Both the position numbers and the translations under genes were made by a program. A stretch of DNA of 46,537 nt, taken from a virus (taxonomy: Duplodnaviria > Heunggongvirae > Uroviricota > Caudoviricetes). Positions 1 to 46,537 of the stretch are shown here, in pieces. The DNA is taken from the IMG/VR virus record IMGVR_UViG_2563366953_000003; one strand, given 5' to 3'. Below the pieces are notes generated by a model. The model was not told where the DNA came from. It made no database searches and saw only the letters and a list, made by a program, of their open reading frames with translations. Positions within the stretch are counted from its first letter, which is position 1, and each line of letters begins with the position of its first letter.

Positions 1-420
1 TTAAAACGCAGTTGGGTGAATGCCATATTCACCGTTTGAACCGTACCCTATGCGATACATCAAAGTACGATCTGTTGTCACCTTGCCCGCCTGCTCACTC
101 ATGCCACCACCACATACTCCTTTTGGCCACGCGCTGAAGACATGATCACCAATCGTTGGGTATACAACGACTTTCTGAGCTGTACCTAAATCTGCCACCT
201 CTTTACCATCAACATAAACACGGGAAAAGCACGCGCTCCCAAAGAAACCCGAATCACGCTTGATGATCACCTCTCCTGTCCCATCTCTTTTTTCGAGTAT
301 TGCGCTATTGATTACCTGTTTTTCTGGAACGGGAGTAGCCTGCTCGTTTGAGACTGGCTTGGTTGCACAACCAGCAAGCGCACACATAATCCCAAAGGCA
401 AGAATATTTTTAACGACCAT
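1..420 (-). CDS. Putative lipoprotein (cargo at end of tail operon)
   Basis: Signal peptide with lipobox LAGC (MVVKNILAFGIMCALAGCATKP). Start placed at the internal ATG at 420, which has a GGAG Shine-Dalgarno upstream; the track ORF extends to 468. Stop codon at 1-3. Confidence 0.55.
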   Translation of the reverse strand: MVVKNILAFGIMCALAGCATKPVSNEQATPVPEKQVINSAILEKRDGTGEVIIKRDSGFFGSACFSRVYVDGKEVADLGTAQKVVVYPTIGDHVFSAWPKGVCGGGMSEQAGKVTTDRTLMYRIGYGSNGEYGIHPTAF

Positions 421-448
421 GTATAAAAAACTCCAAAAATTATAATTG

Positions 449-2275
449 TCAGTACCTGACGATACCAACGTCCAATACCGGGAAATCTACGCACCAAAAC
501 CCCGCCGGCTTGCATGTTAAAATAACCCAAGCGGTGTTTGTAGTCGACGGCCAGTCCGGCAGTGTGTCGTATTTTTTATCGTCGCATGAGTCGCGATAGC
601 CGTATTCATTACGCAGTGGTTTTAATCCCGCGATCAGATCGGTAGCTCTCTGCTCGTTCCCTAGCGCACGTTCGAATAGTGCTACACCCGCTGTACCCTC
701 GGTCCACACGCCACGGCTATGGCCGCTGTATCCGTAGTCCGGGTGATACGGTGTATAACCGGTGCTCTCCAGTGTGCCGAACCGGAATCTTTCCATATAA
801 CGGCGGCATTTTTCCGCCAACTCCGGCGCGGCTTTTACTGCGAAAATCCCGCCCCAACTCGATTGATCTAGCGCTGCGGCGTTGTCCGGGCCGTCAATGT
901 GCACGCCCTGCCGGAATCGCCCCTCGCTCTCAATCCAGAATTTTTCCACGATATTTGCAGCCAGCGTGGTGGCTCGCAGTTCGTATCCGGTAAAATCGGT
1001 TAACCGTCCAACGAGTTCGAATAAAAAATAAATATCAACGTTGTGCTCGAGCGCGCACCAGGTCGCAACATAATTCGGATCAAATGATCCGTCCTCCAGA
1101 TATTTACCGTTGCCGCCCATGTATAAGCCGTGGCGCGGGTCGCCGCTGGCGTCAACCTTCAGACCGTCCAGCCAGGTTAGCCCGGCGTTTAATTTCGCGC
1201 GCGCTAACTCAGCGTTACTGCCGGTAGGGTATTTGCTCAGATAGAATGCCAGGGCGTACAACACCCACGCCGCGTTACCCGTGCGGTAATACTCGCGGGA
1301 GGACTGTGCGGACAGCCGGTTAACAAAAAATTTAATGCCGCCGTTTTCACCCACCAGGGCGCACAGACCCGTAACATAACGCTCTACCGCCTCGTGATTC
1401 TGCGCCATGAGTGCCAGCGTCGCGCACGCCTGATCATATGTGTAGCAACGGTCTTTCATGACGCTGACTACCTCGGGATCGGCGTCAGCGGGCATCCAGT
1501 AACTGCGAATACACAGCGGGTATTCCAGCGTAGTGATCCATTTACTATCTGCTACGCGCACCAATCTGAATTGTTTTGCACCAGCCCAGGAACGTTTAAA
1601 AGAAAACTTCCCGTCCGCTGTTAAATTTGTTTCGCCGTTAAAATATTCGCCTGTTGTGTAGGCGTACATTTGAATTTTATATTCAAGCGGGCTAGTAACG
1701 TCGCAAAATCCGTTTACCGGGCCAATATAGTTATAATTAATCGTCTCTGTGATAGTTATTGCAATATCCGGATCTAACACCTCCGGTTTTTCCAGCTCCA
1801 GCATTGCTGTTGTATTGACATTGATAATTTCGTCAAAATTCTCAAATCTGGCGCTCCCTGCCGCTGCCGTCGAAATCTGCGCAGCAGCAGCGGCGGCGGC
1901 GGCATTCTGCCTGGCCTCCGTTGCGGCGGCGCTGGCAACACTGGCAGCGGCTTGTGCTGTGGCAACGAGTTCCTGGATCTCCGCCAACGCAGCTGGCGTC
2001 AGTTCGTCTGCGCTAAAATTAGTCAAATAGTCGTTTAACGTGCCGTCAACACTGTCCGGGTTAACGTTAATCACGCCGAGATATGCCGCACTAGCAGTGA
2101 CAACGTAAACTCCGGGCTTCATATCAAATTTGTACTCACCCGCCGCGCCTGTTTCTTGCTCTACAACAGTGGTCATTACTACGCGTGAACTCGTGACCCG
2201 TGCTGTTAATACTAACTGAACGCCGACAACGGGCTCGCCGACCCCATTTGCGTATACACCCGATATTATTGCCAT
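449..2275 (-). CDS. Tail-associated protein: N-terminal beta-domain, Ala-rich linker, C-terminal aromatic-rich domain suggestive of a glycoside hydrolase
   Basis: 608-aa ORF starting 5 nt after the gpD-like stop (translationally coupled to the tail operon). Poly-Ala/Gln stretch AAAAAAAAQ; C-terminal motifs WVLYALAFY, ATWCALEHN, SSWGGIFA. The fold assignment is inference only. Confidence 0.45.
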   Translation of the reverse strand: MAIISGVYANGVGEPVVGVQLVLTARVTSSRVVMTTVVEQETGAAGEYKFDMKPGVYVVTASAAYLGVINVNPDSVDGTLNDYLTNFSADELTPAALAEIQELVATAQAAASVASAAATEARQNAAAAAAAAQISTAAAGSARFENFDEIINVNTTAMLELEKPEVLDPDIAITITETINYNYIGPVNGFCDVTSPLEYKIQMYAYTTGEYFNGETNLTADGKFSFKRSWAGAKQFRLVRVADSKWITTLEYPLCIRSYWMPADADPEVVSVMKDRCYTYDQACATLALMAQNHEAVERYVTGLCALVGENGGIKFFVNRLSAQSSREYYRTGNAAWVLYALAFYLSKYPTGSNAELARAKLNAGLTWLDGLKVDASGDPRHGLYMGGNGKYLEDGSFDPNYVATWCALEHNVDIYFLFELVGRLTDFTGYELRATTLAANIVEKFWIESEGRFRQGVHIDGPDNAAALDQSSWGGIFAVKAAPELAEKCRRYMERFRFGTLESTGYTPYHPDYGYSGHSRGVWTEGTAGVALFERALGNEQRATDLIAGLKPLRNEYGYRDSCDDKKYDTLPDWPSTTNTAWVILTCKPAGFWCVDFPVLDVGIVRY

Positions 2276-2280
2276 TTCAT

Positions 2281-3324
2281 TTACTCCAGCGACAGTCGCG
2301 CAGAGAATCCGTTTTCAGCCAGCGTCAGCGTCAACGTATTGATTGTCCAGTCTCGGTCCTCCTCTGTCCCGAATCCTTGTGTTGTGACTTTGCATTCTGC
2401 AGTCAGCGATACTAAATCGAGCGTCGCGGGCGTCGTGTAAGTCATGGAGAACTCTTTTTTAGCTGCACCGCCCTTGAGTCCTGGCGCAGCTTCTTTCGCT
2501 GCATCAAGCGACGGCTCCACTGCCGGCCACTCGATTACAGGATCGCCGCCACTGCCCGTACGCAATTCTTTGATCTGCCCCGTTGCTGTATCGTGATATT
2601 TGATCAAATACGTTGGCTCCGCATTTTCGCCACCTCCGCCACTATCACCGTTTTGTCCATTTCTCGAATAACCCCAGCTTGAGTTATCACGACGCGTGAG
2701 CGTGTAGTGCTGAAGCGGTGCTCCGCTAACAGATTCGCCCGCGCCGCGCGGCAGGAATATCCAGTACCCGCCCGCGGGTTTACTCACCGCATCGAATCTC
2801 GTTGCGAGCCGCGACATCAGGTGCATATCTGACTCGCCGACTTGATCGAGCTGCGTGATAATGTTGTCTGCAAACCGCTTTGATACGCGAGGTTTTAGCC
2901 CGTTATCGCTCGCTATTGTTGCAACGATATTGCTGACAGTGACGTCGCTCCAGGAGCGAGTTTTTTTGCTCTGAACTGTCGGAGAGCCTTTTGATGCGTT
3001 CATCGGAGCTGCTTTTGCTGTGAAATCAACTACCCGGGGTTCACCGCCACTGCTCGCACCATCAACGATGTATACACCCTTATCAATTATCTGATTACCG
3101 AAACCGAGCCCAATACTGATTTTTACTCCGCGGGCCGGAATTTTCAGAGTTTCAGAAACGATTGCTACGCGTAATTCGTCTGTCTGTTTACTCGAACCAC
3201 CATAATCTGTGAGCGTGATATTGATCAAACCTTTTCTTATTTTATCCGTGATGTTTTCATTATCAGCAGATATATAAAAATTGGGCTTCCATGCTTCCAC
3301 GCCAGTATTTACGTAATCACTCAT
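2281..3324 (-). CDS. Tail protein D (P2 gpD-like, late control D family)
   Basis: 347 aa. Conserved LTRRD motif and overall similarity to P2 gpD as recalled; sits after gpU and gpX as in P2-like and pyocin clusters. Confidence 0.85.
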   Translation of the reverse strand: MSDYVNTGVEAWKPNFYISADNENITDKIRKGLINITLTDYGGSSKQTDELRVAIVSETLKIPARGVKISIGLGFGNQIIDKGVYIVDGASSGGEPRVVDFTAKAAPMNASKGSPTVQSKKTRSWSDVTVSNIVATIASDNGLKPRVSKRFADNIITQLDQVGESDMHLMSRLATRFDAVSKPAGGYWIFLPRGAGESVSGAPLQHYTLTRRDNSSWGYSRNGQNGDSGGGGENAEPTYLIKYHDTATGQIKELRTGSGGDPVIEWPAVEPSLDAAKEAAPGLKGGAAKKEFSMTYTTPATLDLVSLTAECKVTTQGFGTEEDRDWTINTLTLTLAENGFSARLSLE

Positions 3325-3327
3325 TCA

Positions 3328-3552
3328 TCAATCCCATAATTGCGTTTCTTTTTTAGCCGGTTCGGGGTCGATTTCTGGTAAAACAATTTTTTCTCCTGCA
3401 CGAAACACGGCACACATATCCGTTACGCCGTAATTTAAAACTTGATATAACACGGTTTCTGTCGTTTTTGCTGTTCTCCCGTAGACAGCAAGGCAGATCT
3501 GATCGAGACGGTCACCGTCCCGTGTAGTGTATGTAATCATTTGGGGCCCCAT
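3328..3552 (-). CDS. Tail protein X (P2 gpX-like)
   Basis: 74 aa, located between gpU and gpD as in R-pyocin and P2-like tail clusters. Confidence 0.65.
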   Translation of the reverse strand: MGPQMITYTTRDGDRLDQICLAVYGRTAKTTETVLYQVLNYGVTDMCAVFRAGEKIVLPEIDPEPAKKETQLWD

Positions 3553-3712
3553 TAATTAAAAGGATTTCATAATGAGAATTAATTTTAGTAGTCGGAGAGG
3601 TATTAGTATTTCGGCGTCAAAAAAAATACCATCAGGTTGTTTTACATTTATGCTCGTAGTTTTTTTATTATTTTTATACTTGTTAAGTGCTCTGGTAGCG
3701 CTTGATTTTGTA

Positions 3713-4141
3713 TTAATCTAGCGAAGCTCCATAATATTCGAGCGTGAGTGAAAAGTCCTGCGATTTTGGGGTCCCTCCTTTCAGAAAACTGTTTTGCGTT
3801 TCTGTTAACTCCCTGATAACCCAGTACCCCTTCACCTCCCCGGTCCCCAGCACCAGTTGCTGGGGTTCTCCCGAGTTCCCCAGTGCCCGCAAATCTGTTA
3901 ACAAGCCAATGCCGCACCCATCAAGGAATAACGCGTTTATTTTCCCATCGATCGTGATTGTGGGGTTCGGTCGTCCGGTTATCTGCAATGCGTCGTTTTT
4001 CCCGAATCGTGTTTGCTGAGCCCAGCGCCAGGCGTCACTACGTTGCAGTTTGTTGTACGCTACTGTTGATATAGCAAAAATGAAATCACCCAAACCGAGC
4101 ATGATATCCTCAGCACCGTTTATTGCATCACTCATTGTCAC
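3713..4141 (-). CDS. Tail protein U (P2 gpU-like)
   Basis: 142 aa with the RW...RFGKNDALQ pattern resembling P2 gpU; overlaps the tape-measure stop by 4 nt. Confidence 0.75.
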   Translation of the reverse strand: MTMSDAINGAEDIMLGLGDFIFAISTVAYNKLQRSDAWRWAQQTRFGKNDALQITGRPNPTITIDGKINALFLDGCGIGLLTDLRALGNSGEPQQLVLGTGEVKGYWVIRELTETQNSFLKGGTPKSQDFSLTLEYYGASLD

Positions 4142-5778
4142 CCCGCCGCCGCTGGTTTATCAAACATTGCACCACGATTGTACGAACTCGCAACCTGTCT
4201 CAGCCCGTCGAGCACACCCGATGCGGCAGCCTGCTGTGTTGATTGTGGATCTGCTGCTCCGATAATATTGATTTCAATTTTATTGTTTTGCTCTGGCGCT
4301 GGAGTTGCGACTGCCTGTCTCAGCGCGTCAATATTCAACGTTGCTGAGTTTTGTGATTCAGGCGTTGAGTCTTTATTTATTAATCCAGTAAACGGGTTAG
4401 CAAACGAGAGCATTGATTCAGCCTGTGATTTTGCACGAGCAAGACGTTCAGGGTGTCGCATATTATCCACGGCTTCGTCGGCTTTTGCTTTTGCTACATT
4501 ATCTGCTGCCAGTCCTGGGTTCGGTGAATATTTACCACCACTATCCATGAATTCCTGATACGCTTTATTATATTCTTCGTTATATACGCGCTGTTCCTCG
4601 TCTGTTTTCTCGTCCAGGATTAACCACTCCAGTTTTTTTACGACTGCCCAAATTATTTTTCCGAATTTAACGCACGCCTCGCCAAAACTGACTATCCCCT
4701 CCCAAAGTTTTTTCATATTTTCTGGCTTAACCCATTCTTTAATACTATCAACAACCCCCCCTTGATTCTCTTTAAACCAGGATGCCAGCCCGTCTCGCAT
4801 AGCGTCAAACGTCGGCGCGAGTTCCCCTCCGATTTTCCCGAGAGTATCTGCCAGCCCCGATGTGATTGCCCCCCACAGATTCGTGACGGATACGTGCGCG
4901 CGCGCTGCACCCTCAGCCCCTTCTTTCGTTAGCAGGTTTGATTTTTGAGCGTCCGACATAGTCTGCTCCCAGCTTTTACCAGTCGCCCGCATATAGGTCA
5001 TTATTTTATTAGCCTCTCCCCCCATTAGCTGATCAGCCAGACTCGCCGCCTGTTGATCATCCTTCATTTCAGAGATACGCCGCATAACTTCATTGAACTG
5101 TTTTTCTCGATCCCATTTAGCCATCCGTTTTTTTGTCAAGCCAATTTGAAACAACATGGGGTTCAGGTTTTTTTCGTTTCCGATTTCGCCGATTTTATTT
5201 GTAAGTTCTTCTGACAGGTCACCAACATTTTCGCCGTTCAGGCCCGCAGCTTTACCAATATTTTCCCACGCAGCGTATTTTTCGATGCCAACACCGTAGG
5301 ACTTCGCCAGACCGAGTTTTTCTGACGTCTCTGCATTCATTGCCAGCGCGCCAGCAGTCGCGCCGCCGAGCAGACCCACGGCCCCCAGCGTCCCCCATTT
5401 GATACCCCGTCCCGTGGCCCTCACCGCACCTGCGGTGGCTCGTCCGCCCCATTTTGCAGCACCTTTTGCGCGCCCCGTCCACTTCTCCAGCCGCTGTTTT
5501 TTAGCAAGCTGGGTATTCAGCGCCTCCTGGTCCTGCGTTGTCGCCTTTATCCGACGGTCCAGCTTTTGATACTGAGCAGATAAATCAGAGACATCTTTAC
5601 CTGCCAGTTTCATTGCTGCGATTTTGTCTTTTAATTTATCCTGGCTTTTCGTTAATTTTCCGACAGTAGACGACGTCTGCCGAATGGCGTCGTTGAGTTC
5701 TGTTGTACCGCGCCGAAACGACGGGTCTATTCGCCCCCCGAATACAACCTGCGTTTTAAAGTTTTGAGAAATAGCCAT
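4138..5778 (-). CDS. Tail tape measure protein (P2 gpT-like)
   Basis: 546 aa, coiled-coil and Gly/Ala-rich composition, positioned between the E chaperone and gpU. Confidence 0.8.
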   Translation of the reverse strand: MAISQNFKTQVVFGGRIDPSFRRGTTELNDAIRQTSSTVGKLTKSQDKLKDKIAAMKLAGKDVSDLSAQYQKLDRRIKATTQDQEALNTQLAKKQRLEKWTGRAKGAAKWGGRATAGAVRATGRGIKWGTLGAVGLLGGATAGALAMNAETSEKLGLAKSYGVGIEKYAAWENIGKAAGLNGENVGDLSEELTNKIGEIGNEKNLNPMLFQIGLTKKRMAKWDREKQFNEVMRRISEMKDDQQAASLADQLMGGEANKIMTYMRATGKSWEQTMSDAQKSNLLTKEGAEGAARAHVSVTNLWGAITSGLADTLGKIGGELAPTFDAMRDGLASWFKENQGGVVDSIKEWVKPENMKKLWEGIVSFGEACVKFGKIIWAVVKKLEWLILDEKTDEEQRVYNEEYNKAYQEFMDSGGKYSPNPGLAADNVAKAKADEAVDNMRHPERLARAKSQAESMLSFANPFTGLINKDSTPESQNSATLNIDALRQAVATPAPEQNNKIEINIIGAADPQSTQQAAASGVLDGLRQVASSYNRGAMFDKPAAAG

Positions 5779-5886
5779 CGGTTTTCATGACCTCGTTTAC
5801 ATAGAAATTAAAAACCCGATACGGCAGGTCCATTTGCGTATCAGGCGGGATGGCAAGTTTTTTCGCAATAAACGGAATCAGAATAA

Positions 5887-6168
5887 CTATATCTGATGTC
5901 GGTCTTTCGGGTGCTTTACCAGTTCGTTAAACGCGGCCTCCAGTTGATCGTAATCGCACGCGGGGAGCGCATATAAATCCTCTCTTTCCAGATTTGCCAG
6001 GCGCGCCAGCATTGTCGCTGTCCGCTCTTCAAGACCGCTTTTATCGTTACTGAACATAATGCGGTCGCGTAATTTTGGTTCGCGAATAGTAATTGTATCG
6101 CGGCTCTCGCCCTTAATAATAAATGGTCGAGAGAGCGTAATAGTCATACTGTCTAATAATGATTCCAT
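5887..6168 (-). CDS. Tail assembly chaperone (P2 gpE-like)
   Basis: 93-aa ORF between tail tube and tape measure. The E' frameshift product expected in P2-like phages was not located. Confidence 0.65.
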   Translation of the reverse strand: MESLLDSMTITLSRPFIIKGESRDTITIREPKLRDRIMFSNDKSGLEERTATMLARLANLEREDLYALPACDYDQLEAAFNELVKHPKDRHQI

Positions 6169-6180
6169 TTTATTTACCTT

Positions 6181-6693
6181 TTAATATACATGAAGGATTC
6201 GAGCGACGCCCGCAAGAACATCAACACCATTGATAACGCGTTTCATTTTTGCAGGATGAATTTCGTAAATAATTCGTCCATTTTGAACTCGTTTATAATA
6301 GCTCGGCGCAATCGTTACTGATTGCCCCACTGACGATTTAGAATCAGTCCCCTGAGCGTCATCAGTGATTGCCGTAATAAGTCCCTCGTAGGTATCAATA
6401 CGCTCAAAATTTATTCCATAGGAGTCTGTGTACGCACTACGAATTTCAAACCGCGTCTTGACTCCCGGTATTAACCCGAAATAGCTCATAACACCAGAAT
6501 CAGAACCCGAAACTTTAAAACTGGCTGACATTTTCTCCATACCGCCATCTAATGTGATGGCTGTATCCATCGCGCCTGTTTTAAACTCGTCCTCGATTAT
6601 TTTCATATCGACAGGAGTATATTCAGTACAATTTAAAACCCGTTCGCCCTGCACGAATAGCGCAAACGCGCGGTAAGCGTTGCTGTCTGACAT
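6181..6693 (-). CDS. Tail tube protein (P2 gpFII-like)
   Basis: 170 aa immediately downstream of the sheath gene. Confidence 0.8.
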   Translation of the reverse strand: MSDSNAYRAFALFVQGERVLNCTEYTPVDMKIIEDEFKTGAMDTAITLDGGMEKMSASFKVSGSDSGVMSYFGLIPGVKTRFEIRSAYTDSYGINFERIDTYEGLITAITDDAQGTDSKSSVGQSVTIAPSYYKRVQNGRIIYEIHPAKMKRVINGVDVLAGVARILHVY

Positions 6694-6710
6694 ATTTAAT
6701 CTCCGAATTA

Positions 6711-8210
6711 TCAGGCTGTTTCTTTAAAAAGGGAGGCCAGTGCTTCAACTGTATAGTCATTATTAATGCGGTACATTAACGTAATTGTTTGTGCCGGAGA
6801 TTTCGGGCCAAAATCAACATTAATATAAAGATTACCCGCAGCCAGACTTTCTTTTGTATTCAACTCACCGTCTAACCACGCCCGACCTCCGTTAATCGCG
6901 CCCCGCTCCTCTAATTTATGCAGATATGCGTTTATTGACTCTACGACGTCTGTTCCGAGGTGCAGATCTATCGGGCGATCAATAAAATCGGTCATCATTG
7001 CCCGGGCTATAGAATCCTCAATTACATCAGCTGTTCGACGAACGCATTCAAACGACCACTGCGAATCCAGACTGCACAGATAGTTACCCCAGTGTCTGAA
7101 CCCGTCATAGCGAATGATGGTGCTGACCTGACTAGCGTTCAGCAGGTTCGCTGTGCAGTTTGTCTCACCAATAATAAAATCGTCGACCTGTTCAAGCCCT
7201 GTAACTCCGTAGATATTCTGGTTCGATTTGCTCCACCAAAACCCCTTTTCGTTATCTATCCTGGCTCGTAAACCAGCAGCAATGGCTGAATATGGTCTTG
7301 ATTGCCCGCCTACGTCGCTAGTTGAATAAACACGGGGACGTAACAATTCTACGCGCGCTCCGAAATTTTGCCGACGATTTACAACATTTGCGGGTGTAGC
7401 TAAATGCGGAGAGTCAATATATCCAACGCCGCGAAGTTTATTTGCGACCACCTCAATTTGCGCTGCGACCTCATCGCGGGCGCTGTAATCCGGCGCTATA
7501 ATAATTCGTGGTGTAACTCCGTTAATTTGTGCTGACGTCAACAGCGCGTTAATTCCGGCAATAACATTTTCGTTCATATCAGAGTCGTCGCTACTCTCGG
7601 CAACGCGAACGGCAACGATTAGCGCATCTGTCTGATTTAAAATATCAGAAATTGCGGTAGGCAGGGTCCCGTATTTCCCGAGCAGCGCGGCTTTTTTCTG
7701 ACTGCCTGCAATTAATACTGGTGAATTAATTGGGAATGCATCATCAGTTCCGCCAGATAAATTTGTCGGCGGGAGGCCGAATACTGTGCCGGTGCCAGAA
7801 TGATCGCCGCCAAATGTTACATTTATCCATTCTCCGTCTGATTTACCCTCTCTGTATCCCTGATTCTGATCATACATTTTGCTGGGAGTCATTCCCAGCT
7901 CCGTAATCATCGTTAATTTTTTTGTTCCGTCGGGCAGCGTGCTGTATCCCGGAGTGCATGTTGCGCCATCAACCGTCATATCTACAATTTCAACAACCCA
8001 TTTATTACCGTCGCTGCCTGGTGATACCGTTGAAAATTCAACGAGATTATCAGCCAGTGATGAACCCCACATTAATGAAGCTCTCGTAGCCTCTGCGACG
8101 TTCGTTGCAGTACCAACAATCCCGATAACTGAAATATCTACCGTGCTGATTTCTTTTGTGCCGTCGTCGTATTCTAGCGTGCGGGGGCCGTGCAAAAAAT
8201 TAGTGCTCAT
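6711..8210 (-). CDS. Contractile tail sheath protein (P2 gpFI-like)
   Basis: 499 aa; N-terminal ISTVDISVIGIVGTA and C-terminal GFRHWGN and AGNLYINVDFGP motifs match the P2 sheath as recalled. Confidence 0.9.
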   Translation of the reverse strand: MSTNFLHGPRTLEYDDGTKEISTVDISVIGIVGTATNVAEATRASLMWGSSLADNLVEFSTVSPGSDGNKWVVEIVDMTVDGATCTPGYSTLPDGTKKLTMITELGMTPSKMYDQNQGYREGKSDGEWINVTFGGDHSGTGTVFGLPPTNLSGGTDDAFPINSPVLIAGSQKKAALLGKYGTLPTAISDILNQTDALIVAVRVAESSDDSDMNENVIAGINALLTSAQINGVTPRIIIAPDYSARDEVAAQIEVVANKLRGVGYIDSPHLATPANVVNRRQNFGARVELLRPRVYSTSDVGGQSRPYSAIAAGLRARIDNEKGFWWSKSNQNIYGVTGLEQVDDFIIGETNCTANLLNASQVSTIIRYDGFRHWGNYLCSLDSQWSFECVRRTADVIEDSIARAMMTDFIDRPIDLHLGTDVVESINAYLHKLEERGAINGGRAWLDGELNTKESLAAGNLYINVDFGPKSPAQTITLMYRINNDYTVEALASLFKETA

Positions 8211-8215
8211 TTATT

Positions 8216-8449
8216 TTACTCTCCTGATTCGATTATAATTGGAGCCACATATTCAGCAACATCACCAAATTCACCGCAAGCGGCGCGCTCGTATAACTCT
8301 CGGCCATATAATGTGGAGTCTGTTTTAGATGCAGTAAATAAAATAGCATTACCGATCCCTTGTATGTCACAGACAATATCAATACTGTTATTCGATGCGC
8401 TGGAATAGCGCTGTGTTTTTATATTTGAAAAGTTATCAATTGTTATCAT
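8216..8449 (-). CDS. Small protein in the tail-fiber assembly (P2 gpG) position; function unknown
   Basis: 77-aa ORF between the fiber and sheath genes; assigned by synteny only. Confidence 0.35.
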   Translation of the reverse strand: MITIDNFSNIKTQRYSSASNNSIDIVCDIQGIGNAILFTASKTDSTLYGRELYERAACGEFGDVAEYVAPIIIESGE

Positions 8450-8454
8450 TTGTT

Positions 8455-9417
8455 TTACGCTATCCTCGTGAAATTAGTTGCAAATTTGCCAGTATAGATA
8501 TCTTCACCAGCCCCGGAAGATGGCTCATAGCTCTGGGGGATCAGTCCGCACAATTGCCAAATACCAGGCAATGGCTCACTTCCAAAAGTTAGCGTAAGCG
8601 TGGCTTCGCTCATAGAGCCGACACCTCCGGTATATTTCCATTGAATGCATGCAGGGGAAATTATCGAACCTTGTAACTGTTCACCAGGTTTATAGTGCAT
8701 TACAGTAGAGTTATCGAATGTAAATCCAGCATAAACAACTGAGCCGACAGCTGCAAACGCAGGCACCGCCGGTGCAGGGTCATCGTTAGCATCAATTAAA
8801 TCATCAACGTCTTCTTTGGTGTAATAATTATCAAGATTTACGCCGATATTTTCTCGCGCCGTTTTTTGCGCCACCGTGCCTTTATCTTTAATTTCAGATA
8901 AATTTTTACCTATCTGCAAATATCGTTTATCGGCATCTGCCTGGCTCATTCCGCTACTGTTATCAATAACAACGTTAACAGTAGACGTGCTGGACACCGC
9001 GAGAGTGTATTTATACGTGATTGAAATCAGCGCGCCGTTGCTGTCCGTAGGTTTTAAAATATCCGGTGAACGTGCAACTGAGTACAGTTCCCCTTTATCT
9101 GTTAATATCCCCACCTCGCGGATGGTATAACCGCCGGTTTCCGGCGGTACGTACAGTGTAAAAATGACCTGATTACCGCTATTTTCTGACGATTTAATAT
9201 CTCCGCGATACGTCTCGTGAATTAATGCCGTTCTGGCCGGGTCTGGTGTTACGTCGTCATTTCCGTTCGCGTCACCAATAACGAATTTATTTAGCACTAC
9301 CGGCACGCCTGACGCCAGCGCCGCAGCTTCTAATTGCGCGCCACGGTCTGTCAGCACCGCATAAACTTGGCTCGCGTTAGCTTTCAGATTTGATTTTAAT
9401 TTAGCCATTGGGTCCAA
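8455..9417 (-). CDS. Tail fiber protein (P2 gpH-like N-terminal domain, short C-terminal receptor-binding region)
   Basis: 320 aa; motifs LIHETYR and TLYVPPETGGYTIREVGILTDKGELYSVAR parallel the P2 gpH N-terminus (LIHEVWR, ELVIPPEVGGFWMRELGLYDDAG). Confidence 0.75.
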   Translation of the reverse strand: MDPMAKLKSNLKANASQVYAVLTDRGAQLEAAALASGVPVVLNKFVIGDANGNDDVTPDPARTALIHETYRGDIKSSENSGNQVIFTLYVPPETGGYTIREVGILTDKGELYSVARSPDILKPTDSNGALISITYKYTLAVSSTSTVNVVIDNSSGMSQADADKRYLQIGKNLSEIKDKGTVAQKTARENIGVNLDNYYTKEDVDDLIDANDDPAPAVPAFAAVGSVVYAGFTFDNSTVMHYKPGEQLQGSIISPACIQWKYTGGVGSMSEATLTLTFGSEPLPGIWQLCGLIPQSYEPSSGAGEDIYTGKFATNFTRIA

Positions 9418-10027
9418 TCTCCACTAACAGACTCACGATTGGCGAGCCTGATATATATAATCCGCCATTTAATTTCACGCCACCATCACCATCTGCCGGT
9501 ATATTTACGCCTATTTTTGTGTAAGGAGTTCCAGCTATAAAAAATTCCCCTTCCACACCTGTTTCGAAATTTATTTCTTTTAATAAAGAGCGACAATTTT
9601 TTGCATCAAATATTTGTGCAATAAATGTATTCAATAGCTCTAAATCTAACCCCATACTTTTTAGCAGATATATTTTAATTGCGAATGTATACGGGTCGTC
9701 CCTGGGCGCGGCTTCGAACCACTCTCTCATTTTGCTCTCAAATCCAACTGTTAATAACGCTCGTTCAACAGCTCCACGCGTTCCGCGGTGCTTGTTCTGC
9801 CACGCAGCTGCTTTAATAATTTCGCGTTTTTGCTGATCGCTCCAGTCGGGGTTCCAGTAGGTGACGGCGTATTCCCACGCCAGCCACGGCAACAGATTTG
9901 CAGGACACAAATCGGGATTTTTAATAATTCGAATATCGCCAGGCAGATCGCCAACGTGAGATAAAACAGATTCCAGCGCTCTCTCGGGGGTTATTGCGTT
10001 CGGAGGCAGTACGCTTTGACTTGTCAT
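9401..10027 (-). CDS. Baseplate assembly protein I (P2 gpI-like)
   Basis: 208 aa with the PANLLPWLAWEYAV motif typical of gpI; located between J and H. Confidence 0.8.
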   Translation of the reverse strand: MTSQSVLPPNAITPERALESVLSHVGDLPGDIRIIKNPDLCPANLLPWLAWEYAVTYWNPDWSDQQKREIIKAAAWQNKHRGTRGAVERALLTVGFESKMREWFEAAPRDDPYTFAIKIYLLKSMGLDLELLNTFIAQIFDAKNCRSLLKEINFETGVEGEFFIAGTPYTKIGVNIPADGDGGVKLNGGLYISGSPIVSLLVEIGPNG

Positions 10028-10029
10028 GG

Positions 10030-10950
10030 CTACCCTATTTGCACGCTGAGTTTGATTTCTGTGCAGTGCGGGGCCTGTCCGACGCCAGCGATCACATCCT
10101 CTGTTGGAGATATCAGAATCACACGCTCAGTGCCGTCACGGTGTATCGCATCGTAAATTCCCGACAGAGCTGCCGTCGCCCCGATTTTATGTTGTGTAGC
10201 CACGTATATAGCTAAATCGCTCTGAGCACCGTTGAGCAACACGTTCTGGTCGGGACCGAGCCCCGCTACGATAACGGCCTCAACCCGGTAATTCAGGTTC
10301 GACGCAGGTTTTACTGTAACGAAATCGGTTAGCGGTCGGGTGTCATCAGGAGACAGCGCTGCATTAACTGTATTCAGTAGTGATTGAGGCGGAGTGCCGT
10401 CGCCGGTTCGCGACAGGACATACATATCGACGTATCCAGGCTGGGTCACGGGGGGGCCGTATGCCTGAGCAGACAAAACGTCTGGATCACTCGATAGCGC
10501 GAAATAGTTATACGCGTTCGTACTGCCAGCAGTATTCCGCGCATACCATGATAGCTGTATGCGATGACGATACTCGTCGTCACTCTCGTAAACCGCCTCA
10601 GTCGGGGGGATTGCGTCAGGATTAGCTGGCGTTATCAACAGCCGCAGACAGTCAAAATTAGCGCCAATCTGATCGAGATCGCTATTTTTTGCGAATGCGA
10701 GCAATACAGCGAACACCCCTTGATTTACCCGGGCTGTAATAATGATTTCTCTGTATGCGACTATTTCCAGCAGTTTAACTGCCGGGTCTGACTCCAGGAG
10801 TGCGTTAAATTGTGGATATAATATCTGCAGCTCTGACAGTAGATTAGATTTAACATCTGAAAATAACGGGGTCTTAACGAATGCTGGCGGCGGCAGCAGA
10901 CTCATATCAATAGTTTTCACTATCGAGTTCTGAACTGTTGATGTTATCAA
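10030..10950 (-). CDS. Baseplate protein J (P2 gpJ-like)
   Basis: 306 aa, assigned by position between W and I in the P2-order baseplate block. Confidence 0.8.
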   Translation of the reverse strand: MITSTVQNSIVKTIDMSLLPPPAFVKTPLFSDVKSNLLSELQILYPQFNALLESDPAVKLLEIVAYREIIITARVNQGVFAVLLAFAKNSDLDQIGANFDCLRLLITPANPDAIPPTEAVYESDDEYRHRIQLSWYARNTAGSTNAYNYFALSSDPDVLSAQAYGPPVTQPGYVDMYVLSRTGDGTPPQSLLNTVNAALSPDDTRPLTDFVTVKPASNLNYRVEAVIVAGLGPDQNVLLNGAQSDLAIYVATQHKIGATAALSGIYDAIHRDGTERVILISPTEDVIAGVGQAPHCTEIKLSVQIG

Positions 10951-11288
10951 AATATCAGTTCCATATTATTAAACTCTAATCGCTGTTGTGTTTCGATATC
11001 TGTTGCGATAATTAATATTGTTATTTTCCCGATATCCACTGCTAACACATTTATTCTGTCAATTCTGACGCGTGGTTCCCAGCGTGCTATTGCGCCAGCG
11101 CTTTCCATAATTATTCGCATAGCAAGCGATGGATCTGTGGGATTATCAACGAGGTCAAATAATTTACTGCCATATTCCGGTAACATTACACGGGTCCCCA
11201 GCGGGGTCGTTAAAATATCAACGATAGACTGACAAATGTGGTCAACCCCGGATAAAGGTTTACCAGTGTAACGGTCCATTCCAAGCAT
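10947..11288 (-). CDS. Baseplate wedge protein W (P2 gpW, gp25-like)
   Basis: 113 aa; LGMDRYTGKPLSGVDHICQSIVDILTTPLGTRVM closely parallels the P2 gpW N-terminus (YLGMNRSDGL...SIGDILRTPVGSRVM). Confidence 0.9.
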   Translation of the reverse strand: MLGMDRYTGKPLSGVDHICQSIVDILTTPLGTRVMLPEYGSKLFDLVDNPTDPSLAMRIIMESAGAIARWEPRVRIDRINVLAVDIGKITILIIATDIETQQRLEFNNMELIF

Positions 11289-11290
11289 CT

Positions 11291-12193
11291 TTACGCCATT
11301 GGTTGATTTGGTTTATCTGTTTCTCCGTCAGGGCATATGTGCGTATGCCCGTTATATGTAATACGCATCTCATTCATTGTGCCTTGTCGGTCCTGTACCT
11401 CTTGCCCTGCTAACACACTACCGCGAGTTGTGATATTACCTGCTCCACCGTTATCTCCAGTGACAGAAATATCGTTACGGAATGTCGCTAACTTATCTAC
11501 AATTAACGTCTCGGTGATATGTGTTGGACCAGCTAGTGTTATCCCCCCCGGAGCCCACGCACTGATTGTTTGAGCTGTCAGCGATATTCTGTTCGCAGCA
11601 GTAATACTAACAGAACTCGTTGCTATAACGTTCACTAAATCCGCGTGTGCGTTAATTGTGTCTGTTGCTGTCACGTTAATAACGTCAGCGTCTGCGTTAA
11701 TTAATTTTCCACCGTGAATATTAACGACATTTTCGCTATTAATAGTAACGTCTGCTCGTCCGAATATTTCTATTTCAGACTCACCGAGTATTTTTACTAC
11801 GCCGTCCGGTACGCCCTGCCATGTCAGAGTGTGATTTTTTGTGTTATACGTCATCGTAGCCCCGTCACAGTATGCAGTGACGTGATCATGGGGGTCGTTG
11901 CTTGGCGGAGCTTTGTCGTCAATGTGCAGCCCGAGCATAACTACACCGTTCCGCGTGTCCCCACCTTCAGAAACAACAGTAACGGGATCGCCCACTGATG
12001 GTGCGCTCCAGTCGACGCGTTCTGAGGTGGCGTGAGTAAACCACTGCAGCCAGCCCGACTGGTGTTCGCCACCAAATGAGACTCGGCAACGGGGAGGATT
12101 CATTTTAACTGCAGCTATCGTGCCGCGTTTAACTGCGTCACGCAGCCGGCGCGCGTTCTCCGCTGCGGCATATTCATCGTCCGATTGGGCCAT
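11291..12193 (-). CDS. Baseplate spike protein V (P2 gpV-like) with C-terminal extension
   Basis: 300 aa; PRCRVSFGGEHQSGWLQWFTHA and APSVGDPV match the gpV core (GRCRVQTGG...WLQWLTHRA...APSVGEQV). Confidence 0.85.
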   Translation of the reverse strand: MAQSDDEYAAAENARRLRDAVKRGTIAAVKMNPPRCRVSFGGEHQSGWLQWFTHATSERVDWSAPSVGDPVTVVSEGGDTRNGVVMLGLHIDDKAPPSNDPHDHVTAYCDGATMTYNTKNHTLTWQGVPDGVVKILGESEIEIFGRADVTINSENVVNIHGGKLINADADVINVTATDTINAHADLVNVIATSSVSITAANRISLTAQTISAWAPGGITLAGPTHITETLIVDKLATFRNDISVTGDNGGAGNITTRGSVLAGQEVQDRQGTMNEMRITYNGHTHICPDGETDKPNQPMA

Positions 12194-12710
12194 AGTAGTC
12201 GCTCTCGTGTTCTGCGCCGATATCTGGCGCTATTCCGACGTATATATTTTTCAGGGTTCCCTGTGATGGATAATCGAAAATATCGGGACCGACGCCGACG
12301 ACCTGCGTGAACGACACGCACTGAACTGAATGCGAGCCGACTGACTGCCCGTTTTTAATCCAGTCACACGGTTCAGCGTCGCTGAATTTTGCCGGTTTAG
12401 TTCCGGGACCGAACATTCGCCCATTAATCCAGCTTGTTATATAGAGCGCTGCATTCTGCGATTTCAGTCCGTACTGATCAGCCGCAAACTCCCGCAGCAA
12501 ATACAAATTACACGACAGCTCGACTGACTGAATTGAACCCGACACAGGCTCATCACTCTGTGACCAGTTGCTGATTTCCAGGAACAGAGCTGGCGTTTCA
12601 AATCCTGCCGGAATTTCTGGATAAATACCGAATGTTTTGATGAACGGTATTTGTAAAACCGCGCCTTTAACGCGATCGAGGTATTCGTCAAATGCATCAA
12701 GTCCGCTCAT
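12174..12710 (-). CDS. Putative tail completion or neck protein (P2 R/S position)
   Basis: 178-aa ORF immediately upstream of gpV; assigned by synteny only. Confidence 0.4.
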   Translation of the reverse strand: MSGLDAFDEYLDRVKGAVLQIPFIKTFGIYPEIPAGFETPALFLEISNWSQSDEPVSGSIQSVELSCNLYLLREFAADQYGLKSQNAALYITSWINGRMFGPGTKPAKFSDAEPCDWIKNGQSVGSHSVQCVSFTQVVGVGPDIFDYPSQGTLKNIYVGIAPDIGAEHESDYYGPIGR

Positions 12711-13387
12711 AATCGTTTACCTGTTTTAGGGTCTACGTGAACGATTCCTTTCACTCGACCGCGTAAATCTTTCTCAAAAAATCCCATAAAAACAGGGCCG
12801 ATATTTTCGAAAATATAATCATCGATAGCATCCTCCAGCGCGTCGTGCACAGGTACGCGAGCCTCTTCGATTCCTCCGCGAGCCAGTCGAATCCAGACAC
12901 TTTTCGCACCGTAGCGTTTCGCTACGAAAGAATCGGGCCAGCTCATCATCGCCAGCCCTGCACTTTTGGGTGTAAAAGTTGCACCTCGAGCGCCTTTTTT
13001 TGTTTTCAAAAATTGACCGGTCTCTGGATTGCGAGGCTGCTTTTGCTTCCGGGGATTTTGTAATCGCCCCTTTAGCTCAGATACCCGAAAATCGTTCAGG
13101 CCGTACCAGAGCTTTACGCTGCTCAGATCTCCTGCCCCTTCTTTTGTAAAATTACGGCGCTTAATGAACGGTTTGATTCGTTTATCTACGGCCTTATGAT
13201 TTTTAGCTGCCAGTGCAGTCAAAATCATTCCTGCTGAAATTCGATGCATATGCTTTGCAGTTCGGTTCAGCGCCCTGTTGTATGCCATCAGCATCTGATG
13301 TTGCGTCGCGCTAATTTCGACTCTGAGTTGCTCCAGCGCAGAAACATCGATATCGAACATCTGCGCGTTACTACGTAAATCGGCCAC
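12707..13387 (-). CDS. Putative virion morphogenesis or tail completion protein (P2 R/S position)
   Basis: 226-aa basic protein between the FII-like gene and the baseplate genes; assigned by synteny only. Confidence 0.4.
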   Translation of the reverse strand: MADLRSNAQMFDIDVSALEQLRVEISATQHQMLMAYNRALNRTAKHMHRISAGMILTALAAKNHKAVDKRIKPFIKRRNFTKEGAGDLSSVKLWYGLNDFRVSELKGRLQNPRKQKQPRNPETGQFLKTKKGARGATFTPKSAGLAMMSWPDSFVAKRYGAKSVWIRLARGGIEEARVPVHDALEDAIDDYIFENIGPVFMGFFEKDLRGRVKGIVHVDPKTGKRL

Positions 13388-13418
13388 GCTTCCCCCTTAA
13401 GTGGGACCGCGTTCCCAC

Positions 13419-13799
13419 TTAGTATTTTGAATACTCGCTGTTTTCGCTGGGTGTGTGAGACTCTAAAAAAATATTCGTGAGCCCTGTGCCATCCGGCTGA
13501 GGTTCTTTAACAACGTAATCGGTCCAACAAGACCAGGTAACTGAGCCGTCAGCAGCGATACTGCGCTGCTTTGGGACCTGGACAACGTCACGCGCAACAA
13601 CGCCAGCGACGTCGTCTGAGAGCGCTGTCAGGCTCGTTACTGTACCGGTAATAAAACCAGCGTGAGGAACGTCAACGCGCGCGTAAGGCTCGTTGAAAAT
13701 AGCGATAATGGGGTCGGTTTTACCGCGTAATTTAACGGGCCGTCCCCACTCACGGATCATCTCCTCGTCGCCAGCCCGGAGGTCATCGTAGTAGCTCAT
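13419..13799 (-). CDS. Head-tail joining protein (lambda gpFII position)
   Basis: 126 aa directly after the FI-like gene; weak N-terminal resemblance to lambda FII. Confidence 0.5.
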   Translation of the reverse strand: MSYYDDLRAGDEEMIREWGRPVKLRGKTDPIIAIFNEPYARVDVPHAGFITGTVTSLTALSDDVAGVVARDVVQVPKQRSIAADGSVTWSCWTDYVVKEPQPDGTGLTNIFLESHTPSENSEYSKY

Positions 13800-14215
13800 A
13801 GCGCGTAAACGTGATCAGCTGCGATGAGGTCCGCGACCTCCGGTGAATCAACAACAATTTCACGTCCAGCGGCAACAATCTCGCGAACGCGACGCCCGTT
13901 CACGTAGTGATAAACGTCCAGCGTGTTACGCAGCTTAACGCGGCGCGTAGCCGGTGCAAGCTCCGGTTCTTGTGACTGTGAAACGATAGCGCTCGCGATT
14001 GATTGAGCGAGATCGCTATCAGTCCCGGGCGCAGTATTCACCGCGATCTCGATGCCTCCCGCGTCACCAGATTGCTCATTCAGAATATCGAGCTCTGACT
14101 CAGCGCCGGCAACGATTGATTCCAGTTCCGCAATAGTCCCGCTGCGCGGTAATTCGCGACCGAGCTGAGCGCTCAGATCGTCAATGCGCGCCAGCAATTC
14201 TGTTTTTGTGCTCAT
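13796..14215 (-). CDS. FI: DNA packaging protein FI (lambda gpFI-like)
   Basis: 139 aa; N-terminus MSTKTELLARIDDLSAQLGRELPRSGTIAEL parallels lambda FI (MTKDELIARLRSLGEQLNRDVSLTGTKEEL). Confidence 0.75.
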   Translation of the reverse strand: MSTKTELLARIDDLSAQLGRELPRSGTIAELESIVAGAESELDILNEQSGDAGGIEIAVNTAPGTDSDLAQSIASAIVSQSQEPELAPATRRVKLRNTLDVYHYVNGRRVREIVAAGREIVVDSPEVADLIAADHVYAL

Positions 14216-14227
14216 GTTGATTCCTTA

Positions 14228-14262
14228 ACCAAAAAGAGCCTTTCGGCTCTTACGCAATTTTT
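14228..14262 (-). terminator. Terminator-like hairpin after the major capsid gene
   Basis: AGAGCC-TTTC-GGCTCT stem-loop overlapping the capsid stop, flanked by A/T runs. Confidence 0.35.
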
Positions 14263-15284
14263 ACGACAACGAACGCGTCGGCGTCCGTGAGGACCATTGC
14301 TGGCGCGGATTGCGTCATTGTTTGCGTCACTGCCGGATCACCGGTAGTGGTCCAGACTTTTGGATAGCGCGTCGCTTCGCAAATACCCTCTTTCAGCGCG
14401 TCTTCGTCCTGAATTGCGCCATAAGTGCGGAGCCCGCGGTTTTTTGTGTTGCCAAGGATCATCGTGTTATCCGGCATATAACGCGTTTCAGTGCCTGTTA
14501 CCGGGTCGATGTATTGCCCTTTGTAGACAAACAGCGCCGTGTCGCCGTAATAACCCTTAAAGCTAACGACATCGCCCAGGTTTTTCAGCGCGACTTCGAG
14601 CTGACTGTTTGAGCCGCGGCGCGTATCCAGTGCCGTCCAGAATTTTTTAAAACGCTTCAACTGCTTCCAGGCTTTACCATCCATGATGATCACGTTAACC
14701 GCACCGGAGGCGAGGTCCGCGTAGGATTCAATATCGTCGCTCGGGTCATACGTTTCCGCGTCCTGAGTCGACCATGCTGTCGAACCAGACTGAGTGACGT
14801 TATTCGTCGCGCTGCGGCTCATGTCGATCTCATAGGTCTCAATATTGCTGCCGGAAACTGTGTATTTACCGTACAGAACAGCCTGTACCGCCTGGAACTC
14901 TTCGAGCTGGCTGATGCTCAATTCCTCATCGAGCAGGTTCTGCATGATAATTTTTGCACGACGTTCGACCGGCGTTTCCTGCTGGCCAATCTGCTCACCT
15001 GCGGCGCGCTTGATGCTCATATTCGGATTGATCGTGTGTTTCGGCTTCGTGTAACCCGGTTTGAAATGGTTCGTTGAATAGCCGCGAGTGCGGTCAACTT
15101 TGCCGGTGATCATCGGCGCGCAGTACACGGCCATGTTCACTTTTCCCGGGATTTTATCCAGAAAAACCTCTTCGCTCGTAAACGTGTATGTCTCACGAAA
15201 AAAAAGTCTTAAAAATAACGGATTGAACTTAAATACCTGCTGTGTCGCGGTAATGAGTTCTGACGTAGTAAACGAATCGCTCAT
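14250..15284 (-). CDS. E: Major capsid protein (lambda gpE-like)
   Basis: 344 aa; FNPLFLRLFFRETYTFTSEEVFLDKIPG, PGYTKPKH, IIMQNLLDEEL, LDTRRGSNS and PDNTMILGNTKNRGLRTYG match lambda gpE as recalled. Confidence 0.9.
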   Translation of the reverse strand: MSDSFTTSELITATQQVFKFNPLFLRLFFRETYTFTSEEVFLDKIPGKVNMAVYCAPMITGKVDRTRGYSTNHFKPGYTKPKHTINPNMSIKRAAGEQIGQQETPVERRAKIIMQNLLDEELSISQLEEFQAVQAVLYGKYTVSGSNIETYEIDMSRSATNNVTQSGSTAWSTQDAETYDPSDDIESYADLASGAVNVIIMDGKAWKQLKRFKKFWTALDTRRGSNSQLEVALKNLGDVVSFKGYYGDTALFVYKGQYIDPVTGTETRYMPDNTMILGNTKNRGLRTYGAIQDEDALKEGICEATRYPKVWTTTGDPAVTQTMTQSAPAMVLTDADAFVVVKIA

Positions 15285-15299
15285 TTAGATATCCTGTAT

Positions 15300-15337
15300 A
15301 AAAAAACCGCCCGTAGGCGGCTTGTTTTTAGTTTTTT
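15300..15337 (-). terminator. Bidirectional intrinsic-terminator-like hairpin between decoration and major capsid genes
   Basis: A-run, CCGCC-CGTA-GGCGG stem-loop, then T-run; on the minus-strand RNA the hairpin is followed by UUUUUUU just before the capsid gene RBS. Confidence 0.45.
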
Positions 15338-15342
15338 TGCTA

Positions 15343-15672
15343 TCAGCCGACGCTGATCGGCGTACCTGCAAACGCTGATTTGCGTTTAGCTACGTCGGTA
15401 ACCGTACCCCAATTGATCGCCGTGTAATGGAACGAGCCTGATTTGTAGTACGAGCAGTCTGCAGAACTGGAACCCGTATTAACTGCGGTGGCTGTGAGGC
15501 CAATGGCCTTACCGACTGAACCGTCCCAGACTTTAAACGTGCCGGCGGTAGCGTCGACCATGACAGGCGTCAGCCGGGGTACGTTGATCCCGCCCTGAAA
15601 ATGACCGACGGTCGTCACAACGAGATCGGGTCCCAGAATAAAATCGTCCGGGCTATACGTTTCTGTTGTCAT
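15343..15672 (-). CDS. D: Head decoration protein (lambda gpD-like)
   Basis: 109 aa; KVWDGS, YYKSGSFHY and C-terminal KRKSAFAGTPISVG match lambda gpD (KRTAFAGTAISIV). Confidence 0.85.
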   Translation of the reverse strand: MTTETYSPDDFILGPDLVVTTVGHFQGGINVPRLTPVMVDATAGTFKVWDGSVGKAIGLTATAVNTGSSSADCSYYKSGSFHYTAINWGTVTDVAKRKSAFAGTPISVG

Positions 15673-16979
15673 TATTCATCCCCTAAAATTGAACGCCCCG
15701 CCGCGACGAGCATCGAGACGTTTGCGGTTGTTCCTGTTGCCGTGGTGCTTCCGGCATCCTGAATAGTTTCCGGTGATTCAGTGCTCATTAGTGTATCGAG
15801 CGCCGTTTCTGTCCGCGCCTGCGCTGTTTGCGGTGCTGCCGCGAGTACCAGCTGCGCCTGCTCGACGGTCATCCCGGGGACGCCAGCGAGCGCTTTTGCC
15901 TGCGCCTCGCGCCCAACAGCTTCGGGACAATTGATGATGGCCATCACGCGCGCCAGTTCGCTCGACACAGCGTCAGCGCGAATCTGTTTCTCGTTGAACT
16001 CAACCTGCGCGACCGTAGTCGTGGCCGCGGTTTGTTCTGTGGTCGTGGTCTCCGCCGTGGTTTCTGTACCTGGCATAAATCGCTCCATTTTTGGTTTCAG
16101 TGCGTCGGCCATCACTGCGATAGCGTCCGCGTAATTAACGAGTTGATCAGCGAGACCAGATTTAATCGCGTCCGCGCCGATAAATACTGCGGCCTCCGTG
16201 GCCAGCACCCTGGATTTTTTCAGACCGGTATAATCTGATACCTTTTGCGCGAACTGCTCGCGTGTGCTGTTAATACTCAGCTGGAATTCGTCGCGAACGT
16301 CGTCGGGCAGCTGGGAATACGGGTTCCCGTCGACTTTGTGCGCGCCGGCGTAAATCAGCGTCACGTCAACGCCGGCAATCTCCAGCGCCTTTTCGACGCA
16401 GCGGTGAGCCATCAGGACACCGATTGAACCAACTGTGCCGGTCTGCGTTATCAGCCGGCGCGAACACGCTGACGCCAGCAAATATGCGGCGCTGCAGGCC
16501 GTATCGCTGGCCAGCGCCCACACCGGTTTTTGCTCTCGCGCCCGTGCGATTAAATCAGCGGTATCAAACGCGCCGGCGACCTCACCGCCAGGGGAGTCAA
16601 TATCCAGCAGGATCCCCTTAACATCGGGATCAGAAATCGCCTGCTGCAGACGTTTTGCGATTCCGTCATAACCACTCATTCCACTGACTGGATTGATATA
16701 ACCCAATTTATGAACCAGCGTCCCCGTAACCGGCAGCACGGCTATACCACGCTCCACGCGGTACGCTTTCTGGCGCGGTCGCTCGCTGCCGTCCCAGCTC
16801 ATCGCGAGCGCGTTCATTTCGTCGCTGCTCATTACCTCACCGGACGCTGTATCAATCAGTCGCCCGGTACCGAACCGGTCGCTCAGCGCCGAAAAAAATA
16901 CCCGTGCGTAGACGGGTTCCAGTAAAAGCGGTTGATTAAACGCCCGGGCGGCGATATACGGAAAATGGTTCCACGGCAT
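15672..16979 (-). CDS. C: Prohead protease / scaffold (lambda gpC-like, S49 peptidase family)
   Basis: 435 aa between portal and decoration genes; SppA/ClpP-like core with an Ala/Thr/Glu-rich C-terminal scaffold-like region. Confidence 0.8.
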   Translation of the reverse strand: MPWNHFPYIAARAFNQPLLLEPVYARVFFSALSDRFGTGRLIDTASGEVMSSDEMNALAMSWDGSERPRQKAYRVERGIAVLPVTGTLVHKLGYINPVSGMSGYDGIAKRLQQAISDPDVKGILLDIDSPGGEVAGAFDTADLIARAREQKPVWALASDTACSAAYLLASACSRRLITQTGTVGSIGVLMAHRCVEKALEIAGVDVTLIYAGAHKVDGNPYSQLPDDVRDEFQLSINSTREQFAQKVSDYTGLKKSRVLATEAAVFIGADAIKSGLADQLVNYADAIAVMADALKPKMERFMPGTETTAETTTTEQTAATTTVAQVEFNEKQIRADAVSSELARVMAIINCPEAVGREAQAKALAGVPGMTVEQAQLVLAAAPQTAQARTETALDTLMSTESPETIQDAGSTTATGTTANVSMLVAAGRSILGDE

Positions 16980-18553
16980 CAGTTACCTCCCCAGCCGTTA
17001 TCGTTGGTATTTGATGGATGAGAGACAGACCAGGACGGCTCGCTCAACCCCATTTCACGCCGGCGCTGAATTTCGTATTCCTGTTGCTCCATAACCTCCT
17101 CGTAATCCTGTCCCTGCAGCGCCAGTTCGTTCTGATACGTGCTGAGGCCAGTTGTGATACGCATTGCACTCTCCTGAACCTCTTTCAGTCCGTCGATGGC
17201 CATGCGACCTGCACCTATCCAAAGCGCGTTCGTCCAGGAGTTCCGCGCCTCATAAAATGACCGGACCGCTGAGCGTGGCAGGGTGATAATTCCGCGTGCC
17301 AGCGCCTCTTCAAACCAGCAACAAAACATCAGCGACGCTTGTCTCGCGGCGATAAAACGTCGACGGCCCATAAAAAATCGCCAGCTCACGTTCGCGCTGG
17401 CCCGGGCGCTGGAGTAACTGACCTGGCTGTAGTCCCGACTCAGTTCTTCGTATGACGCGCCGACGCCAGCGGCAACGTAACGCAGGAGTGATTTTTCCAG
17501 CGAACTGAAACCAGCGTCAGCGTTCTGAGCGGTCTGTAAACTGAGTTTGTCGCCGGGGTGCAGGTGAGGGACTTTCACGCCGCCTAATTTAATGTTTGCG
17601 CCGTTGTAGTACGTCACGTAACTCTGAATAAACGAATTCAGTGGGTTCGAGTCGATATCAGTACCCGCGCCGGCGATATATTCAAACGCCTGCTGGCTGT
17701 CGAGCTCTGATTCGATTGTCGCGGCATACATCGCCTTCACAATGGCGCTCTGCAGTTGTGTTTGCTGCAGCGTGTCGAGCATTTTCAGACGCTCCATCAC
17801 GCTGTAGAAAATGTTATCTCCGCGGGTCTGTCCGTCCTCGAGCGGCTCGAATATGTGAATGAATGCGTGTCTGCCGCTGCTGAGCTGCGCTGGTATACGC
17901 CGGCACTTGCCGATTCCACCGAGTGGATAGGTGTCCTCGGCTATCCAGTAGCCCACTGCGGCTCCATTTTTATCGATATCAACACCGGCGCGGCGAAATC
18001 GGGTGTCAGCTGCGTAACCCGGATTTCGAATCCGTTTCGGCGAAACCATTTTGAATCGCGTCCGAAAAACGCTACCGGTACTGCTTTCCCAGACCGGTTG
18101 TACGCAGGTTTCACCGTTAAACGCGTGAGTGGCCACACCCTCGCGGATCATCATTGTGAACGTCCGTTTCCGCTCGATATCAATCGTGCAGTGAGGGTCC
18201 TCAGCGTATTCAGTCCACGCGACCTCAACGTCACGCGCCAGCGCCCTGGCGTCCTCGCGAGATATCCCTAGGTAACGCCAGTTAGGGCGATAACTCAATT
18301 TAAACAGATTGCCGACAATATGATCCTGGTGCAGCTGCACGGCGTTCGACGCGACACCGTTATTGCGAACGAGATCGTCTGCTCGCGCGTTACCGCGATA
18401 AAAATTAGGCAGCAGTGCCGCATCGGCGCTTTGCTGTGGCGCATTCCAGTCAATCAGCTGGCCACCGAAACCGGGACCGCCGCCGTTATACCCCGCAAAA
18501 CGGCGTAGTGGCGTTTTACCGTCAGGCCCGAGCAGCTGCTGTGGAGCAGTCAT
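16979..18553 (-). CDS. B: Portal protein (lambda gpB-like)
   Basis: 524 aa in the lambda B position between W and C. Confidence 0.85.
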   Translation of the reverse strand: MTAPQQLLGPDGKTPLRRFAGYNGGGPGFGGQLIDWNAPQQSADAALLPNFYRGNARADDLVRNNGVASNAVQLHQDHIVGNLFKLSYRPNWRYLGISREDARALARDVEVAWTEYAEDPHCTIDIERKRTFTMMIREGVATHAFNGETCVQPVWESSTGSVFRTRFKMVSPKRIRNPGYAADTRFRRAGVDIDKNGAAVGYWIAEDTYPLGGIGKCRRIPAQLSSGRHAFIHIFEPLEDGQTRGDNIFYSVMERLKMLDTLQQTQLQSAIVKAMYAATIESELDSQQAFEYIAGAGTDIDSNPLNSFIQSYVTYYNGANIKLGGVKVPHLHPGDKLSLQTAQNADAGFSSLEKSLLRYVAAGVGASYEELSRDYSQVSYSSARASANVSWRFFMGRRRFIAARQASLMFCCWFEEALARGIITLPRSAVRSFYEARNSWTNALWIGAGRMAIDGLKEVQESAMRITTGLSTYQNELALQGQDYEEVMEQQEYEIQRRREMGLSEPSWSVSHPSNTNDNGWGGN

Positions 18554-18783
18554 AATCGAACTCCCACGGGACGGCGGCGTCCCGTACTCAGACCGAGCTG
18601 TGATTTCAGCTCGATAATGTACGTTCGGAGCTGTTCAATACTCGCCTGGGAGTACTGATAGCTCCGGTTATTTCCCGCTGAATCGCCGTGAGACAGCGAC
18701 ACGGTCGATTTACCCGTTAATAATTTGTGCAGAGCGATTTCCGCTTCCAGCAGCCGTTCTGTTAAAACCTCGCGCGCGGTCAT
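18550..18783 (-). CDS. W: Head-tail connector protein W (lambda gpW-like)
   Basis: 77 aa; HKLLTGKSTVSLS...YIIELKSQLGLSTGRRRPVG parallels lambda gpW (HDLMTGKRVATV...[20 protein letters not shown]). Confidence 0.8.
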   Translation of the reverse strand: MTAREVLTERLLEAEIALHKLLTGKSTVSLSHGDSAGNNRSYQYSQASIEQLRTYIIELKSQLGLSTGRRRPVGVRL

Positions 18784-20744
18784 TAGCTCCCTCCGAGCAT
18801 TCTCGCCATCTCCTCGAGAGACAGTTTGTTTTGTGATTTTTTCCGTTGCTCAGCGAGCGTCTCGAGATTGAGCTGGAAACGAATTTTACTGATACGCAGC
18901 GCTGCCAGCCCGTATACCCAGCAGTCGAGCGCCTCATTTCGCCGCCCCTGGTTGTCCCAGCGGTAAACGACGCGACCGTTAATGAGTTTCGGGATCAGAA
19001 CTTCAGAGACGAGCTGTTTTGCCTCTGTTGTGCCGAATATTTCGTCGTCGTTTGGAAAATGAATTGCACCCGGTGTCGCTGATTTTGGGTCTGGTTCCAG
19101 TGGCAGGCGCATCGCGAGCAAATCTTTTGCTGTGTCAGTACCGATTAACGACAAATAAACTTTATTCGCGTTACGTGTACGCGGCATATTTACGACTGGC
19201 TGGCCGTATGAGCTTGCGCCTTTAATTGGAATGACCCACAGCGGACCGAGTTTCAGCGAGCGGTTATAAACAACCTGCGCATCTATACCGCCGGTATCCC
19301 ACGCCCAGCGGCTGACGCCGATTGTGGTCCCGTCGCTGCGCCGGTATTGTTTGCGAATCACTCCGTCGACACGCTGCAGCGTGTCCTCTTCGTCGTAGCG
19401 ACCGAGGACGATTGTTTTATCAATCAGCCAGCACTCTTCCTCAGCTCCCCAGCCCCACACGTAACACTCGTAGCGCCCGGACGTCTGAGAGTCGATGCCG
19501 CCGGTTATATAAACAACACCGTCAGGAACCTGGCTGGCGTATTTTTCCCGGCGATTAACCAGAATATCGTGCTCCAGCTGCTCGCTGGCCACGTCGCTCC
19601 AAAGCTCGCCGAGCGTCGTGTTATGAAACGTTTTTTCTTTGAGTGGGTCGCCCTTCGCTTTCAGCCACTCGCTGACAATCTCGCCCCATCCATCAAGGTT
19701 TAGTGAATACAGGGCGTTTATCACGATCGCCGCGTGTTTCGGCGCGCGAACGACGCCACTGTCATGATCAAAAAAATGGATTCCGTCTCGGGTCCAGGTG
19801 CAGTCCTCGGCTATCCAGCGCCCCCCGAGCTCCATTTTTTCGAGATCGCGATAGTAAAAATGCTCCGGGCAGTGGCAGCACTGGTAATACGCGGACGACG
19901 ATTTCGACTCGTTGTTCTGCAGGCTGTCATCCCACTTGAGACCGTATTCGATACCGTCGAAACCAAATACCAGGACCTGCTCCTCGCCACAATGCGGACA
20001 CTTCAGGTAAAAACGAAACGTCAGATCAGCCGCGTCTTCCAACATTTCTATATGGCTTTTGCCAGTAACGGTCGGCGTCGAACCAAAAATCGCTTTCGGG
20101 TATGCTGCGCCCTTAATTCGAACGAGTGCCAGCTCAATTGGCGAGCCTTCGCCTTTACCTTTTTTAGCGACCTCCAGCGGCCAGCCGTCGACCTCGTCAC
20201 CTTCGACAACCTGTTTCGTCAGTCGACGAAAATTCCCCGGCGTACTCGCGCCGCGAAAATCAATAATTGCGCCGCTCATCTCTTTGCGCTGGAGATTGTT
20301 ACGCTCGTTGCTTTTATCCCAGTCTGGGAAAATTTTCTGAATCACCGGCATTTCGGCGATAGCGGGGTCAACCTCGTCGGCGACAAATCCATCCGATTCG
20401 TCATCGATAGGCTGATAGACCACGGCACTACGTTTTTTGTGCTCAGCGAAATAGAGCAGCGCCGCGACGAGTATTTTTGTATAACCGAGACGAGCTGATT
20501 TGCGAACAGACACGATTTTTATCGCGTCGTTAGTCATCATATTTAACATCACTACCTGGACCGGCTGAGTCGTCCAGTGGCCAGCAATATGGCTTGAGCC
20601 TTCGGGAAGATAAAAATGTTTATCAGCCCACTCAACCCCCGTCATCGGTATCGTCACGCGCAAGGGATTCAACCCTGTCGAGATCGCGTTCGATATCGCT
20701 GACATCGTAATCGCTGAAGTCGATTCGTATGTCTGCCAGTTCAT
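18783..20744 (-). CDS. A: Terminase large subunit (lambda gpA-like)
   Basis: 653 aa; VEWADKHFYLP, ACPHCGEEQ, NTTLGE, GIDSQ and EALDCWVYGLAALRIS match lambda gpA. True start may be the internal Met at about 20705; the 5' end overlaps the small subunit. Confidence 0.9.
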   Translation of the reverse strand: MNWQTYESTSAITMSAISNAISTGLNPLRVTIPMTGVEWADKHFYLPEGSSHIAGHWTTQPVQVVMLNMMTNDAIKIVSVRKSARLGYTKILVAALLYFAEHKKRSAVVYQPIDDESDGFVADEVDPAIAEMPVIQKIFPDWDKSNERNNLQRKEMSGAIIDFRGASTPGNFRRLTKQVVEGDEVDGWPLEVAKKGKGEGSPIELALVRIKGAAYPKAIFGSTPTVTGKSHIEMLEDAADLTFRFYLKCPHCGEEQVLVFGFDGIEYGLKWDDSLQNNESKSSSAYYQCCHCPEHFYYRDLEKMELGGRWIAEDCTWTRDGIHFFDHDSGVVRAPKHAAIVINALYSLNLDGWGEIVSEWLKAKGDPLKEKTFHNTTLGELWSDVASEQLEHDILVNRREKYASQVPDGVVYITGGIDSQTSGRYECYVWGWGAEEECWLIDKTIVLGRYDEEDTLQRVDGVIRKQYRRSDGTTIGVSRWAWDTGGIDAQVVYNRSLKLGPLWVIPIKGASSYGQPVVNMPRTRNANKVYLSLIGTDTAKDLLAMRLPLEPDPKSATPGAIHFPNDDEIFGTTEAKQLVSEVLIPKLINGRVVYRWDNQGRRNEALDCWVYGLAALRISKIRFQLNLETLAEQRKKSQNKLSLEEMARMLGGS

Positions 20745-21198
20745 TCAGGGCTATTGCCAGCTCCTCTCGTAATACACTGCTCGCCTCCTGCGGCATTTCC
20801 GGCCACACCTTTTTTAACCGTGGTGGCCACGATTCGACACGGGTACGTAATTCAACTGCGACGCGAGATACAGCTACGCTGATTAATTCAATTGGCGCGT
20901 AGCGTTTAGCAAGAATGCGGCGTTTCACGCGAGCCATCAGGATTCGCTCCTGCCGTTCCTCATTTTTCAACCACTGCTCGCGATTTTTTTCGGGAGAATT
21001 GTCCCCCGCTTCCGGTTCGTCATTACTAGTTGTGTCGCGTCTATTGCTCCGGAGATAACGAATATAAAAATGGCGCCATGCGTCAAGTTCCCAATCGCCA
21101 CGTCCTTGGGGGACTGGGGCTCCCGGAAGTTTTGCAAGATCGCGCAGACGACGATCAGATAGCAGTAAATGTGCTGCGACCTCAGCCTGACTTGCCAT
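20632..21198 (-). CDS. Terminase small subunit (lambda Nu1-like)
   Basis: 188 aa immediately upstream of and overlapping the large terminase; N-terminal pattern weakly resembles Nu1; acidic C-terminus. Confidence 0.65.
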   Translation of the reverse strand: MASQAEVAAHLLLSDRRLRDLAKLPGAPVPQGRGDWELDAWRHFYIRYLRSNRRDTTSNDEPEAGDNSPEKNREQWLKNEERQERILMARVKRRILAKRYAPIELISVAVSRVAVELRTRVESWPPRLKKVWPEMPQEASSVLREELAIALNELADIRIDFSDYDVSDIERDLDRVESLARDDTDDGG

Positions 21199-21294
21199 TA
21201 AAAATCCTCACCGGAACCGGAAATACCCAAAATGAAAAAATACTAAAAACGAGTGAGTTTTTGCGCGTCTACCGACCCTCGGTGTTTTGAATTT

Positions 21295-21335
21295 CGGAAA
21301 GGACCCGCGACCAGGGGGGCTATATCCCTTTCAGG
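21295..21335. other. Candidate cos site (cosN region)
   Basis: About 100 bp upstream of the Nu1-like start, the minus-strand reading ...CCCCCTGGTCGCGGGTCCTTTCCG... resembles lambda cos (GGGCGGCGACCTCGCGGGTTTTCG), sharing the CGCGGG core. The exact nick positions are not determinable here. Confidence 0.35.
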
Positions 21336-21569
21336 ACAGGAATCGGGGGCTCGCATCAGGTTCATCAAACTCGACTGTAGCCTCGCGGCGTACTTGTTTG
21401 CATACATCAGCTTTGTGTATCTCATTATCAGCGTAAGCTTTCACTTTGGCAGCGAGCCATCCTTTTGCGCTGTATCGATAGACTACCGAACAAAGTTTTC
21501 CCTATGTGTATATATCTTGAAATTATTGATATTCTTACAGAAAAGCAACAACCATGAGCACACAAAAAA

Positions 21570-21815
21570 ATGAACAAAGAAAAAATCGAAGCCTTAATGA
21601 GCGTAATATTAAAAGAAGCTGACCCCAAAAAATTTCCTGAGAAATTATCAGAGGACGCCATCGTATCTTTTTATCGTGCGAACTCCTCTTACCTACATTG
21701 TCCAACTTTAAGAGAATGGTTAAGCGGCGAAGCAGAGCCTTCAGATGAGATACTTGAGGAGATTATGATTCAGAACAACTGGCGCGCAACTAAATGGTCA
21801 AATCGGTTACCTTAA
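21570..21815 (+). CDS. Hypothetical protein (moron, opposite strand to the late operon)
   Basis: 81-aa ORF in an AT-rich stretch, preceded by an A-rich RBS region and followed by a stem-loop (gccgcc...ggcggc). Confidence 0.4.
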   Translation: MNKEKIEALMSVILKEADPKKFPEKLSEDAIVSFYRANSSYLHCPTLREWLSGEAEPSDEILEEIMIQNNWRATKWSNRLP

Positions 21816-22083
21816 CCTGTTGAATGTGTGCCGCCTTAAAACAAAAAGGCGGCCTCTCGTTTAAGTAAAGCGTCTCTTTCATCAGCCACCAGCTCTTTGG
21901 CACATTGCGCAGTTGTTTTTTATACGTCGGCGAGCTGTTGCGAAGCTCAGTCCCTGCGCGTCACACCATTCTTTCGGTGATACACATGATTTGACGTACT
22001 CGGACAGGAATCGCTTCTGAAGCTCAAGCCCAGTCCCGGTTAGCTCATGTAATTAAATCCTACTGTATTCTCATGGTGCCCAG

Positions 22084-22425
22084 ATGTCGTCTATGCTTTT
22101 AACTCGAACATTCAATGAAGAGAAATGCTCTATGGTTATTGGTATGCAGGAATCAAAAAATTGCCCTGTATGCGGCTCTGATGCAACGTGGACAAATCAC
22201 GATACGTGCTGGAAAATTCATTGCAGTGGTTTTTGCGGTGATTTTTTAATCACAAGCATTACGATAAATTATCTGAAGGGCGATGCACTAAGGCGTCTTG
22301 ATGCCAACGAGCTCTTAAGAGAGCCAACAACACTCAAGACGCCTTTAACAAACAGAATCCTTGCTGAATATGCTCGTACAAAACATCCCGAGCACATCTT
22401 TGAAGGTCACTATCCGGGCTACTAG
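22084..22425 (+). CDS. Hypothetical Cys-rich protein (possible zinc-ribbon); start probably internal
   Basis: 113-aa ORF with CPVCGS...CWKIHCSGFCG cysteine cluster; opposite orientation to the phage late genes. Confidence 0.35.
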   Translation: MSSMLLTRTFNEEKCSMVIGMQESKNCPVCGSDATWTNHDTCWKIHCSGFCGDFLITSITINYLKGDALRRLDANELLREPTTLKTPLTNRILAEYARTKHPEHIFEGHYPGY

Positions 22426-22458
22426 TCAGTACGTGTAACTTTCGAAATAGGAGAAATT

Positions 22459-22701
22459 TTAGATGGGTTGATAACTCATCTCGTCGATAGTCTGAGGAAT
22501 TAACTCACTCGCGCCATTTGCAACTGCAACGCGATAATGCGGTCCATTCCATCGACTAAAATCGGAGCGTTCATAAATTACTACCTCATCCCCCGCAGAA
22601 ACCCTTAACTCCGTGCTACCTACGGGTTCAATAGCGGAATTAGAATAAATGTCTTCAACACGACCGTGAAAAGGCCCACCAACGAACAAAAACTGTGACA
22701 T
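22459..22701 (-). CDS. Hypothetical protein
   Basis: 80-aa ORF between the lysis cassette and cos. Confidence 0.4.
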   Translation of the reverse strand: MSQFLFVGGPFHGRVEDIYSNSAIEPVGSTELRVSAGDEVVIYERSDFSRWNGPHYRVAVANGASELIPQTIDEMSYQPI

Positions 22702-22839
22702 ATAATTTCCTATTAAAAAATAACCAGTTAAATCGGCATTTAAAAATATGTCATATTTATGATTCTGTCTTTAGCACCTTTGTGTGGTCAGGTTGCCTGG
22801 GCCAAATGACCAATCATCAATTCATTAAGATAAATTACC

Positions 22840-23034
22840 CTATTTTCCAACGGGGCATGAAGCCACTGCCCCGGTTGAATCAATACAACCACCGTTCGCA
22901 GTAGTAATCTTCGTACCCGGCGCGATCGTCACGTGTTTAATGCTGCTGCCGTCAGCGCGAGTCGCTTCGGTGTATGTCGAATGTGTGCAGCCTGCCATCG
23001 TGAAGAACGCGACAGCTAAGAGAAGTTTTTTCAC
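22840..23034 (-). CDS. Small lipoprotein downstream of endolysin (possible spanin-related or moron lipoprotein)
   Basis: 64 aa with signal peptide and lipobox MAGC, 8 nt after the endolysin-like gene. Not Pro-rich like Rz1 and no C-terminal TM. Confidence 0.45.
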   Translation of the reverse strand: MKKLLLAVAFFTMAGCTHSTYTEATRADGSSIKHVTIAPGTKITTANGGCIDSTGAVASCPVGK

Positions 23035-23041
23035 GTTTTAC

Positions 23042-23521
23042 CTACGCTTCTGAGATAGATTTCTCAGCATTCACCAATGGAAGTGATTGTGGAACATCCG
23101 TTTGACCTGCTGGCCAGCGATAGCCTGTTACGCGGGAACGAGGAAAAGCTTTGATATTTACTTCATCTGCCTGGTTGCCCCCCAAAATCATTAAATCCCC
23201 GGCGGCATTTTTCCCGACAACAAAGCCGACGTGACCACCGCCAGACCGAGACAGAATAGCAATGCATCCATAGGCGGGTTCCTTCAGTTCATTACCCCAA
23301 TCGAGATAAGAATTCGCAGACTCAAAACGCGTTGAGCGAATACCCGCACGTTCCAGCATTGCCCCGGTGAAAGCAGCGCACCACGGTGTTTCGTCATCCT
23401 TAATGCCGCCGCGTTTGATATCTTTCCAGTACTGCACAATTTCTGCAGCATGTTGCTTCCCTTTCATTTCCCGAATGCCGAGGTTTTTTCGAGCCTCAAT
23501 TAGCCATTTAGGATCGGTCAT
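23042..23521 (-). CDS. Putative endolysin, CHAP/NlpC-P60-like peptidoglycan hydrolase
   Basis: 159 aa with conserved Cys (ETPWCAAF) and His (GGGHVGFVVG) consistent with a Cys-His peptidase dyad; directly follows two membrane-protein genes. Confidence 0.55.
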   Translation of the reverse strand: MTDPKWLIEARKNLGIREMKGKQHAAEIVQYWKDIKRGGIKDDETPWCAAFTGAMLERAGIRSTRFESANSYLDWGNELKEPAYGCIAILSRSGGGHVGFVVGKNAAGDLMILGGNQADEVNIKAFPRSRVTGYRWPAGQTDVPQSLPLVNAEKSISEA

Positions 23522-23793
23522 TACCTGTCTCCTGTTATTTTTGAAATATTCCCTCGTGCCCGCCAGACAGCAATACAGATGGTGAGGTTGAGAAAGAACT
23601 CTGCGGGATCAACCTGCGTATATTTCCCGTAAAAAATTCGTAGGGCTATCCACGCAGCAGACAGAATCGCCAGGTAAGCAGTTAGTGAGATGAAAAAACG
23701 ATAGCGGCCTGTTTTTTGAAAAAACATCAACCGCAGTGCCAGCATCAGACAGATAATTGCATTGGCATTGATGAGGACAGAGTGCAGGGTCAT
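23521..23793 (-). CDS. Small membrane protein (holin/antiholin-like)
   Basis: 90 aa with about three hydrophobic segments; start overlaps the upstream holin stop (TAATG). Confidence 0.45.
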   Translation of the reverse strand: MTLHSVLINANAIICLMLALRLMFFQKTGRYRFFISLTAYLAILSAAWIALRIFYGKYTQVDPAEFFLNLTICIAVWRARGNISKITGDR

Positions 23794-24176
23794 TATTTCA
23801 TCCCCTTATCTGATTTCCATAAACGAGCTTGTGACATGATCCGCAACAGTGATGTAACGCTGATTACTGATGCAACCAGTGCACCAATGGCGGGAGAGAC
23901 TTTTACTGTTACGGGAGGGTTCAGGTGACTCAGCACCGCGTTCAGAATACCGGTAATGATGGCTGATGCTGTCTCAGCGCAATACACACCGCCAACAAAC
24001 GAAATGAGTGCGAAAATAACCTGCTTCCAGAATCGATGCTGCCCGGACGACAACACGTAGAGAGCTGCACCAGCCAGCGCACAGATCATCACCGCAGGTG
24101 TTGCCTCAGGAAATAACGCAGCAAACGTCACCCCCGCCGAGCCAGCAGCAACGCCAGCGGTTAGAGGTTCAGACAT
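23793..24176 (-). CDS. Putative holin
   Basis: 127 aa from the internal ATG at 24176 (AGGAAA RBS), 3-4 hydrophobic helices; first gene after the late promoter/terminator signature. Confidence 0.5.
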   Translation of the reverse strand: MSEPLTAGVAAGSAGVTFAALFPEATPAVMICALAGAALYVLSSGQHRFWKQVIFALISFVGGVYCAETASAIITGILNAVLSHLNPPVTVKVSPAIGALVASVISVTSLLRIMSQARLWKSDKGMK

Positions 24177-24191
24177 GATTTTTCCTGATTC

Positions 24192-24222
24192 AGAAACGAC
24201 AAAACCCCGCCGTGGCGAGGTT
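24192..24222 (-). terminator. tR'-like intrinsic terminator downstream of the late promoter
   Basis: Minus-strand RNA CCUCGCCACGGCGGGG followed by UUUUGUCGUUU, about 16 nt before the holin RBS. Confidence 0.4.
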
Positions 24223-24279
24223 CTTAGAAATTTGGCAACATACCAAATTAGCGTTAAATATGGCCTATTTTGTTCGGTT

Positions 24280-24300
24280 TTGCAAGCATTATACGCAAAC
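24280..24300 (-). promoter_or_regulatory. Candidate late promoter (pR'-like) -10 element
   Basis: Minus-strand TTTGCGTATAATGC with a TATAAT hexamer overlapping the Q-like stop codon, about 70 nt upstream of the terminator hairpin. Confidence 0.35.
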
Positions 24301-24960
24301 GTCGTCCAAATGGTGCTGATAATGATGCAAAGTTGCAAGAAGTGCCATTTCATCAAGTGCTCTCACCGTCTCTTTCATTCCTACCCAGTGCGGGGAGTAT
24401 GTTTCGCACCAGGTGGAACGAGAAACAGACAACATTCCAGCTAGCGCAGATCCAGCCATCTCCTTAAAGTCCTCGCGTTTATTTGCTGCTGCGACCCCCT
24501 GCACAGACAACCACACCAGCGAAAGCAGGCGCTTGACTACTTTTCTCTGAGTTGACGCGGGGATGTTTGCTTTATAGCGATTCCAGACAGCCTCACAAAT
24601 GGCGGTTTGGTGCTTGAACGCAAGGTCACCACCGTAGCAATAGCGCAACCACGCCTGCTGGCTAACGTCGAGCGAGTTCACGGCGCGGCGCCACGATGAA
24701 TCAGCGAATTCAAAATCATTCATCGGCGGCGCGGGACGACGTCTGCTGAAACTTTCCAGGGCATAAACTGGCGTAACCAGAGCATCAACGGTCCGGTCCT
24801 CCAGCTGCACACGGTGAATATGTTTGCGTGGGTATGCGTTTTTGTCTGCTGGCGGGTGCTCACATAATGCTTCCAGTTGCCCCTTAGAACCGCCAGACAA
24901 ATCCCGCAATGCAGCGCGCAGTTTTATGCGGGTATATTCCAATAAATACTCGTTACTCAT
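24289..24960 (-). CDS. Putative late antiterminator (Q-like)
   Basis: 223-aa ORF directly upstream of the pR'/tR' signature and lysis genes. Not similar to lambda Q itself; the call is by position. Confidence 0.45.
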   Translation of the reverse strand: MSNEYLLEYTRIKLRAALRDLSGGSKGQLEALCEHPPADKNAYPRKHIHRVQLEDRTVDALVTPVYALESFSRRRPAPPMNDFEFADSSWRRAVNSLDVSQQAWLRYCYGGDLAFKHQTAICEAVWNRYKANIPASTQRKVVKRLLSLVWLSVQGVAAANKREDFKEMAGSALAGMLSVSRSTWCETYSPHWVGMKETVRALDEMALLATLHHYQHHLDDVCV

Positions 24961-25253
24961 CAGATAAACCCCTCATCGCGCCAGATGGCCAGCGTCCTGA
25001 AAACACCCTCAGCGTGCATCAACAACAATGAGTCGTACTCGTAATCCGTTTTTGTACGTCCGTCGATAGCATCGTGACACGCACTGCAGGCGATAGCGCC
25101 CTGCATATCGTGAGGTTTGATGGCTGTGCCGCACGTTCCGGCGAGACGATAATGAGCCAGTACGCTGGTTTCAGGATTGTGATTGCACACACCGGGGATA
25201 CGCACAGTACAAGCGCGACCGCGTGCAGCTTTTCTCAGGTCGATTTTCTTCAT
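24960..25253 (-). CDS. YbcO-like protein (DUF1364 family, Cys-rich putative nuclease of the nin region)
   Basis: 97 aa; RKAARGRACTVRIPGVCNHNPETSVLAH...IACSACHDAIDGRT matches my recollection of E. coli DLP12 YbcO. Confidence 0.55.
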   Translation of the reverse strand: MKKIDLRKAARGRACTVRIPGVCNHNPETSVLAHYRLAGTCGTAIKPHDMQGAIACSACHDAIDGRTKTDYEYDSLLLMHAEGVFRTLAIWRDEGFI

Positions 25254-25846
25254 GATGTGTAATCCAGCAGCTGCGCGGCAGCATTTTCAGCGGCCTCCTG
25301 AGAGGCAAACGTGCGGAACAAAATATAATTCCACAGCACATCTAAAACGGCTGAATACAGTTGACCGAACTCAAGATCGTCCATCGCAGCAAACGAGATT
25401 GAACGAGGTACACGCATCAAACTACCATCTGGCATCTGATGAACGTCATAAAATCCAGCTTCCATAGTCGCCCAGGCGCGAAACGCCTCGAACGACTTCA
25501 CCGCACTGATATTCCCCGCGCGCTTTTCCGACTCATCGAGAAGATACTGATCAGCCAGCTCAGCCATGACATCACCATGCCCACCGTAATACGCCAGTAA
25601 CTTAACGTATCCGTGAACCAGTTCGCGCTCCGCAGGAGAAATAGCCCCTCCGGAGGGATGCCAGTAATCAAAGCCCAGGTTGAGAAGTAAGAAAAATTTA
25701 CGATGAAACGCGGGATTACGCGCCTGTTTGAAATCTGCATACACAACAGCACCTGGTTTGACTCGTTCAGTCAACCAGCGTTGCGTGTCTGGTGTCGCGG
25801 GTATTAGCGAACCGCCGGATACCCTGATAAATGAATGCTGCGCCAT
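25250..25846 (-). CDS. nin-region hypothetical protein
   Basis: 198-aa ORF overlapping the YbcO-like start; family not resolved. Confidence 0.4.
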   Translation of the reverse strand: MAQHSFIRVSGGSLIPATPDTQRWLTERVKPGAVVYADFKQARNPAFHRKFFLLLNLGFDYWHPSGGAISPAERELVHGYVKLLAYYGGHGDVMAELADQYLLDESEKRAGNISAVKSFEAFRAWATMEAGFYDVHQMPDGSLMRVPRSISFAAMDDLEFGQLYSAVLDVLWNYILFRTFASQEAAENAAAQLLDYTS

Positions 25847-25922
25847 GGTTAACTCCAGGTGGCGCGGCAGTGTTCAGAAGTGGTGCTGGGTGTTCAATCC
25901 AGCACCAGTATTATACCGTGTT

Positions 25923-26141
25923 TTACGCTTCAGGGGGTGTAATAGTATATCCAGCTATTTCTGCCAACTCGAGAAACGCCATCAGGCTGGCAATCCGCTC
26001 GTCGTCGCTGAGAACGCGCATACTCACTACGCGCCCTTCTTCTCGTTTGATTACAGCCCGGCACGTATCCGGTAATTTGCTGATTGCCTTGTGTGTGTTC
26101 ATATTTCCCCCTGACAGAAATCCTGTGTATTTATACAGCAT
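25923..26141 (-). CDS. Small hypothetical protein (start uncertain)
   Basis: 72-aa ORF; internal Met (MNTHK...) possible. Confidence 0.3.
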   Translation of the reverse strand: MLYKYTGFLSGGNMNTHKAISKLPDTCRAVIKREEGRVVSMRVLSDDERIASLMAFLELAEIAGYTITPPEA

Positions 26142-26251
26142 TCGTGACCATTTGTCATAACGTCAAATACAATGGGGGAATAATGAACAATTACATTCAC
26201 CTCGTGAATTTGATTAAACGGTTTATTCCCGGAAAAAACGGTTTATGGTTA

Positions 26252-26884
26252 TTATTTTTCATTTCCATAAACATGGGTTAACCATTTTCTAATAGTTGAC
26301 TCCGCCGGAACGTCAGCATATTTTTTTACGAGAATTTCGTTAATACGTGCCACCGCCGCACTAACCCGTGCGTGGGGGTTATTTGTGAAAAAAACCTCTG
26401 CAATCTGTAATGCCTCGTCTTTTAGCCTGTGCTGTGGCCTCCCTCCGCCCTTTGTTCCCAGATAACGCGCCAGTTGTTTGAACCGGTACGCCACGATTAG
26501 TGGCCGCATCATCATATTGAAAAAATCACGTGCATCGTCGTCCTCTCCTCGCGCTATCAACAGCGCAAAAAACAGGTACGGTATTGTGTATACGTCAGGG
26601 GAAATCATTACGCGCCTGCACACAGTCGGCGCCAGTGCGATCAGTGTGTCTGCCAGCGCGTCGCCCTCTCCTCCACGTTTGTAATACCGGTAGAGTGGTC
26701 CTAAGTCGAGTTCACTGGTATTGAATCCAGTCACAGCCTCACGAACCTCGTCTGCCAGCGCGTTGTAAATCGCCCCTGTACGTTTTGTGTAGAGTCTCCG
26801 GGTTGCCCCTCTGTTATCCAGCGCTCGCAACATGTCCAGTCGGGTGACAAACGTTTCAGGCCAGTCCTCATAGAATGATCTCAT
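26252..26884 (-). CDS. Hypothetical protein
   Basis: About 210 aa from the internal ATG at 26884; no recognisable motifs. Confidence 0.4.
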   Translation of the reverse strand: MRSFYEDWPETFVTRLDMLRALDNRGATRRLYTKRTGAIYNALADEVREAVTGFNTSELDLGPLYRYYKRGGEGDALADTLIALAPTVCRRVMISPDVYTIPYLFFALLIARGEDDDARDFFNMMMRPLIVAYRFKQLARYLGTKGGGRPQHRLKDEALQIAEVFFTNNPHARVSAAVARINEILVKKYADVPAESTIRKWLTHVYGNEK

Positions 26885-27002
26885 ATCCACCTCGAATAAT
26901 AAAAACAGCACTATTTGCACAATTTATTATTCGTTGTCACATCGCAGGGTTCTATAAAAAAGAAAACCCGCCGAAGCGGGTTAGTTATTCATTTGCACCA
27001 GG

Positions 27003-27281
27003 TTATGAGGCCATACCGTAGGCTTTTTTATGCATCCCATGGTCATAGCCCATATTATATGCTTCAAAAGCATCTTTATGACGGACATGCCCAGCCTGGC
27101 TTTCGGGTAAATCACCTAAAACAGAGTCATCAACCGCACGCGGAACGCCGATTAATGCATGCCACATACCTTTATCATAGGCACATCCACAACACTTGTG
27201 CCGCCCAACGTTACCCTGATTTGCAGAAAGAACATCAAACATACTGTCGTGACGATGTGACTTTTTACAGATGTGTTTCAT
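27003..27281 (-). CDS. Hypothetical Cys/His-rich small protein
   Basis: 92 aa with CCGC and multiple His; followed by a strong stem-loop region. Confidence 0.35.
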   Translation of the reverse strand: MKHICKKSHRHDSMFDVLSANQGNVGRHKCCGCAYDKGMWHALIGVPRAVDDSVLGDLPESQAGHVRHKDAFEAYNMGYDHGMHKKAYGMAS

Positions 27282-27388
27282 TCATTGACCTATATCATTT
27301 TCGGTAATGAATGCTTTACACGGGATCCCGGTTGAGGTAATCTCCCAAACCGAGATCTCAACGAAAGCATTAACCGATGTTTTTGTAT

Positions 27389-27424
27389 GGCCCTGACAGC
27401 TCCAACTGTCAGGGCTTTCCCTTT
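27389..27424 (+). terminator. Strong GC-rich hairpin with T-tract (intrinsic-terminator-like on + strand)
   Basis: GCCCTGACAG-CTCCAA-CTGTCAGGGC followed by TTTCCCTTT. Confidence 0.4.
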
Positions 27425-27848
27425 GATGCGATTCTAAAATCTTCGCAACCTCCAGATCCTATCCAGGACCAAGAAAAACTTCAATGAAAAGATCAAGTTA
27501 GATCTGTATTTTTTTACAGATGTAATAAATCACACATGTAATAGCCTTCCCTTTCCGTTCTCATCTGGCCTCTTGTGGCATCCATTTTTTTAAGAAACAT
27601 ATGGACGCCTAAAAAACCACTAATGTCATGATTATCATGTATGTTTTTACTGGAAACATTGAGCCATCCACAATGCAGCGTAAAAAGCAAGCAATTCACA
27701 AGATTTTAAAGTGATTTATCTGGAAGACTTTACTACTAACAGTTAATATCGTACCAGAAGTGCAGAATTTGCACTTTCACAGGAAAGTGGTACGGAACAT
27801 GTTGTCTATATTTCGACCAACAATCGTAATGCAGTAACTGGAGGAGCT

Positions 27849-28337
27849 ATGGCTACCAACCCAAGAGAGCACGCCCGGCGAGTGCTGGACACGTTCTGGT
27901 GCGGGCGTGGTTTCCCTGTTGATCCAGCGAAAATTGCTCACGACATGGGATTAGATGTTTTTATTACCGATCTTCCTGGGAAAGTTTCTGGCGCACTGAT
28001 TAAACAAAAAGATCAAGATCCAGCGATCTTTCTAAACAGTGATGACAACAAAGTTCGTCAACGTTTTTCATGTGGGCATGAGTTGGGGCATTACATCGCC
28101 CGGCAAGCATCGCATAGCGATGAATATGAGTACGTTGATTTACGTGGCGAAACCGCAAGCGCCGGAACGCATCCTGATGAAATTTTTGCGAACAAGTTCG
28201 CAGCAGAACTTCTGATGCCGGTTGATGAGGTCAGAAAACTACACGCTGACGGCCAACCAAGTTATATAATGGCGCATTATTTTGGCGTATCTGACGATGC
28301 GATGACTTATCGTTTAAAGAACTTGAGGTTGGGGTAA
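27849..28337 (+). CDS. ImmA/IrrE-family zinc metallopeptidase (M78-like)
   Basis: 162 aa with HEXXH motif (SCGHELGHYI) in the typical ImmA context; GGAGG RBS 6 nt upstream; opposite strand to flanking phage genes. Confidence 0.7.
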   Translation: MATNPREHARRVLDTFWCGRGFPVDPAKIAHDMGLDVFITDLPGKVSGALIKQKDQDPAIFLNSDDNKVRQRFSCGHELGHYIARQASHSDEYEYVDLRGETASAGTHPDEIFANKFAAELLMPVDEVRKLHADGQPSYIMAHYFGVSDDAMTYRLKNLRLG

Positions 28338-28346
28338 CGCTTTAGA

Positions 28347-28952
28347 ATGCCATCGGATGACGATTTTAACAGCCGTTTCAAACAGGAAGTTGCACGCCGA
28401 CTGAAGGATTCCCTCAACCTACACCGTCAGTTAGCAGAAGAGGTTGAGCCGGAGGAGGATGAAACTCCGGTTCAGTCTCCTGATGAAACTTCACCTCAGC
28501 CAAAGATTTCGCACGCCCCCAAAAAACCGTCTGTCCGTATTCACGGAATAGCCAGAAAAAGAGCTGCCGAAGCTCGCAAAATGGCTGTAGCTGCGTCAAT
28601 CAAAAGAATTCCAACTGCTACACTATCTCAACAAGTCACCCGTACTGAGAGTAAAATCTTGACCGAGTTCACATCAGTGAAACAGGTGAATTCACTTGAT
28701 ACTGAGCATGAGCGCAAACAACTCAACAACAAAGATTTTGAAGCTGAAATCGATCTAAAAAAACGCTATGGCAAATGGTTCCTGATTATCCTTGCTTGCC
28801 AGCTTTTAATAATGAATGGTGTATTTTTTGCCACTGGTGCTGAATGGCTTGTATTTAAAGACTTAACGCTCCAGTTGTACATGGGCGGTACTTTGACAGA
28901 GGTATTCGGCCTCGTGCTGGTCGTGACAAAATACCTTTTTAAACGCAAGTAA
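28347..28952 (+). CDS. Membrane protein: charged low-complexity N-terminal region, two C-terminal TM helices
   Basis: 201 aa, 9 nt downstream of the ImmA-like gene (operon). Hydrophobic segments WFLIILACQLLIMNGVFFATGA and LTEVFGLVLVVTKYLF. Confidence 0.5.
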   Translation: MPSDDDFNSRFKQEVARRLKDSLNLHRQLAEEVEPEEDETPVQSPDETSPQPKISHAPKKPSVRIHGIARKRAAEARKMAVAASIKRIPTATLSQQVTRTESKILTEFTSVKQVNSLDTEHERKQLNNKDFEAEIDLKKRYGKWFLIILACQLLIMNGVFFATGAEWLVFKDLTLQLYMGGTLTEVFGLVLVVTKYLFKRK

Positions 28953-28977
28953 CTCTCTCGGTCCAACAGTCTTTCGG

Positions 28978-29010
28978 AGGCCCTGATCAAAGGGCCTTGA
29001 TAAATTAGCT
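28978..29010 (+). terminator. Weak terminator-like hairpin after the ImmA-membrane operon
   Basis: AGGCCCT-GATCAA-AGGGCCT followed by an interrupted T-tract. Confidence 0.3.
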
Positions 29011-29554
29011 GTGCGTTGAAAACAGATAGTTATTCCCATTAGTTCCAACGTAATACACATCAAAAAAATCACCATTCTTTTGCTCTAACGTCAACACCTA
29101 CCCTTAAAAGAATAATTCTCTAAGAATGAGAGAATGTTGTGTGTATTAGATAAGATATGAGCTGACACATCTATGGCGTGGAGCCGAATTTAATTTGACA
29201 GTCCACTTTGTGCCAGGAACGGACCTTAAGAAACTATCCGTAATCTTCAGGCCGATTTGTATGTCTATACCTTACAGAACTGCCAGGAGTTATTGATATT
29301 TGATAGTCGGTGAATAGCTGGCGACAATCCCCCCATATATTATATAGTAAAGATAAATTACAACTAAAAAATCATAAAAAATATCATCCATGCCTGTATA
29401 GTTTTTTAGAAGGGCTGTTTCATATGAAATGAATGCCAAAAAAATTTAGATCATGTTTTTATTTCCACATCTTTTGAAGATTTTATTTTCAATATTATCT
29501 ATCTCTTTCCTCACCCATGAATTTTCTCCAGCAGAGATAAATTAAAAAATCTCA

Positions 29555-30907
29555 CTACGCATCTATTTCGGCATAGAACATTCGCAAAATAAATTTTCTA
29601 AAGTGCTGGTGGGATTTAAGGAAATTGACGCCTAAGTATGGCATGTCTCCATGAAGAGGGTGGTTTTCCAATCCGTTATTCTTACAAAAATCATAATCTA
29701 ATTTAAGAATGTCAGTATAGAGATGTCGTATTAAACCTGTAGACCTAATAGCGAAGTTATTACAGAAAACATCCTCAAGTAGAGACCTTTGATAGATTTC
29801 CCAATTCATAAAGCCATATTCAACGTGGACGTATTTCCCATCTGTATTTCTAGTGGTGAGTTCAATTACCTGCTTACCTATACGATATAATTGAGAGATC
29901 CATGTACAATGTAAACCACTTAGGACATCAATATTAGCCTCATATAGTTCTCCTTCACCTAGTTTACCAATTAATTCAGATATGTGAGGAGTGTAAGAAT
30001 TTGGGTCTGGAATATCATCATAGTTGTCGTCTTCTGTGGATAAATGCTGGACACTCCCGACAGCATAAGGATTCATGCCAACTAGTACTAATGAATTCGT
30101 AAAAGGTAATGCCTGAGATAATTCAGGCCATAACTGAGAGCAATAAGTAAAACCATGAACTCCAGATTCTTCCATATACTGAGCTGCAAGGCAGGAAATG
30201 TTATCAAATTGACTAACAAATGAATGTAAAAGTTCTTCTCCTCTAGCTGCATCCCATCGCTCTGCGTCATACTCCCAGGATAATTTACAGACACTAAAAC
30301 TATCTTCTCTAAATGCAATATTTGAGAAAGTCGCTAACTCTGTTTGGTCTGGAATCCATAATTCAAGTTTAAGAGAGGTAATATCAAGAGGATCAGAGAA
30401 TGTTGGAATTAAAGTAATGATATCCCTATTGTCAAATATTAAACTTTGGATGACAGCATCACGTGCTATTCTGGTTTCCATTGGTGATATTAAAATATAC
30501 ACACTGTCATTTTTCGTCATGGATGGAAATAATGTTGTCATATGGTTTGAATATGCTAACAATTCAGTGAATGCTTGCCTTTCAGTTTGTTCACTTTTTT
30601 TAAGCTCTATGACAGCAAGCCCAGTATCATCACAGAATATAGCCAAAAAATCGGCTCTAATTGTTGAGTTTGAATTTTGTTCTAAAGGAACTTCGCAGCC
30701 GATAAATTCCAGTCCATAAAGCTTAGAGTGAAGATTGGATAGTTTACTATTTATTCTGTTTTTTATTAGCAGTTGTGCTGTTACATCAGAGAGATCTTCG
30801 TTGAATTCAAGTACTTCAAGACCTGCAGGTTCAATAAGCAGTTCGGGAAAATTGTTCCTATTTTCCCATATGTAATTTTGTATTTCCTTTTCTGTGAATT
30901 TAATCAT
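29555..30907 (-). CDS. Hypothetical protein with N-terminal PD-(D/E)xK-like nuclease signature (AT-rich island cargo)
   Basis: 450 aa; IRADFLAIFCDDTGLAVIELKKSEQ has the D...(D/E)xK pattern; strongly AT-rich codon usage unlike the flanking phage genes. Confidence 0.5.
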   Translation of the reverse strand: MIKFTEKEIQNYIWENRNNFPELLIEPAGLEVLEFNEDLSDVTAQLLIKNRINSKLSNLHSKLYGLEFIGCEVPLEQNSNSTIRADFLAIFCDDTGLAVIELKKSEQTERQAFTELLAYSNHMTTLFPSMTKNDSVYILISPMETRIARDAVIQSLIFDNRDIITLIPTFSDPLDITSLKLELWIPDQTELATFSNIAFREDSFSVCKLSWEYDAERWDAARGEELLHSFVSQFDNISCLAAQYMEESGVHGFTYCSQLWPELSQALPFTNSLVLVGMNPYAVGSVQHLSTEDDNYDDIPDPNSYTPHISELIGKLGEGELYEANIDVLSGLHCTWISQLYRIGKQVIELTTRNTDGKYVHVEYGFMNWEIYQRSLLEDVFCNNFAIRSTGLIRHLYTDILKLDYDFCKNNGLENHPLHGDMPYLGVNFLKSHQHFRKFILRMFYAEIDA

Positions 30908-31440
30908 TAATCAACCCTTATTATTACTTATATAATTGCCACCATCTTGATGGTTATAAAATTATGTACAATTAATTATATTTTTTAAAGTTACGGCCTT
31001 CAGTGTTCCCTAATGTACTGTTTCATATGTAATGATATCTATACTGTCTCATCTAGCAAGGTTACAAACAAAATTTTTCTTCCGGAAATGTGATCATGGC
31101 GATAAATCAACATGAGAGTTTATCTACATTGTACATAGTTAAAGCATAAGCAGGTGTGAGTAAGAAACTAGAGCATACTGAAGATTCGCTTGCTCACTGG
31201 AATTACACAATTTTACTGAGTGGATGGCGTTGCATCGACCCGTTGAACTCACAGCCATGAGCGGACATGTTTTACAGCGGAATAAATTCAGCATAGTTAG
31301 TGGATTTACACGGAGGATTAGTTTTTGAGAAATCTTGATAAAATTGTAGAGCTTGTTAATATGAAAACAAGAAATTAAACTAACAGTCAAATAAAGAAGC
31401 TCAAACACATCCCCTACTTAATTGAAAAGGATTATTAGCT

Positions 31441-32340
31441 ATGATTGCCCCACTTATTAGTAACTTACAGAAAGATATTGCGCTACTTCAGCTTTATATC
31501 GAACAACGCAAACAGACTGGCTTTCATGACATGGAAAGAATGATTGAGTCATTGACCATTTATATGTTTCGCGCACTGAAAATGGGGGAACTGGAAAACA
31601 TGAATCAGATTAAAGTTAACTTTCCCGCCATTGATTTAGCTGACAATAAAAACATGATAGCAGTTCAAGTTACAACGAAAGCAACCCCGGCAAAAATTAA
31701 AAAAACAATCGCAGCCTTTGAAAAAGAAAATAAATCAGGAAAGAGTCTAAAAGACATATACCCTTTTTTATATATTTTTGGGTTTTGTAAAAGCTCAAAA
31801 TGCTCAGTTCCAAGTTATTGTAAAGTAATCGACCCCAGCTATTTTGTAAATGAACTTTGCGATAAAGCAGATGAAAATATGATCCTTGATATGCTTGATG
31901 CCATTCATCGCCATCAGGATTATACATTATTATCGCCATGGGATGATAGAGATTCACTCGAAATAATACTCAATGTTATTAATCGCAATGCTATTAAACA
32001 CAGGATGAGTTGCGAAGGAAGCATATCTGATATGCTTGCCGGTTTAAAAGAAATTAACGAAATAATTACAAAAGGTACAATCCAACGTAAGCAACGTTCA
32101 AAATCGATATCTGATTTCAAGGATCAAAGCATGGTTAAATTCCTGAGAGGTGTAATGGATGATCTGTCTGTTATTCAAGCCATAGTGAACAAATCAAAAG
32201 TTAACCAAAGTGATATGGTTTGTATTAGCTCTGAAGATATGATTAACATTGATAATTTAAAAGATAAAATTGCAAACGATTCATCAGAGATTGCAAGGCT
32301 AAATAATATTGATATAATACTAAAAATTGTTGAATTATAA
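31441..32340 (+). CDS. Hypothetical protein (AT-rich island cargo)
   Basis: 299 aa, AT-rich, divergent from the 450-aa gene across a roughly 530-bp AT-rich intergenic region. Confidence 0.45.
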   Translation: MIAPLISNLQKDIALLQLYIEQRKQTGFHDMERMIESLTIYMFRALKMGELENMNQIKVNFPAIDLADNKNMIAVQVTTKATPAKIKKTIAAFEKENKSGKSLKDIYPFLYIFGFCKSSKCSVPSYCKVIDPSYFVNELCDKADENMILDMLDAIHRHQDYTLLSPWDDRDSLEIILNVINRNAIKHRMSCEGSISDMLAGLKEINEIITKGTIQRKQRSKSISDFKDQSMVKFLRGVMDDLSVIQAIVNKSKVNQSDMVCISSEDMINIDNLKDKIANDSSEIARLNNIDIILKIVEL

Positions 32341-32667
32341 GTAGCGATTTAATAATAACAAATAATAAACAGCAGGCTTCATTGAATAATATTTATTTGG
32401 AGCCTCTTTATTGTTTATCGACTTTATTTCTTCACTTATACCTGTCCTGTTGAAGAAGACCGTTATGTACAAGAAGCTGTTAACATAAGTGAGCATCATT
32501 ATCTATGATTAGGAAAAACATGGAAAAGTTTGTACTGAATTTTTCCAACGTTTTGACAAAAGTCTGTAATCCTGCAGTAACTTGATGAGGTGGGGCGTGT
32601 TGCCCCTACCCCAGCGAGTTAATAAGTAATAAGAAAATGGCACCCTCTAATATTATTTTTAAATTTA

Positions 32668-33333
32668 CTAATTATGTTTATTTTTACCAACAACCACATA
32701 TGAACTGCCAGCTTTGCTCCATGACTTTATTACTGCTAAATTGTTATCTAAGCAAATTTTACTTACAATATTCTCATCCAATAAGCCATAATAGAAAGCA
32801 TTGCGAGAGTTTTGGTATATATATCCATGCAAATGTTTAATTCCAGTCTCATACTTTTTGAAATAAGAGCTTTTGTATTGATTAACAATAATTGCTTCAC
32901 CATCATTTTTTAATAATCTCCCAATCTCATTGATGATTTTGTAAATTGTTGATTTACATGGAATTGCGGAAAGCACGTTTGCGCAAAGTATGAAATCATA
33001 ATTATCTTTTATTTTATCTATACTTTCAAAAGGGACAACATTAGCATTTTTATAATTATTAGCCACATACTCTGGAATTGTGGTTTGTACGCCTCTGATA
33101 ATTTGCACTCTTTCTAACTGTTTTCTGGAATCTAAAAATGTCACAGCTTCAAATTTATTTACTAATTGTTCTGAATATCTAAGCTTTCCACATCCGAAAT
33201 CAAGGGCTATGCCATTTTTAACAGAATTTTCAATATAGTTACAGAGATAGTTAGATGGCATAGTATGCGGTTTTGCTGCATTTTCTGAACGTATAGTCAT
33301 TCCATTTATTTTGTAATTCAAAACTAACCTCAT
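32668..33333 (-). CDS. Class I SAM-dependent methyltransferase (small-molecule/RNA type, not an obvious DNA MTase)
   Basis: 221 aa; motif I LDFGCGKL, acidic post-I VTFLD, motif II FDFILCANVL, motif III LLKNDGEAIIV; no DPPY/NPPY-type motif. Start ATG abuts the upstream stop (TAAATG). Confidence 0.65.
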   Translation of the reverse strand: MRLVLNYKINGMTIRSENAAKPHTMPSNYLCNYIENSVKNGIALDFGCGKLRYSEQLVNKFEAVTFLDSRKQLERVQIIRGVQTTIPEYVANNYKNANVVPFESIDKIKDNYDFILCANVLSAIPCKSTIYKIINEIGRLLKNDGEAIIVNQYKSSYFKKYETGIKHLHGYIYQNSRNAFYYGLLDENIVSKICLDNNLAVIKSWSKAGSSYVVVGKNKHN

Positions 33334-34041
33334 TTAAAAAATACTGTTATTATTAAAAAATTCCTTTATCTTATCATCAGGTATTTGTCTGACTTGGCCT
33401 TCAGTTCTGGGTTTAACGGATGCAATAAAAATAAGAAAATTAAAGACAACAATAAAAATAACCCACAACCAAAGATTTTTTAAAGAACCGGTTACAGAGA
33501 GTAAATGGGTTATTTTAGCAAAACTTATTACTAAAACAGTAATAAATGCAATCACAGTATGTTCAAAGAAAACCCAAAAGTAATAAACCTTATTCCAGAA
33601 GAGCTCAACATAATGTTTATCTTTTAACTCATTAACTTCTGGGTAATACAGTTTGTTCATTACTTTGGAGGATTCATCACTAGTTAATTTTCTTGTAATG
33701 CCTGCAACTTGCGCCAATGGTTTAACAATTAAGTAATTATCCCATGCTTTTCTTATTCCAAGAATTTTTGCCACGTTATTATGTAGATCTAAAGCCCCAC
33801 TAATCACAGACCAAAAAATTGAGAATGCAATTGGTAATATGCCGAATGTTAATATCCACTTAATAAATTCTTCGTAGTCTTTGATTGGTGGAATGTACTT
33901 GGCATTAATTCCAACCAATGGTATGTAGCCATAAATAACCAATGATAGGTAAAATATAAATGTAGTAATAAAAGTTGCCTTATGGAGCATGGGTAACATT
34001 TCATTATAATTCTTTGGCGGTTCTAACATTTTACTCTCCAA
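33334..34041 (-). CDS. Polytopic membrane protein (co-operonic with the methyltransferase)
   Basis: 235 aa with about 4-5 hydrophobic helices; AT-rich. Confidence 0.5.
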   Translation of the reverse strand: MESKMLEPPKNYNEMLPMLHKATFITTFIFYLSLVIYGYIPLVGINAKYIPPIKDYEEFIKWILTFGILPIAFSIFWSVISGALDLHNNVAKILGIRKAWDNYLIVKPLAQVAGITRKLTSDESSKVMNKLYYPEVNELKDKHYVELFWNKVYYFWVFFEHTVIAFITVLVISFAKITHLLSVTGSLKNLWLWVIFIVVFNFLIFIASVKPRTEGQVRQIPDDKIKEFFNNNSIF

Positions 34042-34408
34042 ACATTCAGAAAACGTTAGTTTTATATAATTGCACGATTTTACTAACGCACTTAAAGTTT
34101 AAATACTACTAGTCTTTTTATTTAACACTGCAATTTTATCTAAATCTTATTGATTGATCTAGTCCTCGAAGAAGCCTGCCATACATATATCTTTTCTGAC
34201 TGCATCCACTTTTATGTCTGTCACATCCACACTAGCTCCTGTAATATTTTAAATACCTCAAATCCGTCATCAGTACCGACGCTTAAATGTTCGATCCTCA
34301 CTCACTGCGGACCCTCAGCTCAGCCAGATAGTCCGCTTTGTGACAAAAGTGGAAGTAGCTAACAAGTATCCTAAGCGCAAATAGAGTATTTCCGCCCCAA
34401 ACAACCTG

Positions 34409-35203
34409 TCAAAATGCTGAGTCAGCAACAGATACAGCCGACTTTTTTCCCATTAGCATCAATTTATCCAACGTCATACTTCGCAGGTTGTCGCTGTGGA
34501 TCACCAGATACCCAGCCCGCTCAGCGATCTCTTTGAAAGCGTCAAAGGTCATCAGATGTTCGCCTTTGGCAACATGGCGCATTCTGGTCACTTTTCCATT
34601 TTTGATAGTGGTGATAAAAGAAAAATCTGGAATGGTTGGCTGATTTTCATCGAGCAGCAGGCAGTGGATGTATTCAATCGCCTCTAACATTTGCGTCTGT
34701 GACAGTTGTTCTATGTGAGAGACGGCGAAACGTTGGTGAATCATGGTGTAGGCATCGGGATACATCATGCCTTTCTTGCCGACCAGCATATTAACGGCAT
34801 CACGTAAGGGAGTACGGTCATCGGTGGTTGTACTCCGCCTCTCTGGACGCTGGCTAAAATAACAATCTTCCAGCTTTTCGAAAACTTCCCAGGCCTGTTC
34901 TGTTTCCAGCATTTTGGCATGGCGAGCTGCGCCGCGTTCTGTCCAGAGGATGAGAGAGCGGACATTTCTGGCGATTTTCACAGGAGGTCTTAAAGACATG
35001 CTGTGCTTAAATTCGCGCAACTCCTCACCTTCGAGCAAAAAGTAATGCTTCCCGACCACGAATCGCTCTGAGTTCCGGTTATGGTTTTTACGAATGTAAT
35101 CCGGCTCTGTGCCATAGAGATTCGCGAGTAACTCGGTGGTGAGGACGGGAAGTTGGTTGTGGATAATCGGGGAGATGGCTGCTGCGGATACTTGAGTTGT
35201 CAT
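34409..35203 (-). CDS. Phage antirepressor (ORF6N/KilA-N-like N-terminal domain)
   Basis: 264 aa; N-terminal LPVLTTELLANLYGTEPDYIRKNHNRNSERFVVGKHYFLL typical of ORF6N-type antirepressors. Confidence 0.55.
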   Translation of the reverse strand: MTTQVSAAAISPIIHNQLPVLTTELLANLYGTEPDYIRKNHNRNSERFVVGKHYFLLEGEELREFKHSMSLRPPVKIARNVRSLILWTERGAARHAKMLETEQAWEVFEKLEDCYFSQRPERRSTTTDDRTPLRDAVNMLVGKKGMMYPDAYTMIHQRFAVSHIEQLSQTQMLEAIEYIHCLLLDENQPTIPDFSFITTIKNGKVTRMRHVAKGEHLMTFDAFKEIAERAGYLVIHSDNLRSMTLDKLMLMGKKSAVSVADSAF

Positions 35204-35475
35204 AGCGATTTCCTTTTAGTCGGATAATCACCCCCCTCAGGTGCAAATCTTTGGGTGGTGAGACATGCAGGGTTTGCACTACCGGCTAAAAGGACCCGGC
35301 GAGCCTTTCGACTCCCCTACACGCCCCACCATAAATCGCGGATGTGGCTGTGCGCACGACAATAAAAAAGACGCTGGCGCGTCGTTGTCGCCTTTTAGAT
35401 ATCCGGGGTGCAAATCCCGGCAACCGATTTTGCGGCTGCGCGGAAACTATAGCCCCGGGCTTTTTCTAAGTCAAT

Positions 35476-35697
35476 TCAATCAACTTCAAACCTCCGGTGT
35501 TCACATTCCATACACTCAACGGGAACATCATCGCGATGCAAGTCCACATATCCGACCCGCTTATACAACTCAATAATGTCCGGTAACGTGACTAAATGTT
35601 TTTCCGGTTCCAACACCTCAGCCCTGGTTACTTTGTAATCTGAAATATAGAGCACTATCCGCCCGTTCCGTGGTAACTCCAGGTTATCGCCAAACAT
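35476..35697 (-). CDS. Small hypothetical protein
   Basis: 73-aa ORF; weak support. Confidence 0.3.
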   Translation of the reverse strand: MFGDNLELPRNGRIVLYISDYKVTRAEVLEPEKHLVTLPDIIELYKRVGYVDLHRDDVPVECMECEHRRFEVD

Positions 35698-35884
35698 ATC
35701 CTTTCCCTCCAGGAAACCAATGATATTGACGATATTACACCCACAACGATTCGTTTTACGTCACTTCGCAATCACCATACATACGTACCAATCCGTACAT
35801 TCCCACCACAAAAATGGCATTCGGCGGGGGCCGGTAATGGATTTTTAACGCGTGCTATTGTCTTGCGACGTATTTTCAACTCAC

Positions 35885-36109
35885 TCATACAGCCTCCCTG
35901 CCCTCAAACGGGCGAATATTTGTTGGCTCTCCACACGGAATGGCCCACCCCAACCACGTTAATATTTTCAGGTCACACATCGCGTCATACTGCTCACCGG
36001 GGATAATGTCGATCATGCTGCATACAATTTCGTATTGATCATTAACGGCACTCAACGCCACCTTGTCGTTAATAAATCGTGGAATAAATGCGAGTAAAAT
36101 TTCGTTCAT
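35885..36109 (-). CDS. nin-like small hypothetical protein
   Basis: 74-aa ORF overlapping the next gene by 4 nt. Confidence 0.35.
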   Translation of the reverse strand: MNEILLAFIPRFINDKVALSAVNDQYEIVCSMIDIIPGEQYDAMCDLKILTWLGWAIPCGEPTNIRPFEGREAV

Positions 36110-36339
36110 TTTTCTCGTTCCCCTCTCCAGTAATTCAGTCGGTCCCTGAAAAACTCCCGGTAATTATCAGGAGTATTTTTCAACGCCTCTGTAACCGTGC
36201 CGCGTGGTATTCGTTTTTCGTATAACTGGCGAATCAGCCCGGCGGCGCGCAAATCGTAATGTTCCAGTATTTGATACTCCTGCGGCCATGCTGCCCTGTT
36301 GTGTGGCAACCCAGCCGGGAGATAATCTGCGCCAGTCAT
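36106..36339 (-). CDS. nin-like small hypothetical protein
   Basis: 77-aa ORF translationally coupled to neighbours. Confidence 0.35.
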   Translation of the reverse strand: MTGADYLPAGLPHNRAAWPQEYQILEHYDLRAAGLIRQLYEKRIPRGTVTEALKNTPDNYREFFRDRLNYWRGEREK

Positions 36340-36740
36340 TATTTTTTGCCCTTCTTCCTGATGGGCTTCACGGTGTCGAGTAACAACCGGGTGCTGCCTG
36401 ATGCGCCTAAGCGGTAACCTGTTTTTTTATCGTAGTTCTCCCTTACACCTGCAGACCACGCAGTCGCTGTTTCACGGAGTTTTACTGTGCGCTCGCCAGT
36501 ATTTTTAATAACAACGCCGGTATGCGTTTTGGCAGTCCCTGATGTTATTTCTGCCGGGCGGATAACTGCTACGTGCTCAGGTTTTGCAATTACCACAACG
36601 TCAGTGTTTTTAGGTGGCGGGCAATATGTCGAGCGGGTACGTGCTCGCGCGGCTGCGTTCATGTGCCACAGAATTGAATCCAGGTAGTTTTTACCGTCGT
36701 CACTATAGTGCGCACTCGTGTGGTTAATTAATTGGGTCAT
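36339..36740 (-). CDS. Hypothetical protein downstream of the helicase
   Basis: 133-aa ORF with basic C-terminus. Confidence 0.4.
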   Translation of the reverse strand: MTQLINHTSAHYSDDGKNYLDSILWHMNAAARARTRSTYCPPPKNTDVVVIAKPEHVAVIRPAEITSGTAKTHTGVVIKNTGERTVKLRETATAWSAGVRENYDKKTGYRLGASGSTRLLLDTVKPIRKKGKK

Positions 36741-36778
36741 TGGTCTTTCCTCGGTTATTTCACGCTGGTCAGACGTGG

Positions 36779-38170
36779 TTAAAATGGGTCCGTATTAAAG
36801 TTTTTGTTTGAATACCGTTTTTCACGTTTTCTCGGTTGCTCTGCCTCCTTCTGGATGCGTAATTTTTCGCGTGCTACGTGTTGATCAATTGGCAGGAAAT
36901 GCCCATTCCGGAATTCCTGATAAATAATTTCACCTGCCCCGCCAGAACGGTTTTTACCGATAATCACCTCGGCGATACCCTTTGCAGGTGAATCAGGTGT
37001 GTAAACTTCATCGCGGTATAAAAACAAAATGCTGTCAGCGTCCTGCTCAACACTGCCGGAATCGCGCAGGTCCGACATCACCGGGCGACGCTGGCCAGCA
37101 GGTCGAGAATCCACCTGGCGGGAAAGCTGGCTAAGAGCAAAAACAGGGGTATGCAGACGCATGGCCATAGTCTTCATGTTGCGGGAGATATGCCCGACAG
37201 CGAGATCGTGGCGCTCGGCCTTCGGTTTTTTGATCAGGCCCATGTAATCAACACCAATCAACTTCAGGTGCGGATAACGGCGTTTATGAGTCTCTGCAAT
37301 GGCGCGGATCTGCTCAATCGTCAAATCAGTGGCATCAACAATCCAGATATCGCGATCCTGCATGATTGCAAGCGCGGCGGTTAATCTGGTCAAATCCTCA
37401 TCGTCCATTTCTTTTGGATTACGCAGACGCGACGTTGACATATTCCCAGCCCCGGCAACGGTACGTTCAACAATCTGCTGAGCGCCCATTTCCATGCTGA
37501 AAAACAGTGCGCCGCCGCCATCTGCGGTAACGCCATCGATAATCTTCAGGGTAAATTCCGTTTTCCCCATGCCTGGACGACCGGCAACCACAACAAGGTC
37601 GGTCATGTTGATACCGCCCAGGGCGACATCCAGATCCTCGACTCCGGTTTTCAGCATCATTTCCTGCGCGTCACCAGACATCCGTTTATCAACGGTGTCA
37701 ATGTAGAGCGGTAACAGCTCTTTGATGTGTACCGGCTGGACTGTGCCGGTAGCGGCGCTCATATCCAGCACCTGAGCAACATGAGATTCAATAACCTCAT
37801 CACGCTGACTCTGGTTTACAGCGTTACGGATACCATCCGCGCCAGATTGCAACAATGCCGCCATTTTGCGGCTCCGCCATGCCCGCACCATTTTCCCGGC
37901 ATAGCCTTTCAGATTCGGTACCGTTGCCGGGATCCGGGATATTTGAGACAGATCCGCAAGGCTGGAACCGCCCAGCGCTTCGCTGATAAACAACATGTCG
38001 ATCATGCCGTTCGCCAGTGCCTGCTTTTTGATTTCGCTGAAAGCGCGACGGTGAAACACGATGCTGAAGGCTTCCTCCGGAGTAGTGGCAATCACATCAA
38101 ACGCGTCAGGCGTCGCACCACCGTTAATCAGACCAGCGAGAACGATCGCTTCCAGTTCTTCTGGATTCAT
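36779..38170 (-). CDS. Replicative DNA helicase (DnaB family, phage P-protein equivalent)
   Basis: 463 aa; Walker A GRPGMGKT, DYMGL and other DnaB-like motifs; start overlaps the O-like stop. Confidence 0.9.
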   Translation of the reverse strand: MNPEELEAIVLAGLINGGATPDAFDVIATTPEEAFSIVFHRRAFSEIKKQALANGMIDMLFISEALGGSSLADLSQISRIPATVPNLKGYAGKMVRAWRSRKMAALLQSGADGIRNAVNQSQRDEVIESHVAQVLDMSAATGTVQPVHIKELLPLYIDTVDKRMSGDAQEMMLKTGVEDLDVALGGINMTDLVVVAGRPGMGKTEFTLKIIDGVTADGGGALFFSMEMGAQQIVERTVAGAGNMSTSRLRNPKEMDDEDLTRLTAALAIMQDRDIWIVDATDLTIEQIRAIAETHKRRYPHLKLIGVDYMGLIKKPKAERHDLAVGHISRNMKTMAMRLHTPVFALSQLSRQVDSRPAGQRRPVMSDLRDSGSVEQDADSILFLYRDEVYTPDSPAKGIAEVIIGKNRSGGAGEIIYQEFRNGHFLPIDQHVAREKLRIQKEAEQPRKREKRYSNKNFNTDPF

Positions 38171-39267
38171 AATGCCCCTTCCCTGGTTTTACGCAGTGTT
38201 TCTGGCTTCATCAGGTAATCAAACCCTGCCCGCCAGCCGGTGCGATATTCGCCGCCGAAATAGAAGTCTGGGGCGTTATCGCGGAATTTTTCGAAGTAGC
38301 CGATAAATGCGCCAAGAGTTTGCGTGCGCATATGTGCCAGCAGGCGCAGGATTGCCCGACGGCGGTCAGTATCAATTTCAGCTATAGGTAGCAGGTCGCC
38401 CAGAATCTCGTTGTAGCCCTTCACAACTTCAGCAGGGTCAACGGCAGCCTCAGCAGTGGCCCACGCCTCAGCGTCAGCCAGATATCCGTCAAACCGGTTT
38501 ACGCGGCAAATGTTCGCAGGTTTCGGCACGCTTCCGCTACGACGGCGCCATGTCGCAATAACCCAACGAATTACTAACTGAATCTCAGCCACGCTGTAAC
38601 CAGCGCGGGTGGTGGTGGCAGTCAGCAGCATGACAAACGGTTTAACGTCGCGGCAGCGTGTACCGACTTTCTCGTTGTAGTAGTTCAGAGCTTTTTGAGC
38701 GTCAGCGAGAATGATTTCCTCGCCCTCCCCCTTTTGGGGGTAAGGGGGATCTTTTATCTCTGTAGTACTCTCTGTTGTATTCTCTGTAAGAGATTGGGTC
38801 ATTTTGACCTTAGCGCATGGGTCAACTTGACCTGATGCTTGGGTCACATTGACCTCTTCGATTGGGTCAACTTGACCTAATCGATTGGCCACAGGGAATG
38901 TTGTCTCTTCAATCTTACATAACTGGGCATAATTGATTGAATACCACTTGGTTTTATCCCAGGCATCACTGTTAAAGTTCCCAGTAAATACCACATTCAA
39001 TTTTTCCAGATTGGCCAGCACGCGTTTTATTGTCGACTCGCTCCAGAACGGGAATTGTTCTTGCCAATCGGTCACACTGTTGTACACCCAGTGGCGATTT
39101 TCGAAGAAATTTTGAGATGAATTCAGCCAGTAGTGGATTTGCTGTAGAACGATGGCTTCATTCAACCCTATAGTGCATGCCAACGTGGGCAGGACCTGAA
39201 GGGGGTTTTCGTTAATCAGCAAACGACTCATACTCAGATCTCCAGAGCTTCGGCTATCTGACGACAA
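38167..39267 (-). CDS. Replication initiation protein (lambda O-like replisome organizer)
   Basis: 366 aa directly upstream of the helicase; contains the iteron array within its coding sequence. Confidence 0.7.
   Translation of the reverse strand: MSSDSRSSGDLSMSRLLINENPLQVLPTLACTIGLNEAIVLQQIHYWLNSSQNFFENRHWVYNSVTDWQEQFPFWSESTIKRVLANLEKLNVVFTGNFNSDAWDKTKWYSINYAQLCKIEETTFPVANRLGQVDPIEEVNVTQASGQVDPCAKVKMTQSLTENTTESTTEIKDPPYPQKGEGEEIILADAQKALNYYNEKVGTRCRDVKPFVMLLTATTTRAGYSVAEIQLVIRWVIATWRRRSGSVPKPANICRVNRFDGYLADAEAWATAEAAVDPAEVVKGYNEILGDLLPIAEIDTDRRRAILRLLAHMRTQTLGAFIGYFEKFRDNAPDFYFGGEYRTGWRAGFDYLMKPETLRKTREGAL
38795..38877. repeat. Origin iterons: four direct repeats TGGGTCA-NN-TTGACC at about 22-23 bp spacing (ori within the O-like gene)
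   Basis: Copies at about 38795-38809, 38818-38832, 38840-38854 and 38863-38877; preceded by a CCCCCTTTTGGGGGTAAGGGGG inverted repeat near 38725-38750. Confidence 0.7.
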
Positions 39268-39458
39268 CCGGCTTCATAGTCCGCATTGCTCAGCCCTTTG
39301 TCGCGCAACTCGACCTTCCTGGATTCATACTGCTCCCACACCGAAAGCGCGGCAGCCATACGCCCATCAAAAATAGGTTGGATCTCTGCAACATGTGCCG
39401 GGCGCCCATTCAGGTGCCAGCCGTTACGCCAGGTAATGCGGTCAATATGTCTTAACAT
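39234..39458 (-). CDS. Small hypothetical protein (overlaps O-like start; may be spurious)
   Basis: 74-aa ORF. Confidence 0.25.
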   Translation of the reverse strand: MLRHIDRITWRNGWHLNGRPAHVAEIQPIFDGRMAAALSVWEQYESRKVELRDKGLSNADYEAGCRQIAEALEI

Positions 39459-39497
39459 CGGTCTTTCCTCGGTATAAGTTAAACGCTGGTCAGGCGC

Positions 39498-39974
39498 TCA
39501 TGCATGGTGGCCTTGCGCAGTGCTTATCACTGCCCCTCGCGTCGCTACCAGCGCCGCTATTGCTTCGTCAATTTCCTGAATAGTTATCTCTGGCGCGAAG
39601 TGGAGATGTACAGCGTTAATCGCTTCCACCCCTTCTTTTGCCGCCAGCGTTGCCAGCAAAACGGGATCGCCCGGCGACTCCAGACGCGCCCGCCGTTCTG
39701 CGGGTAGCACGGCTTTCATCACACTGGCCAGCACCTGAGTTTTTCGGCGCGCCGCCGTTGTCTCGCCACGTAACCAGCGAAAGATTTTCTGCCGATTGTT
39801 GTTGATGGCTCTCCAGTCCACATTGCCGTCCGCGTCCTCAAATTCATGTAGTCTCAACTCATCATTGCGTCCCTGACTGAACCAGGCCCGGCAGATTTCA
39901 ATCGTGACGAGTTCCTGCCCTGCCCTTGCCGCCCAGGTCAAAATCTCTTTTTGTAATTCCTCTGGGTTTTCCAT
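39498..39974 (-). CDS. Putative CII-like regulator (YdaT-like)
   Basis: 158 aa immediately downstream of the Cro-like gene; WRAINNNRQKIFRWLRGETTAARRK resembles my recollection of Rac YdaT. Low certainty. Confidence 0.4.
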   Translation of the reverse strand: MENPEELQKEILTWAARAGQELVTIEICRAWFSQGRNDELRLHEFEDADGNVDWRAINNNRQKIFRWLRGETTAARRKTQVLASVMKAVLPAERRARLESPGDPVLLATLAAKEGVEAINAVHLHFAPEITIQEIDEAIAALVATRGAVISTAQGHHA

Positions 39975-40032
39975 AGCGTCTCCTGTCGCTAAAAATTGAT
40001 TACGCTTAATCAGATTTGGGGCTCACCAACAG

Positions 40033-40263
40033 TTAAGCTGCTTCCGTTTTAGGCAAGCTGTCATCTGGGTTTGGGTAAAGATCCGGTCTAAGATCATGAG
40101 GGGTCACGCGCCATTCAAGAGCTTCAGATGTGCGCAAAACCTCTTCACCGGGAACCCGTCCTTTGAACCAGAGGCTCACAGTTTGTGGTTTTTTCCCTAA
40201 TCGCCGACCTAACTCGGATTGACTCATTACGGAAAGAATTTTGTCTTGCAGTTGTTTATCCAT
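40033..40263 (-). CDS. Cro-like HTH regulator (YdaS-like)
   Basis: 76 aa from the ATG at 40263 with AAGGAG RBS; HTH-like segment SQSELGRRLGKKPQTVSLW; divergent from the repressor gene. Confidence 0.6.
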   Translation of the reverse strand: MDKQLQDKILSVMSQSELGRRLGKKPQTVSLWFKGRVPGEEVLRTSEALEWRVTPHDLRPDLYPNPDDSLPKTEAA

Positions 40264-40284
40264 ATGGACTCCTTGTGTCCGCGC

Positions 40285-40330
40285 CATCATTACAAATCAT
40301 AACTGTAATTACAAATTATATTTGCAATGC
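40285..40330. promoter_or_regulatory. OR-like operator region between the cro-like and cI-like genes
   Basis: Dyads ATTACA-N9-TGTAAT (about 40289-40309) and TACAAAT-N3-ATTTGCA (about 40310-40326); half-site TTACAA/TTGTAA. Confidence 0.45.
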
Positions 40331-40361
40331 TCCCTACAATTAAACCTTGTATCCTTACGGT

Positions 40362-40775
40362 ATGAACACAAAAACGAAAAACATGGCTTTTGCTAGCCGA
40401 CTACAACGGATTCTAAAAGACTTAGGCTGGTCTCAATCTGAGTTAGCTCGCCATATTGGGGTTACAGCTCAATCAGTTCAGGCATGGTGTAATGGGGTAA
40501 CTCCAAGAAAAGATAAATTAGACAAGCTAGCAAAAGTGACCGGATACCCTGTTCATTTTTTCTTCATGAATGAAGGAGAATATTTGGATGAATCCACGCT
40601 ACACCCCGGTAATTACAATCAAGAACTAACCCCGCAAGAACAGGCTCTACTGCAACTATTCAGAGGACTGCCTGAGAGCGAAAAAAATAAACTAATCAAT
40701 GAGCTAAAAGAAAAAAGAGAGCACTTCGATCTACTGCTAAAAGAACTACTTGAAGCCAAAAACCAGACAAAATAG
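40362..40775 (+). CDS. CI-like repressor (XRE-family HTH)
   Basis: HTH segment WSQSELARHIGVTAQSVQAW; start set at the first ATG (40362), whereas the track ORF begins with a TTG at 40347. Confidence 0.7.
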   Translation: MNTKTKNMAFASRLQRILKDLGWSQSELARHIGVTAQSVQAWCNGVTPRKDKLDKLAKVTGYPVHFFFMNEGEYLDESTLHPGNYNQELTPQEQALLQLFRGLPESEKNKLINELKEKREHFDLLLKELLEAKNQTK

Positions 40776-40869
40776 TTCAGTTCAAATTTCCAGGCCAGCC
40801 GCTGCTGGCATGCAACTTTCCCCTAACACAAAAACACCTTTACACAGTGAATATTTTTTTGCCCCTCAC

Positions 40870-40925
40870 TACAAATTATTTTTTTAAAAACACATTGACC
40901 ATTACAAATACAAATTGTAAAGTCA
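40870..40925 (+). promoter_or_regulatory. pL-like promoter with OL-like operator
   Basis: TTGACC (about 40895-40900), 17-bp spacer, TAAAGT; the spacer contains the dyad TTACAA-N7-TTGTAA (about 40902-40920), the same half-sites as OR. Confidence 0.4.
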
Positions 40926-41771
40926 CTTTCATCAACAACGCTTACCCAGCGGCAGTTGTTCAGAAACAAGTTCTGACAGCCGGAAAGACGGCACCAAATT
41001 TTGCGCGTCGGCGCCAACACGGTGACAGAGGGAAAGACTTCACCGGCATATGGCACATGTGTCGAAGCGGTCTGGATGGAAGCGGAGCCTTAACGCGTTG
41101 TCTCCATAGCAGGTAGCCGGAATGTGCAAGCCACAGCCAGGTATGAGCGATTGATTCACCATCAAGGCGATACGGTGTGACCACCAGGGAAGAGTCCTGG
41201 CTACAACACGAGAGCGCACTTCATCGACTCAACTTTGAGCTTTGTCGTTAAATTTTGAAATGGCGGAGTGCGCTCCCGGTTGTGGTGAACAGGTGTTTAA
41301 CGGGAACTCCCTGCCCGTTACCCGGTTCGATTCCGGGCGCCCATCATCAATTTGCTGTGTTTAGTCTTTGCCCAGTCCGCACGATGGGCCATTTTTTCAC
41401 ACAGCCAGGTTTTATCGCTGCGCCTGAGTCCCCAACAGGAGAGGCCAAACCCGCAGCGTGAAACCAGGGAAAGACCGGAGGAAGTACCACGCCTGACCAG
41501 CGTTGACCATGAGCCTGACCAGCTCAAAACAGGAAAGACCAGCCCTGTACGGTCGTGATGGAAACATGACGACGCCGGAAACGTAACCGGCACCCTTTAG
41601 ATAGCAAAAGACCCGCACAAGGCGGGCCAGTTACCCCGAACGGCGACCAAACCATTCGGATTTATCACAAGTGACCAAACTTGTGATGAGGAAAGACCAA
41701 CGACACTGACGCTATGGAAGCTGATCAATATTCGCTGATCGGTTCTGAGTATACATCACCAAGGAGTCGCT

Positions 41772-42092
41772 ATGGAAGCGCGCACCATCCCAGTAACACT
41801 CTTTATTCATTATGCAACTTCAACTTTCAGCCATGAAAAGCTGTTTATTGCGACAGTTGATATGTCAAAAAATTTTCCAGACAGGTACATCCTTCTGGAA
41901 AGCCGCGAAATTGAAATTACCGTCAACCAGCCCCAGCCAATCGACATCATCGGTTTACAGGTTGAGCAGCTGCGTGAGCAAAAACAGAATACAGCCGCCG
42001 ACGCCCAACAGCGTATTGCTGCTATCGATGACAAAATCCACCAGTTACTTTGCATCGAATACACGCCAGATACTGATGAAATCCCCTACTAA
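41772..42092 (+). CDS. Hypothetical early protein
   Basis: 106-aa ORF with AAGGAG RBS; first gene after the long leader. Confidence 0.4.
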   Translation: MEARTIPVTLFIHYATSTFSHEKLFIATVDMSKNFPDRYILLESREIEITVNQPQPIDIIGLQVEQLREQKQNTAADAQQRIAAIDDKIHQLLCIEYTPDTDEIPY

Positions 42093-42122
42093 AGACCACT
42101 GACCTGTAATGAGGAAAGACCA

Positions 42123-44336
42123 ATGACCATTTTTAACGGCTTGTTAGAAGCGAAAAAAGGCGCGCTCAAAAACGGCGCGATCCCGGCGCTGGCCATCGCC
42201 ATCGACGCCCCTAACAAAAAAGTTGCCGAGAACATCATCATCGGCAAATTGTGGGAAGCCTACCCTGACCACGGCGACAACTATTTCAAACCTAAAATCT
42301 GGGAAGATGCCCTGGGCCAACCGCGCCCAGGCGTTGGTGAGTTTGATGAGACGTTCGCCACAGAACACAGTTTTGATGGCGAAAAATGGGTAGTTAACAC
42401 CACCGTTGTAGATAGCGGTTCAGCAGATATCGCACAGGTTAACGACCTGATGAAACTGCCGGCTCGTGAACGATTCGCCGCCGTTCTGCTGTTCAGCCAC
42501 GACGCCAACGAAGTCGACAGTGAATTGCTTGCGCAGACGCGTGAATACCTGGAGATGCTCGACAACAGTGATACTGACAGTGAGGATGAGGTTGACGCGT
42601 TTAACCGCATCGTTCTTGATGCCATGGTGGCGTGTAAGCCCATCGAGTACATGCATATTGCTGGATTGAATAATCTGGTACATGCAATTTTGGCAAGTTG
42701 CGATACCCAGGAACAAAACCCGACCAGTTGGACTATCTCCAAATTTATAAAAAAATGGGTAGAGAATCCCGGTAAACGCGATGAAATGCTGCCGGAGGTA
42801 AAACCGTCCGCACGTCCTTACAAACAGACTCACGCTACACTGGATCGTGAAATTGCCTGCGCTCTGTTACCCGTTGGCCCGGAAAAAATCTCCCCCAGCG
42901 TCCTGAAAGCGGCAGACGAAATAATCAGCCAGGATCGGGAGGATTTTAAACGCTGGTCAATGGCCTTGCGCACAACGGATCAGATCCTTGCCTATGACCG
43001 CGCATCAGTATTCGGTGTTATTCAGAGCGCCCCCGCAAAAGACACGTACCACTTCCCGCAATCCCTGCGCAGTCACATCGACAACTGGCTGCAAGCTAAC
43101 GGGCAGCGTGATGCAAATGCTGTTGAAGAGAAGTCAAAGGAAGCAGCACCAAAGGATGATGTAAAAGTCACCAACCACGGCGGCGGGCGATTCTCAATTG
43201 ATGGGATGATGTCAGAAACACCCTCAAATCAGGGTGAAAAAAGCGAAGCTGCAAATGCTGGAGAACGTAGTTTGCAGCAGTTGCGTGAGCAGTTTATCAC
43301 GCCTCGCCATGTGTATGACGTACCTGAAAATAACGCCGTCTCACAGAGGGAACCTGCAGCTATTACCCCGGCAGAAGAGACTCCTCCACAAGAAAAACTT
43401 AGCGAGCAGGTAAAGGATCTGGTGCAGAACGTTGACGCGCTGGTTGAGCCGCCCCATGCCGAGGAAAAAACTGCATCAATTCGCATGGAGCATTATCTGT
43501 CAGCAATGAATGATGACCAGAGCAAAGCAAATTTGGCTATCTGGAATCGCGTTCAGCGGACCGATCCTGCGTATGTCACACATAATGATTACGGTGCAGG
43601 ACTGCACTCCATACGCGCACAATATATTTTGATGCGTGCGACTGAAGTGCTGGGAATGGAAGGCATTGGTTGGGGAGTTGAAATCAAGGAGGAGCGAGTG
43701 GATCGCGGTGTGCCATTACTTGAACCTATACAGGATCAGACAGGGAAAATTATTGGACAAAAACCTGTCAGGGATGCTGACGGTTCCCTGTTCTGCCTGT
43801 CAGTACACACCATCCGGATAGATCTCTGGTACATCTGGAACGGAGTGAAAGGATTTATTCCGTCATATGGCCACACGGATTACATATCAAAAAATAACAA
43901 AGGGGCACTGGTAATGGAAAAAGAGACCTCCAAAAAGTCTCTTACTGATGCCACCGTCAAAGCACTATCTCATCTGGGATTTGCGGCAGATGTTTATATG
44001 GATATGCATAACGATAGTGCCTACACCGCCGAGCTGAATACAGAATACAGTATTAAGAAGGCAAGCGAGAAAGCAGAGGATGCTACCCGACTGCGTGAAG
44101 AACTGGATGAACGACTCTCAGGTGTTGCCAAAACACTGGCTGCAGCCGTAACCCCCAATGAAGTTAATAAAGTCTATGGCCTTATTGCGCGGGAAGTAGA
44201 AGTTCACCGCAAGGCCGCAGAATCCAAAGGTGATAAGGAGTATTCAACTTATCTTGGTTCGCGCCTGCGCCGTTTGAATGAAATCAAAACCGAACGCCTC
44301 ACCGCCCTCACCGCAGCACAGGAGCAAACAGCATGA
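42123..44336 (+). CDS. Large early protein; C-terminal region resembles an Erf/Rad52-type single-strand annealing domain (tentative)
   Basis: 737 aa; acidic and low-complexity central linker; C-terminal GAGLHSIRAQYILMRATEVLG...KKSLTDATVKALSHLGFAADVYMD loosely parallels P22 Erf motifs. The N-terminal roughly 400 aa are unassigned. Confidence 0.35.
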   Translation: MTIFNGLLEAKKGALKNGAIPALAIAIDAPNKKVAENIIIGKLWEAYPDHGDNYFKPKIWEDALGQPRPGVGEFDETFATEHSFDGEKWVVNTTVVDSGSADIAQVNDLMKLPARERFAAVLLFSHDANEVDSELLAQTREYLEMLDNSDTDSEDEVDAFNRIVLDAMVACKPIEYMHIAGLNNLVHAILASCDTQEQNPTSWTISKFIKKWVENPGKRDEMLPEVKPSARPYKQTHATLDREIACALLPVGPEKISPSVLKAADEIISQDREDFKRWSMALRTTDQILAYDRASVFGVIQSAPAKDTYHFPQSLRSHIDNWLQANGQRDANAVEEKSKEAAPKDDVKVTNHGGGRFSIDGMMSETPSNQGEKSEAANAGERSLQQLREQFITPRHVYDVPENNAVSQREPAAITPAEETPPQEKLSEQVKDLVQNVDALVEPPHAEEKTASIRMEHYLSAMNDDQSKANLAIWNRVQRTDPAYVTHNDYGAGLHSIRAQYILMRATEVLGMEGIGWGVEIKEERVDRGVPLLEPIQDQTGKIIGQKPVRDADGSLFCLSVHTIRIDLWYIWNGVKGFIPSYGHTDYISKNNKGALVMEKETSKKSLTDATVKALSHLGFAADVYMDMHNDSAYTAELNTEYSIKKASEKAEDATRLREELDERLSGVAKTLAAAVTPNEVNKVYGLIAREVEVHRKAAESKGDKEYSTYLGSRLRRLNEIKTERLTALTAAQEQTA

Positions 44337-44902
44337 GCACTGCTATCGCTATTGCAAAAGAATATGCCAGTCTGATTGACCTGTTAGAAACCTCCGACGA
44401 ACTGACGCCAGAGATGATCGCCGACACGCTTGAAGGTATGGAAGGAGAACTGGGAGACAAACTGGACGCCATGATGGTCATCTGCCGTAATTTACAGGGC
44501 AATGCCAGTACCTGCGCTGAAGAAATGTCTCGCCTGGCTACCCGTAAGACGTCCTTTGAAGGCAAGGAAAAAGCAATTCGGAAGCATATGCTCGCCTGCC
44601 TGCAAGCTGCTGGCCTGGATAAACTAAAAACCGCAAAAAACACATTTACTGATGCACAGGGGGCTATCCGGGTAATTATCGATAGCAAAGATAAGATCCC
44701 GGATGAGTATGAAGGCGTGTCACTTGTTGATGTAGAAACGGTTATTACACCAAACAAGCGAGCCATTAAAGAAGTGATTGAATCTGCGGAGGCGGTTGCC
44801 GCCGAAATACTGGCGCGTGGAGAAACACCACCAGCCGAGTTATTAAACCCGGTACCAGGCGCACATCTGGAACGCGGCGAACGTTCGCTGAGGGTACGCT
44901 AA
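44333..44902 (+). CDS. Siphovirus Gp157-like protein (recombination-module accessory)
   Basis: 189-aa acidic protein overlapping the upstream stop; family call from memory. Confidence 0.4.
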   Translation: MSTAIAIAKEYASLIDLLETSDELTPEMIADTLEGMEGELGDKLDAMMVICRNLQGNASTCAEEMSRLATRKTSFEGKEKAIRKHMLACLQAAGLDKLKTAKNTFTDAQGAIRVIIDSKDKIPDEYEGVSLVDVETVITPNKRAIKEVIESAEAVAAEILARGETPPAELLNPVPGAHLERGERSLRVR

Positions 44903-45084
44903 TGCTTAAACTCACATTAAAGCGTGGTGACGCGGTTCACCTGGTACTTGCCGATGGTACCAATGGCATTATTGAAGCACGGAGTCGCTGCGAACTTGGG
45001 CTACACCTGCCAGAAAACATTAAGGTCACGCGGGAGAAATCGGCATTCCCCCCACCAGAACTGATTACGCCTAATCAGAAATAA
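44902..45084 (+). CDS. Small hypothetical protein
   Basis: 60-aa ORF translationally coupled to the upstream gene. Confidence 0.3.
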   Translation: MLKLTLKRGDAVHLVLADGTNGIIEARSRCELGLHLPENIKVTREKSAFPPPELITPNQK

Positions 45085-45103
45085 AAACTCACCATCGCTA
45101 GCA

Positions 45104-45328
45104 TTGCGATTCACCAGACCCAGGAGGATCACAATGCTGCGATGGCAACCGGGAGCAACTCTGCTCTCCGCATTTGATATCAAAATTGGCCGACTGTCGG
45201 CCAGCGTCAGGAAACAGGCTTTGACCGAGTCTGATATTGCCCGTGCCTGCCATGTGGCAGATGACGCAATAAGCTACATAATGAGGAAGGACCATGAACG
45301 ATCTGTTAAACGACGAGGAACTGGTTGA
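45104..45328 (+). CDS. Small hypothetical protein (start uncertain)
   Basis: 74-aa ORF overlapping the excisionase-like start. Confidence 0.25.
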   Translation: MRFTRPRRITMLRWQPGATLLSAFDIKIGRLSASVRKQALTESDIARACHVADDAISYIMRKDHERSVKRRGTG

Positions 45329-45509
45329 ACTGACCGGCTACCAGTTCCCGTCAAAACAATGCGGCGCCCTGACCCGTGCCGGGATCTCTTATGTAAAACG
45401 CCGCGATGGGCGACCTCGCGTCACATGGACGCATGTAAACGCTGCGCTGTCCGGAGCAAGGTCCGTGCAGATTGCCGAAGAAGAACAACCAAATTTTGAT
45501 GCAATCTGA
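45294..45509 (+). CDS. Excisionase-like DNA-binding protein
   Basis: 71 aa; ELVELTGYQFPSKQCGALTRAGISYVKRRDGRPRV pattern; immediately upstream of and overlapping int. Confidence 0.5.
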   Translation: MNDLLNDEELVELTGYQFPSKQCGALTRAGISYVKRRDGRPRVTWTHVNAALSGARSVQIAEEEQPNFDAI

Positions 45510-46537
45510 TGAGCAGAACACGAAAAAACGCGGAAGATAATAAGCTGCCACCCCGCGTTTATAAAAACAAATACAGCTATTATTTCAAACCAACGCCCCG
45601 AGAGTGTATTACGCTGGGTAAAATTAATGATCTGTCAATTGCTCAGGTATGGGTGAAATACGAAGAGATCCTGAATGATGCTATTGATGTCATGACGTTC
45701 AGTAAACTCTGGAACAAATTTCTCAACAGCACCTACTATCTGGAACTCGGTCAGCGTACACAAAAGGATTATCTGCAGCACCAGAAGAAATTACTCGCAG
45801 CGTTCGGGAAAATGAAAGCCGACAACATAAAACCTGCTCACGTGCGGCTGTATATGGACAAGCGGGGGCTGAAAAGCAAAACACAGGCGAATCATGAAAA
45901 AGCCAGTATGTCGCGAGTATTCCGCTGGGGATACGAACGCGGATATGTAAAAGGGAATCCATGCCAGGGCGTCAGTAAATTTTCCCTCAAGGCACGCGAC
46001 TACTATTTCACGGACGAGGAATATATCGCAATTTATCAGGAGGCATCTCCCGTTTTACAGTGCGCGATGGAGATCGCCTATCTGTGCGCCACGCGGATCG
46101 GCGATATACGAAAGCTGACGTGGGATCAGGTAATGAGTAAGGGGTTGTTTATCCAACAGGGTAAGACTGGTAAAAAGCAGATCAAACAGTATTCAGAGCG
46201 ACTGATGTTCGCACTTGAGCAGGCGAAATCGTTGGGAGGACAACATTTCGTGGTCTGTAACAAATATGGTGGGCAATACAGCTATACCGGATTTAACGAT
46301 ATCTGGCGTAAAGCCAGGGCGGCGGCAAGTGAAAAACTGGGCTACCCGATTACGGGAACGTTTCACGATTTAAAAGCGAAGGGGATCTCAGACTACGACG
46401 GAAGCAGTAAAGAAAAGCAGTTGTTCTCTGGTCACAAAACAGAGGCGCAAGTGCTGACGTATGATCGCAAACCCTCAGTAACTCCGACTCTGGATATTCC
46501 GGTGCTGGATGTCACAGTTCTGAGCAGAAACCCGTGA
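45509..46537 (+). CDS. int: Tyrosine integrase (lambda Int family)
   Basis: 342 aa; C-terminal catalytic region HDLKAKG...GHKTEAQVLTYDRK parallels lambda Int (GHKSDTMASQYRDDRG). Stop codon at the window end. Confidence 0.85.
   Translation: MSRTRKNAEDNKLPPRVYKNKYSYYFKPTPRECITLGKINDLSIAQVWVKYEEILNDAIDVMTFSKLWNKFLNSTYYLELGQRTQKDYLQHQKKLLAAFGKMKADNIKPAHVRLYMDKRGLKSKTQANHEKASMSRVFRWGYERGYVKGNPCQGVSKFSLKARDYYFTDEEYIAIYQEASPVLQCAMEIAYLCATRIGDIRKLTWDQVMSKGLFIQQGKTGKKQIKQYSERLMFALEQAKSLGGQHFVVCNKYGGQYSYTGFNDIWRKARAAASEKLGYPITGTFHDLKAKGISDYDGSSKEKQLFSGHKTEAQVLTYDRKPSVTPTLDIPVLDVTVLSRNP

Follow-up and report, generated by a model that had tools for sequence, protein, structure and literature searches.

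The stretch of about 850 nt between the pL-like promoter and the first early-left gene of this Caudoviricetes genome (IMG/VR record IMGVR_UViG_2563366953_000003; the window is the whole analysed stretch of 46,537 nucleotides) is, in our reading, a mosaic non-coding RNA locus and not an antiterminator of the put type. We assign this interpretation a probability of about 60%. It builds on sequence conservation, covariation, strand assignment, terminators and complementarity, all of which are observed directly. The plus strand of the leader carries a conserved multi-helix RNA, here called module A, a spacer hairpin, the remnant of a tRNA-like gene and a module resembling the 3'-end of the host small RNA RprA. 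On the minus strand, an RNA with three hairpins and a terminator is predicted to lie antisense to the pL transcript.

Organization of the leader

A cI-like repressor gene (40383-40775) lies just before the pL-like promoter, with a cro-like gene opposite, and the early-left genes beyond the leader encode a 106-aa protein, an exonuclease-family protein, a Gam-like protein and xis/int (Table 1). No ORF is supported in the region between the promoter and the first of these genes. A Pfam search with six plus-strand ORFs of the leader and its two longest minus-strand ORFs gave zero family matches, and the frames are disrupted by indels in the relative BUCT708 (72% identical). A 12-codon GTG ORF (about 41459-41497) and an ORF overlapping the gene of the 106-aa protein (41714-41836) were considered as genes and dropped because their starts are not kept in relatives. 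With no ORF that has either family support or a kept frame, the leader has no apparent coding potential. An earlier note on this DNA had described such a gap of about 850 bp without a credible ORF and without a recognisable N, and both statements hold: no leader ORF or neighbour gene matches an N family, and the 106-aa protein, which is not arginine-rich, matches neither an N family nor any Pfam family. An N analogue that escapes such family searches may still be present.

A leader of about 98% identity is present in 448 of 5426 complete E. coli genomes (~8%), ST131 among them. The leaders are mosaic, with variants that gain or lose modules at junction motifs, and in L147-type leaders about 100 nt stand in place of the non-coding spacer. 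Within the window, GGAAAGAC occurs 8 times against 1.3 expected (~6-fold), all of them within the early region and in sense orientation; the two copies upstream of module A are kept in BUCT708. The leader furthermore contains a CRISPR I-E protospacer (41476-41507), for which a spacer identical in 32/32 bases is found in the array of E. coli 702/18. At gathering thresholds, Rfam models matched only isrK and C4, both elsewhere in the window and outside the leader, and at E <= 10 the leader gave sub-threshold matches to RprA and tRNA-Sec and otherwise chance matches. A literature search with conserved leader strings returned nothing.

Table 1. Features of the leader and its borders (window positions)
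Feature	Position	Strand	Description and basis
pL-like sigma-70 promoter	40895..40923	+	TTGACC-17-TAAAGT; promoter scan; flanking TACAAAT operator-like repeats
Two copies of junction motif TGACAGNNGGAAAGAC	40975..41043	+	GGAAAGAC at 40982-40989 and 41031-41038; directly upstream of module A
Module A	41044..41207	+	multi-helix structured RNA; conserved, compensatory changes
Spacer hairpin B	41210..41277	+	long-range stem GAGAGCGCACTTC / GGAGTGCGCTCCC, small hairpin inside; conserved in BUCT708
tRNA-like gene remnant	41279..41346	+	5' acceptor GTTGTGG, variable-arm-like hairpin 41298-41320, T-arm 41321-41337
Hairpin TAACGGG/CCCGTTA	41298-41320	+	sequence read
Hairpin CCCGG/CCGGG	41321-41337	+	sequence read
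RprA-3'-end-like sRNA module	41350..41398	+	single-stranded UUGCUGUGUUUAGUCUUUGCCC, then intrinsic terminator (stem 41370-41389, U-tract 41392-41397)
Non-coding spacer	41399..41590	+	junction-motif-rich (CCTGACCAGCGTT..GGAAAGACC); conserved in BUCT708
Predicted antisense sRNA, ~140 nt	about 41603..41741	-	covariation, fold, terminator; putative 5' end
Intrinsic terminator of antisense sRNA	41628-41603	-	GGCCCGCCUUGUGCGGGUC-UUUU; called by terminator scan
Hairpin CCCGC/GCGGG	41612-41626	pairing fits -	sequence read, covariation
Hairpin H1' of antisense sRNA	41635-41660	-	
Hairpin H2' of antisense sRNA	41664-41687	-	
Palindrome ATCACAAGT/ACTTGTGAT	41664-41687	pairing fits -	9-bp stem; sequence read, covariation
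Single strand UGGUCUUUCCU of antisense sRNA	41688-41700 (plus-strand numbering)	-	
Candidate -10 of antisense sRNA	41748..41753	-	TATACT; putative
First early-left gene	41772..42092	+	106 aa, phrog_2479, not N-like; PHROG full-length match E 2e-50
Best predicted trans target	42108..42125	+	RBS and start codon AUGAGGAAAGACCAAUG of 737-aa exonuclease-family gene; RNAduplex

Module A and the tRNA-like remnant

Module A is the most conserved structured element of the leader and had been missed by the earlier note. It is about 74% identical in unrelated phages and phage-plasmids, where it lies within unannotated DNA, and contains the invariant blocks CGGCRTATGGCACATGYGYCG, AGCGGTCYGG, GGTAGCCGGAATGTGCAAG and TCACCATCNNGGCGRTACGGTGTGAC as well as the hairpin CCAGG-GAAGAGT-CCTGG. 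RNAalifold analysis of 14 module A sequences gave 35 pairs, 8 of them compensatory, and in an extended set of 45 clusters the helices still covary. Near-invariant U.G pairs in this set indicate the plus strand. The single-stranded joining regions are highly invariant. At least 120 IMG/VR viral contigs, which derive from unrelated enterobacterial phages, share an exact 19-mer of module A that is found once in the window and there in the leader; module A itself occurs across Uetakevirus-type, P1-like, Lastavirus and lambdoid phages. A search of the module A sequences from the window and nine related loci against Rfam 15, whose models include YrlA, tmRNA and tRNA, gave no family match at E <= 1-10. 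Assignments of module A as a tmRNA, Y RNA, riboswitch or ribozyme were rejected, as no model matched.

All four hairpins listed in the earlier note exist, at positions within 1-2 nt, but their conservation is divided: those at 41298-41337 are absent from BUCT708-type leaders, whereas those at 41612-41687 are kept with compensatory changes, on the minus strand. From their sequence, the adjacent hairpins at 41298-41337 are the variable-arm-like hairpin and the T-arm (GGTTCGATTCC) of a decayed tRNA-like gene. The tRNA-Sec model scored 19.3 bits here against a gathering score of 47, and ARAGORN called no tRNA in the leader. A complete cloverleaf of acceptor, D, anticodon and T arms was not found; the T-arm, the variable-arm-like hairpin and the 5' acceptor strand remain. 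E2348/69 carries a homologous pseudogenic tRNA of 113 nt, and deletion derivatives are found in other loci. The arrangement recurs: the cassette layout is seen beside tRNA genes in Uetakevirus-type and P1-like loci, units of spacer hairpin B flank module A and precede tRNA or tRNA-like genes in other phages, and in E2348/69 and other Uetakevirus-type loci the spacer hairpin lies upstream both of module A and of the pseudo-tRNA.

A module resembling the 3'-end of RprA

Positions 41352-41401 are 84% identical to the last 50 nt of annotated rprA (E 2e-5), which holds in essentially all of the 5424 E. coli genomes that had a match. Both parts of the processed RprA 3' region are found in this segment, namely the single strand UUGCUGUGU(G/U)UAGUCUUUGCCC and a Rho-independent terminator, which was also called by the terminator scan. 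The gathering score of the RprA model RF00034, 70 bits, was missed both in the window (37.4 bits, E 0.017) and in BUCT708 (50.2 bits). Among 134 module A loci, 25 have the RprA-like seed downstream of module A, combined with no fewer than five distinct terminator stems; other phages keep the single strand of 17 nt, and the stems differ. The module thereby combines a conserved single-stranded seed with a variable-stem Rho-independent terminator, as expected of an Hfq-type sRNA. It is missing from L147-type phages. Its terminator stem is modest and contains one mismatch, the segment 41338-41402 folding with an MFE of -15 kcal/mol (z -1.95), and it would depend on pL and on processing, having no promoter of its own.

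The host rprA promoter is driven by Rcs, and the central region of RprA pairs, among other targets, with rpoS and csgD. Mapped pairing on narP and hdeD uses nt 30-70 (PMC9262595, PMC5861431). The last 47 nt of RprA constitute an active processed form (PMC9262595), the direct targets of which are not yet known (PMC9262595, PMC5861431). In contrast to RprA, the phage module lacks the 5' part and the central part that pair with rpoS, csgD, hdeD and narP: in the model alignment, the tRNA-like T-arm sits at the central pairing region (nt ~30-70), with mismatched pairs. It also differs in being phage-borne, in lying behind a tRNA-like gene and in that its expression would come from a phage promoter under repressor control. 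A search for targets of the seed within the phage gave no strong duplex besides its own locus. Identity with the EPEC sRNA PasB was considered and rejected, as PasB belongs to another prophage and the sequence of its probe bears no relation to the module.

A predicted antisense RNA matching early ribosome binding sites

The predicted minus-strand RNA consists, from 5' to 3', of a variable 5' end, the invariant single strand UGGUCUUUCCU, hairpins H2' and H1' and an intrinsic terminator. In 13 distinct variants, which were gathered with exact-match anchors so that invariance inside the anchors, for example of the terminator helix, is partly by construction, 24 pairs are 99.3% paired and 10 show compensatory change. 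Twenty cells that are G.U on the minus strand, among them an invariant U.G in H1', turn into A.C mismatches when read as plus strand, and the hairpins at 41612-41687 are accordingly assigned to a minus-strand RNA. The fold energy is -62.1 kcal/mol (z -7.4) for the minus strand versus -41.9 (z -4.1) for the plus strand. Like the RprA-like module, the antisense RNA combines a conserved seed with a Rho-independent terminator as in Hfq-type sRNAs, the terminator having just four consecutive U. Upstream of its putative 5' end, GAGTATA at the candidate -10 is invariant in all homologous leaders listed and the adjacent bases vary, a conservation that is confounded by the overlap of the promoter with the conserved start region of the 106-aa gene. 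A poor -35 candidate, TCCATA, overlaps the start codon of this gene, and a promoter scan with default settings was silent. A scan of genome contigs for the antisense element returned only three species representatives.

The linker/RBS GAGGAAAGACCA(A)UG stands ahead of at least four early genes in both early operons, with five further copies in the leader, and the early-gene RBS motif is kept in all related phages. The antisense single strand UGGUCUUUCCU complements this common RBS, GAGGAAAGACCA, and the UUGGUC loops of the antisense RNA complement the GAGGAAAGACCA(A)UG linker as well. RNAduplex gave -32.9 kcal/mol for the antisense RNA against the RBS and start codon of the exonuclease-family gene, compared to a window-wide background of -9.4 +/- 3.5. 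The other top sites are 36737-36752(-), 39455-39471(-) and 45279-45296(+), and all top four trans duplexes are with early-gene RBSs. The invariant anti-RBS stretch also simply complements one of the RBS motif copies in the leader, which may be conserved for other reasons; in BUCT708-type leaders, an ATG follows this copy.

The antisense RNA resembles phage cis-antisense RNAs encoded near the immunity region, lambda OOP and P22 sar, and the prophage sRNAs IsrK and DicF in being short, structured, terminator-ended and directed against an early operon. Its loops carry a YUNR-type UUGG, and an IsrK-like architecture is weakly matched (14 bits). Unlike these RNAs, it has no sequence homology to them, falls outside Rfam and has a single strand matching the multi-copy RBS linker of both early operons. 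This match suggests a small trans regulon besides an action in cis.

Proposed model

Transcription from pL would first enter an imported cassette organized in the manner of a phage tRNA operon, with module A, the spacer hairpin, the tRNA-like gene in its decayed form and, as 3' trailer, a copy of the last ~50 nt of RprA that ends in an intrinsic terminator. Transcripts that stop at the trailer and are processed at the spacer and tRNA-like structures would give rise to a stable module A RNA and a mimic of processed RprA of about 50 nt, which may act on the host. Polymerases that read through would continue into the early-left genes; some read-through is needed in any case, as the intrinsic terminator (41370-41398) lies between pL and these genes. 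The antisense sRNA would start just upstream of the start codon of the first gene and end at its terminator. It most likely represses or tunes the translation and stability of early messages and could do so both in cis, at the pL transcript, and in trans, at the RBSs, for instance to silence leaky expression in the lysogen. The transcription, processing, targets and physiological role outlined here are what the sequences lead us to infer. The fallback offered in the earlier note, an sRNA locus, is supported: the plus strand of the leader has a terminator-ended RprA-like module, and for its minus strand an antisense RNA with three hairpins and a terminator is predicted.

Small RNAs from tRNA 3' external transcribed spacers, such as 3'ETS-leuZ, and stable small RNAs of phage tRNA clusters are known. 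The RprA-like module likewise is terminator-ended and located directly behind a tRNA-like gene, and it is predicted to be freed by tRNA-processing enzymes. It differs from 3'ETS-leuZ in that the leader tRNA is degenerate or deleted and in that the trailer mimics a host sRNA, with no known-sponge role.

Alternative explanations

The earlier note had favoured cis-acting antitermination of the HK022 put type, in which the listed hairpins of the nascent pL transcript would bind RNA polymerase and make it resistant to terminators. The setting fits: a structured early leader in a lambdoid phage without a recognisable N-like protein, with an intrinsic terminator to be overcome. However, a blastn comparison of the leader with the complete HK022 genome, putL included, returned only chance matches of 12-20 nt and no kinship in sequence or structure to the ~70-nt, two-stem-loop putL and putR. 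putL begins at the transcript start, and put elements come as a putL and putR pair (PMC9378689). Here the hairpins begin 370-760 nt past the promoter, and no leader element is repeated downstream of the rightward promoter: the cro-cII intergenic region holds no related element, and the GACCAA-loop hairpins and the module A 19-mer are confined to the leader. The hairpins at 41298-41337 are moreover missing in diverged relatives (BUCT708), and those at 41612-41687 lie downstream of the terminator in question and belong by their mismatches to the minus strand. We therefore regard the put interpretation as very improbable. The idea that CCCUUUAGA (about 41593-41601), which we take to resemble boxA, forms with the hairpins a nut-like site for an unrecognised N-type protein is hardly credible. 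It draws on the position of this string, 8 nt upstream of a hairpin with a 5-nt loop and just upstream of the first early-left gene, comparable to lambda nutL, but the helices fit the minus strand, no counterpart follows the cro-like gene and the 106-aa protein encoded next to it matches no N family; a lambda-type arrangement of sense boxA and boxB in both early operons with an N-family gene was not found. Module A itself could be a new cis-acting processive antiterminator or leader RNA that carries polymerase past the tRNA-like structures and the RprA-like terminator to the ORFs, which we regard as rather unlikely. Its promoter-proximal position and invariant single-stranded joining regions are in line with such a role. 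In addition, a terminator-like hairpin on the same strand follows within 700 nt in 86 of 119 distinct contexts (37/119 in the antisense control), with a co-oriented ORF behind it in 75 of the 86, and in the window and in E2348/69 protein genes stand directly behind the module A-associated terminators. Yet the plain end of a non-coding RNA unit predicts an equal terminator pattern, and the ORF survey was mechanical, without a specificity control. Spacer hairpins flank module A as they would a gene in a tRNA array, and it is present as a single copy in the window, with no similarity to put or to Rfam antiterminators.

Two further explanations do without an RNA function for part or all of the leader. 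Integration into an RNA gene often leaves a phage with the 3' end of that gene, and the restriction of the similarity to the 3' 50 nt of rprA would suit a leftover attachment-site copy. Such an origin of the RprA-like segment is nonetheless very improbable: the segment lies ~4 kb from the integrase, inside the early operon, and between terminase and portal genes in Uetakevirus-type phages, and its terminator stems are unlike that of rprA while the single strand is conserved, the opposite of what is expected for an att core. The whole leader might also lack a function and be the debris of an imported tRNA or moron cassette, together with vestigial gene junctions, that persists through recent descent. 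Degeneration is clear in the tRNA-like part, modules are lost or gained among leader variants and the five RBS-like motifs have no ORF behind them. We consider this improbable as well, because compensatory substitutions keep the helices of module A and the antisense RNA across diverged lineages, the RprA-like seed is invariant though its terminator stem was replaced at least five times, and module A is retained in unrelated phage backbones. The mosaic non-coding RNA locus thus remains our preferred reading. A bolder form of it has a small but real chance of being correct: module A would represent a class of structured phage RNAs that is new, widespread and functional in its own right, in the boldest version an RNA-only processive antiterminator or leader that takes RNA polymerase through the tRNA-like structures and the RprA-like terminator into the genes beyond. 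Alongside it would act a mimic of processed RprA and an anti-RBS antisense RNA, the latter controlling a small regulon of early genes by way of their common linker.

Implications

The prophage is common in clinical E. coli. Module A constitutes a well-conserved RNA family that was previously unannotated, and if it does confer RNA-only antitermination, the idea of the earlier note would be rescued via a different element. If the RprA-like module acts as proposed, it would be a clear case of a phage borrowing the active end of a host regulator, and the phage copy would help in finding what processed RprA targets directly. The anti-RBS antisense RNA, if true, would show how mosaic phages place exchangeable cassettes under one RNA switch.

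The leader and its gene setting

The window, a lambdoid-type prophage of E. coli, has the gene order listed below. The gap of about 850 nt between the pL-like promoter and the first supported early-left gene, described in the earlier note as lacking a credible ORF, is real. The ORFs called mechanically in this leader matched no Pfam family, and their reading frames are disrupted by indels in the 'Stenotrophomonas' phage BUCT708 (72% identical), the sole diverged relative with a full-length leader in the phage collection searched. Of 5426 complete E. coli genomes, 448 carry the entire leader at about 98% identity. The four hairpins from which HK022 put-type antitermination or, alternatively, an sRNA locus had been proposed lie where they were placed to within 1-2 nt. 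Their identity, however, had to be revised: the two adjacent hairpins belong to a tRNA-like remnant, and the CCCGC hairpin and the palindrome fit a minus-strand RNA.

Features of the leader and the flanking early operons (coordinates on the window)
Feature	Coordinates	Strand	Remarks
RBS and start codon GAGGAAAGACCAAUG	36740	-	
RBS and start codon GAGGAAAGACCAAUG	42123	+	
RBS and start codon GAGGAAAGACCGAUG	39458	-	
Linker (C/T)CTGACCAGCGT(T/G)-N9-13-GAGGAAAGACC(A/G)ATG	36740-36778; 39458-39497	-	gene junctions, both early operons (with next row)
Same linker	41492-41540	+	
cII-like gene	39498-39974	-	opposite direction to cI-like gene
cro-like gene	40033-40290	-	opposite direction to cI-like gene
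cI-like repressor gene	40383-40775	+	precedes pL-like promoter
pL-like promoter-like site TTGACC-17-TAAAGT	40895-40923	+	promoter scan
Module A	41044-41207	+	structured element
Spacer hairpin GAGAGCGCACTTC...GGAGTGCGCTCCC	41210-41277		
tRNA-like remnant, two hairpins	41298-41337		
RprA-like module	41350-41398	+	
Predicted antisense sRNA	41603 to ~41741	-	5' end inferred
First supported early-left gene, 106 aa	start 41772	+	full-length match to phrog_2479
Exonuclease-family gene	42123-44336	+	behind 106-aa gene
Gam-like gene			behind exonuclease-family gene
Excisionase-like (xis-like) gene, 71 aa	45294-45509		call judged from read sequence
Integrase gene			last of listed early-left genes, behind xis-like gene

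Module A, a structured RNA in a tRNA-type setting

The leader contains a structured element, module A, that the earlier note had missed. It shares about 74% identity with intergenic, unannotated stretches of unrelated phages. Homologues were found between the large terminase and portal genes of Uetakevirus-type phages (SPN1S, Tyrion, PAT1, BUCT554 and a prophage of E. coli E2348/69), in the P1-like phage-plasmids D6 and SJ46, and in Klebsiella phage SopranoGao and Klebsiella plasmids. At least 120 IMG/VR contigs share an exact 19-mer of module A, GGTAGCCGGAATGTGCAAG, and form 45 clusters below 88% identity; within the window the element is single copy. RNAalifold of 14 sequences gave 35 pairs, eight of them compensatory. 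The main helices still covary across the 45 clusters and contain near-invariant U.G pairs, and the RNA was therefore assigned to the plus strand. Rfam 15 has no family matching module A in the window or in nine related loci (E <= 1).

A tRNA-Arg(UCU) gene starts about 160-230 nt past the 19-mer in 28 of 134 loci, and a tRNA-Met(CAU) gene lies 170 nt ahead of it in 18 of 134. Copies of a spacer hairpin flank module A, and the same hairpin precedes tRNA-like genes. Because of these tRNA neighbours and shared spacers, module A, as judged from its sequence context, behaves like a gene within a phage tRNA-type array. In D6 (locus L003) and plasmid pUTAK-19-1 (L012), the non-coding array with module A also includes several tRNA genes and sub-threshold STnc100-like matches (L003 1457-1577 and L012 898-1018; about 39 bits vs 47), and the P1-like phage-plasmids seem to hold a whole small RNA gene cluster there.

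The tRNA-like remnant and the RprA-like module

Of the two adjacent hairpins, CCCGG-TTCGATT-CCGGG is a T-arm, and the one before it occupies the position of a long variable arm. The tRNA-Sec model scores only 19 bits on 41265-41345 (threshold 47), and ARAGORN makes no tRNA call here. The 5' acceptor strand GTTGTGG is common to the remnant and a 113-nt 'pseudogenic tRNA-Gly' annotated in an E2348/69 prophage, various deletion derivatives of which occur in other phages; BUCT708 lacks the whole stretch. The T-arm, the shared acceptor strand, the deletion derivatives and this absence identify the hairpins as a decaying tRNA-like gene and not a conserved leader structure. The pseudo-tRNA-Gly (L006 2730-2842), whose acceptor, D and T arms are intact and whose anticodon region is interrupted by a large insertion, is preceded by module A and followed by an RprA-like seed and terminator. 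It may be the intact form of the remnant.

The Rfam RprA model aligns to 41289-41399 with 37.4 bits, short of its 70-bit threshold; the aligned sequence is nearly identical to the consensus in its 3' half. A direct search matched 41352-41401, at 84% identity (E 2e-5), to the annotated chromosomal rprA gene at its 3' end, and did so in essentially all E. coli genomes. BUCT708 retains UUGCUGUGUGUAGUCUU next to a different yet compensated terminator stem (50 bits with the RprA model), and GCUGUGUGUAGUCUU(G/U)G lies downstream of module A in 25 of 134 loci, where the terminator hairpin after it is of at least five different kinds. With its invariant single strand and replaceable terminator, the RprA-like module bears the signature of a base-pairing sRNA; L147-type relatives lack it. 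The host counterpart of this segment is RprAproc, which comprises the final 47 nt of RprA, occurs alongside the full-length RNA and is active alone, e.g. on narP (PMC9262595). The phage copy differs from RprA in having no counterpart of the pairing region mapped to nt 30-70 (PMC9262595, PMC5861431).

At the 3' edge of the tRNA-like remnant, GCCCATC (41339-41345) can pair perfectly with the terminator 3' arm GATGGGC (41383-41389), an arm sequence shared with host rprA. The resulting alternative long-range stem would enclose the RprA-like seed and might influence termination or the accessibility of the seed; it might also be a scar of recombination.

A predicted antisense sRNA on the minus strand

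Leader variants gathered with two different exact anchors gave 13 distinct sequences of the 41603-41700 element, invariance inside the anchors being partly by construction. Three helices are kept: H0 (the CCCGC hairpin), H1 (41635-41660), with a switch between AA/UU and GG/CC, and H2 (the palindrome), whose sequence is almost wholly changed, eight of nine pairs being compensatory, around a constant GACCAA loop. On the minus strand, 99.3% of cells are paired and ten pairs have changes on both sides. The paired fraction, covariation score and number of compensatory cells were reached by none of 500 shuffles, and the number of two-sided pair changes by five of 500; slid controls gave 36-50% pairing. 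Twenty G.U cells on the minus strand, among them an H1 U.G pair invariant in 13/13 sequences, correspond to A.C mismatches when the plus strand is read. The minus strand folds with -62.1 kcal/mol (z -7.4), the plus strand with -41.9 (z -4.1). Minus-strand H0 reads GGCCCGCCUUGUGCGGGUC followed by UUUUGCU and was called a terminator by the scan. All homologues have TATACT (41748-41753 in plus coordinates) upstream on this strand, whereas the bases next to it vary; this candidate promoter has a poor -35 and overlaps the conserved start of the 106-aa gene. The asymmetry of pairing and G.U cells, the better fold, the terminator and the invariant TATACT together lead us to predict an antisense sRNA, with terminator and structure observed and promoter and 5' end inferred.

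In this RNA the one single-stranded stretch without variation is UGGUCUUUCCU, which is complementary to AGGAAAGACCA. The core, GGAAAGAC, is found eight times in the window (1.3 expected), always in the early region on the sense strand of its own operon. Three copies are Shine-Dalgarno regions of real genes with the start codon next; the other five lie in the leader without one. Ahead of the gene following the 106-aa gene, GAGGAAAGACCA(A)TG is kept in all related phages. In a whole-window duplex scan (background -9.4 +/- 3.5 kcal/mol), early-gene RBSs ranked top (42123, -32.9; 36740(-), -31.1; 45294, xis-like, -27.3; 39458(-), -27.3), and three sites not obviously RBSs scored alike (-26 to -28 kcal/mol). 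UUGGUC, a YUNR-type sequence of the kind common in antisense recognition loops, is repeated in both hairpin loops. Most likely, the RNA would pair with the pL transcript in cis and with early-gene RBSs in trans, and thereby lower the translation or stability of early messages. Conservation of the motif could also have other causes.

A mosaic leader

In L137-type leaders, an extra 500 bp containing two small ORFs separates pL from module A; in L137 itself (1740-2160), one ORF is on the plus and one on the minus strand, and the insertion looks like a moron or toxin-antitoxin-like pair. L147-type leaders have about 100 nt in place of 41340-41588. Break points fall at units TGAC(A/C)NG...GGAAAGAC(C). 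The same linker of about 40 nt, CTGACCAGCGT-N9-13-GAGGAAAGACC, joins genes of the rightward operon; it is present at the mosaic break points as well and looks like a recombination boundary sequence. Such units are probably the route by which the cassette entered the leader.

A CRISPR type I-E spacer of E. coli 702/18 is identical in 32/32 bases to leader positions 41476-41507 (L200 411-442), and a second record, 23CRST013, gives the same BLAST match. The protospacer, whose PAM is a minus-strand ATG, lies in non-coding DNA containing the CCTGACCAGCGTT linker. E. coli has therefore taken up CRISPR spacers from this phage family.

Antitermination or small RNAs

The put RNAs of HK022 are two-stem structures of about 70 nt that follow both early promoters, putL starting at the 5' end of the transcript (PMC9378689). 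The leader shows no similarity to HK022, putL included, and a search of the window found no second copy of a leader element. As, in addition, two of the four hairpins are unconserved and the other two belong to the opposite strand, put-type cis antitermination is unsupported and we reject this reading. Module A might still act as an antiterminator of pL transcription, a reading with which a survey of terminators is compatible: an intrinsic terminator, the RprA-like hairpin and U-run (modest in the window version), does stand between pL and the early-left genes. Behind module A, a same-strand terminator was found in 86 of 119 distinct contexts (antisense control, 37 of 119), and a co-oriented ORF usually comes next. 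This pattern, however, fits the plain end of a non-coding RNA unit.

Elsewhere in the window, on the minus strand, isrK (35364-35439, 76 bits) adjoins a C4 antisense RNA (35251-35336, 74 bits), both Rfam matches at the gathering threshold, in the layout of the Gifsy-1 IsrK/anti-Q late-control locus.

Overall, the original observation is confirmed in part, and the sRNA-locus alternative is upheld and extended by an RprA-like module with seed and terminator and by a covarying, terminator-ended minus-strand RNA. On the sequence evidence, module A is an RNA family of unassigned kind. The leader is also predicted to encode two RNAs that are new but of known kinds, an sRNA mimic carried by the phage and an antisense RNA directed at RBSs.
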